Source: Eledone cirrhosa (lineage: Eukaryota). Taken from it: 64,000 bases of DNA. The stretch covers positions 22,444,001 to 22,508,000 of the forward strand of contig OZ024752.1 of the NCBI GenBank assembly GCA_964016885.1, in the 5' to 3' direction. The stretch's first letter is position 1, and the number at the start of each line of letters is the position of its first letter. Positions 1 through 64,000 of this stretch are shown piece by piece. A program made the translations under genes and the position numbers. The notes beneath the pieces are model-generated. The model searched no databases. It worked only from the letters and a program-made list of their open reading frames with translations, and was not told the origin of the DNA.

Positions 1-2564
1 TGCACGACGGCAGCCATCTATCTGTGACTGTCGAAGGGAGGCGCCAAGAGAACACGACGAGCACATGCTACTTGATCCCGGGCAGATATGTGCGGCTTTT
101 CAGCAGCACTTTTCCCAGCTGTTCGGGAAGCAGTAGCACGCCGGATCGAGAGATGGACTTTAGTGCCTACCACTACGGACTGCCGCGACTCTCAGCCACT
201 GAGGCGGAGTGTTGCGAAAAGCCGATAACAGCTGCTAAAGTACAGGAGGCAATGACTGGCTGCACAAGGGGTAAATCGCCTGGTTTAGATGGTCTGCCCA
301 ACGAACTTTACGTACATATACCAGGCTTGTTCGGAGACCTCTTGGCGAGCGTCTACTGCAACTGGCAGCAGAACGGGAGAATTCCCAGCTCTGTGAGCCA
401 AGGAGCGGTAGCGCTGCTGAGAAAGGATCCGAACAAGGGGGATAACATAGATAATTTCAGGCCCATAACTCTGCTAAACACAGAGTTCAAGATTTGGGCT
501 AATGTGCTAGCAAAGAGGTTCGCGATTGTCGTCGGTGGTCTGGTGGGAGAGGCGCAGACATGCGCCATTCCAGACAGATCCATCCACGACAACCTCCACC
601 TCATGCGATACATCGTGAAGAGGGTTGCTAGGGAACCTGGCACGAGTGGATCCTTGATCAATTTAGATCAGTCAAAAGCTTTCGATAGGGTCGACCATCA
701 TTATGTGGCGGCAGTCCTGAGGCGGGGCCAGCTTTGGGCCTGTCTTCAGAGGCTGGATTGCTGCCATGCACAGCGACATGGGCTATGTGGTGAGAGTGAA
801 CGGTCACCTTTCGGAACCGTTCAACATCATGCGCTCGGTCCACCAAGGATGTCCTCTCTCGTCCGTGTTGTACGTATTAACTCTCGAGCCATTACTGCAC
901 AAAATGGAGATGCTGAGGGGGGTCCTGCGGAAGAACCGCGTCAGCATATGCAGACGACGTCACCGTAGTGGTGTCGAACACCAAACATATCGAGGCGATC
1001 GGCACTACACTTAGAGAATACGAGGCGGTGACAGGAGCAATGATCAACCAGGAAAAATTGGTGGGCCTGCAGCTCGACACCTGGAGAAGCAGATCCATGC
1101 CGTCCAACAGCGTCGTTGGGCGTCGGACGGACGGACCGGTTAAATTGCTAGTGGTCTGGTTCGGTCCGGGCCTCCAGACGGACAAAAAATGGGATGAGGT
1201 GACGAGGAGGGTGGCCTCTCTCACTCAGAAATGGGCTGAGGAAGCTATCCCTGAAAGGTCGAGCGGAGGTGGCGAACGCGTACATCGCATCCGTCATCTA
1301 CTACCGCATGACCGTCGTGCCTTGTCTTAAGCCTCGCCTGACTGCACTGGAGCGTTTGCTCTTTTGCTTTTTGTGGAAGGAACGTGCTCTGATGGTCAGG
1401 CGGTCAAGCTGCTGTCAACACCCGCTATGCAGAGGGCTGGGCACGCCGTGGCTGATGATGCACAGACATGCTCTCAGGCTACGGCATCTCCACCTCTTCC
1501 TCGACGGTGATCAGGTGTGGTCGCCATTTGCTAGATGTTTCTTTCCCCAGCTCGTCTCCTTGACTGAGCTGCAGTCCTGGGTCAAGCAAAAACCGAGAGG
1601 GAGCGGGTGGAAACTGGAATGTCTTCAGGCGCTTACAGCCCTCGACCAGTCGGGCAATGCGATCATTGGCGTTCTATAGAGGGTTAGTGGAGGGAAAGAG
1701 CGACGACATCCTTGGGGAGACTCTGGGCGCCGACGAAAACCAACTAGCCAATCTCTTTGGGAGACTTTCAGGCCGGGGCCCATGGACAATTTCCAGAAAT
1801 CCCTGGCCTGGCAGTGCTACCGAGGAGCCTTGCCAGTTCAGGATAAAGTCTATAGGCCTGTAGGTGCCATCAGCCGGGCCTGTCCGAGAAGCGCGCAGGG
1901 CGACGCAACCGTCCTGCACGCACTCGTCCAGTGTCCGAGCATTGCTGACTTGTGGGTTTATGTCGAACACCTGCTGTCGCGTGTAGGACGGATCCAGCTA
2001 TCAGTTGAGTCCATCGTGAGGATTGCCCTTGCCGCCTTTCTTTAGCTGGGAAGGGCAGGCAGTTTTTATCTCTCTGGTGGCCATGGTGATAGAGATAGTA
2101 TGGTGGACACGTCTGAAAGGGTTGAAGACGGGTACTTTCCTCTTCGGTGATGCCCTCATTAACTTTTTCAGGTTTCAGCTAAAAAGGAAAATCGGGGTGG
2201 AGAGGGAAGTGCTGCCTTCCAGCCAGTTTGTTGAAAGGTGGGTGAGAGAAGCAAGAAAGGCCCGTGTGAATGGGCCTACCTTGAGCATGTGCCTGTGGCA
2301 TCGTAGGAGGAAAACTGGAAGAGGGCACTTGCCCTAACGGTCAGGGTAACCGTGGCTTTTTTGTGGTCTTTCTTCACGAGTGACCCTCGGAAGTCTCCCC
2401 CCCCCCCTATTGGGGAATTTTTCGTTGTTTTCTTTTTTTGTTACATCCTCTGTTTTTGCTTTTTTTTTTTTAAATGCAGAAATGCCCATTTGTACCGTCC
2501 TGTATTGTCCTGTGTTGTCCTTAATGTTATACTTTGTGTCAACCCTTGTGGTTAATAAAGAAAG

Positions 2565-2604
<40 letters not shown>
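1..2604 (+). mobile_element. Tx1/L1-clade non-LTR retrotransposon, degenerate ORF2 (RT + C-terminal CCHC region), 5' part outside window
   Basis: Frameshifted ORFs carry GKSPGLDGLP, NFRPITLLN, LDQSKAFDRV, QGCPLS, AYADD (off-frame at ~945-960) and RACPRS..TVLHALVQC; AATAAA then (ATT)n tail at 2566-2604; same family as 55520-59180. Confidence 0.9.
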
Positions 2605-2679
2605 GAAGGTGAAGCCACGCTTCTTATCGGCTCTAGTTTTTTCCTCCTAAAGCTGCTGCTTCACCTTTTATTTATATAT

Positions 2680-3407
2680 CACTCTTGGTTGTCCATCGTA
2701 AACGATGATGACATCTTTATTGTTGTTCCCGTCTGCCGTTGGCACGAATGTGGCTGTGGTGGCCGATCCTTGACTTACAGGTCTGAGGACAGTGGGGTCA
2801 GGGGAAGAGACCGGAGTCAGACTGGCAACTCCCAGAGGTTACCTCCACCTATTACCTCCGCCTTTTGCCTATTGCCGCAGGGCTTTGGGAGTGCACGCTA
2901 AAGAAGACACCTGTGCGGGCAAGGTTTATAGTGGGAGGGCCAGTGCACAGTGACGGTCCCACTCACTCGGCCGCAGAAGCCAGAATCTGGTGGTACGGAG
3001 GATCGTCACAACCAGGGACTTCCTTGGCTGCAGTGGATGGCCACGACATCTGTAGTGCCTTGCCGTGCCCTAGCACTCCACACCGCTTGCTGTCGCCACC
3101 TTCGTGACCGTTGGGACGATGTTGTCCTCCTCCACTCACTCCGCCGGGTCCAGTCTTCGCATGCAGGGGCAGGCATCCCCTATCTAACTCACTGGGAGGT
3201 TTCAGACCCGTCCGGCTACCCTCAACCTGGTTCTGCCCACCAGCCAAGGCGGTTTACTGGGGTGCGGCTGCTGTCGTATGCTACAACTTCTTGGGGCCAT
3301 AGGTGAGAGCTGAGTGTCAGGTGGGACCCAATGCATGACGAGCTGACCTGAAAAGGGCATGGCTAGCCCCCCCCCCTACAGAGGTACATGTTCCTCCCTG
3401 ACACCCC
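2680..3407 (-). mobile_element. Internally deleted non-autonomous RTE-clade element (5' UTR joined directly to 3' end)
   Basis: Minus strand near 2830-2710 reads LFP*PHCPQTCKSRIGHHSHIRA, the RTE C-terminal zinc-finger motif CxxC..SRIGLxSHxR; it is preceded by a GC-rich structured leader with no APE or RT in between. Confidence 0.65.
3221..3407 (-). ncRNA. Degenerate HDV-like ribozyme fold at the RTE 5' end
   Basis: P1 GGGGTGT/GCACCCC, P2 CTCACCT/AGGTTGAG, P3 GGC/GCC, P4 CCGCC/GGTGG, J4/2 GCAGAA; J1/4 is AG instead of GG and L3 is elongated. Confidence 0.45.
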
Positions 3408-3729
3408 AGGCATATACACACGCATACACATATGTACATGTGTATATACATATTTACACATTTTTGGATAGCCGATGACTCTTATGATTTCTTCCGCGCT
3501 TTGTCAGGTTTTGTTTTCTGTCCTGCAGGGTGCCCAAAATCACCCGCCTCACCAAGTTTGGTGAGGTTGCCAGTTTAGTCGCCTGCGACCCGACCATGCG
3601 ACAGGTTGTACTGGTTTACATGTTACCAGTAGCACTCAAGAGTGACCTGACATTTATATATATATATATATAAATATATATATATATCATCATCATCATC
3701 ATCATCATTGTTTAATGTCCATTTTTCCT

Positions 3730-4350
3730 CACTACAAAGATTGCAAGCAGCTGGTACAGTCCTCATTTAGAAATATGAAGGATGCTTGGTGGATGGCTAA
3801 AGCACCGGAACTACAAGAAGCTGCTGATAAAAAGGACTCACAAGCCTTTTATAACGGTCTCAAGGCAGTGTATGGTCCGAGGGAGGGCAGGTCAAATCCA
3901 GTGCTTTCCTCTGATGAAACAACCCTATTCATGGACAAAGCTGAGATTCTCACTCACTGGAAGAAACACTTTGAGAAGGTCCTTAATACAGAATCAAAGG
4001 TTGATGAAGATGTAATTTTATCTACTCCACAAAGGCCGGAGATCTCTGAATTACCATTAAACCTAAACTTGAATGAAATAAAAGCTGCTATCAGGCAGCT
4101 ATCATCCAATAAGGCTCCTGGTAAAGATAGCATTCCACTTGAAATCTTCAAATTTGGTGGTAAAAAACTGATCCGTAAAAAACCGATCTTCAGCTATTTC
4201 TAGAGATCTGGAGGGTTGGGAGCATCCCCCAGGACTTCAGAGATGCATCAATAATCCACCTGTTCAAAAACAAAAGTAAAAAATCTATTTGCGACAACTC
4301 TTGCGACATCTCCTTCTCTGTATTGCTGGTAAGATACTATCCCGTGTTAT
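3730..4350 (+). pseudogene. RTE/BovB-like LINE ORF fragment (linker and start of RT)
   Basis: KDAWWMAKAPELQEAADKKDSQAFYNGLKAVYGP...KAPGKDSIPLEIFK, then frameshifted IPQDFRDASIIHLFK. Confidence 0.8.
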
Positions 4351-5832
4351 TAGCAGACCCACTGATCAGCCAGATTTGCATATCAGCAGATAAGCCAGTC
4401 AGTTTCATGTATAAGAACAATTAATGGCTGGCTTTGCCATATTCAAATAAACAAATAGTTTATCGCTCTACATGGCTGAATACAATAAATGTGATCTGAG
4501 TTTTTCAAATATTAATAATTGTTTCTATTTTAGGCACAAGGCCAGCAATTACCCAGTACATAATAATAATATTCGATTTGTTTGCAATTATGAAAGAGCC
4601 TCTTTAAAGCCATGTCAGTAGAATGAAACCTTCATTCTTGCTCTTGTGTTGGCATGTAAACAGAACTGCAGACACTAATGTTTCTAGGTGATTAGCCTTT
4701 ATCAGTACAGTATACTGCCTACTTGCCAACTGTCAGAGCTAATGAAAATGTGTGACACCTACACCTACACAACCACTCTACAGTGTGGGCTGAGTGCTTT
4801 TTGTTGTGACACCCACACAACTACTTTACAGTGTGGGCTGGAGTCTTCACTGGACGTATGCTACAGCCTCTCCTCATAAGATGTATGGGAGGATAGGGTG
4901 GGGGTGATGCATACTATATACATGTATGCTTCAGCTTCAGCCTGTGCCCATGGGTAGGTGGGTCTTCTGTATTACTGCATATATATATATATATATATCA
5001 TCATCAATATTTAATGTCCACTTTCCCACACTGGTATGGGTTAGATGAGTTATCCTGTTATGGACAATGCCAGGTCATCAGGTGACCATGTCTTGCTCAT
5101 ACAGAACTGATTTGGCTTGCTTTCTACAGCTGGATGCCCTTCCATTTACAGTGAATACTGGGTGCTTTTTGATGTGACACCTACACAACCACTTTACAGT
5201 GTGCGCTGGAGGCTTCACTGCATGTATACTTCAGCTCGACCTCATGGAAGATGAATGGGAGGGTAGGGCGGGGTGGCGTGGTGTGGTGCATACTACATAT
5301 ATGCTTCAGTCTTGGCCTGTGCCTATTGGAAGTCTGGTTTTCTGTAATACTGCATAACACCAGAGATCTCGGTCATGTGTCATCCATCATCTTTGAGAGG
5401 TGCAATATGGCAAGGTCAGCTTTTATCACCTCGTCCCAAGTCTTCCTGGGTCTTCCTACTCCTAGGCTTATATATATGTATGTATGTATTATACATGTCC
5501 ATTACATACTATATATTTACCACAGAGCGGGTGGATAGTGTTTTGTGACTAACAAATTGAGGTGTAATAGGTCTAATGAATTGAGATGTTATAGGAGGAT
5601 TAGTAGAGCTATCTAAGGGAAGTGGAAGGGCTCGGCTGTCCATAAGAAGGATAGGCCAGTGTAACAGCATATTCCAGTACTAGGGGGTTTCGAATTTAAG
5701 TAATTATTTAGTCAAATTCATGTTAAAGAATGGGGTACAAGATAAATGAACAAATGAAATAATAATAATACCTTAATGTAAAGTATGTAACTAGTTTTTT
5801 GAATCTGACTGATAAAATGACGAGTCAGTCAA

Positions 5833-6450
5833 TCATATTGGTGGCCTCCCCACAGCCCCGGCGGACAGAATGGAGAAGGCATTTCCCCGGAGGACGGCAA
5901 GGGAGACGCGCTGGAAAAGCCATTCCAACTTGCGGGGCTCACACCTGCGCCTGGCCAGCTCAGCGCCTATGGTGGTGAGTAGCGAGGTAGCTCTAGGGCC
6001 GAGGACACCAGAAGTCTCTACTGCCAAGGGTACAACCGCAAACCTGTCGGAGAGCGACTGGTACTTGAAGAGTTTGGCCTCCTCAACCCAACATGCAGCA
6101 GAACCTGGGTTAGTCGCAGACTGCACCAGGTTGCGGCTACAGAAAGTGTTGGTGAAAGTGGCATCCCAGACGAGGGGTTTGCCACTGCAGAACGGGAAGA
6201 TGGTTATGCCATCTGGCCTTTTGCCGTCCCCTCAGTCCAGCCCTACTAGCTCGAGCTGGGAAGGGAAGCCTACAGCGTCCAAGCCATGCTTTATGACCTC
6301 GTTGAGGGCAGCATGGCATGGAAAGTGGCCAGCACTGTGGCAACAGGAAAGCGGGTGGAGGCCGAAAGAGTCCACGGCGGATCCACAGCAACATTGGTGT
6401 AGCTCGCAGATCCGGAGGCCGAGCCTCAAGGAAACGCCGATGCGCACAAA
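5833..6450 (-). mobile_element. CRE-like non-LTR retrotransposon 3' fragment (restriction-like endonuclease)
   Basis: [17 protein letters not shown]...H..LN, KRPDG..F...GKPLVWDAT, KYQSL...VPLAVETSGVLGP...LFQRVSLAVLRGNA. Confidence 0.8.
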
Positions 6451-6479
6451 GCTAACTATAGATTTTAAGGAAAGTTTTA

Positions 6480-7150
6480 GACATCTTGTGCCTACAAGTG
6501 TTGAAGAAGTTTGAATGTTTGTTTATTATTTGGGGCTCATCATGTATAATATGCAGAGCTTCGGTAATGCAAAGATCACAATGACGCAAAAAAGATCCAC
6601 TCACGTATGGTTGTGTAATTACAAGTATTAACCATGACAGAGAGTATTGTGTTCTAACCTGCTTAACTCTAATTGTTCTGTGCTCCATCACTTATCAATG
6701 TGGTTTTAAGAAGTGGCGATGGTTGACTCACTTAGCCTTAAAACTGGTCGCTGTGGCACAAATTTATTTGTATGTTGTGTCACTAGTGGTAACCTTACAC
6801 TCATATACATTTGTACAGAAGTATTTATTCTGCATAGGGCAGTTAGCTAGAATTTTACAGTTACAGTCATTGTTGTTAGTATGTGTTTTGTTGTAATTAT
6901 GTCTATAGGGGTGGTTGTCTACCTGGTTTAGGTGAATAGAGTTGTGTCTGTTAGGTCCCTTACTATGTTTCCCCAAAGTATTTATGTAATACTCACAGCT
7001 AGAAGTAATGTCAAATGTAATGATGAACTTTGGACACACAGGGACAGACTTAATGATTTTGATATCACCATAGGCTCCACGAACTCCACCCAAGTAACAG
7101 ACCTTGTTGGATGATACATTCTCCACCTAATTAAACATAGGATACTGGTA
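6480..7150 (-). mobile_element. Degenerate Penelope-like element fragment (GIY-YIG region)
   Basis: DCNCKILANCPMQNKYFCTNVYECKVTT and terminal CRHK resemble the PLE at 39740-40190; a related piece lies at ~7900-8110 on the + strand. Confidence 0.6.
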
Positions 7151-9198
7151 CTGGACATAGGTTTGTACGGCAGTGATGTACTTTTTATCTTGTTTAAAAG
7201 AGATAATCTGAATAGGAAAAAGAAAATGAACATTAAATTTTTTTAATAATTATGATCTAATAAGTTGAAATAGGTACTTATAGAAAAATAGTCAATTTCC
7301 TCGACATAACCTTAAACCTTCATTCTGGCCTCTATTACTCATATCACAAATTAAACAAAAATCTCAGTTATGTTAGCTACAACTCTAACCACCCAAGGAT
7401 GATGATTATGGCTAATGTTAATAATGTGATTAAGAGAATTTCTATGCTTTTTACGAATAGGGACATTTTTAATGGCAAGGCTAGTTACTACAATGACACA
7501 CAAGCAAGGGCTGGATACAAGGAGAAAATAAAATACATAGGTAGTGATAGTTGACAACACATCTATAGACAACTCATAGAGCAACCACTGACATATGTAC
7601 CCTAACCTGAAAATACAAGCTGAGGCAACTCACATAAGCATTGCATAGATAGCACTAATATAGCAAATTCTAGATGTAGCAAGACAACAACCATTGGCTT
7701 AACTGTAGGGTCAGATATAGACAGAGCAGCCCATAGACACAATAACCCCACTACTACTTGTCACAAGGGGAAATCAAACATGCCCTCCACATCCTCTAGT
7801 GCATCTGTACACCTTAAGGAACCCTCCCCCTCACACACACACTAAACACATAGAACACAATGAAACAAAGTAACAACAGAACAAAATCTGCTTGTGTTGT
7901 AGCTCACCTCACTACTCGTGGCTTAAAATTAGCATCAGCTGATGTTTTTTCAAGGTATTTGATGCTTCCCCAAATCACATAGGAATGAGCGTAACAGTAT
8001 TTGCACCTGCATAATACATAAATACCTTGAGGAAACATAGTAAGGGGCCTAACAGACATGACTCTATTCACCCACACCAGGTAGTCAACCACCCCTATAG
8101 ACATAATTACAACACAATACGTACCTTTTTATAATATATATACGTCTGAATAAAAAAGAGTTTAAATTTTAAACTTATTAAATAAGTTTCGATGTGATTG
8201 AAGTGTCTAGTGTAAGGAAAGGGCACCTTAAGACTTTAACTATAAACATTTATTTTTTTACATTCCAAGCGACTACTGTGGCTGGTCTTCATTGGTAACT
8301 AATGGCACGATCGTTGGTATAATTTCTGTACGATAGTCACTGGCTGTTTTTGGTGTTTAAATACAAAAGTGTGTTTAATGAGTATATATGTACTTAAATC
8401 ATGTAGAAGAGGTATTTTAAGCTTAAACTATGAAAACAATGACTGTCTTTATGGTCTCTCTATATCGCGTTTGGTTCTGGAACGTACCCCCCCCCCCACG
8501 ATAAACAGGGGATTATCGTATCCACCCCCACTCTCAAGCGTGAACCTAATACCAACAGTTTGTAACTGCACTCATTGTTATTGTTTTTGTTTTTTACCTT
8601 TCCAATATATATATATATATATATATGTGTGTATATATAGTCTTCGGTGCTGAAACCGAGGAGACTTCTACGGTTGGGATTATACCTACCTACCTACTTA
8701 CCTACTTACCTACCTACCTACTTACCTACCTACTTACCTACTTACCTACCTACTTACCTACCTACCTATCTATCTATCTCTCTCTCTCTCGCTCTTTCTC
8801 TTTATATATATATATACACACACACGTCTATTTTATATATTTATATCTCCCCTACATATTATATATACATACTAGCAGAGATACCTAGCATTGTCTGGTA
8901 TATTATGAAAGTAACAATTTATTTCGGTACATATTATTACCTGTCTTTCTTGTATTCCCTCTTTATATCTTGCCATTTTCTCTCTTCCGCTTGTTATTCC
9001 ATTTTAGATATTCCTACAGAATGGAGAAACAGAGACGATTCCAAAATATAATAGCCACATTGTTTTTGTATGAATTCAGGAAAATAAATAGAATTGAATT
9101 CAATATATATAAAATTTTTATACCTCAAAATAAATACTACCATTACATGTCCGGGGTATGTATACATCTCTCTTACATTCTGTATATATATATATATA

Positions 9199-9640
9199 GG
9201 TGTATTTTATCATGGCACCAGCACTACACTTTACAACATGGACTGGGTGTATTTTATCATGGCCCCAGCACTACACTTTACAACATGGACTGGGTGCATT
9301 TTATCATGGCCCCAGCACTACACTTTACAACATGGACTGGGTGCATTTTATCATGGCACCAGCACTACACTTTACAACATGGACTGGGTGCATTTTATCA
9401 TGGCACCAGCACTACACTTTACAACATGAACTGGGTGCATTTTATCATGGCACCAGCACTACACTTTACAACATGAACTGGGTGCATTTTATCATAGCAC
9501 CAACACTACACTTTACAACATGAACTGGGTGTATTTTATCATGGCACCAGCACTACACTTTACAACATGGACTGGGTGTATTTTATCATGGCCCCAGCAC
9601 TACACTTTACAATATGGACTGGGTGTATTTTATGACATAA
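9199..9640. repeat. 47-bp minisatellite, about 9-10 copies
   Basis: Unit GGTGYATTTTATCATGGCMCCAGCACTACACTTTACAACATGRACTG repeats with period 47. Confidence 0.95.
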
Positions 9641-10029
9641 GCACTACTGCTTTACTGAAAGTTGTGTGCATTTTATTGTGACACCAGCACTGGGGGGATT
9701 TTTGTATTTAGCAGGATAGAAACAGGCAGCGTGGGGGGGGGGGGGGGGGTGAGAGTATGGTGCAAGTAGCATTGTGGAATGGGTAGCAATGGCTTCTATA
9801 TGTTACTTGCTGAGAAAGAAGGAAAGAAAGTGGGAAGAGATGTTTGGATCATGAAGGTGTCCTTGAAGAGAAGGAAAGTGATGACTAACATCATCTCTTG
9901 AGGGGAGATGGGGTAAAGGTTGTAAAGTGATACACAGCATAGCATCTTAGGCAAGTGTCATTTACCATAAATTGAAAGAAATAATCCATTTTGTTTTGCT
10001 AACACTTCATCTGGGATGCCACATGTTGT

Positions 10030-10310
10030 GACACCTTCTCCACCTCAAACTTAGTCGATTCGGCCGCAAACCCCGGTACTGAGGCCAGCCTTGCAAAGAA
10101 AAGGAAGATAAACAAATACCAGGGATTGTCTGGCCGCTTCCTCTTTGCACCTGTTGCCGTCGAGACCTCATGCATACTTGGACCCCGTACAGTCGAGCTC
10201 CTCCGTAAGATCGGAACGTCAGCGGCCCGTCTGAGCCCTGTGAGGTGGAGTGGCTGTTGCTGATCATTGTCCGCAGGAATGCTTTTGCAGTCTTGTCCGC
10301 GAGGCGCAGC
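10030..10310 (+). mobile_element. CRE-like RLE 3' fragment
   Basis: LGPRTVELLRKIGTSAARL..EVEWLL...RRNAFAVLSA; homologous to 15520-15675 (-) and similar to 5833-6010. Confidence 0.6.
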
Positions 10311-10469
10311 CCTTTATCGCCGTGCCCTAGGCCCAGAGCCTAATCACCCTCGCCGTTCTTCTTTTCCGTTTTTTTCTTTTATATTTTCCTATTTTACATT
10401 CCATTCTTTCTTCTCCATCTAAATTTTCTTTTTTTTTTTCTTTTTCTATGGAAAAATTTATGCACAAAA

Positions 10470-13400
10470 TCATCATCATCATCATTTTACCTCCGCTTTT
10501 CCCTGTTTGCAAGGGTGGGACGGGTCTTATTCACCACAGCATCTCTCCACTCGTCACGGTCCCTCGTCATCTCCACCGTGAGCTTCAATGATCTGAGATC
10601 TGTTCTCACCACCTCCGCCCATGTTTTTCGTGGTCTACCTCTACCTCGTCTTCCTTCAACTGGCAATTCCTGGCACTTCTTCACCCATCGGTCATCCTCC
10701 ATGCGCATCACATGTCCATACCACCTCAGTCTCCTCTCCCGTACACTACATTCTATCCCTCTCAGACACAGTTTCTCTCTCAACACATTTATGCTGGGTC
10801 GTTCACGCACATTTACACTGCACATCCAACGGAGCATGCTTGCCTCATTTCTCTCCAGCCGTCGCATATCCTCTGCAGTTGCTGCCCATGTCTCACTACC
10901 ATGCAGCATCGCGCTCCTCACACGGGCATCATACAACCGGCCTTTCGTACGCAGGGAGAAACCCTTCTTCGTCAACAGAGGAAGCAGCTCCCTAAACTTC
11001 TTCCAACCCGTCCTTATTCTAGATACTATGGCCTCCGAACACCCTCCTCCCATGCTAATCTGATCTCCTAGGTACCGGAAGCTATCCACCACTTCTATAG
11101 CGCCCTCTTGCATTTGAAAAATGATGTGTCTATCAGTGCGACTTCTACTGTCTAATTTCCCTGTACATCTACTGCATACATATTTCTCCCTACCTGTTAG
11201 TTTGCCTGCTATCCCGCTACATCTCTTGTGTACCCAGGATCTGCATCGTGTGCATTTTATAGAATTTATGCCAGTTCCTTTTCTGCATATCGAACATGGC
11301 AATTTCCCTGATGGAATCAGAGTTTTGTCCTCTTTTCTACTCATCAACACTTTTGTCTTAGCTAGATAACACTCTCAGTCTTCTTGCTTCCAACTGCTGT
11401 TTCCATAGCCAGAATTTATTCTCTAGCTCCTCTACTGATTCTGCTATAAGAACCAGATCGTCAGCATAGAGAAGTTCCCATGGACAGCCAGTCTTAAACT
11501 CCTCTGTTATGGCTTGGAGGACTATAATGAACAAGAGCGGGCTGAGGACCGAACCCTGATGTACTCCTACTTGTATCTGGAATTCCTCACTAAACTCCAT
11601 TCCTACCCTGACTTTACTGAGAGTACCTCTGTACAAAGTTTGCACTGTCCTCACAAGCCATTCCTCAACACCTAGCTTCCTTAGGGACCACCAGATGACA
11701 GATCGGGGTACCCTATCAAAGGCCTTCTCTAGGTCAACAAAGGCTAAGTATAGTGGCTTATTCTTCTCTAAGAACCTCTCTTGCAATTGTCTCACCAAGA
11801 AAGGGGCATCTATTGTACTCTTCCCAGGCACAAAACCAAACTGCATCTCATCTAGTTTGACCCTTTCTCTAATTAGTTGTGCTAAAATCCTTTCTGCCAC
11901 TTTTATAACCTGATCTATCAGTTTTATACCCCTATAATTGCTCCTCTCCAAAGCATCTCCTTTACCTTTGTAGCAATTTATGAGAATACTGCTGCACCAG
12001 TCTTTGGGTATGACACCACCATATATAGCCTGATTGATGATGCGTGCAACCAGTTTAGTGCCTACGTCCCCTGATGCCTTCAGCATCTCAGCAACTATTC
12101 CCGATGGTCCGGCAGCCTTACCATTTTTCATTTCCCTAATCGCCTCTTGGACCCTATATTCGTCAATCTCAATAGCTGGTCCCTCTGTCGGATCTACCAA
12201 GGGTAATTTCTCTCTCTCCCATTCGTTCTCCACATTCATCAGTCTCTCATAATGACATTTCCAGGCCTCCTTTTTCTGATCATTCGTGACACTAAGTACA
12301 CCGGCATCATCCCGGACACATTTATCTCCAACAACATCCTGATTTGCATTGATACACTGCCTTGCAATGTGGAACACCGCACGCCTCTGATCTTCCCGTC
12401 GCAGAACATTGGCAAACCTCCTACTCTCTGCCTCCCTGCGTGCTAAGCACACCTAACGTCTAGCTTCTCTCTTAGTGGCTGTATATTCTTCCCTACTCCC
12501 ACCCTTTTTCCAAGCCTTCCATGCTAGTCTTTTGTCTCTAATAGCCTTATCTACTGTGCTGTTCCACCACCAGGTCACTTTCTGTCTGGTTGGAGCTCTG
12601 CTCCAGCCACAGGTTTCATCAGTAGCCTGCAGCAAGTTGTCACGTAAGAAATTCCAGTTATTATCTGTCATACGTCTCTAAATTGTCTTCTTTTTCGTCA
12701 TATACATCTTGAAGGGCTTTCCTAAATTTGTATTTTAGTGAAAGGTCTTTTAGCTTCCAGACCTTTCTTCTCCACACCTTCCTATATGTCTCATTCCATC
12801 TCTTGCTTACTGAGATATCACTAACAACTAACCTATGCTGTGGGGTACATTCTTCCCCAGGGTATGCCTTGGTATTAGACACTATCTTCCCGTTGCCTAA
12901 CTAGCAAGAAGTCAATCTGGCTTATGTGCTCACCAGATTTGTAGGTTATTAGGTGATTGGCAGGTTTCTGGAAGTTTGTGTTGCAAATAGTCAATGTACT
13001 CGCATCACAAAATTCAAGAAGTCTCACTCCTTCTTCATTTCTTGAACCGTAATCGAGCCCGCCATGTACCCCAGTGTAACCATCCTGGAGCTGTCCAACA
13101 TGACCATTGAAGTCTCCTGCTAGCATAACGATGTCTCCGTCCTCTGTCATTGCGGTTGTTTGCAAAAGTTGCTCATAAAAGCAGTCTTTCTCATCTTTGC
13201 CTAGGCCTGCTTGGGGAGCATAGACCGAGATGATTGTCAGTAGTCTCCTACCTACAACTAATCTAAGCTTAATTATTCGATTACTAACTCGAACTACCTC
13301 TATTGTCTTATTGATCCATTTCTCAGCCAGGAAAATGCCTACTCCTCCTAGCCCATCATCCTTACCTACCCAGAATAGCTTATAGCTAAGACGCTTGCCT

Positions 13401-13690
13401 ACGACTAGTCTCGCAGAGGCACCTCTCCATCTCACCTCTTGCACGCAGCACACATCCACCTGCCTTCTCTCCAGCATCTCCGCTATTTCAGCAGATCTAC
13501 CTCTGAGAGTGCCAACATTAAGTGTTGCAACTCTGAGATGCGACGTCTTCATATTTTGTTGTTCCTATTTGTTGCTGTGCTGATAAGCGTTTTGGCATTG
13601 ATATACTGGTTGGATGCCTTTCCTAACACCAGCGCCACTTTACAGCATGGACTGGGTGCTTTTATTTGTGCCACCAGCACTAGAGAGGAT
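10470..13690 (-). mobile_element. Near full-length RTE-clade LINE (APE + RT), with frameshifts
   Basis: APE motifs ATLNVGTL, CVQEVRW, GDFNGHVG, QIDF; RT motifs NYRGIKL, FVDLEKAFDRV, QGSVLSPLLF, LYADDL; PHD-like CSICRK...CRSWVHKRC insertion; (GAT)n tail at ~10470-10485. Confidence 0.92.
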
Positions 13691-14660
13691 GTCTTACTAG
13701 ATTCAAGGGCCCTCTCTACCCCTCCATTTTACAGCATGGTCATTAAAAAAAAAACAAAAAAAACATTGACACGACTCACACACAAACACTCACACACCAA
13801 CACTCATGCATACAAACCACAACCACACACACGCCACTCACATACCAACACTCATTCATGCATACAATCACACACACCACTCACAAACACACATATATAT
13901 ACATATATTACCGACAGTACTGATACAAATACAAAATCAAAATCAATATCATCAAAATCAAAATAAATATCATGTCAACTGTTGACCTTTCCCAGTCCAG
14001 TTCAGCTTGTATATAATAATAATAATAATTGTTTGCTTTACGCTGGTAATGGCGGTGGTGGTGGTGAATGGTGGTGGATGGTGTCATTGTGGTGGTGGTG
14101 GATGGTGCTAGTGTGGTGGTGGTGGCAGTTGTTGGTGCTGTAGTTGTTATTGTAGTTGTTGCTGTTGTTGTTGTTCTTCATTTCACTGCTGCAGACAATG
14201 GTGTTGATGCTGTTATTGCTGTCGCACATATACAAATACATACATACACACACATTCAACACAGACGATGGTGTTGTTGCTGTTGTTGTTGTTGGTGTTG
14301 CTGCTGTTGTTGTTGTAGTTGTTGCTGTGTTGAAACCCGGTCGCATCCACTGAGATATACATATACACACACATATATATATGTATATACACATACATAC
14401 ATCAAGAGTCAGCAGTATGTCAACAGGGGACAGGTCAACCACCTTAGATAGAGTAATGAGTACTGTGATGATGGTGGGGAGCGAGTGTAGACATTATTGT
14501 TATTGTGGCGACGGCGGGTCAGTGAGATGTACAAGTTCATAGATCACTTGCTTGTCTCTTTTCCTCTCTCTTCAAAATTTTGAATTTATGGCCTTTTGCA
14601 ATGGCGGACAAGTATATATAATATATATATATGAAGCAAAGAAAAGAAAATGTAATTGAT

Positions 14661-14952
14661 ACGAAAGATTTCCTGGTAGAAGTTCAGGTGTATTCAGTGA
14701 TTGGTATCCAGTTTCGGGGTATCCAATTAGAAAATCCAACGAATTTTTAATAGGGGTCCACGCAAGCATTGATATATATATATGTATATATGTAAAATGT
14801 AAGCAGAAATAACAACGAAAGATTTCCTGGTAGAAGTTCAGGTGTATTCAGTGTTGGTATCCAATTAGAAAATCCAACGAACTTTTGAGAGGGGTCCACG
14901 CAAGCATAGATATATATATGTATATATGTAAAATGTAAGCAGAAATAACAAC
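14661..14952. repeat. Tandem duplication of ~140-150 bp (2 copies)
   Basis: CGAAAGATTTCCTGGTAGAAGTTCAGGTGTATTCAGTG...GGGGTCCACGCAAGCAT...GTAAGCAGAAATAACAAC starts at ~14661 and again at ~14816. Confidence 0.85.
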
Positions 14953-15174
14953 ACATATACTAATGAACATACATTAAACACAGAGGGACTGTAAATGATA
15001 ATAGCAGTATTTAGATATAAATATAAATGTACATATCTCTATTGGTCTCATAATTTTTTTTTTCTCTTTCCCCTTGTGTGTAGCAACACGTGGTTGTGTG
15101 TTGCTGCTGACTCTAGCAGAGCCCGAGAAAACACGTCTTGCCCTAAACAGCTGCTGCTCCCTGTACATGTAAAA

Positions 15175-15358
15175 ATAATAATTGTTTCTACTTTTGGCAC
15201 AAGGCCAGCAATTACGCAGTGTATTACTGGTACTTTATTTTATCGACCCCGTAAGGATGAAAGGCAAAGATAACCTCGGCGGGATTTGAACTCAGAATGG
15301 CAAGGGCCGTAACTCTTTGCGTCAAAGCATGGCATCCGACCCTCTACCGATACTGCCA
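15175..15358 (-). mobile_element. tRNA-derived SINE (Nin/Deu-like core)
   Basis: Reverse complement has A-box TGGCAGTATCGG, B-box GAGTTCAAATCCC and core TTGCCTTTCATCCTTACGGGGTCGATAAAATAAAGTACCAG; same family at 34555, 35085 and 59182. Confidence 0.85.
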
Positions 15359-15519
15359 AATAATAACTATAATAACGGCAATAATAAAAAAAAGAAAAGG
15401 AAACAAAAGTAAAAAAGAATAGGGAAATATAGAAAAAGAAAGAAAAAAGAACGGGAAGGGGAGGGGAAGGCAAGAGCTCTGATCTCGCAGAAGAGAGGGG
15501 GGGTGAAGGGGGAGGGTGA

Positions 15520-15675
15520 TTGGACCTAGAGCATGGAGGCAGAAGTGCTGCGCCCAGGGGACAGTGGCCAGTGACACCCGCTGCAACAGCCACCCCACTT
15601 AGCAGGGATCCTTCCTCAGACGGGCGGCCGACGTTCCGATCTTACGAAGGAGCTCGGCTGTACGGAGTCCAAGTA
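15520..15675 (-). mobile_element. CRE-like RLE 3' fragment
   Basis: Homologous to 10180-10300 (GGAC.CCGTACAG.CGAGCTCCT.CGTAAGATCGGAACGTC); WLLQRVSLA motif. Confidence 0.6.
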
Positions 15676-16292
15676 AGTCTTAAACTGTATTTTCATGATA
15701 TATTCCATAAATAAATAATTATATTTTCCTTTACTACATTCGATTTGTTTGTAGTAGGCTAAACATAAACTAATCTAAGTGGGACATAAATATAAACACT
15801 TCATGTGTGTGACAGCTTTTGCCATTTTTGTTGGTATTTTTGTTTGTTTGATTTTGTTTGTTTTTTTACAATTTCACTCATCTCGCGTTTTTCCTGTAGT
15901 TTTTGCTGTGCTTTGAACGAGTCTGATGTTCAAACCTGTCGGAAATTATTCGGTTTTTAGTCAGCTGGAGCATGGTGCTAAGGTGCTAGAATAGTTAAGC
16001 ACCTTCACGAACGTCACCTGATACTTCATTAAGGTGAGCTGCCAACAATGACAAAAACATCGTTGTCAGTTGTCAATGGTTCAGCTTCCCCAAATGTGTT
16101 GAATGTGACAGGCTGAAAAAAATGTGGTTTATCAATAATAAATCATGGGCTGAAGGCAAATGAGGTGGATTCATCGGAAGAGCTATTGCCTACAGAAGCA
16201 TCATTGTTGAATATTGGGGTTTAGGAACGTATGGTTGACACTAGCTGAAAGTTAGACATATTTAAAGAGAGAATCTGGACTAAAATTACAGA

Positions 16293-16774
16293 GGTAAACT
16301 TATAGATAAGCACCCGTTGGGGGTTCGTTGAGAAAATAAAAATTTGTCTAGGTATTTTTCGTGTGTTTTTAATCTGACCTCCGACAAGCGCGCAATCGAC
16401 TTTCTTCCCCGCAAAACAGAACGGTAGGAGGGAGGCGAGTTGGGGACCCTTCAGATTTTCCTAGTCTTAGAGTTTTCTTCACTGGGATTTTTTTTTTTTC
16501 CTTTACTATGTTCTTTTCGTTTGTTTTCGACCAATCTGACACCCGACTCACTTACAAACGATTCCTGTTTCCGAAAACGGGGCCGACGAGGAAGGTGGAT
16601 CCTAGGTGTTCCAGATAAGCACCACTCAGCCGCTATGATCGCTAAGAACATTTTTTCCTAGGTACTTTCGTGTTTTCATGAAAAAGACGATTACGAGCAT
16701 TTCGGAGGACAGATTAATTGAACACACACGAAGGGGGTAGCGAACCCCACCGGGTGCTTTTCTATAAATTTACC
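16293..16774. mobile_element. Merlin-like MITE, 482 bp
   Basis: Imperfect ~37-bp TIRs beginning GGTAAA (16293) and ending TTTACC (16774); perfect 8-bp TSD ATTACAGA at 16285-16292 and 16775-16782. Confidence 0.8.
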
Positions 16775-17659
16775 ATTACAGAAACATTTGTTTAATATTC
16801 TGAATAATATGCACAAAACTGATGGAATTTTAGTACTCACATTGCAAGAGTATAACAGGAAAGTCACACTGCATGCTAGTGTCATGATCATTAACAATTC
16901 GAAAAACATTTCCGATATTTTCACTCTTCTTTATCTTGTATATATCAGTATCTCAGTAGATATGTATGAAATACATTGGTTTAGGTATACGTATGTATGT
17001 TACAGACAGACAATTTTAGGATACACTTAGAACATCCAGTAGAAAGGAAACTTAGATATTATCTATCTTTACAAATAGATTATCTTACAATACAATACAT
17101 AATTGTTTCTACTTTAGGCACAAGGCCAGCAAGGCAAAGTCAACAATACATAATGATGCGATTTAGGATTCTTTTTCTAGTATTTACATGTGATAAGATC
17201 AGGGCTATTTTCCGGAAAATGCAACTTTGGCATCAATTCTAAATACCGATGTTTATATCACAATCAGCTTGAAGTTGTATCAACTGAAGCCAATAATTAT
17301 ATTGTATCCTGTGCTGTTATATATATATATTTGCGTACATATGTAATATATATATATATATATATACGTCTCCGAGGGTTTCAGAACGAAGACTACACAA
17401 TGAAATTATTAACAAATCTAAACATTATGCTAGCTTTTGCGAAAATTCACCAAACTGTGTGACTTAGACAAGTTTTACTGAACGGGTGGAATTTCAAATG
17501 ATTTTGACGTTTGTTTGAGTTTTTGTTACGTTGGAAACACTACGTTGTTACCATGGTGACACAAGTTGTTCGGTAAAAACATAGATATGTCTATATATAA
17601 TACCAGATAGAAAAATGCGTACAGCAAAAAAGACACACAGTTTGGTGAATTTTCGCAGG

Positions 17660-18115
17660 GAGGTGAGCAAAGTGAGGGGGGGGGGGGAATGAGCCAAGTG
17701 AGAAAGGTGCACAAAGAGGGGGAGATGAGCCAAGTGAGGGAGGTGCACAAGGAGAGGAAGGTGAGCAAAGTGAGAAATGTGCACAAAGAGGGGGGGATGA
17801 GCCAAGTGAGAAAGGTGCACAAAGAGGGGGAGATGAGCCAAGTGAGAAAGGTGCACAAAGAGGGGGAGATGAGCCAAGTGAGGAAGGCAAGCAAAGAGGG
17901 GGAGATGAGCCAAGTGAGAAAGGTGCACAAAGAGGGGGAGATGAGCCAAGTGAGGAAGGCAAGCAAAGAGGGGGAGATGAGCCAAGTGAGGGAGGTGCAC
18001 AAAGAGGGGGGGGAGCCAAGTGAGAAATGTCCACAAAGAGGGGTAGATGAGCCAACTGATGGAGGTGAGCAAAGTGAGACAGGTGCACAAAAAGAGGGGG
18101 GTGAGCAAAGTGACC
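17660..18115 (+). repeat. 36-bp purine-rich coding tandem repeat, about 11-12 copies, at the N-terminus of the Rep ORF
   Basis: Unit ATGAGCCAAGTGAGAAAGGTGCACAAAGAGGGGGAG (MSQVRKVHKEGE, or DEPSEKGAQRGG in the alternative frame). Confidence 0.92.
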
Positions 18116-21100
18116 AGGAAGATTTTGATGGCAGAAAATGTACAGAACTTCTGACTTTGGCTAGATTGTGCAAATTTGGTCCCCCATCAAATTGCCCAGA
18201 TCCCACTGCACGTCTAAAGCTAGCTAAACGAATGCACAAGGCCATACATGAACTTTCACCTGATTTTACTGTGTCCCAAATTCGGAAAAAAATGGAAATC
18301 TTTGAGCAGTGTAAAGGATTCCATAGGGACAACATCTATTGCATAGGACAGTCTGACTGCACAAATGGACTTGAACTGATTCGAAGTATGGCTCCTCACT
18401 CTCCTCGCATCCGTACACTTCTGAGATGTGTGTACAAAGTGAGATCAGTCTGTGTCTGGCTAGACTCCTATGACATTTCAATCTTGGAAGGAAATTGGTC
18501 AATGTTTGATGATCTAGTAAATCCCCAAAACATGTCCAACAATCTGCTAAGCCGTTTGAATGAGATAGTGGAAAATGAAAATGAGAGCTTGCATTCAGAA
18601 TCCTCAATCATGGCCAATTTTGCATCCATTATCAAACATTTTAATAAAGAGATTCAAAAAATGAAAATCAACTCCTGTGACATTTGCAAACAACGAGAAT
18701 TAGATGCTAAACTCAAAGTCTGGGAGGATTGGAGCCCTTTGACAAATCCCTATCTCCTGGAAACCATTCAACAAAACTACTCTCTACCATGTACGATTTG
18801 CTCTACATGTAGAAATAGTCTTGTCAAAAAGTCGATACCATCATTGGCTTCAATCAATGGCCTAGAAGTGGTCAAAATTCCAAATGTGTTGTCAAAGTTG
18901 AACATGTATGAGCAGATTTTGATCCAAATGGCCAAATGCTTCTTCAATGTCATTAAATTGTCACCCTATCGTTTCAAAGGTGCACCATCAGATCTAGTAG
19001 CTGCTATTAAAGGAATAGCAACTCACATGCCACTACCAGTAGAAAAAACAATCAATCATGTAATGAAAAAACTTCCATCGAATCAAAATGAGGCATTTGA
19101 AATAATTGTTGATAGTCTTCCAACTAAAAAGGGCACAATTTGGCGATCGCTAGTGAATATGCAAAATTTCTTTGATGCCTTGGAGTGGCTGAAAAACAAC
19201 AATGACATTTTGATAGACAGAACCACAAATTTAGAGGACATTGTTACATGCACTGGTGAAAATGTTTCCATCAATTTTCCACACATTCTCACACAAACTG
19301 GTGCTGAAACAGTCTATGAACACCATACTGTACAGCAAATCAAGCCTGCACTCCCAAATCAAAAGGACCTTGAACTGTTTCGCATGAAACGAGTTGAAGG
19401 TACTCTTCTTCCGGACAATGATCCAAACCTGGATCTGATGTGCTTCCCCCACTTATTCCCTAAAGGAAAATTTGGAATGATGCACATGAACAGACCCCAT
19501 GGTAGAGTAAAGCCATACATGTTCATCAGAAACAGACTCAGACATGAGGACCCCCGGTTTCGTAGAGACATTCAGTACATTCTCTACAATTTGGACAAGG
19601 CTGACAAAAGAGCACTAGATTCTGGCATTTATGCCGTAATGAAATCACTCAAAAGTCCAAAATTGACACTTGCTCAATTTTATAAAAGATTGGAAGCCAA
19701 TGATGAACAATTGGAAAGTGGTTTGTCAATGATGATGGCGAATGTTCGTGGAACAAAGCCATTTTGGGAACGCAAGTGCTCCGACTTGAATACCATAGAT
19801 GAGAAATTCGGTCCTGCCCATTTTTTTATCATTCTTTCATGTGCTGAATACTTTTGGCCAGGCTTGAGGGAATTTTTGGAAAAACTCAAAGACATTGCAA
19901 ATGTTGAAACAAGGCCGATAAGGAATCTCTGTGCAAATGATGTTGTGGCTGTCAGTGAGTACTTTCACCATCGTTTTAGTGCTGTTTTTCATGATGTAAT
20001 TTTAAATATAAAAGGCCCATTTGGGGAAATTATTCATTACTTTTGGCGACTCGAGTATCAACAACGTGGTGCCCCTCACATTCACCTTAAAGCCTGGGTT
20101 CGGGACAGTGTAATTTTTGACAAAGATCCTAAAGAAAAAATCAAGCAATTTATTGAACGCTGCATTACTTGCCGGCTACCATCCCCTGTGGCCAGCACAA
20201 ACTTGGCAAATCTCGTTAGACGGTTCCTAGTCCATACTTGTGGCAAAGCATGCTGGAGAATAGTGGGGAGAGGGAAAAATTTGCGTAAAAAATGTCGTTT
20301 TGGTTTTGCACGTGCAGTGGGGCCATTTCGATTTTTCTCAGTTTCTGAAAGTATCAAATCACGAAAAAATGGTAATGGGACAAACAAAACTACCAATTGG
20401 AAAGAAAAGAATCAGAAAAGTACATAAATGACTACAATCCATGTTTACTTCTAGCCTGGCAAGCAAATATAGATGTGCAATACATTGGTGAGAATAGTAT
20501 GATTTTGAATAGATATGTCAGCTGCTATCAGACTAAGGCCAAAAAAAATGAGGCTGAGGGAGTGTGGGCGAATCTGGATCATTCCAAAACAAAATATGGG
20601 AAATACAAAAGTGCTGGACTGCAATTGCTTGGGAAAAGGGATACAGGAGGGTATGAAGCTGCTGACAAACTTTTGGGGCATCATTTTTACGGGTCATCAG
20701 ATCATGTTATTTGGGTAGGTGCAGATATTCCCAGTAGGCGCGGCCGCAGATTGAAATCTCAAAATGATCTCGATGAACTGAGTGAAGACTCAATGGACTT
20801 GTTCTACGAGAACATGGTGGAAACTTTTTACAAAAAACCGGCCAAAATTCCTGGAAGATTCCTCCTTATATGAAGTTGCCAGCAAATATGAGAGGACACA
20901 AAAAAAAACCTGTTCACAAAGATGTGGCTACAAAAATGAAATTGCTCAATGACAAGGGGTATTTTCATAGTGTAAAAGAGCGGGTAGTTAAAGCACCAAA
21001 TATACAGCTCAAAGATGACACAAAAGAACGTTATTACCACAATCTTCTAATGCTGTTCAAACCCTGGCGCGATGAGGACAAAGATTTGTTGGGGGGCTGC

Positions 21101-23594
21101 AAAACATTTGAAGAGTCCTTTCATCTGTGTGCAAACAATTTGCCAGATATGGTGAATTTTCAAAATGTGAGGAAAAAAATCACTGATGCAGTTGAGATGG
21201 GGAAGAGGTTGGAGAAGGAGGGTGAAAAGGAGGGAGAGCTCGGAGAAGGACGGAGAGAAGGGGGGGAGAAGGAGGCAAGAGATAAGGCTGGTATTGATGT
21301 TCCCCAAATTCGAGATGTAGATGAAACTGCTCTACAGACAAAAGAAACACAGCTTAATACAGATCAAAGATCCATATACAATCTAATTGTATCAGCAATT
21401 GAAAAACAGGAATTGCATTGGAATTCGGAAAAACCACTACCAAGGTGCAGATGTGATGATTGCCCACAATTTCTCAAATTTGTCTCTGGCGTAGGAGGTA
21501 CAGGAAAAAGTTTTCTCATTGATATAATTTCTGACAAAGTTACTCAAATTTGTTGCAAGAGAAATGGGGCCCCAGTAGTCATTTGTGCACCAACTGGTAT
21601 GGCTGCTTTCCAAATCAAGGGGACCACTTTGCACAGGCTCTTGAAACTCCCAGTCCAACATGGAAAGTCACCATCATATAGGGAATTAGAAAGTGATGAA
21701 CTCAAAATTTTGCGATCCACTCTAGAGGGTGTCCGTCTGATAATTATCGATGAAATAAGTATGGTCAGTCATCTGATGTTGGCATTTATCCATAGGCGTC
21801 TAGATGAGATTTTTGGGGACCAGAGTCACATGACCAGCCCTTTTGGAAAAATAAATATTCTGGTTTTTGGCGATCTACTTCAACTTCCACCAGTAAATGA
21901 AAAAACAGTCTTTTCCAGTATTTCTGCATATGATGCTAAAAGGACTGGTCTGGGAATAAGTGGGCAGTCACTGTGGACATTTTTCGACTATGATGAGCTC
22001 ACTATAAACATGCGGCAAAAAAATGACAGTGAAAACTATTCTGAAATGTTGGGTCGAATAAGAATAGGATCACCTACAGACATGGACATCAAGACTAATG
22101 CTGAGACGAAACATTAATTTGGTGAAGGGGCTATGTAATGGTGTCATGGGAACAGTGCAAAGCATGGTCAATGGAAAAGATGGGAAAATGGGACAAATCA
22201 TTGTGGAATTTGATCACATGATAGGCAATGACATTTCAATAGAAAAGGTGACTGCAGACTATGAAATCTCTCCTGGTGTGTATGTGACACGAAAACAGTT
22301 CCCCCTATGCCTTGCCTATGCCATCACCATCCATAAATCACAGGGAATAAGTGTTGATGGGGTCATTGCCGATCTTGGTCCTCTGGTGTTCGCAGATGGA
22401 ATGGCCTATGTTGCACTTTCACGAGCTAGGAAACTCTGCAATGTCTATTTGATAGATTTTGACCCACGAACCCTGATCATGTGTGACAAATCTGCTTGGG
22501 AAGAGTACAACAAATTGCGTTCTACAACAAAATTGCCTCCACTTGGGCCATGTAGAAATAAACCACCATGCATGGCTTCTGAATCTTGCATGCCAAAAAA
22601 ACGATCAAGGCGAATGTTGAATGTGGACAACCCTTCTGAATATGCTGCTCCTACCAAAAAACCTAAATTAGCTACAATTTCCATGCTCACTCCCATGATT
22701 AGACTACAAAATAAGGAAAATGCCTGTTTTGCCAATTCCACACTTCAAGCTATTGCCCAATTGCCCAAACTTTGGGAAACTTTGTTGTCTACCCAATTAC
22801 TCAGTCCAGTTGTTCAGGAAATAGCAAATATTGTCACACCAGGGGATCGGGATGTTTCAATTCTGCGAAGATTAATTGGGGGGAGATTTAATGATGGTGC
22901 TCAGCAATGTGCCCATGATTTTTGGAAAAATATCTACCCACATTTTCCACCAAATGCACAGCAAATATTCCAATTTCAAGTGAATGAAACACTAAGATGC
23001 ACTAAAAGTCATGAAAAGGAATGCCCACGTTTGAATGATCAAATTTGTACTTGCACACATAGACCTGGATGTGGACTCGAAACTCACAAAACACCAGAAA
23101 TTCAAACAGACTTGACATTGCATCCTATTCAAGGCCCTCAACAGTTTCGTACTTTACTTGTATCAAATGACACCATAATAAAACAATGTGACACCTGCAC
23201 CACCAATACAGAGCACAAAACAACCATCAGGAGAGATTTCCCACCCACAATGCACTACCTTGTAGTATCAATCAACCGATTCCTCATAACCAGTGGTCAA
23301 GAAACTCAAATACATTGTGATTTATTGAATTTCAGTTCAAAACGCCAGCAGTTTTTTGGTACCAATTTCCAACTTCAATCAGCAATTGTTCACACATTAG
23401 GTTCCACATCAGGAGGTCATTACACTTGTTTAATTCACAAAGATGGTGACAAATGGGATGAAATTAGTGACACGTGCATAACCAAAAGGCACCCAAAATT
23501 TCCACCTAAATTGCCAAATATTGTTTTACTTTTTAAAAAAAAAACTATAGGTCCAATATCACTCCAGAATGCTCTGTCCTACACATCCATGTGA
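17689..23594 (+). pseudogene. Helitron-like HUH Rep + PIF1 helicase + USP (peptidase C19) polyprotein, split by frameshifts (~20400, ~20850) and a deletion/frameshift (~22095)
   Basis: Rep: GPAHFFIILSCAE, RLEYQQRGAPHIHLKAW (HUH), YVSCYQTK. PIF1: GVGGTGKS, IIDEISMV, GDLLQLPPV, MRQ, QFPLCLAYAITIHKSQG, YVALSR. USP: LQNKENACFANSTLQ, QQCAHDF, SAIVH..STSGGHY, WDEISD. Confidence 0.92.
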
Positions 23595-24354
23595 ACTCTA
23601 TTAGACATTAAAATAATATAGAGTATAAAAATCTGTACTACTATATGAAAAATTTGTTTCATTTGTCAAGCAACTGTGTCAGAGGACAGTGCCGAAGTAT
23701 GCAGTAGGTCTGTCCAATGTAACTGTTGTCTGCCAAAATGTAACATTTTATATTATAAACATTTATATGTATGTCTAATGGAGTTACACATCTTTACTGG
23801 CAATTCTTCACTATTAAATTTCTTGGTCACAACTTGGACTTGGTGGGTGGATTTTTAAAATAAATATGAACAGTCAAATCAGGTGAAACAAAACAAGCAA
23901 CAAGCAAGCCACATCATAAGCAAACAAATAATATACATGCGAAAAATTGTAAAAAATGCACACAAAATTTGTAATTAATCCCCCGAAAAAATTCATGTGA
24001 AAAAAATCCCCCAAAAAGTTTGCATGTGAAAATTGACAAAAATGCTGTGTGTGAAAAAATCAAAAAAACCTCAAAAAAACTTGCATGTGAAAATTGACAT
24101 TTGCTTTGTATTGTGTAAAATTTGTCATTTATTTTATTGTCATGTCTAATTAAAATGTAATTTTCAACTAAATGCAAATGGTGTAATTGCACCATTTAGA
24201 TTCAGTTGTTAATGCTCACCTACTAAATATTATCTAATATATTTCAAATTGTATTTTTAACTAAATTCATTTATCATAGTCTAATATTTTAAAAATAGGT
24301 GAGTGCTCCACGATGATGACCCATGTCCCCGCCATGTGGAGTGGATACTTAGGA

Positions 24355-24414
24355 GCCATCCAGATATCATGTGACCATTTTTGGTTCGCGGTGTCCACAT
24401 GATATCTGGATGGC
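24355..24414. repeat. Perfect 19-bp inverted repeat (hairpin) with a 22-nt loop
   Basis: GCCATCCAGATATCATGTG (24355-24373) and CACATGATATCTGGATGGC (24396-24414). Confidence 0.9.
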
Positions 24415-24635
24415 CCTTTATACTAATTAGTCATTTATCTGCATAAAAATTATACCAGATCATTCTGATTATTGGCTTGAAATCTTTTACAAAATTAGTA
24501 TGAGCAACTAAGAGGTCATCAATAGAAATAGAATTACTTTTTGAAGTTTTCATGCACAGCATTTTTGGGGATTTTAAATAAAAGTTAATATCATAATTCT
24601 TATTTTGTATACCCACATTGCAGATACAGAGAAAC

Positions 24636-26023
24636 ATGACAATCCTATATAAAGGTCGTAGACAACAGTATCAGTTTTTATCCAATATGAGCAAATTAAA
24701 CAGTCCACTGAATTTATTGGAATGTTCATTCATCACAGTTGAACATGCTTATAAGTACATCAAGACCCTATTTTATGGGAGAAATGACCAACTCTGCCAC
24801 ATTTTGGCAGAAAAAGACCCATTTAAGTAAACATATCCCATACATATTTGATTAAAGTTTACAATGCTATTTTTTGATAGATTGTCAACTTTCTGCAAAG
24901 AGAGAGATTTCAAATGGGAATCAATCCAGTTTGATCTCATGGTGGTACTGTTGTCAATGAAATTCGAAAATGATCCTCTACTAGCATCAAAACTTTGTGA
25001 CACGGGGACTGTATGTAGATGTGACTAGGGTTGCAAACGGTTTTTTTACCATTAAAAAACCAGTAAAAAACGGTTAAAAAACCGTTTTTTACCAGACTCG
25101 AAAAGTTTCCAAAAAAAGTTACAAACGGTTTTTTTACCATTAAAAACCAGTAAAAAACGGTAAAAAAAAACGTTTTTTGAGGGAAAAAACCATTTGAATC
25201 TAGCTCATTTCTTGAATATTTGTAGCAACAATTGGTCGAGGACACCCCTAATCCAATTTGGCGGCGAGGATTTAATGGGAATGGTACAAATCTCCATGGC
25301 CGTTGTTTAATGGTCGTCCGTGCACTTTTGAATAAAAATCACCCACAATTCAAGTATATTGTGGGTGATTCAATAATTAGAAATGTGGCGAAATCGAATG
25401 ACCAGAAAGTATAAAAATATTAATTCAAATGTATTTACTTATCATACCAACAAAAATACTTAGATATTTTGTATAAGGGGGCCCGTCAGGGCCAGGTAAT
25501 GTTAATCGCCAACATTGTTATCTGTTGTCCTTTTGTGAAAGTATTGGTGGTTCATGTCGGCTCTAATGATCTGAATCCTCGTCGCACCGTTGGCACTACA
25601 AAGCTGTGCAAAGTAATACAATAATTTTTGCCCAAGTATTTTTTATTAATCATTTATTTGTAAATTAAGGACAAAGTGCCCATTCGAGGCACAAAACCGG
25701 GAAAACAGGGGAAGAGTCTCTTTGCAAGGCTACAGAAAATAGCGGAAAAGCACCACTGTACACCCATTTTCTACAGTGGTGTCATTCCACGTCCACAAAG
25801 TGTAATTGAAAATAGAAATGACTTGGGCAAGAGAAATTCTCGTTTGGAAAAGTTTAATTACTGCATGAAAGAAATGATTCAAAAATTGAACTTGCCCAAT
25901 CTTCACAACATTGAAAATTGGTCAAAATTTGACAAATCTGACTTCAAACCAGATATGAATCATTTGAACAATGTTGGAAATCTTAAATTGACAGAAATTT
26001 TTGCCAATGTTTTTGCCACCTGA
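24636..26023 (+). CDS. Spliced NADAR (YbiA-like) + SGNH/GDSL hydrolase fusion, ~335 aa, one -1 frameshift in a G run
   Basis: Exons 24636-24826, 24881-25010, 25226-25408, 25464-25612 and 25670-26023, all GT-AG and phase-consistent. NADAR: FLSN..TVEHAY..K..W....M..KF..DP.L...L.DTG..LVE....W..G...G.N.HG..LM.VR. SGNH: IVGDSIIR, RGA, VHVGSND, DMNHLN. AATAAA at 26061. Confidence 0.85.
25026..25192. mobile_element. Probable MITE/TIR-end fragment inserted in intron 2 of the NADAR-SGNH gene
   Basis: Starts TAGGGTTGCAAAC; duplicated CAAACGGTTTTTTTACCATTAAAAACCAGTAAAAAACGGT; this intron is 215 bp while the other three are 54-57 bp. Confidence 0.45.
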
Positions 26024-26203
26024 TCCTTGTTCTATGGCTGACTGACTAATTTTGTGACTTAATAAAATGTCATCATACTAGTAATGCACAATTGTCATTT
26101 TAAAATTTAAATTTTATTAAATAGTTGTTGCTTGCATTGCCTTAAAATAGTAACAAGAATGTACACATACTTTTTAAAAATACATCATTATCAGTCAAAT
26201 CAG

Positions 26204-26563
26204 TCAAATGTCACTAAAAGCCAGGTGGTCGATAACAACTTCTATAAGATTAGTTACATGCTCACACATTGGATCACCTCTCATCAATGGCATTGGGTGT
26301 CTGAGATAATCGTGGATATAACTGATGAAGTCACAAATGAAGTGATGGTCTTCCAGTGTGAACAACTCCCTATATCCATTGATATATGTGATGGCTTCCG
26401 ATTCATAGGTGCATTTTATGAGGAATTCCATGCATCCGATTTTCAGTGATTCAATGGGCATTTTATCAGAGATGATAAGGTATTTGACCACGTTTTGCTT
26501 TGTAAGTAAATTGGAGAGAATCACTGCAGTCAAAGTCATTTCTTTGCATGGGATTTTGTCCAT
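26204..26563 (-). CDS. 119-aa ORF resembling a BACK/SPOP C-terminal helical domain
   Basis: L..NLLTKQNVVKYLIISDK..IESLKIGCMEFL....EAI...NGYRELF fits the L-T-x-E-N-V..L.LAD....LK..C..FI pattern; preceded by a TTTTTAG acceptor-like site. Confidence 0.45.
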   Translation of the reverse strand: MDKIPCKEMTLTAVILSNLLTKQNVVKYLIISDKMPIESLKIGCMEFLIKCTYESEAITYINGYRELFTLEDHHFICDFISYIHDYLRHPMPLMRGDPMCEHVTNLIEVVIDHLAFSDI

Positions 26564-26833
26564 TCTAAAAAGTTAAAATGATAAAGTATTACTACTATAT
26601 AACTTACATCTATTGTAACACCGTTGAAATGCACAAGTTTCACCAATTCACTATTATGCACTAATCATCTCAAATGCATTCATGATTTACTAGCTTTGTC
26701 ATTAAGCCAGTTGCCTCAACTAGATTGCAATTATACTCAAAAGAACTTTAAAATGTCAATCACTTGTCAGTAATTCACTATGATCATTTAATTATTAGAT
26801 AGTTGTTGCTTGCATTGCCTTAAAAAATAGTAG

Positions 26834-27928
26834 ACCAGATAGAAAAATGCGTACAACAAAAAAAAGTAATATTGTTGGAATATAAACCTTTAAAAATACA
26901 GGACAAGAAACTAAGATAAAACTTTAGAAGAATAGGACAAGAAACAAAGATAAAACTTTAAAAGAATAGGACAAGAAACTAAGATAAAACTTTAAAGAAT
27001 TGGACAAGAAATAAAAAAATTTACAATAATATTAGTGGCAAAATTTTTTTATTCGTTTCCTGTGCTATGCCCCAGAATCTTCTTGATTAGTGCATACTAA
27101 TTGTCATGCTCTCATTGTGCGTTGCCCCTGAGCGGTTGGTTCTGGTTGGGGTTGGTTGGCTGATCAGTTCTGCTCCGGCAGAATTACCATTGCAAGAAGA
27201 ATTGGCCGATGCAGCTGCAGGTCTCCTCCAAGAATGCACTTCTGGTCCCGCAAGACTAGACGAAGATGGAGAAGACGACCGGGACAAGATGTCGACTCTG
27301 ACCACCGACTACGGCACCTCCCTCAACCACCGGTCCTCCCTCCCTCTGTCCCGTCATCCCTCCAGTCCTCCTGCTCCCCCTTCCTGTACCAGAAAGCTGT
27401 GGCACGCATTCATCTGGACTGTCGGACTTGAACTTAAGGACAAGATGCAAGGAGAAGATGGGCGGGTTGGTCAAGATCAAGGATGAGCGGGACGACAAGA
27501 CCGTCCGCTGCTGCTCAAGATCTGTGCTCATGGGCCCATGGGTCCATTCACATTATGCATGACACATGAGGCGTGTCGCCGAATGATGAAATAGGGGTAT
27601 GGTTATGGCCCAATTGGTGTTCAAACCAGGATCAAATGATCCCCCCGGTCTGACGACGACCTCTGAATGTGGAACCCAGAGCCAATGAATGTTGAACTCG
27701 ATTTTTTACCAATAAAAATTTTGCCACTAATATTATTGTAACATTTTTTATTTCTTGTCCAATTCTTTAAAGTTTTATCTTAGTTTCTTGTCCTATTCTT
27801 TTAAAGTTTTATCTTAGTTTCTTGTCCTATTCTTTTAAAGTTTTATTTTAGTTTCTTGTCCTGTATTTTTAAAGGTTTATATTCCAACAATATTACTTTT
27901 TTTTGCTGTACGCATTTTTCTATCTGGT
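26834..27928. mobile_element. Foldback-like unit with ~215-bp inverted arms containing ~34-bp subterminal tandem repeats
   Basis: Arms ~26834-27051 and ~27711-27928 are near-perfect reverse complements; unit GGACAAGAAACTAAGATAAAACTTTAAAAGAATA. Confidence 0.85.
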
Positions 27929-28249
27929 ATATATATATATATATATAATTATATATTCGTGTACAGATACTTTTGCATGCACAAAATATAAACAAACGTA
28001 TTTATTTCACGCAGCTCGATAAGGATAAATATATATCAAATATATAAATATATAAATATATATCAAATATATACGAACCCTAGTGCGGACTCTTGTGTCA
28101 TCGACACAGTAGGCGGAATGGGAAAGTGAGGATAACGTAGGGTGTACATTGGGTTTAGAGGTGCTTACTGGCTGTAGGTTTGTATGCAAGGGAAGGCGGG
28201 TCTTCTGTACAATTGCATAATTGCTGGGTAAAAAAGTGAGCAAGGTCAG

Positions 28250-29030
28250 TTTTTATCATCTCATCCCAGGTTTTTCTTGGTCTACACACTCCACACTCCG
28301 TAGTTTCCATCAATTTTCATTTTTTTATACATCTGTCGTCCTTCATATGCATCACATGGTCATACCAACATAATCTCTTCTCCAGAACACAACATTTGAT
28401 AACTTTATTCTTAGTCTCTCTCTCAATTAATTCATGCTTCGCTGTTCGCACACATTACTATTCAGCACACAACACCCAGGTCTCACTACCATGGTAATAT
28501 CGCCGTTCGTATAAAGTATACAATCTGCCTTTCATTTTTAGAGAGAAACCCCTTGTGGCCAACAGCGGTATTAGCTCTCTGAACATTATCCATCCCGTTC
28601 TAACTCTGGCTACTGCACTTTCAGAGAACCCTCCTCCGCTGCTGATTTCGTCACCCAGGTAACAGAAAATGTCTACTATTTCTATAGAACTATCAGATAG
28701 CATCCAGATAGCTACTTACTGCACCTGAGCATCAGCCACATATAAAATCTACAGATAGCTTACCTATGACCCCACTACATGTTTTATGTACCCATAGTTT
28801 GTATTTGGAACAAAAGCTAAGTGGAAGGGTTTACTGTTAGCTAGGTTCTTCTCCTGTTGGAAAAGAGCATCCATGGTACTTTAACCTGGCACAAACCCAA
28901 ACTGCATTTCATCTAGATCAATTCGGTCTCTAATCAGATGAGTAATAACTGTTTTTGTCACTTTCATGACCTGATCAATTAATTTAATGCCCCTATAGTT
29001 TCCTCTACCCAGGGCGTCTTCTTTGCCCTT
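28250..29030 (-). mobile_element. Degenerate RTE LINE fragments
   Basis: KGKEDALGRGNYRGIKLIDQVMKV...DEMQFGFVPG and IEIVDIFCYLGDEIS...HGSETW; related to 10470-13690. Confidence 0.8.
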
Positions 29031-29034
29031 GGAA

Positions 29035-29822
29035 TCAGGAGGACTGAGAGTGAACCTAGATAAGACAAAAGTGTTGAGTAGAAAAGAGGACAAAACTCTG
29101 ATTCCGTCAGGGAAATGGCCATGTTCGATATACAGAAAAAAAACTGGCATAAATTCTATAAAATGTACACAATACAGATCTTGAGTACACAAGAGATGTA
29201 GTGGGATAGCAGGCAAACTAACAGGTAGGGAAAAATACGTATGCAGTAGATATACAGGGAAAGTTGACAGAAGTCGCATTGATAGACACATTTTTTAAAT
29301 GCCGGTACCTAGTTGATCAGATTAGTGTTCTGCGGGTATAATATCTAGAATAAGGTTGGGCTGGAAGAAGTTTAGGGAGCTACTTCCTCTGCTGACGAAA
29401 GGCTAGTTATATGATGCCTGTGTGAGGTACCCGATGCTGCATGGTAGCAACTGCAGAGGATATGTGACAGCTAGAGAGAAATGAGGCAAGCATGGACTGT
29501 TGGATGTGCAATGTCAATGTGCATGGATGTGTTGACAGCAAAACTGTGTTTAAGTGGGATAAGTTGTAGTGTGAGGGAGAGAAGACTGCCATGGTATGGA
29601 CATGTGATGCGCATGGAGGATGACCGCTGGGTAAAGAAGTGCCAAGAAATGCCAGTTAAAGGAAGACGCAGTAGAGGAAAACCACAAAAAACATCAGATA
29701 GCTGGAGCCCACAGTGGAGACGACGAAGGACCATGGCAAGTGGAGAGATGCTGTGCTGAATAGGACCTGTCCCACTCTTGCAAGCAGGGAAAAGTGGACG
29801 TAAAATGATGATGATGATGATG
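29035..29822 (+). mobile_element. RTE LINE 3' fragment with (GAT)n tail
   Basis: Close match to 10470-11380 with small deletions; ends GCAAGCAGGGAAAAGTGGACGTAAAATGATGATG. Confidence 0.88.
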
Positions 29823-29960
29823 ATATATATATCAGAGTTTTGTAGCTTGCTTGAAGCATTGTTGAATAGGAAACACAAATTTAAATTTAGAAAACCAAAC
29901 AATGTGTGAGAAAGACCAATAAAAGATAATAAAAGAATCTTACCATACCAAATTTACTGA

Positions 29961-30000
29961 TCCCAAATATTTTCGGGTTTAAAAACCCATTATCAAGGGA
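29961..30000 (-). ncRNA. Minimal type-I hammerhead ribozyme, C3U/G8A variant
   Basis: Minus strand: TCCC TTGATAA T GGGTTT TT AAACCC GAAA ATAT TT GGGA (stem I TCCC/GGGA; palindromic AATATT stem III). Confidence 0.6.
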
Positions 30001-30353
30001 CTGACTCTGTGAGAGACTTAAAAAATCAATCAGATTGATTTTGCTTGTTTGGAGAAAAAATTTAAGTTAAATGAAATGAAAAGACGTTAAAATTTCAAAT
30101 GTGCAACGTTGTGAAATGTATATATGCATGTGTGTGCGTGAATGTAAGTGTGCTTAGTGGGATGTTTGTATGTGTGAGCATGAATGTAAGTTTATGTAGC
30201 GAAAGGTGTGTGCGAATATGTACATAATAAAAAGAGAAAAATATGTGTGCAATATATGTATGTGTGTGTGAGTCTATGTGTGTTTGCCTAGTGAGGACAT
30301 AGGTTTAATTTGCAAGAAAGAATGAAACTCACTGCTGGGTATATATATATATA

Positions 30354-31770
30354 CTAGCTGAGGTACCTGGCTTCGCCCGGGAGAACAGTTAAGAGAAGAC
30401 AGATAAATGACACAAAATTACTGTATTGGATGTGTTGTCTGGTTTAAAGTATGAGGTGAGATAAGAATGTTTGTGAAAGAGAGACATAAAAAACAATTAT
30501 AAAACTTCCTTATTAGGTCGGGGTAGTAAACTGCCGATTAAATGGTAGCATTGGCCTTGGATTTTAAATGTTGTGATATAACTATAGTCAGTATGATCTT
30601 TTTCAACTCCAAAGGACGTCATCTGAAACTTAGGAATATAAGAAGCATAACATTGCTTCTGTAGTGTTTAGTTTCGTTACTACAGACTGTAAGTAGTATA
30701 TGAATAAATACTGGAGGGTCCTCTATCAGTGGAAGTCTGACCTTTCCTGCTAAGCAACACATGCCAAGTATAATACCCATGCTACCAATCACGACTTTAG
30801 GATCATTTCTATAATTCTTCGATGGATCATATGAAAACACAGCTCTTAACCAGTTTATTCTGCCTTGAAGAGTCGTTTGTGCTTGTCGAGTTTACATGGC
30901 AACTGTTATTACTTCTTGGTGATTTTCATATTGAACCTCTGTTTATTGCAATAGTCTTTCTTCTTGTCTTAATCTTTCTGTTTCCTGTCTCAGGTTCTGT
31001 ACACTTTCAGGAAGTTACGATCGTCTTGTCTTAACCTTCCTGTTTCCCGGCTCATATTCTGAATTAGCTCAATAACAACATGACACTATCCTCAAAAAGA
31101 TAAATTAATAAACACCGTAGATTAATTTCAAATAATATCCATTTTTTCTGTGTTCTGTAAAATCAAAGACTGTAAAACAACTTTATAAAAGCTAACACAA
31201 TATTGTTAAACATCCAACTGATACTTTCATCTATAGTCAGTCTCTCTCTCTCTCTCTCTCTCTAACACTTTAATTGTATCACTCTCTCTCTTTCTCTGTC
31301 TTTCTCTCTTTAGATGTGTGTGTTCGTTATGTCAGTCATCACAGAAATATATTTATACACACATACACTCTCACACTCTCACATACACTCTCACATACAC
31401 ACTCACACACACACTCACATACACTCTCACATACACACACACATACTTGTCAGTCAACACATATGTATATGTGTGTTTAATTCTCTGTGTATCTGATTAA
31501 ATATTTATATGAAGATGTGTATGTTACTAAGGTCTAACGTGCGTAACGGACGCGTCATGTTATAAAATGTTGTTTACTTATAGAAAGATTATTTTAGTTA
31601 AAACGTTATATTGTTTTAATCCAAATGAAAATAAAAATTACATCTTGTTAATCCTGGGGTCAAATACTATTACCTTGTAAAATTTGATTTGATTTGGTTG
31701 AGCTGTTTGAGAATACATAAGGAAGAGACAGACAGACAGACAGAGAGACAAAGAATTTTATATAGAGAGA
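30354..31770 (-). mobile_element. Internally deleted canonical Helitron (HLE1) derivative
   Basis: 3' CCCGGGCGAAGCCAGG hairpin + CTAG|T at 30354; remnant FSYDPSKNY...IGSM...CCLAGKVRLP..DPP and TFKIQGQCYHLIGSLLP; 5' TC-start with (CTGT)n near 31770. Confidence 0.8.
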
Positions 31771-32682
31771 CATGTTGATATATATATGTAATTATTTATA
31801 TATACATGACCATCATCATCATTTAATGTCTGTTTTCACTGGGATGGAATGGTTATCACAGACCAAGTCAGTACTTGAGCAGTACTGACCTCTTGTTTGC
31901 CAGCTTTTCTAAGGCTGGATGTTTTACCTCTTACCAACCACCTTACAGAGTATACTGGATGTATTTTTCATGATACCAGCACTAAAGGGGTTATTGTGTT
32001 ATGGCTGGAGAGTTCTCAAGACATTCCTAATACAGATGATGCTGGGTGTGTTTCGTCATGGCACCAGCACTTGGGAAGTTGCCAGTCATAGATTCACCTT
32101 GACAGGCCCTCACTGATAATAGAGGTAGGAGTTGGTGGGTTCAATGTTGGGAATATGGAGGAGAAAATATGGCATGGGTGTGAGGAGTGGAGAGGGGAGT
32201 GGGTAGTTTCTAATGAGCAATAGTGGCAGGCAACTATTCTCCACTAATCCTTGCACTCCTTTGCTTTCTGTCATGAGATTCTTCTTCCTATGTTTGATCT
32301 TCACTAATTCACCCCATCTCTTGCTAGGTCTAGTATATATATATACGGCTGCACCCTAGGCCTAGAGCCCCTCCCATTCTTCTGTGACCCTAGAACCTTT
32401 GCCTTTCCCTTTCCTATTATGTAGAACGAGAAGAAGAAATTCTTGTTATGGAAAAAACATAATTTTGCTATGAAAAAGTCTGGAGATTAATATTCTTTTC
32501 AGAATAGCCGAATGATTTCCACCTTTATATATATATAATATATATATATATAATATATATATATAATATATCTATATTATATATATATATATAATATATA
32601 TATATATTATATATATATATATAATATATATATAATATATATATATATATAATATATAATATATATATATATATAATATATA

Positions 32683-33000
32683 TGGCTTAGTGGTTAGAGC
32701 ATTGGCCTTGCAATCGAAAGGTTGTGAGTTCAATTCTCAGACCGGGTGATGTGTTGTTTCCTTGAGCAAGACACTTTATTTCACATTGCTCCAGTTTACT
32801 CAGCTGTAGAAATGAGATGATAGGGACTGGGGTCCATATCATTCCACTGCAAAGTGGTCGTGGAGGTACCACGGCAAAAAAGCACCCAGCACTCACTGTA
32901 AATGAGGTTGGTGTTAGGAAGGGAATCCAGCTGTAGAAATCAAGCCAGAATCAGTTCCCGTCCCACCCTTGCAAGCAGGGAAAAGCGGACGTAAAATGAA
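32683..33000 (+). mobile_element. tRNA-derived SINE with an RTE-derived bipartite tail
   Basis: A-box TGGCTTAGTGG, B-box GAGTTCAATTC, core CCTTGAGCAAGACACTTTATTTCACATTGCTCCAG; tail matches both the RTE leader (13600-13680) and the RTE 3' end (10485-10525). Confidence 0.85.
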
Positions 33001-33378
33001 AAAATATATATCCTAAACGGACGGTAGTCCATTTAGTAATATTGTTGTGGTCGTGTTTTCGTTGGCAATCGTCTGTTTACGACAGTACAGCGCGGCTCTA
33101 CTTTATTTAACTGAGATAAAACTTATATGAGCATGAACAGTAGATCATTACACATCTTTTGGCTTAAAAATCTAGAAATTTGGTCCAGCGGGAAAAAGTT
33201 TATAATCAAAGTTTGTTGATAAATCTTGTGTTCAAGTGAGAGAGTAGTAAGCGTGACGCTAGGGGAGGTAATTACGAGGTAATTACAAGGGGAGGTAATC
33301 TAATATATTTCAAATTGTATTTTTAACTAAATTCATTTATCGTAGTCTAATATTTTTAAAATAGGTGAGTGCTCAATA

Positions 33379-34435
33379 GGGAGCTAAGTATATGTTTTGT
33401 TTATTCCGTTACTTATTTGCATAGGTAAGTATATATTACCCGTATGTTTTGTGAAGGTATGTATACCTTCTCGTACGTATATTTGACTGTTATGGCGTAT
33501 AATTTTTACATATTCTGGTATTTAGGGTTTGGCTATGTGTATACGGGAGTTTTGCGTCTGCGTGAGTATGCAGTATCGTACGTATGGTGGGTGTGTGTAT
33601 ATGTGTACTTCTTGTTTTGGTTGACTTACGTCTCCGAACATTCGTGTATTTATTTGTAGGTATGTGTGTGCGCTTGTTATATACGTATTTATTTACTTAT
33701 ATACGTTTATATAATTATTTATTTATTTGTACACAAGCATACACACACACACATATTTATATGTGCGTGGTTTTGTATACCTATGGTAAGGTTTTGCGTA
33801 TGCTTGTGTATGTACGTATCTGTTTGCGTGTATGTATTTATTTGTTTCTATTACTTCTGTATTGTATTTATTTACTTTGTTCTTAACTCTGTAGCGGAGA
33901 TTCATTTGGTCTCCTAGTTAGAATTTTAGTCTACAACTTCTGCTATACCATTTACGTGGTTTTGTCTTTGCGTGCTATTTTTCTCCACGCTCCACATATG
34001 ACTTATTATCTTCGTTTTTTTGTTCATCACCAGAAAACGTCTCTATGCACCACTTAAGAGAACATTAGTCTACGACCTCTTTTATACCATAAACGTGGTT
34101 CTGTCTTTGCGCGTAATTGTTTTTCACCGCTCCTATTAATGACGTATTATTCGTTTTTTCCCGTTCTTTGCCAGCGAACGTTTCTACGAACCAAAGTATC
34201 GTCTTCCTGTCTTCCTCCGGTTGCAACGTTTTTTTGAAATATCCAGTTCTGCGTTTACAGATTGACTTTGTTAGTTTCAGAAGATCCCGTTAAGGGTGAA
34301 AGCAGCGATTCTTTGCTTAAACTTTAATCTGTTATTTTAATAAATATTTGCTCTACGGTTCTTATATATTTGATATATATTTTCCTTATCGAGCCCTCTT
34401 TGGATTTTAGTCTTCAATTTTATTATTATTACTAT
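33379..34435 (+). mobile_element. Penelope-like element 3' non-coding region/pseudo-LTR (solo copy)
   Basis: Near-identical to 40225-41285, which follows the PLE ORF. Confidence 0.88.
34273..34323 (+). ncRNA. Type-I hammerhead-like motif with U4A core (CAGAAGA)
   Basis: AGTTT CAGAAGA TCCC GTTAA GGGT GAAA GCA...TGC TT AAACT; further copies at 41118-41168 (+), 42833-42883 (-), 45866-45916 (+) and 48152-48202 (-). Confidence 0.55.
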
Positions 34436-34554
34436 ATATATATATATATAGTTTAGGGATTGTAACACCAAGTTACTGTTGGTTCACCAAAATGAGGACT
34501 CGCTGTGTAGTCTCCAGAATGTATTTTGGGGCTGTACTAAGCAGAGTGTAATAG

Positions 34555-34735
34555 TAATAATTGTTTCTACTTTTGGCACAAGGTCAGCAATTATCCCAGT
34601 GCATTACTGGTACTTTATTTTATCGACCCCGAAAGGATGAAAGGCAAAGTTAACCTCGACGGGAGTTGAACTCAGACCGTAAAGGGGTGTAACTCTATGC
34701 TGCAAAGCATGACGTCCGACCATCTCCCGATACTA
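34555..34735 (-). mobile_element. tRNA-derived SINE (Nin/Deu-like core)
   Basis: Same family as 59182-59368. Confidence 0.85.
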
Positions 34736-35084
34736 ATAAGTGTGGATGAGGTGTCAAATTTTCATTAAGTTTATTCAGGTGTGACACACGTTTCACGACT
34801 GATCAGCTCAAGGTTCCATCTCTATTGATCAGGCCCGACTCTGGAATGAAAAGCTCATCAAACTTCTGTTTGCTGATGTAAGCAAACAAGCACAATGTGT
34901 GTGTGTGTGCTTGTTTTCTTATAGCCTATAACATAACAGTCTGACAAAAAGAGATTGGTTAAATAACTACTGGGGTTGATATGACCAACTAAATAAATCT
35001 GTTGAATGTGATATATCATCATGGCTATTGTCCAATAACTGAAACCAATAAAAACAACCACAGAATGTTGTGTAAATATATAAT

Positions 35085-35269
35085 TGTTTCTACTTTAGGC
35101 ACAAGGCCAGCAATTATCCAGTGCATTACTGGTACTTTATTTTATCGACCCCGTAAGGATGAAAGGCAAAATCAACCTCGGCGGGATTTGAACTCAGATT
35201 GTAAAGGGACGTAACTATGCTGGAAAGCATGGCGTCCGACCCTCTACCGATACTGCCAATCCACCGCCC
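35085..35269 (-). mobile_element. Full-length tRNA-derived SINE with 17-bp TSD
   Basis: TTGTGTAAATATATAAT at 35068-35084 and 35270-35286; A/B boxes and core as in the other copies. Confidence 0.9.
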
Positions 35270-35741
35270 TTGTGTAAATATATAATGGTGACAACTCTCA
35301 CATCTCTCACTTCTTCTGTTATTGGTTGAGCATATCTGTTAGTTTTGCTGATTCTCGGGATTGGAAATAACCTGAAATAAAAAACAAAAATTAACACGAG
35401 ACAAAACATACCATCCCTACACTAAAACCTGGTCCACTGTGCTATTATATATATACTAGAAATTTTTCAACATGCTGACGCATATGTGTGTATGTGCATA
35501 TGCATACATTTATATATATGAGTATACGAATATAAACATGCAAACACAGACACACTTACAAAATTACACACTCACAGACATACATTCACACAAATACACA
35601 CACACACATTGTGGAAGTTGCTCAAATTTATATATATATATACATATATATATAAATTTATATAACAAAGGAATTGTGGTAAGGAACCAGATGGACCATA
35701 ACGCACCAGAGTACTCAATACTTAGTGTAGTAGAGTGGGAA

Positions 35742-35873
35742 ATAGGAAAAAGTATGACCCCGACGGCAGAGCTCAAGCCGTTTCGACGGCTATTTCTGGA
35801 CTGAAATACATCAGTCCAGAAATCGCCGTCGAAACGGCTTGACCTCTGCCGTCAGGGTCATACTTTTTCCTAT
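35742..35873. repeat. Near-perfect hairpin with 63-bp arms and a 6-nt loop
   Basis: Arms 35742-35804 and 35811-35873 differ at 3 positions; loop AATACA. Confidence 0.92.
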
Positions 35874-36749
35874 ATATATATACACACTCGTATATATACA
35901 CACCCTATATATACACACCCGTATTCGACCTCCCACCACACACACACACACCAGTATATTACCCTCACTCATACTGTACTCAGCACCGTCTCTCTCTCCC
36001 CCTGTACAGCCCCCCCCCCATCCTACTAACACCTCCACTAATATACACACAACCCCCCACACACACCGCCACCCTCTCCCTCAACTTTTCCCACTAACCC
36101 TCCTCTTCTCCTGTCCACCCCGCCTCACACACATACAGACAACCCCTACCACTTGCTTGTCTGTCATCCTCCTTACTACTATCTCCTCTCTCTTGCATCC
36201 TTCACCCTGCCCCCTCCACCGCCTGCCTAGACCTTCTTGACCATTTCATGTTGCGCGTGCACCCCACAACTCTCTATTTCCTCCGCACCATCTCACGGGT
36301 TCTACCCCACTGGTCACACGCTCCAGACATCCACCCTCTTATACTTGCATTTTTCACCATCTCTTCATACACTCACCGGGAAAACATTCAGGAACACACA
36401 CACACAAACACTTACACTATTTTCGCACACACGCAACCATACGCTCCCACGTATCCACACCACACACACGGGCATATCCTCACATACACATACTCGGCCT
36501 CCAGACTCTGCACGCCCCTCCCCCCTCTCCATCCACACGTACACACACACTGACTTACACCCCATGTACACACTGGTTTTCCTATTACCCGAACATGGAA
36601 CCTCGTTCTTCCCCAAACTCTCACACCACATCCACACACACCACCTTCTGCCCTCCACACCTGGATCTCCTCGCTCCCCTTAACCCCCCCCCTAATGTCT
36701 TTCCACCACTCCTCCTCACACCCTCGGAACTCTTTCCCTTCCCACCTTT

Positions 36750-36790
36750 CTCCTGATGAAGGGCTTATGCCCGAAAGGGCCCCCCCCTCC
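36750..36790 (+). ncRNA. Hammerhead core at the end of a C-rich PLE-like 3' region (stem I not intact)
   Basis: CTGATGA A GGGC TTAT GCCC GAAA GGG..CCC TC; downstream tail CACTCTCAAGCGTGAACCTAATAC is shared with 8529-8552. Confidence 0.45.
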
Positions 36791-37299
36791 ACCACTCTCA
36801 AGCGTGAACCTAATACTAACACTTTGTACTGCACACTTTGTTATTGTCTTTGCTTTTTGTTTTAACTTATAAATATCATCATCATCATCGTTTAACGTCC
36901 ATCTTCCACGCTTGCATGGGTTTAGACGGGAATTGTCCCACTTGAGGCAAGATTGATTGTCTCGCTCGAATAGGACTGTCTGGCAGGTTTTCTATGGCTG
37001 GATGCCCTTCCTAACACCAACCACGTTTACAGTGTGGACTGGGAGGTTTTTACCGTGTTACCTACACGGCTACATTACAGCGTGGACTGTGTGTTTTTCT
37101 GTCGTGACACCTACACAACCTCATTTATTTAGGACTGGATGTTGTGGTACCAACATAACTTTACAGAGAAAGGGGTGGTGTTGATGAGGGTGGGGGAGTT
37201 GGGGTAGTGGGACGGGGGTGCATATTTGATTAAGAGATGCCTACTGACTATAGGTTTCGCTTTGTACTTAGGCAAGGCAGGTTTTCTGTATTATATATA

Positions 37300-37950
37300 C
37301 CAGATAGAAAAATGCGTACAGCAAAAAAAAGTAATATTGTTGGAATATAAACCTTTAAAAATACAGGACAAGAAACTAAAATAAAACTTTAAAAGAATAG
37401 GACAAGAAACTAAGATAAAACTTTAAAGAATTGGACAAGAAATAAAAAATGTTACAATAATATTAGTGGCAAAATTTTTATTGGTAAAAAATCGAGTTCC
37501 ACATTCATAGGCTCTGGGTTCCACATTCAGAGGTCGTCGTCAGACCGGGGGGATCATTTGATCCTGGTTTGAACACCAATTGGGCCATAACCATACCCCT
37601 ATTTCATCATTCGGTGACACGCCTCATGTGTCATGCATAATGTGAATGGACCCATGGGCCCATGAGCACAGATCTTGAGCAGCAGCGGACGGTCTTGTCG
37701 TCCCGCTCATCCTTGATCTTGACCAACCCGTCCATCTTCTCCTTGCATCTTGTCCTTGAGTTCAAGACCGGCAGTCCAGATGAATGCGTGCCACAGCTTT
37801 CTGGTACAGGAAGGGGGAGCAGGAGGACTGGAGGGATGACGGGACAGAGGGAGGGAGGACCGGTGGTTGAGGGAGGTGCCGTAGTCGATGGTCAGAGTCG
37901 ACATCTTGTCCCGGTCGTCTTCTCCATCTTCGTCAGGTGTTGCGGGACCA
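37300..37950 (-). mobile_element. Second, partial copy of the right end of the 17603-27927 element
   Basis: Reverse complement of ~27245-27927 with one fewer 34-bp unit; terminus TA|CCAGATAG; diverges after GCGGGACCA. Confidence 0.9.
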
Positions 37951-38369
37951 TGCTTGGCCAAACTCCATTTCAACCAAGTCAAGATTTTTCTTTATCGCGT
38001 CTATGTTCAGATTATTCATAAAGAAATTAGTTTCCTGTGAGACAATAATGTATCCTTCACATTTCTTAGATGAGGATAAATAGTATCACAGACAGTCCTC
38101 CTTCTTATCAGGATAGTAGCACAAGAAGAAGACAGCTTGTCTAGGACAAGTCGGATGGCCTCTGTCATCAAATAGTTTGTGTTTGCAAACAGCAATCTTT
38201 TTTCTACTTTAGTTATATACTAGCAGAATGACCCGGCGTTACTCAGGATTTGCTCTAGGGTTCTTATATATTTGATATATATTTATCCTTATCGATCCTC
38301 GTAAAATAAATATGTTTGTTTATATTTTGTTATTGTGTATGCAAAAATATCTGTACACGAATAAATAAT

Positions 38370-38943
38370 TTATATATATAAAACTGAGGATGTCTGTCTC
38401 TGTGTGTGTGAGTTTGAATCCCTAAAACTAGAGAAGCACCCAACCGATTGTTTTCAAACTTTACACATGTAATACTTATGTTTCAGAGAGTGTTCAAATT
38501 TTCAATGTCCTAGGGACCGCATTGGGCGATTTAGCGATCTCTCTCTATAATTCTTAGTCTTTCTCTTTTTAGATAGATACATACATATAACGTTGCGCCC
38601 TTATAATATCTGTCTGTATGTCTGGCTGTCTACATTACGTCACTTCCTTCAATTCGCTCTGCGCCCAGAACGCGCTCTTATAATATCTGTCTGTATGTCT
38701 GGCTGTCTGCTGCCTCTGGTTATTCTGCCACCCTTGCTCAAGACAAATCTCACACTCATTCCCCAAACAGTTGATAAGTGCACACAACTTCTTCCTCACG
38801 TTTTAAGCCACAGTGTTGCTTACTTACGTACCACCAGACCCTTACTTCTTTGCCAGCCGTGGTTGTGGCAATACTAAGCTTAGCTAAGGCGGTTATATAT
38901 TTCACAATACCTTATCACATGCAACGCCGGGTACCACTGCTAG
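38370..38943 (+). mobile_element. Non-autonomous Helitron (HLE1-type)
   Basis: Starts TATATATAAAACTGAGGATGTCTGTC..CAACCGATTGTTTTCAAACTTTACAC; ends GCAACGCCGGGTACCACTG CTAG|T; related ends at 38220, 45940 and 48770. Confidence 0.7.
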
Positions 38944-39011
<68 letters not shown>

Positions 39012-39049
39012 TAAAAATAAAGTTTACTGATCTTATTGGCCTTTTCCTT

Positions 39050-41281
39050 CTTTTCTCTATCAAGGACGAATTCCCCAACGCGGGCGGTGGTTTGTACCGT
39101 GACGATGGTCTTTTGACCATGACTAAGTGCGGACCTCGTGCTTGTGACAGGTTCAGAAAAGAACTCACAGCCTTCTTTAAAGGCTTCAACCTCTCTATAC
39201 AGGTTGAGGCCAATCTTTCGGTCGTTAACTACCTGGACGTTACCCTCAATTTATTGAATGGGTTGTATTACCCGTATAGAAAGCCGAATGATACGCTTAA
39301 TTACATAAGTAAGCATTCCAACCATCCTGCCAGCATAACCAAGAACCTGGTAAGAAACTTTTCGTTGAGGCTTTCCCGTCTTTCCACCACCGAGCGCATT
39401 TTCAACGACCATTCCACTTATTACAATGAAGCTCTTGCTCGAAGTGGATTTGTCGAAAAGGTAGCATATACAGAGTACGAAAATAGACCTAGAAGAAATA
39501 GATCCCGTCGCATTTGTTGGTTTAACCCACCATATAATATGGAGGTGACCACACCATTAGCTAAGATCTTTCTTTCCCTTATTACGAAGCATTTTCCCCC
39601 TACACATAAATATAGTAAAATTTTTAATAGAAATACTATTAAAATTTCTTACTCTACGACTCCTAACCTTGCACATAACATCACAGCTTCAAATTTAGCT
39701 AAATTACCTAGCCGTAGGAACACGTGAAACCATGTAGTTAGTACTAACTGTAATTGTAGGAATCGGGCTGATTGCCCCCTATCCGGGAAATGCCTCTCTA
39801 GTAACATTGTCTACAAATGTAAGGTTGTAACACCCACGCCCCGTAGGTCCTACATAGGGTTAACCGCCAATAGTTTCAAGCAGCGTCTTTACATGCATAC
39901 CCATTCTTTTCGTTACCCTCTAAGAAGGAATATGACGTCACTTTCAGCTTATATCTGGAGTCTAAAAGACAACCACACCCAATATAAGTTACACTGGGAG
40001 ATCCTAGCTAGGGCTAGATCGTATAACGGAAATAAAAGAACATGTGACCTCTGCGCCGCTGAGGCCCTGGAAATACTCCACGCTACAGACCACATCTTAA
40101 ACAAAAAATCTGAGGCAATTTCGGCTTGTAAACATAAATTGCACAAAACTTTCCTGTATTACAGCCCCACGTTATACCCTAACGGATAGCACGATCTATA
40201 CGTGGATATTTTACGTCTTGATGTGGGAGCTAAGTATATGTTTTGATTATTCCTTTACTTATTTGCATAGGTAAGTATATATTACCCGTATGTTTTGTGA
40301 AGGTATGTATACCTTCTCGTACGTATATTTGACTGTTATGGCGTATAATTTTTACATATTCTGGTATTTAGGGTTTGGCTATGTGTATACGGGAGTTTTG
40401 CGTCTGCGTGAGTATGCAGTATCGTACGTATGGTGGGTGTGTGTATATGTGTACTTCTTGTTTTAGTTGACTTACGTATCCGAACATTCGTGTATTTATT
40501 TGTAGGTATGTGTGTGCGCTTGTTATATACGTATTTATTTACTTATATACGTTTATATAATTATTTATTTATTTGTACACAAGCATACACACACACACAT
40601 ATTTATATGTGCGTGGTTTTGTATACCCATGGTAAGGTTTTGCGTATGCTTGTGTATGTACGTATCTGTTTGCGTGTATGTATTTATTTGTTTCTATTAC
40701 TTCTGTATTGTATTTATTTACTTTGTTCTTAACTCTGTAGCGGAGATTCATTTGGTCTCCTAGTTAGAATTTTAGGCTACAACTTCTGCTATACCATTTA
40801 CGTGGTTTTGTCTTTGCGTGCTATTGTTCTCCACGCTCCACATATGACTTATTATCTTCATTTTTTCGTTCATTGCCAGAGAACGTCTCTATGCACCACC
40901 TAAGAGAACATTAGTCTACGACCTCTTTTATACCATAAACGTGGTTTTGTCTTTGCGCGTAATTGTTTTTCACCGCTCCTATTAATGACGTATTATTCGT
41001 TTTTTCCCGTTCTTTGCCAGCGAACGTTACCACGAACCAAAGTATCGTCTTCCTGTCTTCCTCCGGTTGCAACGTTTTTTGAAATATCCAGTTCTGCGTT
41101 TACAGATTGACTTTGTTAGTTTCAGAAGATCCCGTTAAGGGTGAAAGCAACGATTCTTTGCTTAAACTTTAATCTGTTATTTTAATAAATATTTGCTCTA
41201 CGGTTCTTATATATTTGATATATATTTTCCTTATCGATTTGGATATTATCTTTGGATTTTAGTCTTCAATTTTATTATTAT

Positions 41282-41285
<4 letters not shown>
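39050..41285 (+). mobile_element. 5'-truncated Penelope-like element (RT C-terminus + GIY-YIG + 3' pseudo-LTR)
   Basis: GLYRDDGL, NYLDVTLNL, YRKPNDTLNYISKHSNHP, WFNPPY, CNCRNRADCPLSGKC...IVYKC...SYIGLT..FKQR, CDLCAAE, LNKKSE..SACKH. Confidence 0.92.
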
Positions 41286-41317
<32 letters not shown>

Positions 41318-41329
41318 GTGCGTCACGCC

Positions 41330-42539
41330 TATAATGAAACAATTGTTTGGAAAGAGAGATATACTTTAACTTTAATTATATCTCATAAAATAATACAACT
41401 GGTATTTCCACAGTATACATATTGTTAGCACCCCAAACACTTAAATTGGGTTTATATTTTAATATAACCTAAAGTTTGTTGAGTGAGATGGTTACCAGTC
41501 AGAGTTTAGCTTTAAACTATCTCTGTTATTGTATTAAATATTTACTCTTGATTGGCCAGAGGTGTTTATTTCCAGGTACCTTATGAATTTGACTTTCCGT
41601 ATTTATTACTGTTGTGAAATATTGTGGCTATTTTTGGTTGTAACTTCTCTGTTTTTTAGCCTAGGAAAATATATATATATGCCTACGTATATAATTACAT
41701 GCATATATGTATTTATTTTCTTTTATTAATTGAGTTCTTTACACGAGGAATTAATATTGGTTTTGAAATAACTAATTAACCCGCGTGTTTTTTATATTTT
41801 ACTCTTAATAATTCGGCCGGAGAATTATATTCCCATTTGCCCTTTATAGCATAACTTTCTGCATTTACTGCGGTTATGAGAAGCGGTTCTTATTCGGGTA
41901 CAACTTCTGATTTAGCCTAAGAAAATATCTATATGCGTGTGTAAGTTATACAAGCATATATTTATTTTTTTATTTTCAATTGAGTTCTTAAACACGTTGG
42001 ATTGATAATGTTTTCAAAAAAACTAATTAACCCGCGTGTATATTATTTTTTTTTCCTCATTTCGTGGATCGTGGGTTGTCTTCCCTTCCCGCTTCGTGTC
42101 GCTATGATACTTCCTTAGTCAAAAACTGCTGGAATTTCAAATTTGGCGGTCATTCGAGGTGCGAGAGAGCAACTTTACGGACATGATTTTTGACAGCGGT
42201 AAGAAATTGTTTTTTATATCATTGTTTAATGGGCTTCCACTGATGATTTATAAGTGCCCACCTAAATATATTCTTACATGAATATATATTAGGCTTCTAC
42301 ATAAACTGGAAACATTCTCCCAAACTTGTAGAAAACTTATAATGAAACAATTGTTTGGAAAGAGAGATATACTTCTTTAATTATATCTCATAAAATAATA
42401 CAACTGGTATTTCCACAGTATACATATTGTTAGCACCCCAAACACTTAAATTGGGTTTATATTTTAATATAACCTAATGTTTGTTGAGTGAGATGGTTAC
42501 CAGTCAGAGTTTAGCTTTAAACTATCTCTGTTATTGTAT

Positions 42540-42545
<6 letters not shown>
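41330..42545. repeat. ~210-bp direct repeats (41330-41560 and 42338-42545) flanking a non-coding spacer with an internal ~130-bp duplication
   Basis: TATAATGAAACAATTGTTTGGAAAGAGAGATATAC...CTCTGTTATTGTATTAAATAT occurs twice; AACTAATTAACCCGCGTGT occurs at ~41770 and ~42021. Confidence 0.8.
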
Positions 42546-42591
<46 letters not shown>

Positions 42592-42728
42592 TGTAATGAA
42601 CAACATAAGATAATTATTTCATTTAAATGAAACAATTATCTTATGTTGTTTATTACATAACTATTAAGCTCTGTAACCTATATAGAGCACTCTTTTTTTT
42701 TCCTGGACCTTTCCGACGGAATTACTTC

Positions 42729-42814
<86 letters not shown>

Positions 42815-42821
<7 letters not shown>

Positions 42822-43220
42822 TAACAGATTAAAGTTTAAGCAAAGAATCACTGCTTTCACCCTTTGCGGGATCTTCTGAAACTAAAAGAATCAATCTGTG
42901 AACGCAGAAGTAAATATTTTGAAAAACGTTACACACTATATATATACACACACTATATATACATATATACACACACACACATATAGCGTCATAATGTCGT
43001 AATGCAGACAGCCAGACATACAGATAGATATTATAAGGGAGCAACGTTATATCTATGTATAAAAAGAAAGACTAAGAATTATAGAGAGAGATCGCTAAAT
43101 CGCCTAATGTGGTCTCTAGGGCATTGAAAATTTGAAATTTCTTTTGCTCAAAACACTCACAGGAGCATAAGTATTACATTTGTAAAGTTTAAAAACAATC
43201 GGTTGGGTGGTTCTCGAGTC
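42815..43220 (-). mobile_element. Helitron 5' portion fused to a PLE hammerhead-bearing tail
   Basis: 43000-43220 matches 38430-38640 (reverse complement); 42815-42930 matches 34225-34340; same junction at 48135-48600. Confidence 0.65.
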
Positions 43221-43939
43221 GTTGCTAAGACGTTGATTCACCAAAATAATACGTTTTTATACGTGAATTAATTTCTCTCTGGGAAATTTCTAAAAAAAAA
43301 GCAGTAAGGTAATCTGTAATCCAAGACTGTATGCAGATGAATGTGATCTTTTTGCACCAAGTGACATGCAGCATACATGTATGGAAAGAAACTAAAAGTT
43401 GCTAATAAGTTTCTGTACGTTGAACAATTGATGGGACGGCTGCATGATGGTATTACTATCAAAATAAAGGTGAAAATGTATCTCCTCTTAGTGTAGCACC
43501 TGAAGGAACTGGAGAGATTTCACCAACAATCTCTTCGTAAGTTACTTGGTGTGCGATAGAAAGTGATCATCAGTGATTTGGAAGTTCGCGAACGGGATAT
43601 GTGCGTCATCTTTCGCTATCAGTTGTCCGGATGTTTTTGATCATCATATTCTAAAGCAATTGTGTGAAGGTAGACACAACTGTGTGAAAGAATACAGAAA
43701 CCAAAAATGCGGTGTCGGGACTGTATCAGGGAGAAACTGGCCTGTGAAGTGGAGACGTTTGATCAAGACAATTGTTTTTTTATATAGTTGGTATTTAGTC
43801 CATACAACTTCAGTTCACTTTGCTTTATGAGCAGGTATCATAGAGGGTTCAGTGAGAGGACGAAAAGCAGCACTGATAAAATAAGATACCTTTCTGGTAG
43901 TGTATTGTATCAATTTTCTGACCAGTTCTTGGTCAGGCA

Positions 43940-44480
43940 TTCAACAGCAGCTACTTGTTAATTCAACCATGAGGTACACTATCAAAACCCTTCTGATTGT
44001 CCAGCCACACCACAGTCGTGTTCGTACGGTTCTTAGTTTATCTAATCAGCACAATGATCCTGCAAGAACAGATTAAGACACCCAGATACATAATGTTCTG
44101 GCAGGCTATTGGGTAGTAATTTTTAGCATGGGTGATCTGGGTATTTCCCTAAATAGCCAGATCACCCTTGATGAGACATTACGCAGTTTTCTTTACTGTA
44201 ATGGGTTCTCTATCTTGCCGATAGAATGTGAAATTATTCAGCCAGTATCCTGTTATGAAGTCTGTAGAGCTGTTTCCAATAAATGGTTTGAATGTTTGTT
44301 TGCTAAATCCGTCATTTGTTTCCCATATAGATGTCCAATTCTCAACCTCTTCTTTTGTCGGGGTGTCATTTACAGAGATTGAGCTGCTTCCATAAACTGC
44401 GATAAACTGATTTAGGTGTAGTTTGGAGTTTGTATCTCCAAATTGTCTCTATCGTCTTCCTGACACCATCAGAATGTGCT
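43940..44480 (-). pseudogene. Highly degenerate R4/Dong-like RT fragment
   Basis: Minus-strand remnants TPTKEEVENW.SIWE, AKNYYPIACQNIMY and WLDNQKGFDSVPH. Confidence 0.55.
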
Positions 44481-46074
44481 CGGGGACAAAATTTTATATT
44501 TTAAATTACACATCCACACTAGTTCAGGCTTTCTGTTTCTATTTTGTTTGCATGGTTTTAGAATAGCTGAATATGATAGCTGAAACATATAACAAAATAT
44601 TAAGCAATTCAGATAATTGTCAACTATTTCATTCACTGAAGCAATTCCCATTTAGATCTTTTTTGATTCTGGTGGTTTTTTTGGTAATGGTCTGTTTTGT
44701 CATAATTAGATTTAAAGCTTGGATTTCCTTTCAATAAAATAAAGAACTCACACTACTTTTATAGTTATAATTTGATTATTTCATTTTTTTACATATAATT
44801 CAAGACATAAGTATTTTCTGTTTATTTATGCTTGTTTGAAGGGGCTGCATATTTTCTGGAGTAATCAATACTGTTCCAAAATAATTGACATCTTCTAAAA
44901 GCCACTCTAGGTTCGAGCTGTGTGTTTTGGATCATTACTTACGGTGCAAACAAGATACTTATCTGCGAACAAGATAAAAAGAAGGAAAAAATTAGTGTGA
45001 TAGTGAGGAAAAGTTATATATGTGGACTTTAAACGGTGATGATGATGATGACGATGATTATATATGTAATCATCATCATCACTAATTAAAGTCTGCAGTA
45101 ATATGGGCTTTGTGGAAAAGGCAAACAGAGATAACAAAGCAAATGATATGATACACTGAAAGAATATATTATTACTTTTCTCCCTGAAGGGTCTTAACAT
45201 TTCGGACGCTAGTCCTTCATTAGAAAATAGAGTCAGAAATTAAAGAAGAAATAGAAAGATAGAGGAGAGTGGGCAGCGGCAGAACCTAAAAAAATTTCTG
45301 GAAAAAAATAATCTCTCTTGTCTATGCAAAATGGACGGTAAGATGAGGGCAACGTAAAGACGCTAAGATGAGGGCAACGTAAAAGAGAAAAACATTCCAG
45401 TCTATTCACTTTGAAATTAGATCTATATTTAAAATCTTTAAACCACTTTCAAGTGTTTTTTAAAGTTTGCTGTAGAAGCAGGAGGATGTCAATTATTGTA
45501 TGTATTATCTCATGGAATCAAATTTCTTGTGTAGATTGTTGTGTTTAAGTTGTGTGTGTGCATGTAGATGTTTCCTTAAGAATTGTGTGCTGAGTTCTAA
45601 TCTGTTATTTATGTTTGTTGAGTCTACATATAATCAAGGCTTCCCTAATTCTTAAATTGCCCACATTTCTGACTCTGGCTTCAATATTGACTATTTACAA
45701 TAGTTTATAACTTTGCCCATTAATCCGTATGGTGAGCAAATAGGGTCCCACGAGCTGGCCTACCCACAGCCACTGCAGACAGGATGGAGAAGGTGTTTCC
45801 CCGGAGGATGGTAAGGGAGATGCACTGGAAGAGCCATTTCAACTCCCGAGGCTCACACTTTTTTTAGTTTCAGAAGATCGCGTTAAGGGTGAAAGCAGCA
45901 ATTCTTTGTTTAAACTTTAATCTGTTATTTTAATATATACTAGCAGAATGGCCCGGCGTTGCTCGGGATTTGCTCTAGGGTTCTTATATATTTGATATAT
46001 ATTTATCCTTATCGAGCTGCGTGAAATAAATACGTTTGTTTATATTTTGTGTATGCAAAAGTATCTGTACACGA

Positions 46075-46116
<42 letters not shown>

Positions 46117-46169
46117 GTGAGGTTTTTTTTACAAAATGAAAAGTAACCGAGGTGTCCTACACGAGTGGA

Positions 46170-46803
46170 AGTATAAAGAAAAAGGGATGAAATCGAAAAT
46201 ACAACTGAAGTCTTATTTTTTTTTAAAATATATATATTTATTTGGTTCCTCTACCGGTTTCGCAGTTCTTCTGCTTTTCAAAAGGTGAGTTGAGATGGAG
46301 GGTCTGTGGTTTTTCTCACATCTGGTTGGTCTCTAAATGTTACTTGTTTTATATGGAAAAAGTGGCTCGAAAACCAGGTTTTTCGAGAAGTAATTTGATT
46401 GGTTTGTCAATAATTATAATAAATTTCGCGCCAGTTCGCGTTACAATAGTTCTTCAAATAAGAGAGGGGAGGGGGGGGGGGGTTGTCACAGGTTGTTTTT
46501 TCATATATGAGTGTTTGAATTTCTTTTACTTGAAAAAATGAGGCTCACGAAGGCTTTTTTTGGTTGGTTATAAATGAAATTTGGCTGTCACGTGAACAAG
46601 TTTTCATTACATTTTTGCGCCCTTATTTGGAAAACTATTCTGTAGTCTTTATAGTGAATGTTATGACAATGGAGAGATAGTGGTCAAGGGAAAAGGGATT
46701 GGGAGAAATGTTCTGGTTCAGTAAATATGGCCAGCTGTCAGAGTTCAGGTGTCAGAGTTCAGATTTTCTATTGAGACTGAAGATATGTGTTTATCTGTGT
46801 GCT

Positions 46804-46852
<49 letters not shown>

Positions 46853-48065
46853 TGGAAGATGATTCTATTAGTAGAGATGGGGGAGGGAGTTGTGTGTGTG
46901 TGTGTATATGGGTGTTATGTGTGTGTGTGCGAGTATGTTAGATAGAGAGAATATATATTTTGTGTGTGTGTATATATATATGTGTGTAGGAAAGTGGTTC
47001 TATTAGTAGAAATGGGGAGGGTGTTGTTGGTGTGGGGGTTGTTATGTGTGTGTATGGGTGTTATGTGTGTGGGAGTATGGTTAGCATGTTAAGATGAAGA
47101 GAATATATATATATATATATATTGTGTGTGTGTGTATGTGTGTGTGTAGGAAAATGATTCCTTTAGTAGGAATATTTTTGAATGAACATATTTTCCTGAC
47201 TTTTTCGTGTTTGCTGTTGTATTGCCAGTGCAAACGTCTGTTTAAGGTTTATTTAGTTCGGGTTTTTATTTTCTAAAGTAGAAGGTGTTATGTGTGTGTG
47301 TGTATGTCATATTGTGGTGTTGACATAATGTATATTAAACCTTATTTAATGTTGGTCTATATTTTTGAATAAATATATTTTTCTTATTTATTCGCATTTG
47401 TTCTGTTGTATTGTTAGCGCAAAGGTAAAATGGGAAGACTTGGAATTTGGGTGTCTTATTACTTGCGCAAATGTCTAGATGTGCACTTAGTGGTATCTGT
47501 CTCGTGGTTGGATCTCGTAATTGTTGGCGATGAACTGTCATTCTGTTTCTGAGTGTGAGTTTAGTTTGTCCTATATAATCTTCATTGCATCCTTTACATT
47601 TAATGGCATAAAGTAGATTTTTTGATGAGCAAGTGAAGTGATTTTTTACAGTAAAATTTTGTCCTGATTTAAATGTATACGTGTTGCCTTCAATGAGGTG
47701 AGTGCAGGTTCCACAATTAGAGCGACCACATTTTTTGATACTTGGTTGTGGGTTTGTGGTAGGTAATTTGGCATTGGTGAGTAATGTTTTCAGTGATTTG
47801 TAACGCGAACTGGCGCGAAATTTATTATAATTATTGACAAACCAATCAAATTACTTCTCGAAAAACCTGGTTTTCGAGCCACTTTTTCCATATAAAACAA
47901 GTAACATTTAGAGACCAACCAGATGTGAGAAAAACCACAGACCCTCCATCTCAACTCACCTTTTGAAAAGCAGAAGAACTGCGAAACCGGTAAAGGAACC
48001 AAATAAATATATATATTTTTTAAAAAAATAAGACTTCAGTTGCATTTTCGATTTCATCCCTTTTT

Positions 48066-48070
<5 letters not shown>
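46170..48070 (-). mobile_element. 5'-truncated Penelope-like element with an inverted pseudo-LTR
   Basis: GIY-YIG remnant KCGRSNCGTC...CSSKNLLYAIKCKGCNEDYIGQT..LRNRMTVH (47335-47790); ~275-bp inverted repeats at 46170-46445 and 47800-48070. Confidence 0.85.
47959..47996 (+). ncRNA. Minimal type-I hammerhead ribozyme, C3U/G8A variant (mirror copy at 46248-46285, -)
   Basis: CCTT TTGAAAA GCAG AAGAA CTGC GAAA CCGG TA AAGG; palindromic ACCGGT stem III; GUA cleavage triplet. Confidence 0.75.
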
Positions 48071-48140
<70 letters not shown>

Positions 48141-48929
48141 TTACAGATTAAAGTTTAAGCAAAGAATCGCTGCTTTCCCCCTTAACGGGATATTCTGAAA
48201 CTAAAATAAAAAAATCAATCTGTGAACGCAGAAGTAAATATTTCGAAAAACGTTACACACTATATATATATATATACACAAACACTATATATACACATAC
48301 ACACACACACAGCTACGTCATAATGTCGTAATGCAGACAACCAGACATACAGACAGATATTATAAGGGCGCAACGTTATATCTATGTATCTACCTAAAAA
48401 GAGAAAGACTAAGAGAGATCGAGATCGCTAAATCGCCTAATACTGTCCCTAGGGCATTGAAAATTTGAAATATTATTTGCTCAGAACACTCATAGGACCA
48501 TAAGTATTACATGTGTAAAGTTTGAAAACAATCGGTTGGGTGGTTCTCGAGTTTTAGTGATCAGACAGACAGACAGACATTCTCTGTTTTAGATATATAG
48601 ATATATATATAATTATATATTCGTGTACAGATATTTTTTTTATAAGCACAAAATGTAGACACCATCCCGAGGCTGAGGTATTCCTTACTTCTCTGTACTG
48701 TTTCAGAAAGGAGGGATAAACATGCCAATCTATGTTTGGAATCCCGAGCAACGCCGGGCCATTCTGCTAGTAAATTAAATATTAAAACATTATAAAGTTG
48801 TATGATGCTATTTGCCACAACATTGCTTTTAACTACTTCAATGGTGACTTCTGTGATACAATACACAAATATTAACATTCTCAACACACATACACACATA
48901 TATATATCTATTATCTACTTCAAAAGGTG

Positions 48930-49193
48930 TGTAGTGGCTGAGATGGTCGCTTGGTAGCTAGCAGTTCCCTCCTCTTAACAACCCTTCAGGGAAGGGAGGC
49001 AAAAATACACCCGGACACAGCCACAGGTTCACTCACTCTTTTTGGACCACGGACATGAACAGACGTGGAAAGATCCGCTCCTCAAAATATTGACGTTGGA
49101 GGAAATTTACTAAATTATTGCATTAAATAAAATGATTGTTAGACTTGATTGTGCATTTATTTATTCGACAAAGAGAAACATCACTTTTCTTTA
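48930..49193 (+). repeat. 5' LTR
   Basis: TGTAGTGGCTGAG...TTTTCTTTA, followed by the PBS. Confidence 0.95.
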
Positions 49194-49723
49194 TTGGCGA
49201 CCCTGACGATAAAGAATGAAAACGCAGCCTATTGGAGTCCGAAATTCTTTTTAACGGCAATGTGGAATGGCTTAACATTTGGAATGTCCGAATCACTTAG
49301 CGTAAGTCCATAAAATTCATTATATTCCATTTGTTATAGCACGCATACAGACAAACACAAAAAATACAACACACAACAAAAAAAAAAAAAAAAAAAGGAT
49401 TTCTCTGGAAATAGAATTTTGCTTCCAACATTCTGTGGAAATTACAAATGGAGATATTTCGTTTTCCCGCGTTCAGCCTGTCTTCTCCAATCCCAGCCAT
49501 CTGATTGGCTGCATCGTGCCTCATGACGGCTTCATCACGGACACATTTTTAAATCAGCCATCTTGGATTTTCTTACCATTAATTTTCATAGAAAATGATT
49601 TTTTTTTATTATTAAAATTTTCTTTGGAATATTTTTTTTTAAAGAAAAAAATTACCAGCAATCAGCAGCAACACATGGCTAACTATTGACCAACACCAAA
49701 AAAATCATCAAATACGTGGCACC

Positions 49724-50509
49724 ATGAGTCAACATCAATTACCGTCCTTCGCAGGCGACATCAAGTTGTGGTTTGCGCAGCTGGAATGTTTCTTCGAATT
49801 GACGAAGACAAAGGAACAGCATAAGCTGAAGGTCCTGATCAATAGCCTACCTGTTTCCTTGGCATTCTCGGCGAGGGACGTTGTGACGGATTTAGACGCC
49901 GACGTTACCTACGGCTCATTAAAAAAAGAAATCCTTCGCCGAAATACCAAGTCGGTAGAGAGCCGTTTTCGGGAGTTGTTGGACGATGCTCAAATGGGTG
50001 ACAGGAAGCCGAGCTCCTATTTGCGACATTTGCGGGAGTTGAGCGACTCTCAGGGGATTGACACCCCCTTCATAAAACAACTTTTTTTCTCACGCCTACC
50101 ACCAAGTGCGCAAAGAATATTGGTCAATAGTTTAAAGAAGGATTCAATAGAGCAACTTGCCGCGTCCGCGGATAGGATACTTGAGGTGGACTCGAACAGC
50201 AATCAGCATAATGCTTATGTGGCTTCAGCTTGCGTCCCTCCACGCAGTTCTTCTATGGCCGACGGCAAACTGTTGGAGTTGATTGAAGCTCTCACCAAAA
50301 AGGTAGAGGATTTGACGGTACATCACAGAGAGCCTTCTCAACGTTTGAGGTATCGTTCGCCGCCGTCCTCTATTCATCGCCAGCACTACAACGCAGGCAA
50401 CAATAATTCTTCGTTGTGTTGGTACCATGCTAACTTCGGCAGTAGGGCGCAACGTTGTCGCACGCCCTGTGATTATAAGAGATCGGGAAACGCAAAGCAG
50501 AGCCACTAG
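49724..50509 (+). CDS. gag: Gypsy gag
   Basis: LWFAQLECFF, MGDRKPS..LR.LR, CWYHANFG..AQRCRTPC (CHCC knuckle); G GGA AAC slippery site at 50485-50491. Confidence 0.9.
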   Translation: MSQHQLPSFAGDIKLWFAQLECFFELTKTKEQHKLKVLINSLPVSLAFSARDVVTDLDADVTYGSLKKEILRRNTKSVESRFRELLDDAQMGDRKPSSYLRHLRELSDSQGIDTPFIKQLFFSRLPPSAQRILVNSLKKDSIEQLAASADRILEVDSNSNQHNAYVASACVPPRSSSMADGKLLELIEALTKKVEDLTVHHREPSQRLRYRSPPSSIHRQHYNAGNNNSSLCWYHANFGSRAQRCRTPCDYKRSGNAKQSH

Positions 50510-53500
50510 GAGCGGCTAGTGAACTCTGGGAAAACCGACCGAACCGCCATCTTTTCGTATACGACCTGCGGTCAAAAAAATTTTTCCTTGTCGATACTGG
50601 CCAGTCAGTTATCTCAAAAAAAGCCCAGCCGAAGCAGATATAAATCTACGAGCAGTCAACCACACGGCCATTCGAACGTATGGGCAAATTTCGCTTCCTC
50701 TTCGGTTAAAAAATTTGCGGCGTGATTTGAGGTGGAAGTTTACTGTCGCCGACTTGCCATACGCCATTTTGGGAGCGGATTTTCTCCACCATTTTTCCTT
50801 GTTGGTGGACATTCGCAGACAACGCCTTGTTGATACTGAAACAGGCCTTTCTTTCGAGGGTTCAGAGCCGGACGTCGCCACCGTCAGCCCTTCCTTTTTC
50901 TTGGCTGAAGTGGGCAACCAGTATCAAAGCCTGCTACATTCATTCCCTCAGTTGACGCAGGGAAAGTTAAGAATAACTAGCCCGGATCATGCGATTGAAC
51001 ACTTCATATCCACTACAGGTCCACCTGTTTTCTCACGTCCTCGAAGATTGTCTACAGAGAAGATGAAAGCTGCACGTCTTGAATTCGACCACATGCTGGA
51101 ATTGGGAATAATTCGGCGCTCCACAAGTCCTTGGGCATCGCCTCTGCATATGGTACCTAGATCTTCTGGGGATTGGAGACCGACGGGTGACTACCGACGC
51201 TTAAACGCGATTACTGTGCCTGACCGTTATCCAATCCCGCATTTGCAGGATTTTGCGTCGTCATTGCAGGGTTGCAGAATCTTTTCTAAGCTTGATTTGA
51301 TCCGCGCTTATAACCAAATTCCGGTTAACGAGGAGGATATCCCAAAGACTGCTATTGCCACTCCTTTCGGATCGTTCGAGTTCCTCACTATGCCTTTCGG
51401 CCTTAGAAACGCTGCAAGTACCTTCCAACGATTTATGGATGATATTACTCGGGGCCTGGATTTTGTGTACACTTATATCGACGACGTGTTGATTGCTAGT
51501 TCTTCCCCTCAGCAGCATTCAAAGCATCTGGATCTCGTGTTTCGTCGTTCACAGAGATATAATGTTCGAATTAATGCTTCCAAGTGTGTTTTCGGCTCGA
51601 CTTCACTAACATTTTTAGGCCATCTGATTGACGCCGATGGTATTCGACCTCTTCCTGAGAAGGTTAAGGCAGTATCGGATTTGCCTCCGCCAAGTTCACT
51701 GCGTCAATTGCGTCAATTCCTGGGCCTTGTAAATTTTTATAGGCGATTCGTACCTGGTTGTTCCAAATTGCTGTTCTCGTTGACAGAGATTTTTAAGGGT
51801 TGCCGGCGTAAGAATATGGACATTTCCTTAAATGAAACGCAGCTTGATGATTTTAAAAAAGTGAAAAAGGCGTTAGCGAACGCGTCTTTGCTCGCCCACC
51901 CAGTACCCAACGCCGAGCTATCGCTCTGTGTTGATGCTTCGGATAGCGCCGTGGGCGCAGTCTTACAGCAGAAGGGTGATGGGGTACAGCAACCACTCGA
52001 GTTCTTTTCGAGGAAGTTAAAGCCTTCAGAAACTCGCTATAGCACCTTTGGAATGGAGCTATTAGCAATTTATTTATCAGTGAAACATTTTGCTCATGTA
52101 CTTGAAGGTAGAACATTCACCATTTTCACTGATCATAAACCCTTGACGTTTGCTCTTCGAACTAAGGCAGACAAATACTCGCCCAGAGAAACGAGACATC
52201 TGGACTTCATCTCACAGTTCACGAACGACATTCAAAATATTCCGGGTTCTTTGAATACAGCGGCCGATGCGCTGTCTCGCCTGCCGATCGCATCGATTTC
52301 GTCTTCCGAGGAGATAGATTTACATCGAATGGCAGCTGCCCAACCCACTCTCGAATCGTTGGATGTTACATCGCCAGAGTTTGTACATTGCAAACTGAAA
52401 TACATTCCGATCTCAACTGCTGACGGACAGATACTGTGTGATGTTTCGTTGGACTCACCACGACCTCTAGTCCCAGTGGAACATCGACGAACTGCGTTTC
52501 TCGCTTTACATGGCATTTCTCACCCAGGAGTATCAGCCTCAGTAAAACTCATAACAGCCAGATTTTTCTGGCCTGGTATGAGACGTGACATTGCTGCTTG
52601 GTGTCGTTCCTGTGTCGCTTGCCAACAAGCGAAAGTTCATAGACATGTTAAGGCTCCTCTCGGAACCTTCACCTGCCCCGATGCAAGATTTCGTCACATT
52701 CATGTGGACATCGTCGGCCCGTGGCCGGTTAGTCGTGGTTTTTCGTATCTTTTGACGATTGTTGACCGTTTTTCGCGTTGGCCTGAAGCCGTCCCTATAA
52801 CAGATATCACCGCCGAAACCACAGCCCGTACCCTCGTATCTTCGTGGATCGCTCGTTTCGGTGTACCAACCACCATAACAACGGATCGTGGTCGTCAATT
52901 CGAGTCTAACCTCTTCCGAGAGCTAACTCAAATCCTGGGGGCTACTCGAATAAGAACCACGGCTTACCACCCAGCCTCAAACGGAATGGTGGAAAGATTC
53001 CACAGGCAGCTCAAAGCCTCCTTAAGGGCTTCCATGGACTCTTCACGTTGGAGCGAGTACCTACCCATTGTATTGTTGGGTATTCGGTCGACGGTAAAGG
53101 TGGACCTTGGGTTCTCCTCTGCCGAATTAGTTTATGGTACGCCTCTGGCGTTACCGGGGAAAATGCTGGCCCCTTTTGACCTGACTTCGCAGGACCCCGC
53201 TTCCTACGTGTCCCGGCTTCACTCTTATTTCAAGGATCTACCACCGATGGGCACTAGGAAGCAGACTGTAAAAAATGCCGTCCCAAGGGATATTGCCTTG
53301 TGGACCCATGTGTTCGTTAGAGACGACGCCGTGAAACCCCCTCTTCAACGGCCGTACTCTGGACCCTATCGTGTGCTTGCTCGCACAGACAAACATTTCA
53401 CACTGGACATTCAGGGTTCCAGGGAAACGGTTTCCGTTGATCGTCTCAAACGAGCAAACCTGGACAATGACACAATGACACTTGAAACTCAAATGCCCCC

Positions 53501-53621
53501 CTCTTTTTCTTTGCCACACAGGCCTATTTCTTCCCCTCCCCCACCATCAACACACAGAACTACGACCCGTTCTGGGCGAAGGGTGCATTGGCCCCGTAAG
53601 CTATGCAGTAATATAAACTGA
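50486..53621 (+). CDS. pol: Gypsy pol (damaged protease; intact RT-RNaseH-integrase ORF 50715-53621)
   Basis: FLVDTG in the -1 frame followed by a deletion and stop; [51 protein letters not shown]. Confidence 0.92.
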
Positions 53622-54103
53622 ATTATATATATATATATTTTTTTTTTTGTTTTGTTTTGTTATTTTTTTCCTTCCAATTGTTTTTGTTGTACATTGCATT
53701 TTGTTACTTTTGGATTCTTGACTGCCTACGGCAGTGTCAATATATTATATTTTGCGTAACATTACGACTGTTGTCAATTCTGACACAGTCCCTTTTTTTT
53801 TAGTGCATTTTTATAACTATGCTACATATGGCATTTTCATTGCCTAGCAAAACATTTTTTTTCTTGTTTATCGCATCTGGGGCCCCTTTATTGCGAAGAG
53901 TGTTATCTTTTCATGCATTTTGCATCTTTTACTGTACGTTTTTTTTTTTTTTTTTTTTTTTTTCTGTGTTAATGCTTGCAGACATGAACCTATTTATTAT
54001 TTTTTTTTAATTTTTAATTTGTTGATACATTCTTCTACATTTTGTAAACTACCTTCGCTTCATTGTTAACGATTTTGCGACAAAAAATCTGCTCCGAGGT
54101 GAA

Positions 54104-54367
54104 TGTAGTGGCTGAGATGGTCGCTTGGTAGCTAGCAGTTGCCTCCCCTTAACAACCCTTCAGGGAAGGGAGGCAAAAATACACCCGGACACAGCCACAG
54201 GTTCACTCACTCTTTTTGGACCACGGACATGAACAGACGTGGAAAGATCCGCTCCTCAAAATATTGACGTTGGAGGAAATTTACTAAATTATTGCATTAA
54301 ATAAAATGATTGTTAGACTTGATTGTGCATTTATTTATTCGACAAAGAGAAACATCACTTTTCTTTA
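54104..54367 (+). repeat. 3' LTR
   Basis: Matches the 5' LTR; followed by the GGTG TSD. Confidence 0.95.
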
Positions 54368-54499
54368 GGTGTATACACATATATGTTGTTGTTGTTGTTA
54401 TCACTGCCACTGTCGTATCCTTCCTCTTGTTAATGGTAGTGTTAGTTGATACCGATACATATTTCGACTGCCAGGCTGGTTGCTGGGGCTCGAATGCCT

Positions 54500-54930
54500 T
54501 CTTTCACTCAAGATGTGGGGTCGTTGTTATTGTCACTGTTGCTGTCATTGCCTTCCTCTTGGTAATGGTAGTGATAATTGTAGAATGTATGTGTGTTGAA
54601 GAATTCCTTAATGCAGGTATGGAGTGGTCGAGTCATACTACCAATGTAAAACTCCTTACATTTGTTGCATTCAATCCGGTATACCACATGTGTCGCTATC
54701 ACATACCTATGACGCAGATAGGACAGTTAGTTAACATGCATTGATTGTTGTTGTTAGATGGGTATCCCTGCAGTGAGCTAATTGTATGTCCAGTCCTTCC
54801 TTGCCTGCAGATGGCTCTGAGGATAGCTGTGGTTATGTTTTCACTGAAGTGTGGTACTTTCATGAAGTAGGTGTTAGAGGAGGTCTTATGACTGGTCTCT
54901 CTCGTCTCTGTAGTTATTACTGTCATGTCT
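54500..54930 (-). mobile_element. Penelope-like GIY-YIG fragment
   Basis: CMLTNCPIC...THVVYRIECNKCKEFYIGSMTRPLHTCIKE. Confidence 0.7.
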
Positions 54931-55329
54931 GTCTTTGTATAGCAAATATATCGTAATATCTAACATGTCTTTCTGTTAATGAAATGTAATTAATCATAAA
55001 AGACTCACCAAGTCACAAATGATACTTGTACTGTTTTGGTTCTGGGTCAAGCTGAAATATAAAAAGATAAAAATTATTGAGGAACCTTCTTTGTTTTAAT
55101 TTTATTGTTATCTTTTTTTAACATTGTTAAAATTTGTTTACATGCAGAACCCACACCCCAACACACACACCAACACACATACCAACACACCCCAACACAC
55201 ACACCAACACACATGCCAACCGACCCCAACACACTATGTTTTCGTCCTGTACTGTCATAATGTTTTTCTTGATGTAAACCTTCTGTGGTTGATAGAGAAA
55301 CAATTATTGTTATTATCATTATTTCTATC

Positions 55330-55512
55330 ACAAACAACACCACCAACAACAACAGCAACAATAACAGCAACAATAACACCAACAACAACACCATCAATAA
55401 CAACAGCAACAATAACACCAACAATAACACCAACAACAACACCATCAATAACAACAGCAACAATAACAGCAACAATAACACCAACAGCAACACCATCAAT
55501 AACAACAGCAAC
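55330..55512. repeat. Compound (AAC/AAT/AGC/ACC)n trinucleotide microsatellite
   Basis: Read directly from the sequence. Confidence 0.9.
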
Positions 55513-55519
55513 TTAGAAT

Positions 55520-58500
55520 AGGCAGTATAAATGCACGTGGCCTGGGGTCATCTTGGAAGCAGGGTCACCTGCTCAACGACCTCAAGTCACTAAACATAGA
55601 TGTGGTGGCCATCAGCGAGACCAGAATCTCCGAAGCACGAGCCTTCGCACCGATCTTCGGCGGCTATGATGTATACGCATCTCCCAGCCGTCCAGGTTCG
55701 AGGGTAGGGGTTGCCGTCCTTTTTCGGAGAGGCTTGGATCTCGCCATCTTCCTGGACCCAGAAGGTAAGTCGGTGGTGCTGGACGTGACCGAAGGCAATG
55801 TTTTCAGGCTAGTAGCCGTCTACGCCCCAACTGGGGCAGGACGGCCAGATTTCTTCAGACGTCTAGAGACCTTTCTTGGAACGTCCCGCTCTTTAGTGTT
55901 AGTGGGCGACTGGAACGGTATCTTGGATGCACGCTGGGATTGTGTGGGGCTAGTGGATAGGGGAGGAGGGTGCAAGAGCCTCACCAACCTGCTCAGACGT
56001 TTTGATCTGTCTGACAGGTATCGACTGGATCACCCGAATGTGCCAATGTGGACATGGACAAACCGCATCAGGTCATCCAGATCGTAACTTGATAGGGTAT
56101 TCTGCAGAATAGATAAGGCTAGTATAAGTTGTCCACAATTTGTGATCTGTGAGATCGACATAGACAGACTTCATAGACAAGGGCCCGGTTACTGGAAGCT
56201 GAACGAGTCTTTCCTGGCGCGCAAAGCCTACAGAGACCGGATTAGCGTATTAGTTAAGCGGGCATTGACGGGAGTGGTCGTCAACAACAGGTGGTGGTTC
56301 GCCCTGACAAGGGCAATTAAAATAGAGTCGATTAGGTTTAGCAAAGGACTAGTGATAGAGGAAAATAGAGTAGAAGGAGAGCTAGTCAGAAAGCTAGAAG
56401 AGGCGTTTAGGACAGGCATCGCAACCGACGTGCTTGCGGCGAGATTGGCACTCGACCAATTCTTCAACGCAAAACACGAAGGCTCCGTTGTCAGAGCTAG
56501 AGCGCGTACTCTGAAACAAGAGGGGACAAAAGCCGTCCAATGGGCCCGGATGGCAGAGGCGCGACGTGGCAACAAAGCCACAATTCGGTCTTTGCCTGAC
56601 CCAAACGGGCGCGTGTTGCTCAAACCCGAGCAGATGTGTGAGGCTTTTCAGCAGCACTTTGCTGAACTGTTCAGGAACAGCGGCGGGCCGGATCGGGGCA
56701 TGGACTTCAGTGCATACCTCGACGGACTGCCTCGGCTCTTGACGACCGCAGCACAGTGTTGCGAAAAGCCAATAACAGCCAGTGAAATACGGGAAGCGAT
56801 GGCTAACTGCACGAGGGGTAAATCGCCAGGTTTGGATGGTCTGCCCTACGAGCTTTATGCATTTATGCCAGACTTGTTCGGGGACCTATTGGTAGACGTC
56901 TACTGCAACTGGCAGCAGAACGGGAGCATTCTCAGTTTTGTGAGCCGGGGAGCGGTGGCGCTGCTGAGAAAAGATCCGAACAAGGGGATGTTATCGATAA
57001 CTTCAGGCCCATAACACTACTAAACGCAGAGTTCAAGATTTTGGCCAAGGTGTTAGCAACGAGGTTGGCGCTTATCCTTGAGGGTCTGGTGGGAGAGGCG
57101 CAGACATGCGCCATTCCGAACAGATCCATACACGACAACCTCCACCTCATGTGATACATCGTAGAGAGGGTGGTTAAGAAACCTGGCACGGGTGGGGCCC
57201 TGATCAACTTGGATCAATCCAAAGCATTTGATAGGGTCGACCATCAGTACCTGGCGGCGATCCCCGAGGCAGCCAGTTCGGGCCCGTTTTCAGAGGTTGG
57301 ACCATTGCGAAGTACAGTGACATCTGCTCAGTTGTGAGGGTCAACGGTCACCTGTCGCAGCCGTTCAGCATCATGCGCTCGGTCCGCCAGGGTTGTCCCC
57401 TCTCGTCCCAATTGTACATATTTCCTCTCGAGCTGTTACTGCACAAACTGGAGGCGATGAGGGGCGTCCCACGCGAACTAGGATGCGGGAAATCCGGATC
57501 GGCTTACGCTGACGACATCACCGTGGTGGTGTCGAGCACCAGACACGTCCAGATGCTCGGCACCGCTCTCAAGGAATACAAAGCGGTGACAGGAGCAAAG
57601 ATAAACCAGGAAAAGTCGGTGGGTTTGCAGCTCGGCACCCGGAGAGGCAAGTCCATGTCGTCCAACAGCGTCGTGGGGCGTCGGACGGACGGCCCGGTTA
57701 AATTGCTTGGGGTCTGTTTCGGACCGGACCTCCAGATGGAGAAAAACTGGAGCGAGGTGACGAGCAGGGTGGCCTCTCTCACCCAGAAATGGGCCGAGAG
57801 GAAGATGTCCCTGAAAGGCCCGGCGGAGGTGGCGAATGCGTACATCGCATCCGTCATCTGCTACCGCCTCACCGTCGTCCCTTGCCCCGGCCCAACTCTC
57901 CACAAAATGGAGCGCCTCTCCTCCGCTTTTTGTGGAAGGGACGCGCTCCCATGGTCAGACGATCCATCTGCTGCCAACACCCGTTGCGTGGAGGACTGGG
58001 CATGCCATGGCTGATGATGCGCAAACATGCGCTGAGGCTGCGATGTCTCTGGTGCTTCCTTGACGGTTAACAGGTGTGGTCGCCGTTCGCCAGGCACGTT
58101 TTCCCACAACTCGTCTCCTTGACGGATCTGCAGTCTTAGGTCAGGAAAAGACCGAGAGATAGTGCTTGGAAACTGGAATGTCTCCAGGCGCTCACCGCCC
58201 TCTGCCAGCTAGGCACCAGTATCGGTGGAACATCCACCTCGGCAGTCTATAGAGGACTATTGGAGGGGAAGAGCGACGTTCTCGGAGAGATCCTGGGCGT
58301 CGAAGAAGATCAGCTGTTTGCTCTCTTCCGGAGAACTTTCAGCCCAGGGCCTATGGATAACTTCCAAAAATCCCTGGCAGTGCTACCGAAGAGCGTTGCC
58401 GGTTCGAGATAAGCTCTACAGGCACAGAAGTGCCGTCAGCCGAGCCTGTCCGAGATGCGCGCAGAGCGACGAAACCGTCGGGCACGCACTCGTTCAGTGC

Positions 58501-59180
58501 CCGAACATTGCTGACTTGTGGAGCTATGTCGAACAGTTGCTGTCGCATGTAAGACTGATCTGGTTATCGACTGAGTCCATTGTGCAGATGGTCTCGCTCG
58601 CCGTCTTCCTTCAAGGAGGAAGGGCAGGCGGTTTTCATTTGCCTGGTGGCCATGGCGAAAGAGATTGTGTGGTGGACAAGGTTGAAAGGGTTAAAGACAG
58701 ACACTTTCCTCTTTGGCCAATCCCTAATTAACTTTTTCAAGTTTCACTTGAAGAGGAAAATCAGGGTGGAGAGGCAAGTGCTGCCTTCTAGCAAGTTTGT
58801 TGAAAGGTGGGTGAATGTAGCGAGAATAGTCTGAATATACGCCTGTAGTTTAAGAAATGGAAAGGTTGAGAGAGGGCGCTTGCCCTGGTGGTCAGGGTGG
58901 CCGTGGTCTTTTGTGTGGTTTTCGCCACGAGTAACCCTCGGAGGTTTCCCCACCTATTGGGGAATTTTTCATTGTTTCAATTTTCATTTTTATTGTTTAT
59001 ATATATATGTTTCTATGTCTTTTTTTTTCTTTTCTTATATAAATAATAAAAATCTTTAAACGCACAAAACCCACATCGTACCGTCCTGTACCGTCCTGTG
59101 CCATCTGTAATGTTTTTCTTGATGTCAGCCCTTGTGGCCAATAAAGAAATCATTATTATTATCATTATTATTATTATTAT
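55520..59180 (+). mobile_element. Tx1/L1-clade LINE ORF2 (APE + RT + CCHC), degenerate, 5'-truncated at the APE start
   Basis: SINARGL, AISETR, VYAP, GDWN, GPGYWKLN, GKSPGLDGLP, QGCPLS, AYADD, CPRC...HALVQC; AATAAA + (ATT)n tail. Confidence 0.92.
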
Positions 59181-59181
59181 T

Positions 59182-59368
59182 GAGGGCGGCGGACTGGCAG
59201 TATCGGTAGAGGGTCGGACGCCATGCTTTCCAGCATAGTTACGTCCCTTTATGATCTGAGTTCAAATCCCGCCGAGGTTAACTTTGCCTTTCATCCTTAC
59301 GGGGTCGATAAAATAAAGTACCAGTAATGCACTGGGATAATTGTAGGCCTTGTACCTAAAGTAGAAAC
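59182..59368 (+). mobile_element. Full-length tRNA-derived SINE inserted in (ATT)n
   Basis: GGCGGCGGACTGGCAGTATCGGTAG...GAGTTCAAATCCC...TTGCCTTTCATCCTTACGGGGTCGATAAAATAAAGTACCAG. Confidence 0.9.
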
Positions 59369-59387
59369 TATTATTATTATTATTATT

Positions 59388-61041
59388 CTTTGAGTCTCAG
59401 TCATTGATGTTAGTTAACTGGAAAGTTTGTTGAAATGAATATCAAGCCACTACCTGCAGCCTCAGATATTCAGGACGTATCGGAGGGTTCTTGCTGTTCC
59501 CAGCAAGCATGCCTTTTGAAGCGTTCCAAAAAGCGTGAAGGGGCCAATTTTCTTTAACCATCCCTGGAAACTTTTTGAGATAGTACCTAGTGCACCTATG
59601 ACAATCGGGACCACTTTGACTTCATGGCAGTTTCAAATCCTTTTTACCTCCCACTTTAAGTCCTGGTATCGGTTAATTTTCTCCCTCTCCTTCTCTTGCA
59701 CTCTCGTGTCGAATGGGCAGGCCACATCCACAATCAGGCACGATCTTTTTTCTTTGTCCACAACCACCAGGTCAGGTCTATTGTGTTCCAGTTTCTTGTC
59801 CGTCTGTATCCTAAAATCCCACAGCACCTTCACCTGATCATTTTCTATCACCGACTCTGGCTTATGCTCATACCACTTCTCAGAATGTGGTAAATTGTTT
59901 ACTTTGCATAGGTGCCAGTTGATCACCCTGCCCATCACATCATGTCTCCAGCCCTTATAGTGAGTCTGGGCTAGGTGTTTACACTCGGATACAATGTGAG
60001 CCACAGTCTCCTCTCTCTCTCTCCACAGATCCTGCACAGTGGGCTAGCCTCCTCCTTGTAAATATGGTGTTTCAACCACTTCGTTTTGAGGGCCTGCTCT
60101 TGCGCAGCAATTAACATTCCTTCTGTAGCCTTTTTAAGGTCTCCTCTTTTCAACCAGTTCCATGTCTGTGGATCTCTGAATTCAGTTTTCTCAAAGAAGG
60201 TACTATGAAGGGATTTTTCCTGAAGGCTGCTCTTTCTTCTTGATGTTATTTCCTCCTTGGACATCCCCTGGTCTATTGTCCTCTCCTTCAGTACAGTTCT
60301 GAGCATTGGTTCCTTACTATCAGTCACGTATTTGTGTAGGTTGTTTTTCTCCATCTGAACACAGTCCTCTATGCTGATAAGACCTCCTCCACCTTCAGAT
60401 CTTCTTAAGTAGAGTCTATCAACATCACTCCTCTTGTGGAACATGTTGTAGATAGTCAATAGCTTCCTAGTCTTCCTATCCATTCCTTTTTGTTCAGCAA
60501 CATTCCATCTCAGAATTCCCGCACTGTACCTAATAATAGACACAGCTCGGGAATTTACTGCACTTATGGCTCCTTACACTCCGAATGTATTCAGTTCTTA
60601 TCAATTCCTTCATTTTTTTGTTCTTGATGTCATCAGCCTCCAGAACACCCAAATACTTGTATCCTTCTTCAGTGTCAATTTCCTTTATCATCTCACCTGG
60701 ATTCCGTTACTTCTGCTCAATTTACCCCTCTTCATCACAAGGACTCCACACTTACTAATACCAAATTGCATACATATATCACTGCTGAAAATACGGACAG
60801 TGTCAACAAGCACATCAAACTCCTTCTCACTCTTCCCGAAGAGCTTAAGATCGTCCATGAAGTGGAGGTGATTGATGGTAAGCCCTCCCTTTCCCAACCT
60901 GTATCCTGCTCTCACTTTTCGCAGTACACTGGTCAGGGACATCAGGGCAAGGACAAACAACAGAGGGGACAGACTATCTCCCTGGAAGATACCTCTCTTG
61001 ATCTTCACGCTTCCCAAGGATTCTCCAGCTGATGTTAACTC

Positions 61042-61042
<1 letters not shown>
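59388..61042 (-). mobile_element. 5'-truncated R4/Dong-like RLE retrotransposon, degenerate
   Basis: Paralog of 61088-62782 with deletions and frameshifts; flanked by (TAA)n on both sides. Confidence 0.92.
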
Positions 61043-61075
<33 letters not shown>

Positions 61076-61161
61076 GTTATTGTTATTCCTTGAATCGCAG
61101 TCATTGATGTTGGTTAACTGGAAAGTCCGTTGGATTGAATATCAAGCCACTACCTGCAGCC

Positions 61162-64000
61162 TCAGATATTCAGGACGTATCGGAGGGTTCTTGCCGTTCC
61201 AAGCAAGCATGCCTTTTGAAGCGTTCCAAAAAGCGTGAAGGGGCCGATTTTCTTTAACCATCCCTGGAAACCTTTGGAGATAGTCCCCAGTGCGCCTATG
61301 ACAATCGGGATCACTTTGACTTCATGGCAGTTCCAAATCCTTTTCACCTCCCACTTTAGGTCCTGGTATCGGTTAATTTTCTCCCTCTCCTTCTCTTGCA
61401 CTCTCGTGTCGAACGGGCAGGCCACATCCACAATCAGGCACGATCTTTTTTCTTTGTCCACAACCACCAGGTCAGGTCTATTGTGTTCCAGTTTTTTGTC
61501 CGTCTGTATCCTAAAATCCCACAGCACCTTCACCTGACTGTTCTCCATCACCGCCTCTGGCCTATGCTCATACCATTTCTCAGAATGTGGTAGATTGTTT
61601 ACTTTGCACAGGTGCCAGTGGATCACCCTGCCCATCACATCGTGTCTCCAGCCCTTATAGTGGGTCTGGGCTAGGTGTTTACACTCGAACACAATGTGAG
61701 CCACAGTCTCCTCTCTCTCTCCACAGATCCTGCACAGTGGGCTAGCCTCCTCCTTGTAGATATGGTGCTTCAACCACTTCGTTTTGAGGGCCTGCTCCTG
61801 CGCAGCCATTAGCATTCCTTCTGTAGCCTTTTTGAGGTCTCCTCTTCTCAACCAGTTCCATGTCTGTGGATCTCTAAATTCAGTTTTCTCAAAGAAGGTA
61901 CTATGAAGGGATTTTCCCTTAAGGCTGCTCTTCCTCCTTGATGTTATTTCCTCCTTGGGTATCCCCTGGCCTACTGTCCCCTCCTTCAGTACAGCTCTGA
62001 GCATTGGCTCCTTACTATAGGTCACGTATTTGTATAGGTTGTTTTTCTCCATCTGAACACAGTCCTCTATGCTGATAAGACCTCTTCCACCCTCAGATCT
62101 CCTTAGGTAGAGTCTATCGACATCACTCCTCTTGTGGAACATGTTGTAGATAGTCAATAGCTTCCTAGTCTTCCTATCCATTTCTTTTTGTTCAGCAACA
62201 TTCCATCTCAGAATTCCCGCACTGTACCTAATAATAGACACAGCTCGGGAATTTACTGCGCTTATGGCATTTCTGCTGTTCAGATGTGACTTCAATACGC
62301 TCCTTACTCTCCGAATGTATTCAGTTCTTAACAATTCCTTCATTTTTTTGTTCTTTATGCCATCAGCCTCCAGAACGCCCAAATACTTGTATCCTTCCTC
62401 AGAGTCAATTTCCTTTATCATCTCACCTGTTGGTATCTGGATCCCGTTACTTCTGCTCAACCTACCCCTCCTCATCACAATGACTCCACATTTACCAATA
62501 CCAAACTGCATACATATATCACTGCTGAAAATACGGACAGTGTCAACAAGCACATCCAACTCCTTCTCACTTTTCCCGAAGAGCTTAAGATCGTCCATGA
62601 AGAGGAGGTGATTGATGGTAAGCTCTCCCCTTCCCAACTTGTATCCTGCTCTCACTTTTCGCAGCATAATGGTCAAGGGCATCAGGGCAAGGACAAACAA
62701 CAGAGGGGACAGGCTATCTCCCTGGAAGATACCTCTCTTGATCTTCACGCTTCCCAAGGATACTCCAGTTGATGTCAACTCTGTCTCCCAGGACCCCATA
62801 CTCCTGCCCAGCAACTGTCTGATGTTATCTGCCACCCTGAAGATCTCCAGGCTTTTGGTGATCCAGGAATGAGGCACCATGTCAAATGCCTTTCTGTAGT
62901 CTATCCATCCCATGGCAAGATCAGTGTGTCTCCTCCTGCAATTCCCCATTACCATCTTATCAATAAGCAACTGGTCCTTTGTACCACGTGACTTCTTTCG
63001 GCATCCTTTCTGTTCGTCCGGCAACAAGTTGTTTGTGTGGAGGTGATGGTAGATTTCCTCAGACACAATGCTCGTCAACAGTCTCCACATTACGGGCAGA
63101 CATGTGATAGGTCTATAGTTGGTAACATCATTACCCTTGATTCGGTCTTTCATTATCAGAACTGTGGTACCTTTTGTCAACCACTCTGGCACCTCACCCG
63201 ACACCAAGCAGTCATTGAACATGGCCGTCAGCTTCGGGTGGAGGGATGTTAAATGTTTAATCCAATACCCCTGCACACCATCTGGGCCTGGTGATTTCCA
63301 GTTGGTTAGTTTTTTGGCTTGCCCCTTAAGAGTTTCAACTGTGATACTCAAATCAGTCTGTTGCTGTGCCTGCTCACCGATCTCCCTCTGTACTGTCTCA
63401 ATCCACCCTGCCTGGGCATTGTGTCTAACATCCTGCTCCCATATTCCTCTCCAGAATGTTTTAGCTTGTTCCGCCCCAGGGATCAAGTCGGTGCCTCTTT
63501 CTTTCCCCTCAAGCTGTCCAAACAGCATCTTCTGGTTGTTGTCGAACATGCGGTTCTGTTTATACTGACTGACTCTGTTCTCGTATCGCCTGATTTTGGC
63601 ACACTTTGCTACAATGCGTTGCTTCAATTCCTCTATGATAATATTTAGCTTTTTACTCCTAGTTTTGTATTTTATTTCCAGTCTATTTTTAGTGCCTATG
63701 TTTTTTAGTGTCCCATTCAGTAGTGACTCAAGCTTTCCTATGTCATTTCTCATTTCCCCGATTTGCCCACTCAGTCGCTTCTTCCACCACGGCTCTGCTC
63801 TTTCTTGTCTGTTGTTTCCTCTCGCTTTTATACCAAGTAGTTTCCTCACCGTATTTGCTGTTGCTTTGAGGATATTGTTGCACTGGTGAAGACTCCTCGC
63901 CTCAAGGTATGGGATGACTTTGTTTACCTTAGCTGTTGTTTCTTTTAACTTTTTCCTGTCTACAAATCTTAGGTTCATAGGTCTCCCACTATCATTGTTC
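61162..64000 (-). CDS. Intact R4/Dong-like ORF (RT + CCHC + restriction-like endonuclease), open to the window edge
   Basis: NYRPITCL, IDYRKAFDMVPH, QGDSLSPLLF, FMDD, CRICGEREETVAHIVFEC, RHD, RPDLVV, DVACP, PIVIGALG; 3' UTR to 61088, then (TAA)n. Confidence 0.95.
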   Translation of the reverse strand, partial: NNDSGRPMNLRFVDRKKLKETTAKVNKVIPYLEARSLHQCNNILKATANTVRKLLGIKARGNNRQERAEPWWKKRLSGQIGEMRNDIGKLESLLNGTLKNIGTKNRLEIKYKTRSKKLNIIIEELKQRIVAKCAKIRRYENRVSQYKQNRMFDNNQKMLFGQLEGKERGTDLIPGAEQAKTFWRGIWEQDVRHNAQAGWIETVQREIGEQAQQQTDLSITVETLKGQAKKLTNWKSPGPDGVQGYWIKHLTSLHPKLTAMFNDCLVSGEVPEWLTKGTTVLIMKDRIKGNDVTNYRPITCLPVMWRLLTSIVSEEIYHHLHTNNLLPDEQKGCRKKSRGTKDQLLIDKMVMGNCRRRHTDLAMGWIDYRKAFDMVPHSWITKSLEIFRVADNIRQLLGRSMGSWETELTSTGVSLGSVKIKRGIFQGDSLSPLLFVLALMPLTIMLRKVRAGYKLGRGELTINHLLFMDDLKLFGKSEKELDVLVDTVRIFSSDICMQFGIGKCGVIVMRRGRLSRSNGIQIPTGEMIKEIDSEEGYKYLGVLEADGIKNKKMKELLRTEYIRRVRSVLKSHLNSRNAISAVNSRAVSIIRYSAGILRWNVAEQKEMDRKTRKLLTIYNMFHKRSDVDRLYLRRSEGGRGLISIEDCVQMEKNNLYKYVTYSKEPMLRAVLKEGTVGQGIPKEEITSRRKSSLKGKSLHSTFFEKTEFRDPQTWNWLRRGDLKKATEGMLMAAQEQALKTKWLKHHIYKEEASPLCRICGEREETVAHIVFECKHLAQTHYKGWRHDVMGRVIHWHLCKVNNLPHSEKWYEHRPEAVMENSQVKVLWDFRIQTDKKLEHNRPDLVVVDKEKRSCLIVDVACPFDTRVQEKEREKINRYQDLKWEVKRIWNCHEVKVIPIVIGALGTISKGFQGWLKKIGPFTLFGTLQKACLLGTARTLRYVLNI

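Follow-up and report, generated by a model that had tools for sequence, protein, structure and literature searches.

The window analysed here is a 64,000-nucleotide stretch of the Eledone cirrhosa genome (contig OZ024752.1 of assembly GCA_964016885.1, positions 22,444,001 to 22,508,000), and all coordinates below count from its first letter. It holds a broken copy of an HLE2-type rolling-circle transposon (17602-27927, +) of a subfamily that we call A. The copy is truncated on its 5′ side: homology to sister copies begins at 17657, the sisters extend ∼2.3 kb further on that side, and the truncated side carries a 30-bp inverted copy of the element's own 3′ end (17602-17631, +) that is seen in the window copy only. 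RepHel frame 1 (17611-20427, +) contains N-terminal repeats, DUF6570, Helitron_like_N and Rep (Pfam matches PF20209 (DUF6570), E 1.5e-12; PF14214, E 4.3e-23; PF23343, E 1.5e-6), with the HUH motif of Rep at 20047-20088. Frame 2 (20376-20873, +), separated from frame 1 by a frameshift near 20390, holds the Rep tyrosine motif YVSCYQTK at 20514-20537, and frame 3 (20786-22117, +) holds PIF1 helicase motifs I-III (PF05970, E 4.1e-26), with Walker A at 21488-21511. One further open frame, 508 aa from stop to stop (22068-23594, +), combines the C-terminal part of the helicase (22098-22517, +; Pfam PF13538 and PF21530), where motif V lies at 22314-22358 and motif VI at 22407-22427, with a ubiquitin-specific protease (USP, peptidase C19) domain (22698-23545, +) that is supported by Pfam, an AlphaFold2 model and alignment. 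Between the two lies a linker (22593-22667, +) with two basic clusters, PKKRSRR and PTKKPK, which we take to resemble a nuclear localisation signal; the clusters are found in subfamilies B and C too, despite a linker that is only 25% identical.

Compared with six sister copies, the window copy has single-base indels near 20390, 20832, 20900 and 23535. The first three are frameshifts, and the last, a one-base gain, lengthens the window ORF by ∼17 residues. All of these lesions sit in homopolymer runs and may be mutations or assembly errors; contigs of three public runs over the window carry the family-majority sequence and do not separate the two origins. No RNA data set is listed among the sequencing runs that hold the sequence. 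A 314-bp deletion, with its junction at 22092-22096 (+, placed by sister-copy alignment), has removed ∼105 helicase codons and shifted the frame. It is found in the window copy only, as sisters that align on both sides retain the segment, and its size is 314 bp in four of six pairwise alignments with sister copies; family contigs from public runs carry extra letters at both sides of the junction. An intron at this position was rejected, since in sisters the lost segment is part of an open frame of 772 aa. Together, the frameshifts and the deletion leave the USP-containing ORF without a frame link to Rep and most of the helicase. Since the deletion and the 5′ truncation stand whatever the origin of the homopolymer lesions, the window copy is non-autonomous; it is dead and unable to make the fusion protein.

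Within the 508-aa frame, Pfam places UvrD_C_2 at residues 82-127 and UCH (PF00443) at residues 212-476, so that the profile check proposed in the first-pass annotation of this DNA returned a match over the cut-off (E 7.9e-13, 49 bits versus 23.9). The motifs on which that annotation had based its USP call are all where it placed them, in one frame with helicase motifs V and VI: the Cys box LQNKENACFANSTLQ at 22704-22748, QQCAHDF at 22902-22922, the His box SAIVHTLGSTSGGHY at 23379-23423 and WDEISD at 23454-23471. An AlphaFold2 model of 22686-23546, built from a 52-row alignment, reached a pLDDT of 91.5 and a pTM of 0.88 and has the thumb-palm-fingers fold of USPs (peptidase C19). Foldseek aligned the model with solved USPs over its whole length (E 5.6e-18, TM 0.72-0.76, 16-20% identity), and structural alignment gave a Z of 25.4 and an rmsd of 2.2 Å over 260 residues; the likeness of the predicted fold to USPs far exceeds what chance would give. 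USP2, USP12, USP14, USP21 and others are tied in structural score, and USPL1 is not among the structural matches listed in the Foldseek and Z-score comparisons. Single-sequence matches to the PDB had also included the designed repeat protein Tako8, which was rejected as a sum of weak repeats. A word-index protein search with the USP region at E 0.001 returned no relatives among 482 longer-protein and 534 similar-length candidates, a blank that reflects the sensitivity limit of that search because a full HMMER search did find relatives. The proposed fusion of a USP/C19 domain to the C-terminus of the Helitron helicase is thus borne out by Pfam, structure, genomic matches and outside relatives.

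In the window, the oxyanion Asn is at 22710, the catalytic Cys at 22725 and the catalytic His at 23418, followed by Tyr; the His before the catalytic His is at 23391, and the four zinc Cys are at 22998, 23070, 23187 and 23196. The earlier reading that Cys, His and Asp are all retained holds for Cys and His, but Asp 23469, though kept, is the fourth, adjacent catalytic position, and the third is Ser 23466. In the cited text, Ser at the third position is described for active USP16, USP30 and USP45, and several USPs are said to rely on the fourth catalytic residue (PMC10867860). We compared these positions across the 30 best-scoring genomic matches, a set that covers four subfamilies and, being chosen by score, is biased to good copies: the Cys, the His, the Tyr after it and the fourth-position Asp are present in all 30, of which 19 have Ser and 11 have Asn at the third position; the intact subfamily (C, described below) is among those with Asn. 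The QQD box reads QQC (Cys for Asp) in 30 of 30 genomic matches, and among 52 rows from outside relatives the position is Asp in 33 and Cys in eight. H-x-G reads H-x-L (Leu for Gly) in 23 of the 30, the outside rows having Gly in 35 of 46. These two departures suggest that affinity or specificity may be unusual. A 20-residue Cys/His insertion lies in the fingers, and only 2 of 52 outside rows have one. Among complete outside rows, 40 of 46 have Cys, His and Asp/Asn, and the remaining six have lost the catalytic Cys and kept the domain; the catalytic Cys and the four zinc Cys are held among relatives that are only 14-26% identical.

The QQC and H-x-L departures could indicate a protease for another modifier (SUMO or NEDD8), or one that cuts a transposase polyprotein, as USPL1 and some viral enzymes do. 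One outside relative carries Ulp1 in the position of the USP, and a feature search placed compact giant-virus USPs, some with Peptidase_C98, in the nearest clusters (score 0.95, a lead only). We consider such a role quite improbable, because the swaps specific to USPL1 in the cited text (Tyr for His, Phe for Tyr, Met for Gln and Phe for Glu; PMC8983731) are all absent from the window and the genomic matches, where His, Tyr, Gln and Asp/Glu are retained, and because the sequence retains residues for both of the blocking loops. The ubiquitin-type markers are present as well, namely the His before the catalytic His, the Tyr after it, the Gln and, where Arg72 is contacted, an acidic residue. Modelled together with the ubiquitin of the host, the domain gave a complex score of 0.86, the best of three controls scoring 0.00; the runs agree in at least 95% of contacts and the partner pLDDT is 91. 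In this prediction ubiquitin sits in the usual USP site, with its tail (70-76) contacting residues 12-15, 72-78 and 236-246, at the catalytic Cys. The mark used for the complex score is reached by 51 of 78 solved versus 2 of 108 mismatched microbial pairs, and by 71 of 105 solved versus 2 of 126 unrelated eukaryotic pairs. Since USP-ubiquitin complexes have already been solved, the 0.86 score shows likeness, not binding, and close cousins of a true partner also pass complex prediction, so that NEDD8 could pass as well.

A search of the 3.0-Gb genome returned at least 67 DNA matches and at least 118 protein matches, and the 30 best of them fall into at least four related subfamilies, A to D. 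Copies of A, the subfamily of the window, are 94-99% alike; the USP of B shares 85-86% amino-acid identity with that of A, and those of C and D share 45-49%. All 30 of the best-scoring matches contain the USP; its absence from other family copies, which the first-pass annotation had named as a finding that would refute the fusion, is thus not seen. One subfamily A copy has the 772-aa open frame running from PIF1 into the USP, and in one subfamily B copy a lone stop interrupts a frame of 1,904 + 507 codons. Seven of the 118 protein matches are stop-free frames of 2,230-2,245 aa that cover the whole USP domain, all of them in subfamily C and 99.17-99.99% identical. Pfam finds DUF6570 (E 2.3e-17), Helitron_like_N, Rep, PIF1, Pif1 2B, UvrD_C_2 and UCH (39.6 bits) in one intact 2,230-aa frame, and no match to an AP endonuclease (Exo_endo_phos) or OTU in the same relative, in agreement with the earlier remark that neither is visible. 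The USP fusion is in frame and free of introns in all intact copies. The flanks differ in all five intact copies checked; four have matching ends ∼12.9 kb apart, and the fifth has the common 3′ end and a different 5′ part. Near-identical intact frames set in different flanks indicate that subfamily C moved very recently.

The ends of the element were compared among subfamilies A, B and C. All three start with TC after A, with a hairpin directly next to it (stem of 10 bp in A/B and 24 bp in C), and finish with CTRG before T, both terminal words being present in B. Among 11 stretches searched, seven of subfamilies A/B hold the end, and in all seven the flanks diverge directly past CTGG and its T (27924-27928 in the window). 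No target duplication was seen at the ends of the three subfamilies. A subterminal inverted repeat joins the two ends, 13 bp long in A/B and about 10 bp, by eye, in C. The 3′ end additionally carries a terminal inverted repeat (26831-27931) with 218-bp arms at 26831-27048 and 27714-27931 that are 97% complementary, the outer arm spanning the terminal CTGG (27924-27927). At the same place in subfamily C lie arms of 216 bp, with a sequence largely different from that of A, such that in both subfamilies the last 216-218 bp are repeated inverted 0.5-0.7 kb upstream. The 3′ region of the window copy also holds a cargo gene in pieces (24636-26023, +; weak Pfam matches), with a NADAR domain followed by a part that is presumably SGNH-hydrolase-like, from motifs seen by eye. 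NADAR is recognised by three collinear weak Pfam matches, all below the cut-off (profile positions 4-67, 82-116 and 118-162; E 0.0018, 0.014 and 0.13), and the SGNH part has no Pfam match. Neither subfamily B nor C, the latter being the intact one, has this cargo, and for that reason we set aside the idea that NADAR and the USP, which could both undo crosslink-repair tags, are connected.

Calculated on differences shared between A and B, dN/dS is 0.42 for the USP (bootstrap 0.24-0.70, 278 codons) and 0.13 for the C-terminal part of the helicase; pairwise values are 0.08 for PIF1 and 0.13 for Rep. Private changes in dead copies give 1.0-1.2 in two domains (1.20 for the USP comparison). Between B and C, where synonymous sites are saturated, the USP keeps 46% amino-acid identity, the linker 25%, and Rep and helicase 61-69%. 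These ratios argue that selection kept the USP in transposing lineages, less tightly than the core. They also bear on a different reading, in which the element would have captured part of a host USP and carry it as a passenger, or keep it only as a ubiquitin-binding scaffold. Helitrons do capture genes, as described in the cited text (PMC11417382), the window copy has its subfamily-specific NADAR cargo, and six of 46 outside rows are without the catalytic Cys. We judge a passenger or scaffold very unlikely, however, given a dN/dS under 1, an intron-free domain kept in frame in all intact copies, a catalytic Cys and four zinc Cys held across relatives 14-26% identical, and an identity of about 20% to solved USPs.

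To place the fusion among outside relatives, we used a full HMMER search, which returned 14,382 proteins at E 0.001, and examined the best 150. At least 150 aa follow the helicase in 83 of these, and there the C-terminal slot holds USP in 67, OTU in 10 (seven of them over the Pfam cut-off), Ulp1 in one and nothing recognised in five; because the query contained a USP, this sample is enriched for USP-bearing proteins, and the USP profile was built and iterated on the same matches. Independently of that profile, 11 of 15 long outside proteins scanned combine Helitron_like_N, PIF1 and UCH in a single chain according to Pfam. Among named relatives, the nearest is an uncharacterised protein of Octopus bimaculoides. 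Three protease classes (USP, OTU and Ulp1) thus fill one slot. In a helicase tree of 69 sequences (∼190 aa), two OTU groups and the Ulp1 element fall inside USP-bearing ones, with a joining-node support of 0.19, too low to give the order of the swaps. The RepHel-USP fusion is, on this comparative evidence, real, old and conserved, and Helitron-like elements have repeatedly recruited ubiquitin- and SUMO-type proteases.

The novelty of the architecture, which the first-pass annotation made dependent on its not being catalogued, is reduced by HELIANO (Li et al. 2024), whose text names UCH as one of 20 captured domains, found almost exclusively in HLE2, and whose Table S11 has UCH/PF00443 enriched in HLE2 subgroups c and d (PMC11417382). 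The pairing of Helitron transposase and USP is therefore already catalogued. The elements described here share with UCH-bearing HLE2 c/d the HLE2 transposase, DUF6570, which that text treats as an HLE2 marker, UCH and the lack of an AP endonuclease, and the UCH and missing endonuclease fit its description of these subgroups (PMC11417382). They differ in the position of UCH, which lies here in the RepHel frame; the HELIANO text names four domains as being in the RepHel ORF and puts the others, UCH with them, in different ORFs, and that text describes UCH without catalytic-residue, structure or selection analysis (PMC11417382). The in-frame fusion refines that text, although the HELIANO figures may include in-frame cases, and the three protease classes in one slot and the intact young copies are further additions. 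A search of the openly accessible literature gave no study of the function or structure of a Helitron USP.

Several features place the element in HLE2. Rep (HUH, Tyr) and PIF1 share one ORF in the intact 2,230-aa frame, an arrangement that is broken in the window; DUF6570 is present in both; and the 13-bp subterminal repeat of A/B supplies short terminal inverted repeats. The canonical HLE2 T-T insertion and 3′ stem-loop are not seen, the ends being TC after A and CTRG before T with a short hairpin at the 5′ end, and the C-terminal AP endonuclease of Helentrons (HLE2 subgroup b) has no match in the intact protein, where the USP fills the C-terminus. As in the HLE2-reverse (FoHeli3/4/5) or proto-Helentron elements, a 5′ stem-loop lies outside a short subterminal inverted repeat, the 3′ end is of CTAG type and DUF6570 is present; unlike them, the element starts with TC at an A^T target, both features of HLE1, and its 3′ end is duplicated in inverted orientation over 216-218 bp, which the cited text does not mention for them (PMC11417382). 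The Helentron VTD/OTU proteins, as described by Erven et al. 2022, likewise carry a deubiquitinase inside the RepHel ORF, with VTD shown to be active; the protease here is in contrast of the USP class, lies at the C-terminus and comes with no AP endonuclease (PMC9741609). With cellular USP2, USP12/46, USP14, USP21 and USP30 the domain shares the fold, the four-Cys zinc site and Cys/His/Asp, but it is ∼20% identical to cellular USPs, compact (∼280 aa), and set apart by QQC, the fingers insertion and the transposase fusion.

On balance, the USP is probably an active deubiquitinase that frees the very transposase it belongs to from ubiquitin. In the cited texts, HUH nucleases form a covalent 5′-phosphotyrosine (PMC5876387), proteins crosslinked at single-stranded gaps are marked with ubiquitin and degraded (PMC11300803), and Helentron VTD domains cleave K48/K63 chains and are proposed to prevent proteasomal loss of transposition proteins (PMC9741609). 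The Rep tyrosine would remain covalently attached to single-stranded DNA for as long as the helicase takes to displace a 13-kb strand, and host quality control would tag the transposase-DNA adduct for the proteasome. A protease tethered in cis could take the tag off and prolong the life of the transposase, and ubiquitin removal would be most useful while the transposase is DNA-bound. The USP would then be an accessory, outside the strand-transfer chemistry. The helicase match of Helraiser ends at residue 1461 of 1496, leaving no space for such a domain, and Helraiser transposes according to the cited text (PMC5876387); the domain is thus not needed by every Helitron, as befits an accessory. 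Counting against self-deubiquitination, selection constrains the USP (0.42) less than Rep and helicase (0.08-0.13), two usual residues differ (QQC and H-x-L), and six outside rows keep the domain after loss of the catalytic Cys.

The same fold, residue and selection evidence would serve an active deubiquitinase with a different substrate, namely the chromatin of the host or its replication machinery, at either the donor or the target site (for example H2A/H2B or PCNA ubiquitin), to which the transposase would deliver it; a tether to a DNA-binding enzyme would bring the USP to chromatin. By sequence, USP12/46 come closest among solved USPs (E 4e-26), with USP2, 8 and 21 nearly equal. The structural scores, however, are tied across many USPs, which gives no orthology to a histone deubiquitinase, and the unrelated OTU and Ulp1 in the same slot would fit a general anti-degradation role better than one histone mark. 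We regard a chromatin or replication substrate as rather unlikely. Either adduct shielding or a role on chromatin ubiquitin may fit the evidence, which is compatible with the transposase, chromatin or signalling proteins as targets of the enzyme, and the literature that we found does not show what Helitron ubiquitin/SUMO-type proteases protect.

Returning to the transposase as substrate, we tentatively extend it to a combined proposal that we would not expect to hold in full: the C-terminus could be a swappable shield slot (USP, OTU or Ulp1) that guards the covalent DNA adduct from ubiquitin/SUMO-driven crosslink repair, and the 99.9%-identical intact subfamily could be a naturally active HLE2 with an unusual 216-bp fold-back 3′ end. 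If the USP does shield the covalently bound transposase from proteasomal crosslink repair, the element would possess a counter-defence against DNA repair, one that could help to improve tools for Helitron-based gene delivery. The seven intact young relatives offer natural full-length RepHel-USP for assays without reconstruction.

The transposase that ends in a ubiquitin-specific protease (USP) domain, RepHel-USP, is broken in the window copy and has intact frames in subfamily C of the same genome. Intact frames of 2,230–2,245 aa are found at seven loci, one at G000:C2:253893900-253913899 (L104, L105) and the other six at L101, L107, L110, L113, L115 and L116, with pairwise identities of 99.17–99.99%; two of these frames differ by 1 base in 6,693. 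From the sequences, the HLE2 family to which these seven frames belong is probably still active.

The fingers region of the USP domain carries a Cys/His-rich insertion of ∼20 residues (window 23010–23060), which is present in the subfamilies of this genome and in 2 of the 52 aligned outside relatives; the insertion was modelled at low confidence (pLDDT 57–64), and could possibly form a second zinc site. Most of the domain is gone from a seven-copy group that shares a deletion starting at the position equivalent to window 22836 (L049, L050 and also L013–L019). Since the deletion is common to the seven copies, a USP-less derivative has been amplified, presumably in trans. Among the outside relatives, P0120, P0124 and P0139 have either a tandem USP pair after the helicase or one USP at each transposase end.

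We additionally compared subfamily A, to which the window copy belongs, with subfamily B (window 19582–23543 versus L040), and found that the synonymous distance declines from 5′ to 3′: 0.58 in Rep, 0.49 in PIF1, 0.33 at the helicase end, 0.27 in the linker and 0.18 in the USP. This drop hints that 3′ parts may have been swapped between the two subfamilies. L040 (1597 region) and five further subfamily A or B copies also contain the word GCVELNPGP, ∼130 residues into the RepHel frame and downstream of a hydrophobic N-terminus, which we take to resemble a 2A/StopGo word with Cys at the usual Asp position. The window copy is without this region, the word was not found in subfamily C, and a literature search on it returned general 2A papers only.

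At the other end of the element, the 3′ terminus is duplicated and inverted over 216–218 bp in subfamilies A (window 26831–27931) and C (L105:2015-2977). Within a copy, the two arms are much more alike than arms from subfamilies A and C are to each other, which suggests that the arms of a copy derive from one another by copying. The truncated 5′ side of the window copy opens with 30 bp of inverted 3′ end (17602–17631), and an additional 28-bp inverted repeat lies there (17438–17465 and 17630–17657). A second 5′ end of the family, with its hairpin and subterminal repeat, occurs at window 33009–33260; all 252 bp align to a sister copy at 96% identity, and this end probably marks a short derivative of the family.

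Cargo confined to subfamily A (window 24636–26023) has NADAR-like exons first and an SGNH-like part after them; by eye, an insertion near 25030–25195 appears to split this cargo. A Ty3/gypsy-like gag-pol region with RT, RNase H and integrase (49643–53621, + strand) and a broken LINE, recognized by eye from endonuclease- and RT-like frames (11358–13564, − strand), are ordinary neighbours.

Follow-up and report, generated by a model that had tools for sequence, protein, structure and literature searches.

SGNH genes on fish Helitrons (PMC4021074) and NADAR domains on retrotransposons (PMC12477816) are already known. The fish texim genes, like the gene described here, contain introns, are linked to Helitrons, occur patchily and are related to the esterases of LINE ORF1 proteins; they have 15 exons and are placed upstream of the Helitron coding sequence or surrounding it, and the available text of PMC4021074 names no NADAR. 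An Ectocarpus Gypsy Pol and an oyster Tx1 LINE ORF1 possess NADARs of the YbiA family as domains inside the larger protein (available text of PMC12477816). ZfL2-1 ORF1p (4C1B) is a transposon-borne SGNH esterase with GDS, PGA, GxND and DxxH blocks like those found here, and belongs to a LINE ORF1 that also has a coiled coil but no NADAR (available text of PMC3905857). HLE2 Helitrons of subgroups c/d combine DUF6570 and UCH with RepHel, as does the present element, and NADAR and SGNH are absent from the 20 captured domains listed in the accessible parts of this HELIANO survey and its supplement (PMC11417382). In the literature outside Repbase and subscription journals we found no paper describing a Helitron-borne NADAR or the fusion of NADAR to SGNH.

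The window analyzed here is a stretch of 64,000 nucleotides from Eledone cirrhosa (assembly GCA_964016885.1, contig OZ024752.1, positions 22,444,001 to 22,508,000 of the forward strand). It contains a copy of an HLE2-type Helitron with a predicted spliced gene for a NADAR domain fused to a C-terminal SGNH esterase (Table 1). Unlike texim, this gene is situated 3′ of RepHel and inside defined termini, a distinction which is drawn from the published description and not from sequence; unlike the Ectocarpus and oyster NADARs, it is a separate spliced gene with the SGNH partner. The predicted fold and the Glu, Lys and last-strand Glu are those of YbiA (2B3W) and the Phytophthora NADAR (8BAU) as described in the available texts of PMC11543638 and PMC11125620; the Helitron NADAR differs from both in having Asn in place of the pyrophosphate-binding Asp130, Gln where they have Arg93, one residue fewer before the Trp, the added SGNH domain and no toxin partner. 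Antitoxin NADARs linked to DarT1 (BC4488 type) have a last-strand Asp and lie next to DarT1, whereas the Helitron protein has Glu112; a transferase domain was absent among the element frames scanned, and the marks of the DarT1 type were not found.

Table 1. Features of the Helitron copy and its NADAR-SGNH gene (positions in the window; a slash marks a splice or element boundary)
Feature	Position	Strand	Remarks
Inverted copy of element 3′ end	17603..17630	-	Left break of window copy
RepHel transposase, HLE2 type	17611..23594	+	Four overlapping frames, broken in three places
Probable 5′-untranslated intron	24299..24623	+	AG/GTGAGT donor, TTGCAG acceptor; putative
Exon 1, from ATG	24636..24826	+	NADAR N-part, catalytic E36 and K43
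Exon 2	24881..25010	+	NADAR middle: W76, M..KF
Exon 3	25226..25408	+	NADAR C-part (catalytic E112, N..W) and SGNH block I (GDS156); fusion point
Exon 4	25464..25612	+	SGNH blocks II (G174) and III (GSN203D); frame broken in window copy at 25475-25477
Exon 5	25670..26023	+	SGNH block V (D313..H316), then stop
119-aa open frame	26204..26563	-	Convergent with gene; no Pfam family
Element 3′ end	26831..27931	+	218-bp inverted repeat 26831-27048 / 27714-27931; terminus CTGG/T at 27931
Right short repeat arm	27885-27897	+	Within element 3′ end

An earlier note, made by a model from the letters of the window, had described five exons and four GT-AG introns hidden among short open reading frames, and we found them where it had placed them. 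The introns are 54, 215, 55 and 57 bp long, with GT-AG in all four, and their GC content is 18-24% (introns 1, 3 and 4) or 30% (intron 2), that of the exons being 34-45%. When scored with a profile of foreign proteins (see below), the splice sites of introns 1-3 were the best of 30, 61 and 22 alternatives, respectively; those of intron 4, where the site falls in a variable loop, ranked 12th in a list of 96, most of the alternatives above them having GC donors or purine-rich acceptors. An intron is needed at this position because the frame would otherwise end at 221 aa, and its exact ends are placed provisionally by the look of the splice sites and the AT content. An alternative acceptor at 25477, which would skip the lesion in exon 4 to give 331 aa, was rejected, since it needs that private lesion and deletes SGNH block II. 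The AG/GTGAGT donor of the putative 5′-untranslated intron is also present in a sister family of Helitrons (85%). Splice joints were absent from the reads, which were DNA or of unstated kind and have no bearing on expression. The five-exon model holds by homology, and the gene is presumably transcribed and spliced accordingly. Intron 2 contains a tandemly doubled A/T-rich unit starting TAGGG (25028-25200), perhaps an old small transposon that lengthened an intron of ~55 bp.

Exons 1, 2 and 3 tile positions 4-67, 82-115 and 118-162 of the Pfam NADAR family in order. Single exons score below the PF08719 cut-off of 35.1 bits; the read-through of exons 1-3 in sister copy L003 reaches 42.8 bits. 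The foreign profile was made from eight intron-less NADAR-SGNH proteins, namely seven HMMER fusion proteins and cluster member P0021. It matches the spliced frame of sister copy L002 over residues 2-329 with 214.9 bits (200 shuffles, 4.6 or less), and the two halves separately with 152 and 54 bits; in the window, cut into 4790 stop-to-stop pieces, it ranks the five from the exons above all others, with E values of 2e-20 to 0.0024 against 2.6 for the best unrelated piece. Among solved structures, the profile of the Helitron family matches YbiA 2B3W (E 5e-30) and Phytophthora 8BAU (5e-20) and, on the SGNH side, 2HSJ (1e-9) and the LINE ORF1 esterase 4C1B (4e-9). Evidence for the fold comes from a relative, P0014, and not from the window protein: its predicted structure (pLDDT 84.6) ranks 8BAU and 2B3W first and SGNH esterases next. 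Exon 1 alone gave only chance matches to solved structures, and exon 5 alone reached 18.1 bits against the Lipase_GDSL_3 cut-off of 27 (E 0.0035), the relatives likewise falling under it, and a weak profile-profile match (probability 2%). Since the end of the NADAR and the GDS motif share exon 3, the fusion is independent of the splice model. Both domains named in the earlier note are thus borne out, NADAR by the Pfam score of the sister copy, the profile matches and the fold of P0014, and SGNH by the profile matches, the same fold and the presence of all motif residues in the family; the profile search that it had proposed for the spliced product found a match from end to end in L002.

By alignment, E36, K43 and E112 correspond to E43, K50 and E125 of 8BAU (the chain numbering of which is two higher), residues whose catalytic role in the Phytophthora NADAR is known from its structure and from mutating their E. 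coli counterparts (PMC11543638). The same source, in the part available, describes D130 as only helping to hold the pyrophosphate, through water. At this position the window gene has N116, as do two of eight relatives. The concern had been raised that the usual D..WG of NADARs reads N..WR here, leaving activity uncertain. This concern was not supported: the catalytic residue of the subfamily is the Glu of 'VE', which is kept; the Asn falls on a binding residue and is common to relatives; and the Arg is a change at the level of single copies, seen, of the six copies that cover the site, in the window and L002 only, with the G at 25262 that gives WG in four of the five others. In the relatives, which share pairwise identities of only 25-41%, E36 and K43 are kept in all seven that cover them, E112 in 8/8, the SGNH residues S, G and N in 7/8, and D..H in all five of full length. 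The corresponding residues of the Helitron family are S156, G174, N203, D313 and H316, block II being broken in the window copy. The NADAR is probably active as a glycohydrolase on base-linked ADP-ribose.

As it stands, the frame of the window copy breaks in exon 4. All 29 other copies in the alignment (30 fetched copies, window included) read ATA CCT GGG at the site, giving the I-P-G of SGNH block II, and the window copy reads ATA AG GGG, a private net loss of one base. The proposal that one extra G in the adjoining G run restores the frame was therefore right as to the single missing base but not as to its identity. Raw DNA reads, suggested earlier as a check on this run, show the extra base in 11/13 and 4/5 reads; they are pooled over copies, so that they fit a true mutation and an assembly error alike. 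A DNA search of the 3.0-Gb genome returned 369 candidates; of the 40 that were scored, 4 span the whole gene, 2 begin within the NADAR half and the other 34 begin near 25370, inside exon 3. The frame is open in only one of the four copies spanning the entire gene, L002, where it encodes 335 aa once spliced, and L003 and L004 are broken at other sites. L002 is itself changed at W-G and at the Asp of block V, and L003 has Gly at position 112. In its majority reading the family has an intact frame from start to stop, including the four splice pairs and every catalytic residue.

The transposase carries DUF6570, Helitron_like_N (Rep), a PIF1 helicase and a C-terminal USP/UCH protease. Rep lies upstream of the helicase, and DUF6570 and UCH are HLE2 class markers, UCH that of subgroups c/d (PMC11417382). 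The ends follow the 'HLE2-reverse' layout of the same survey, with a 5′ stem-loop, then a 13-nt repeat and its complement near the 3′ end, both arms of which were found. By these domain markers and end layout the element is an HLE2 Helitron, without target duplication, and it differs from those described in the available text of PMC11417382 in that its TC...CTGG ends lie in A/T (A/TC ... CTGG/T) and not in the usual T/T target, and in its extra 218-bp 3′ inverted repeat. The window copy lacks the first ~2.1 kb of the family, comprising the 5′ stem-loop, the left short repeat and the start of RepHel. A 12.6-kb copy at C28:42.94M extends from A/TC and the stem-loop to CTGG/T, includes RepHel, and holds the gene at element positions 9407-10788. 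The 34-base 5′ terminus has 297 exact occurrences in the genome (control, 0), and the copies are 97-98% alike, from which it follows that the family is young. All seven NADAR-bearing loci in the genome are copies of the element, in agreement with the suggestion that a rolling-circle transposon carries the gene, and the linkage to further Helitron copies, which was also to be checked, was seen in the sister copies. The convergent 119-aa frame is open in 24 of 28 other covering copies and is possibly a second cargo gene.

Other repeats were observed in the window: a separate non-autonomous copy start at 33004-33374, in which the 5′ terminus is joined to 24232; an inverted 3′ fragment of the same Helitron family at 37292-37950; a LINE encoding an endonuclease, an RT and, at the C-terminus, a PHD-like finger (10487-13564, minus strand); and a gag-pol of Gypsy type whose pol frame is open over 1032 aa (49643-53621, plus strand). 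The family itself, the 85% sister family and two HLE2-USP families at 45-49% have an inverted repeat of ~140-220 bp around 0.7-1 kb at the 3′ end, which is an inner mirror of the 3′ terminus (L103, L105, L108, L110-L112).

The NADAR half is kept at only seven loci, against at least 297 termini of the family. Six of ten longer, USP-bearing family copies are without it, and four of these six share one junction, so the NADAR-less form has been copied repeatedly. In the 85% sister family the similarity ends at 24585 and begins again at 26786, so that 24586-26785 is lacking; this arrangement would fit a gain in one lineage as well as a loss in the other, although the sister family keeps the probable upstream donor. 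No such gene is present in 16 stretches downstream of the USP domains of other families, among them a family with intact 2230-aa RepHel-USP frames. The case against the gene being necessary to the element is solid. Among copies, 3 of 17 changes in the NADAR half are synonymous (4.6 expected), as are 28 of 87 in the SGNH half (21.2 expected, p 0.06). In this comparison, which answers to the dN/dS check proposed in the earlier note, change in neither half was distinguishable from neutral. For the SGNH half the raw pN/pS had been 0.48, which was rejected as a sign of selection, p being 0.06 once changes were counted singly and the mutation spectrum was matched. As neutral change is expected after insertion, selection has its only support in active sites that are conserved over long evolutionary distances. 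Pfam, exon and foreign-protein searches of the genome, a first look in which counts of loci are lower bounds, found no copy of the gene outside the element, and no host donor for the decaying captured host gene that the earlier note had named as the contrary case. Three weak matches to exon 1 within the genome, considered as new families, are deletion copies, and a word-index search with exon 3 gave 14 candidates, none of which scored. A second, younger HLE2 family was observed at C2:253.90M, C3:72.99M, C5:5.37M and C14:27.66M (L088-L094, L106-L111); its 2230-aa RepHel-USP frames are intact, its copies are ~99% alike, and it may be active at present.

Of 19 proteins from a full HMMER search, eight (P0002, P0003, P0004, P0005, P0008, P0013, P0014 and P0019) have an SGNH-type region directly after the NADAR and no introns. 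The same two-domain shape is found in an Atlas cluster (361 aa; TM 0.76 over 330 residues to P0021) of 51 proteins from eukaryotes, each with its phylum on record and most of them from nematodes; annelids are commonest in a second cluster of 88. The fusion is wide across organisms but thinly sampled. Three metagenome contigs (L124-L126) carry an intron-less fusion inside a repeat with a shared sharp end; RepHel was not seen in these short contigs, and the 837-aa and 316-aa frames of the repeat had no Pfam or PDB match. On L124 (2565-5078 and 1-948, both minus strand) the 837-aa frame, which is transposase-like, runs into a truncated NADAR-SGNH gene, and a frame upstream, which has no database match, bears some resemblance to the start of a RAG1/Transib core. 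In a tree of 21 rows, biased because these were found with the window gene as query, the Helitron NADAR joins six of seven fusion rows with moderate support (84/82), and proteins of the reverse order, SGNH-NADAR, form a separate branch (100/99). Four proteins of reverse order (P0006, P0023, P0025 and P0026) have the arrangement PHD-SGNH-NADAR-zinc-knuckle and look like LINE ORF1 proteins. On viral contigs, one of 20 candidates is a giant-virus helicase with a NADAR and without SGNH. P0030 and P0031 were rejected as Helitron proteins, being phage-like products of 1500-1670 aa that combine a RecD-type helicase with a NADAR at the C-terminus, encoded on contigs of 30-100 kb.

We read the window gene as a broken copy of one that a young HLE2 family carries, the intact protein of which is likely an optional helper that takes ADP-ribose off bases while its esterase de-acylates or holds it on membranes; to this reading we give a probability of about 0.5. 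The NADAR half would cut ADP-ribose off guanine or cytosine in exposed single strands, the substrate probably being the exposed single-stranded DNA of the element or its RNA. The SGNH half would remove an acyl group, or else bind lipid or hold the protein on membranes. One intact copy might serve the deleted copies in trans, and the fusion may be an old module passed among selfish elements and not a fresh piece of a host gene. All NADARs assayed, one from a sponge included, removed guanine ADP-ribose from ssDNA according to the available text of PMC12945103, and viruses use NADAR as counter-defence (PMC9503650; likewise PMC11257639, in the part available). Guanine transferases of animals are on record as CARP-1 homologues in bivalves and other animals, so that counter-defence is possible for the Helitron as well. 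A search of the genome for a Scabin-like guanine ADP-ribosyltransferase gave no match, which is uninformative as the controls were silent too. Such a role for the predicted NADAR is weakened by the transposase-bearing copies and whole sister families without this half and by the neutral-looking change. A bolder version, which we consider improbable, would make NADAR plus SGNH a recurrent anti-host module of animal selfish elements, fused on two or more occasions with the domains in opposite orders and handed on between Helitrons, other DNA transposons and LINEs, that erases an undescribed, perhaps O-acylated, ADP-ribose mark placed by invertebrate hosts on transposon DNA or RNA.

It is possible, if somewhat unlikely, that the gene is a passenger, picked up once by the master copy of the family from a host gene or another element and now decaying without benefit. 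Helitrons do capture genes (PMC11417382, available text), four spliceosomal introns suit a gene of host type, and the sister families without the gene, its ready deletion and the neutral-looking change all agree with this; however, our first-look searches, with counts that are lower bounds, found no donor in the genome, the majority frame is whole with its splice pairs and catalytic residues, neutrality after insertion is expected of any transposon gene, and the relatives on L124-L126 also sit in a repeat. The protein might instead be a housekeeping accessory, its NADAR processing RNA or nucleotide by-products and its esterase binding lipids and placing the nucleoprotein in germ cells. RNA processing has been suggested for retrotransposon NADARs (PMC12477816), and the ZfL2-1 esterase, among the closest solved SGNH structures, binds phospholipids (PMC3905857), as far as the available texts go. 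It would also suit this reading that no host guanine transferase was seen, in a search with silent controls. Transposase-intact families in the genome manage without the gene, however, and to our knowledge Helitrons have no RNA intermediate, and we judge a housekeeping role to be rather improbable. Finally, a Helitron may have spread a gene that serves the host, in the germline as texim might or in immunity against bacterial DNA-modifying toxins. The SGNH genes of fish Helitrons are expressed in testis, and a host role is left open for them in the available text of PMC4021074; horizontally gained NADARs aid beetle immunity (cited in the available part of PMC12945103), and the 51 nematode-rich Atlas proteins of the same two-domain shape may be host genes; yet only one of four whole-gene copies is open, and that with active-site changes, and no copy was found outside the element, which leaves this explanation very improbable.

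The role of animal NADARs, and the ADP-ribosylation of bases in an animal's own or its parasites' nucleic acids, are stated to be open (available texts of PMC11125620 and PMC12945103). An element that exposes ssDNA and carries a NADAR whose catalytic residues are intact offers a direct way into that question. The locus also indicates that accessory genes split by introns can escape surveys of Helitron cargo that rely on open reading frames, and it points to an apparently undescribed family of NADAR-SGNH proteins across invertebrates.
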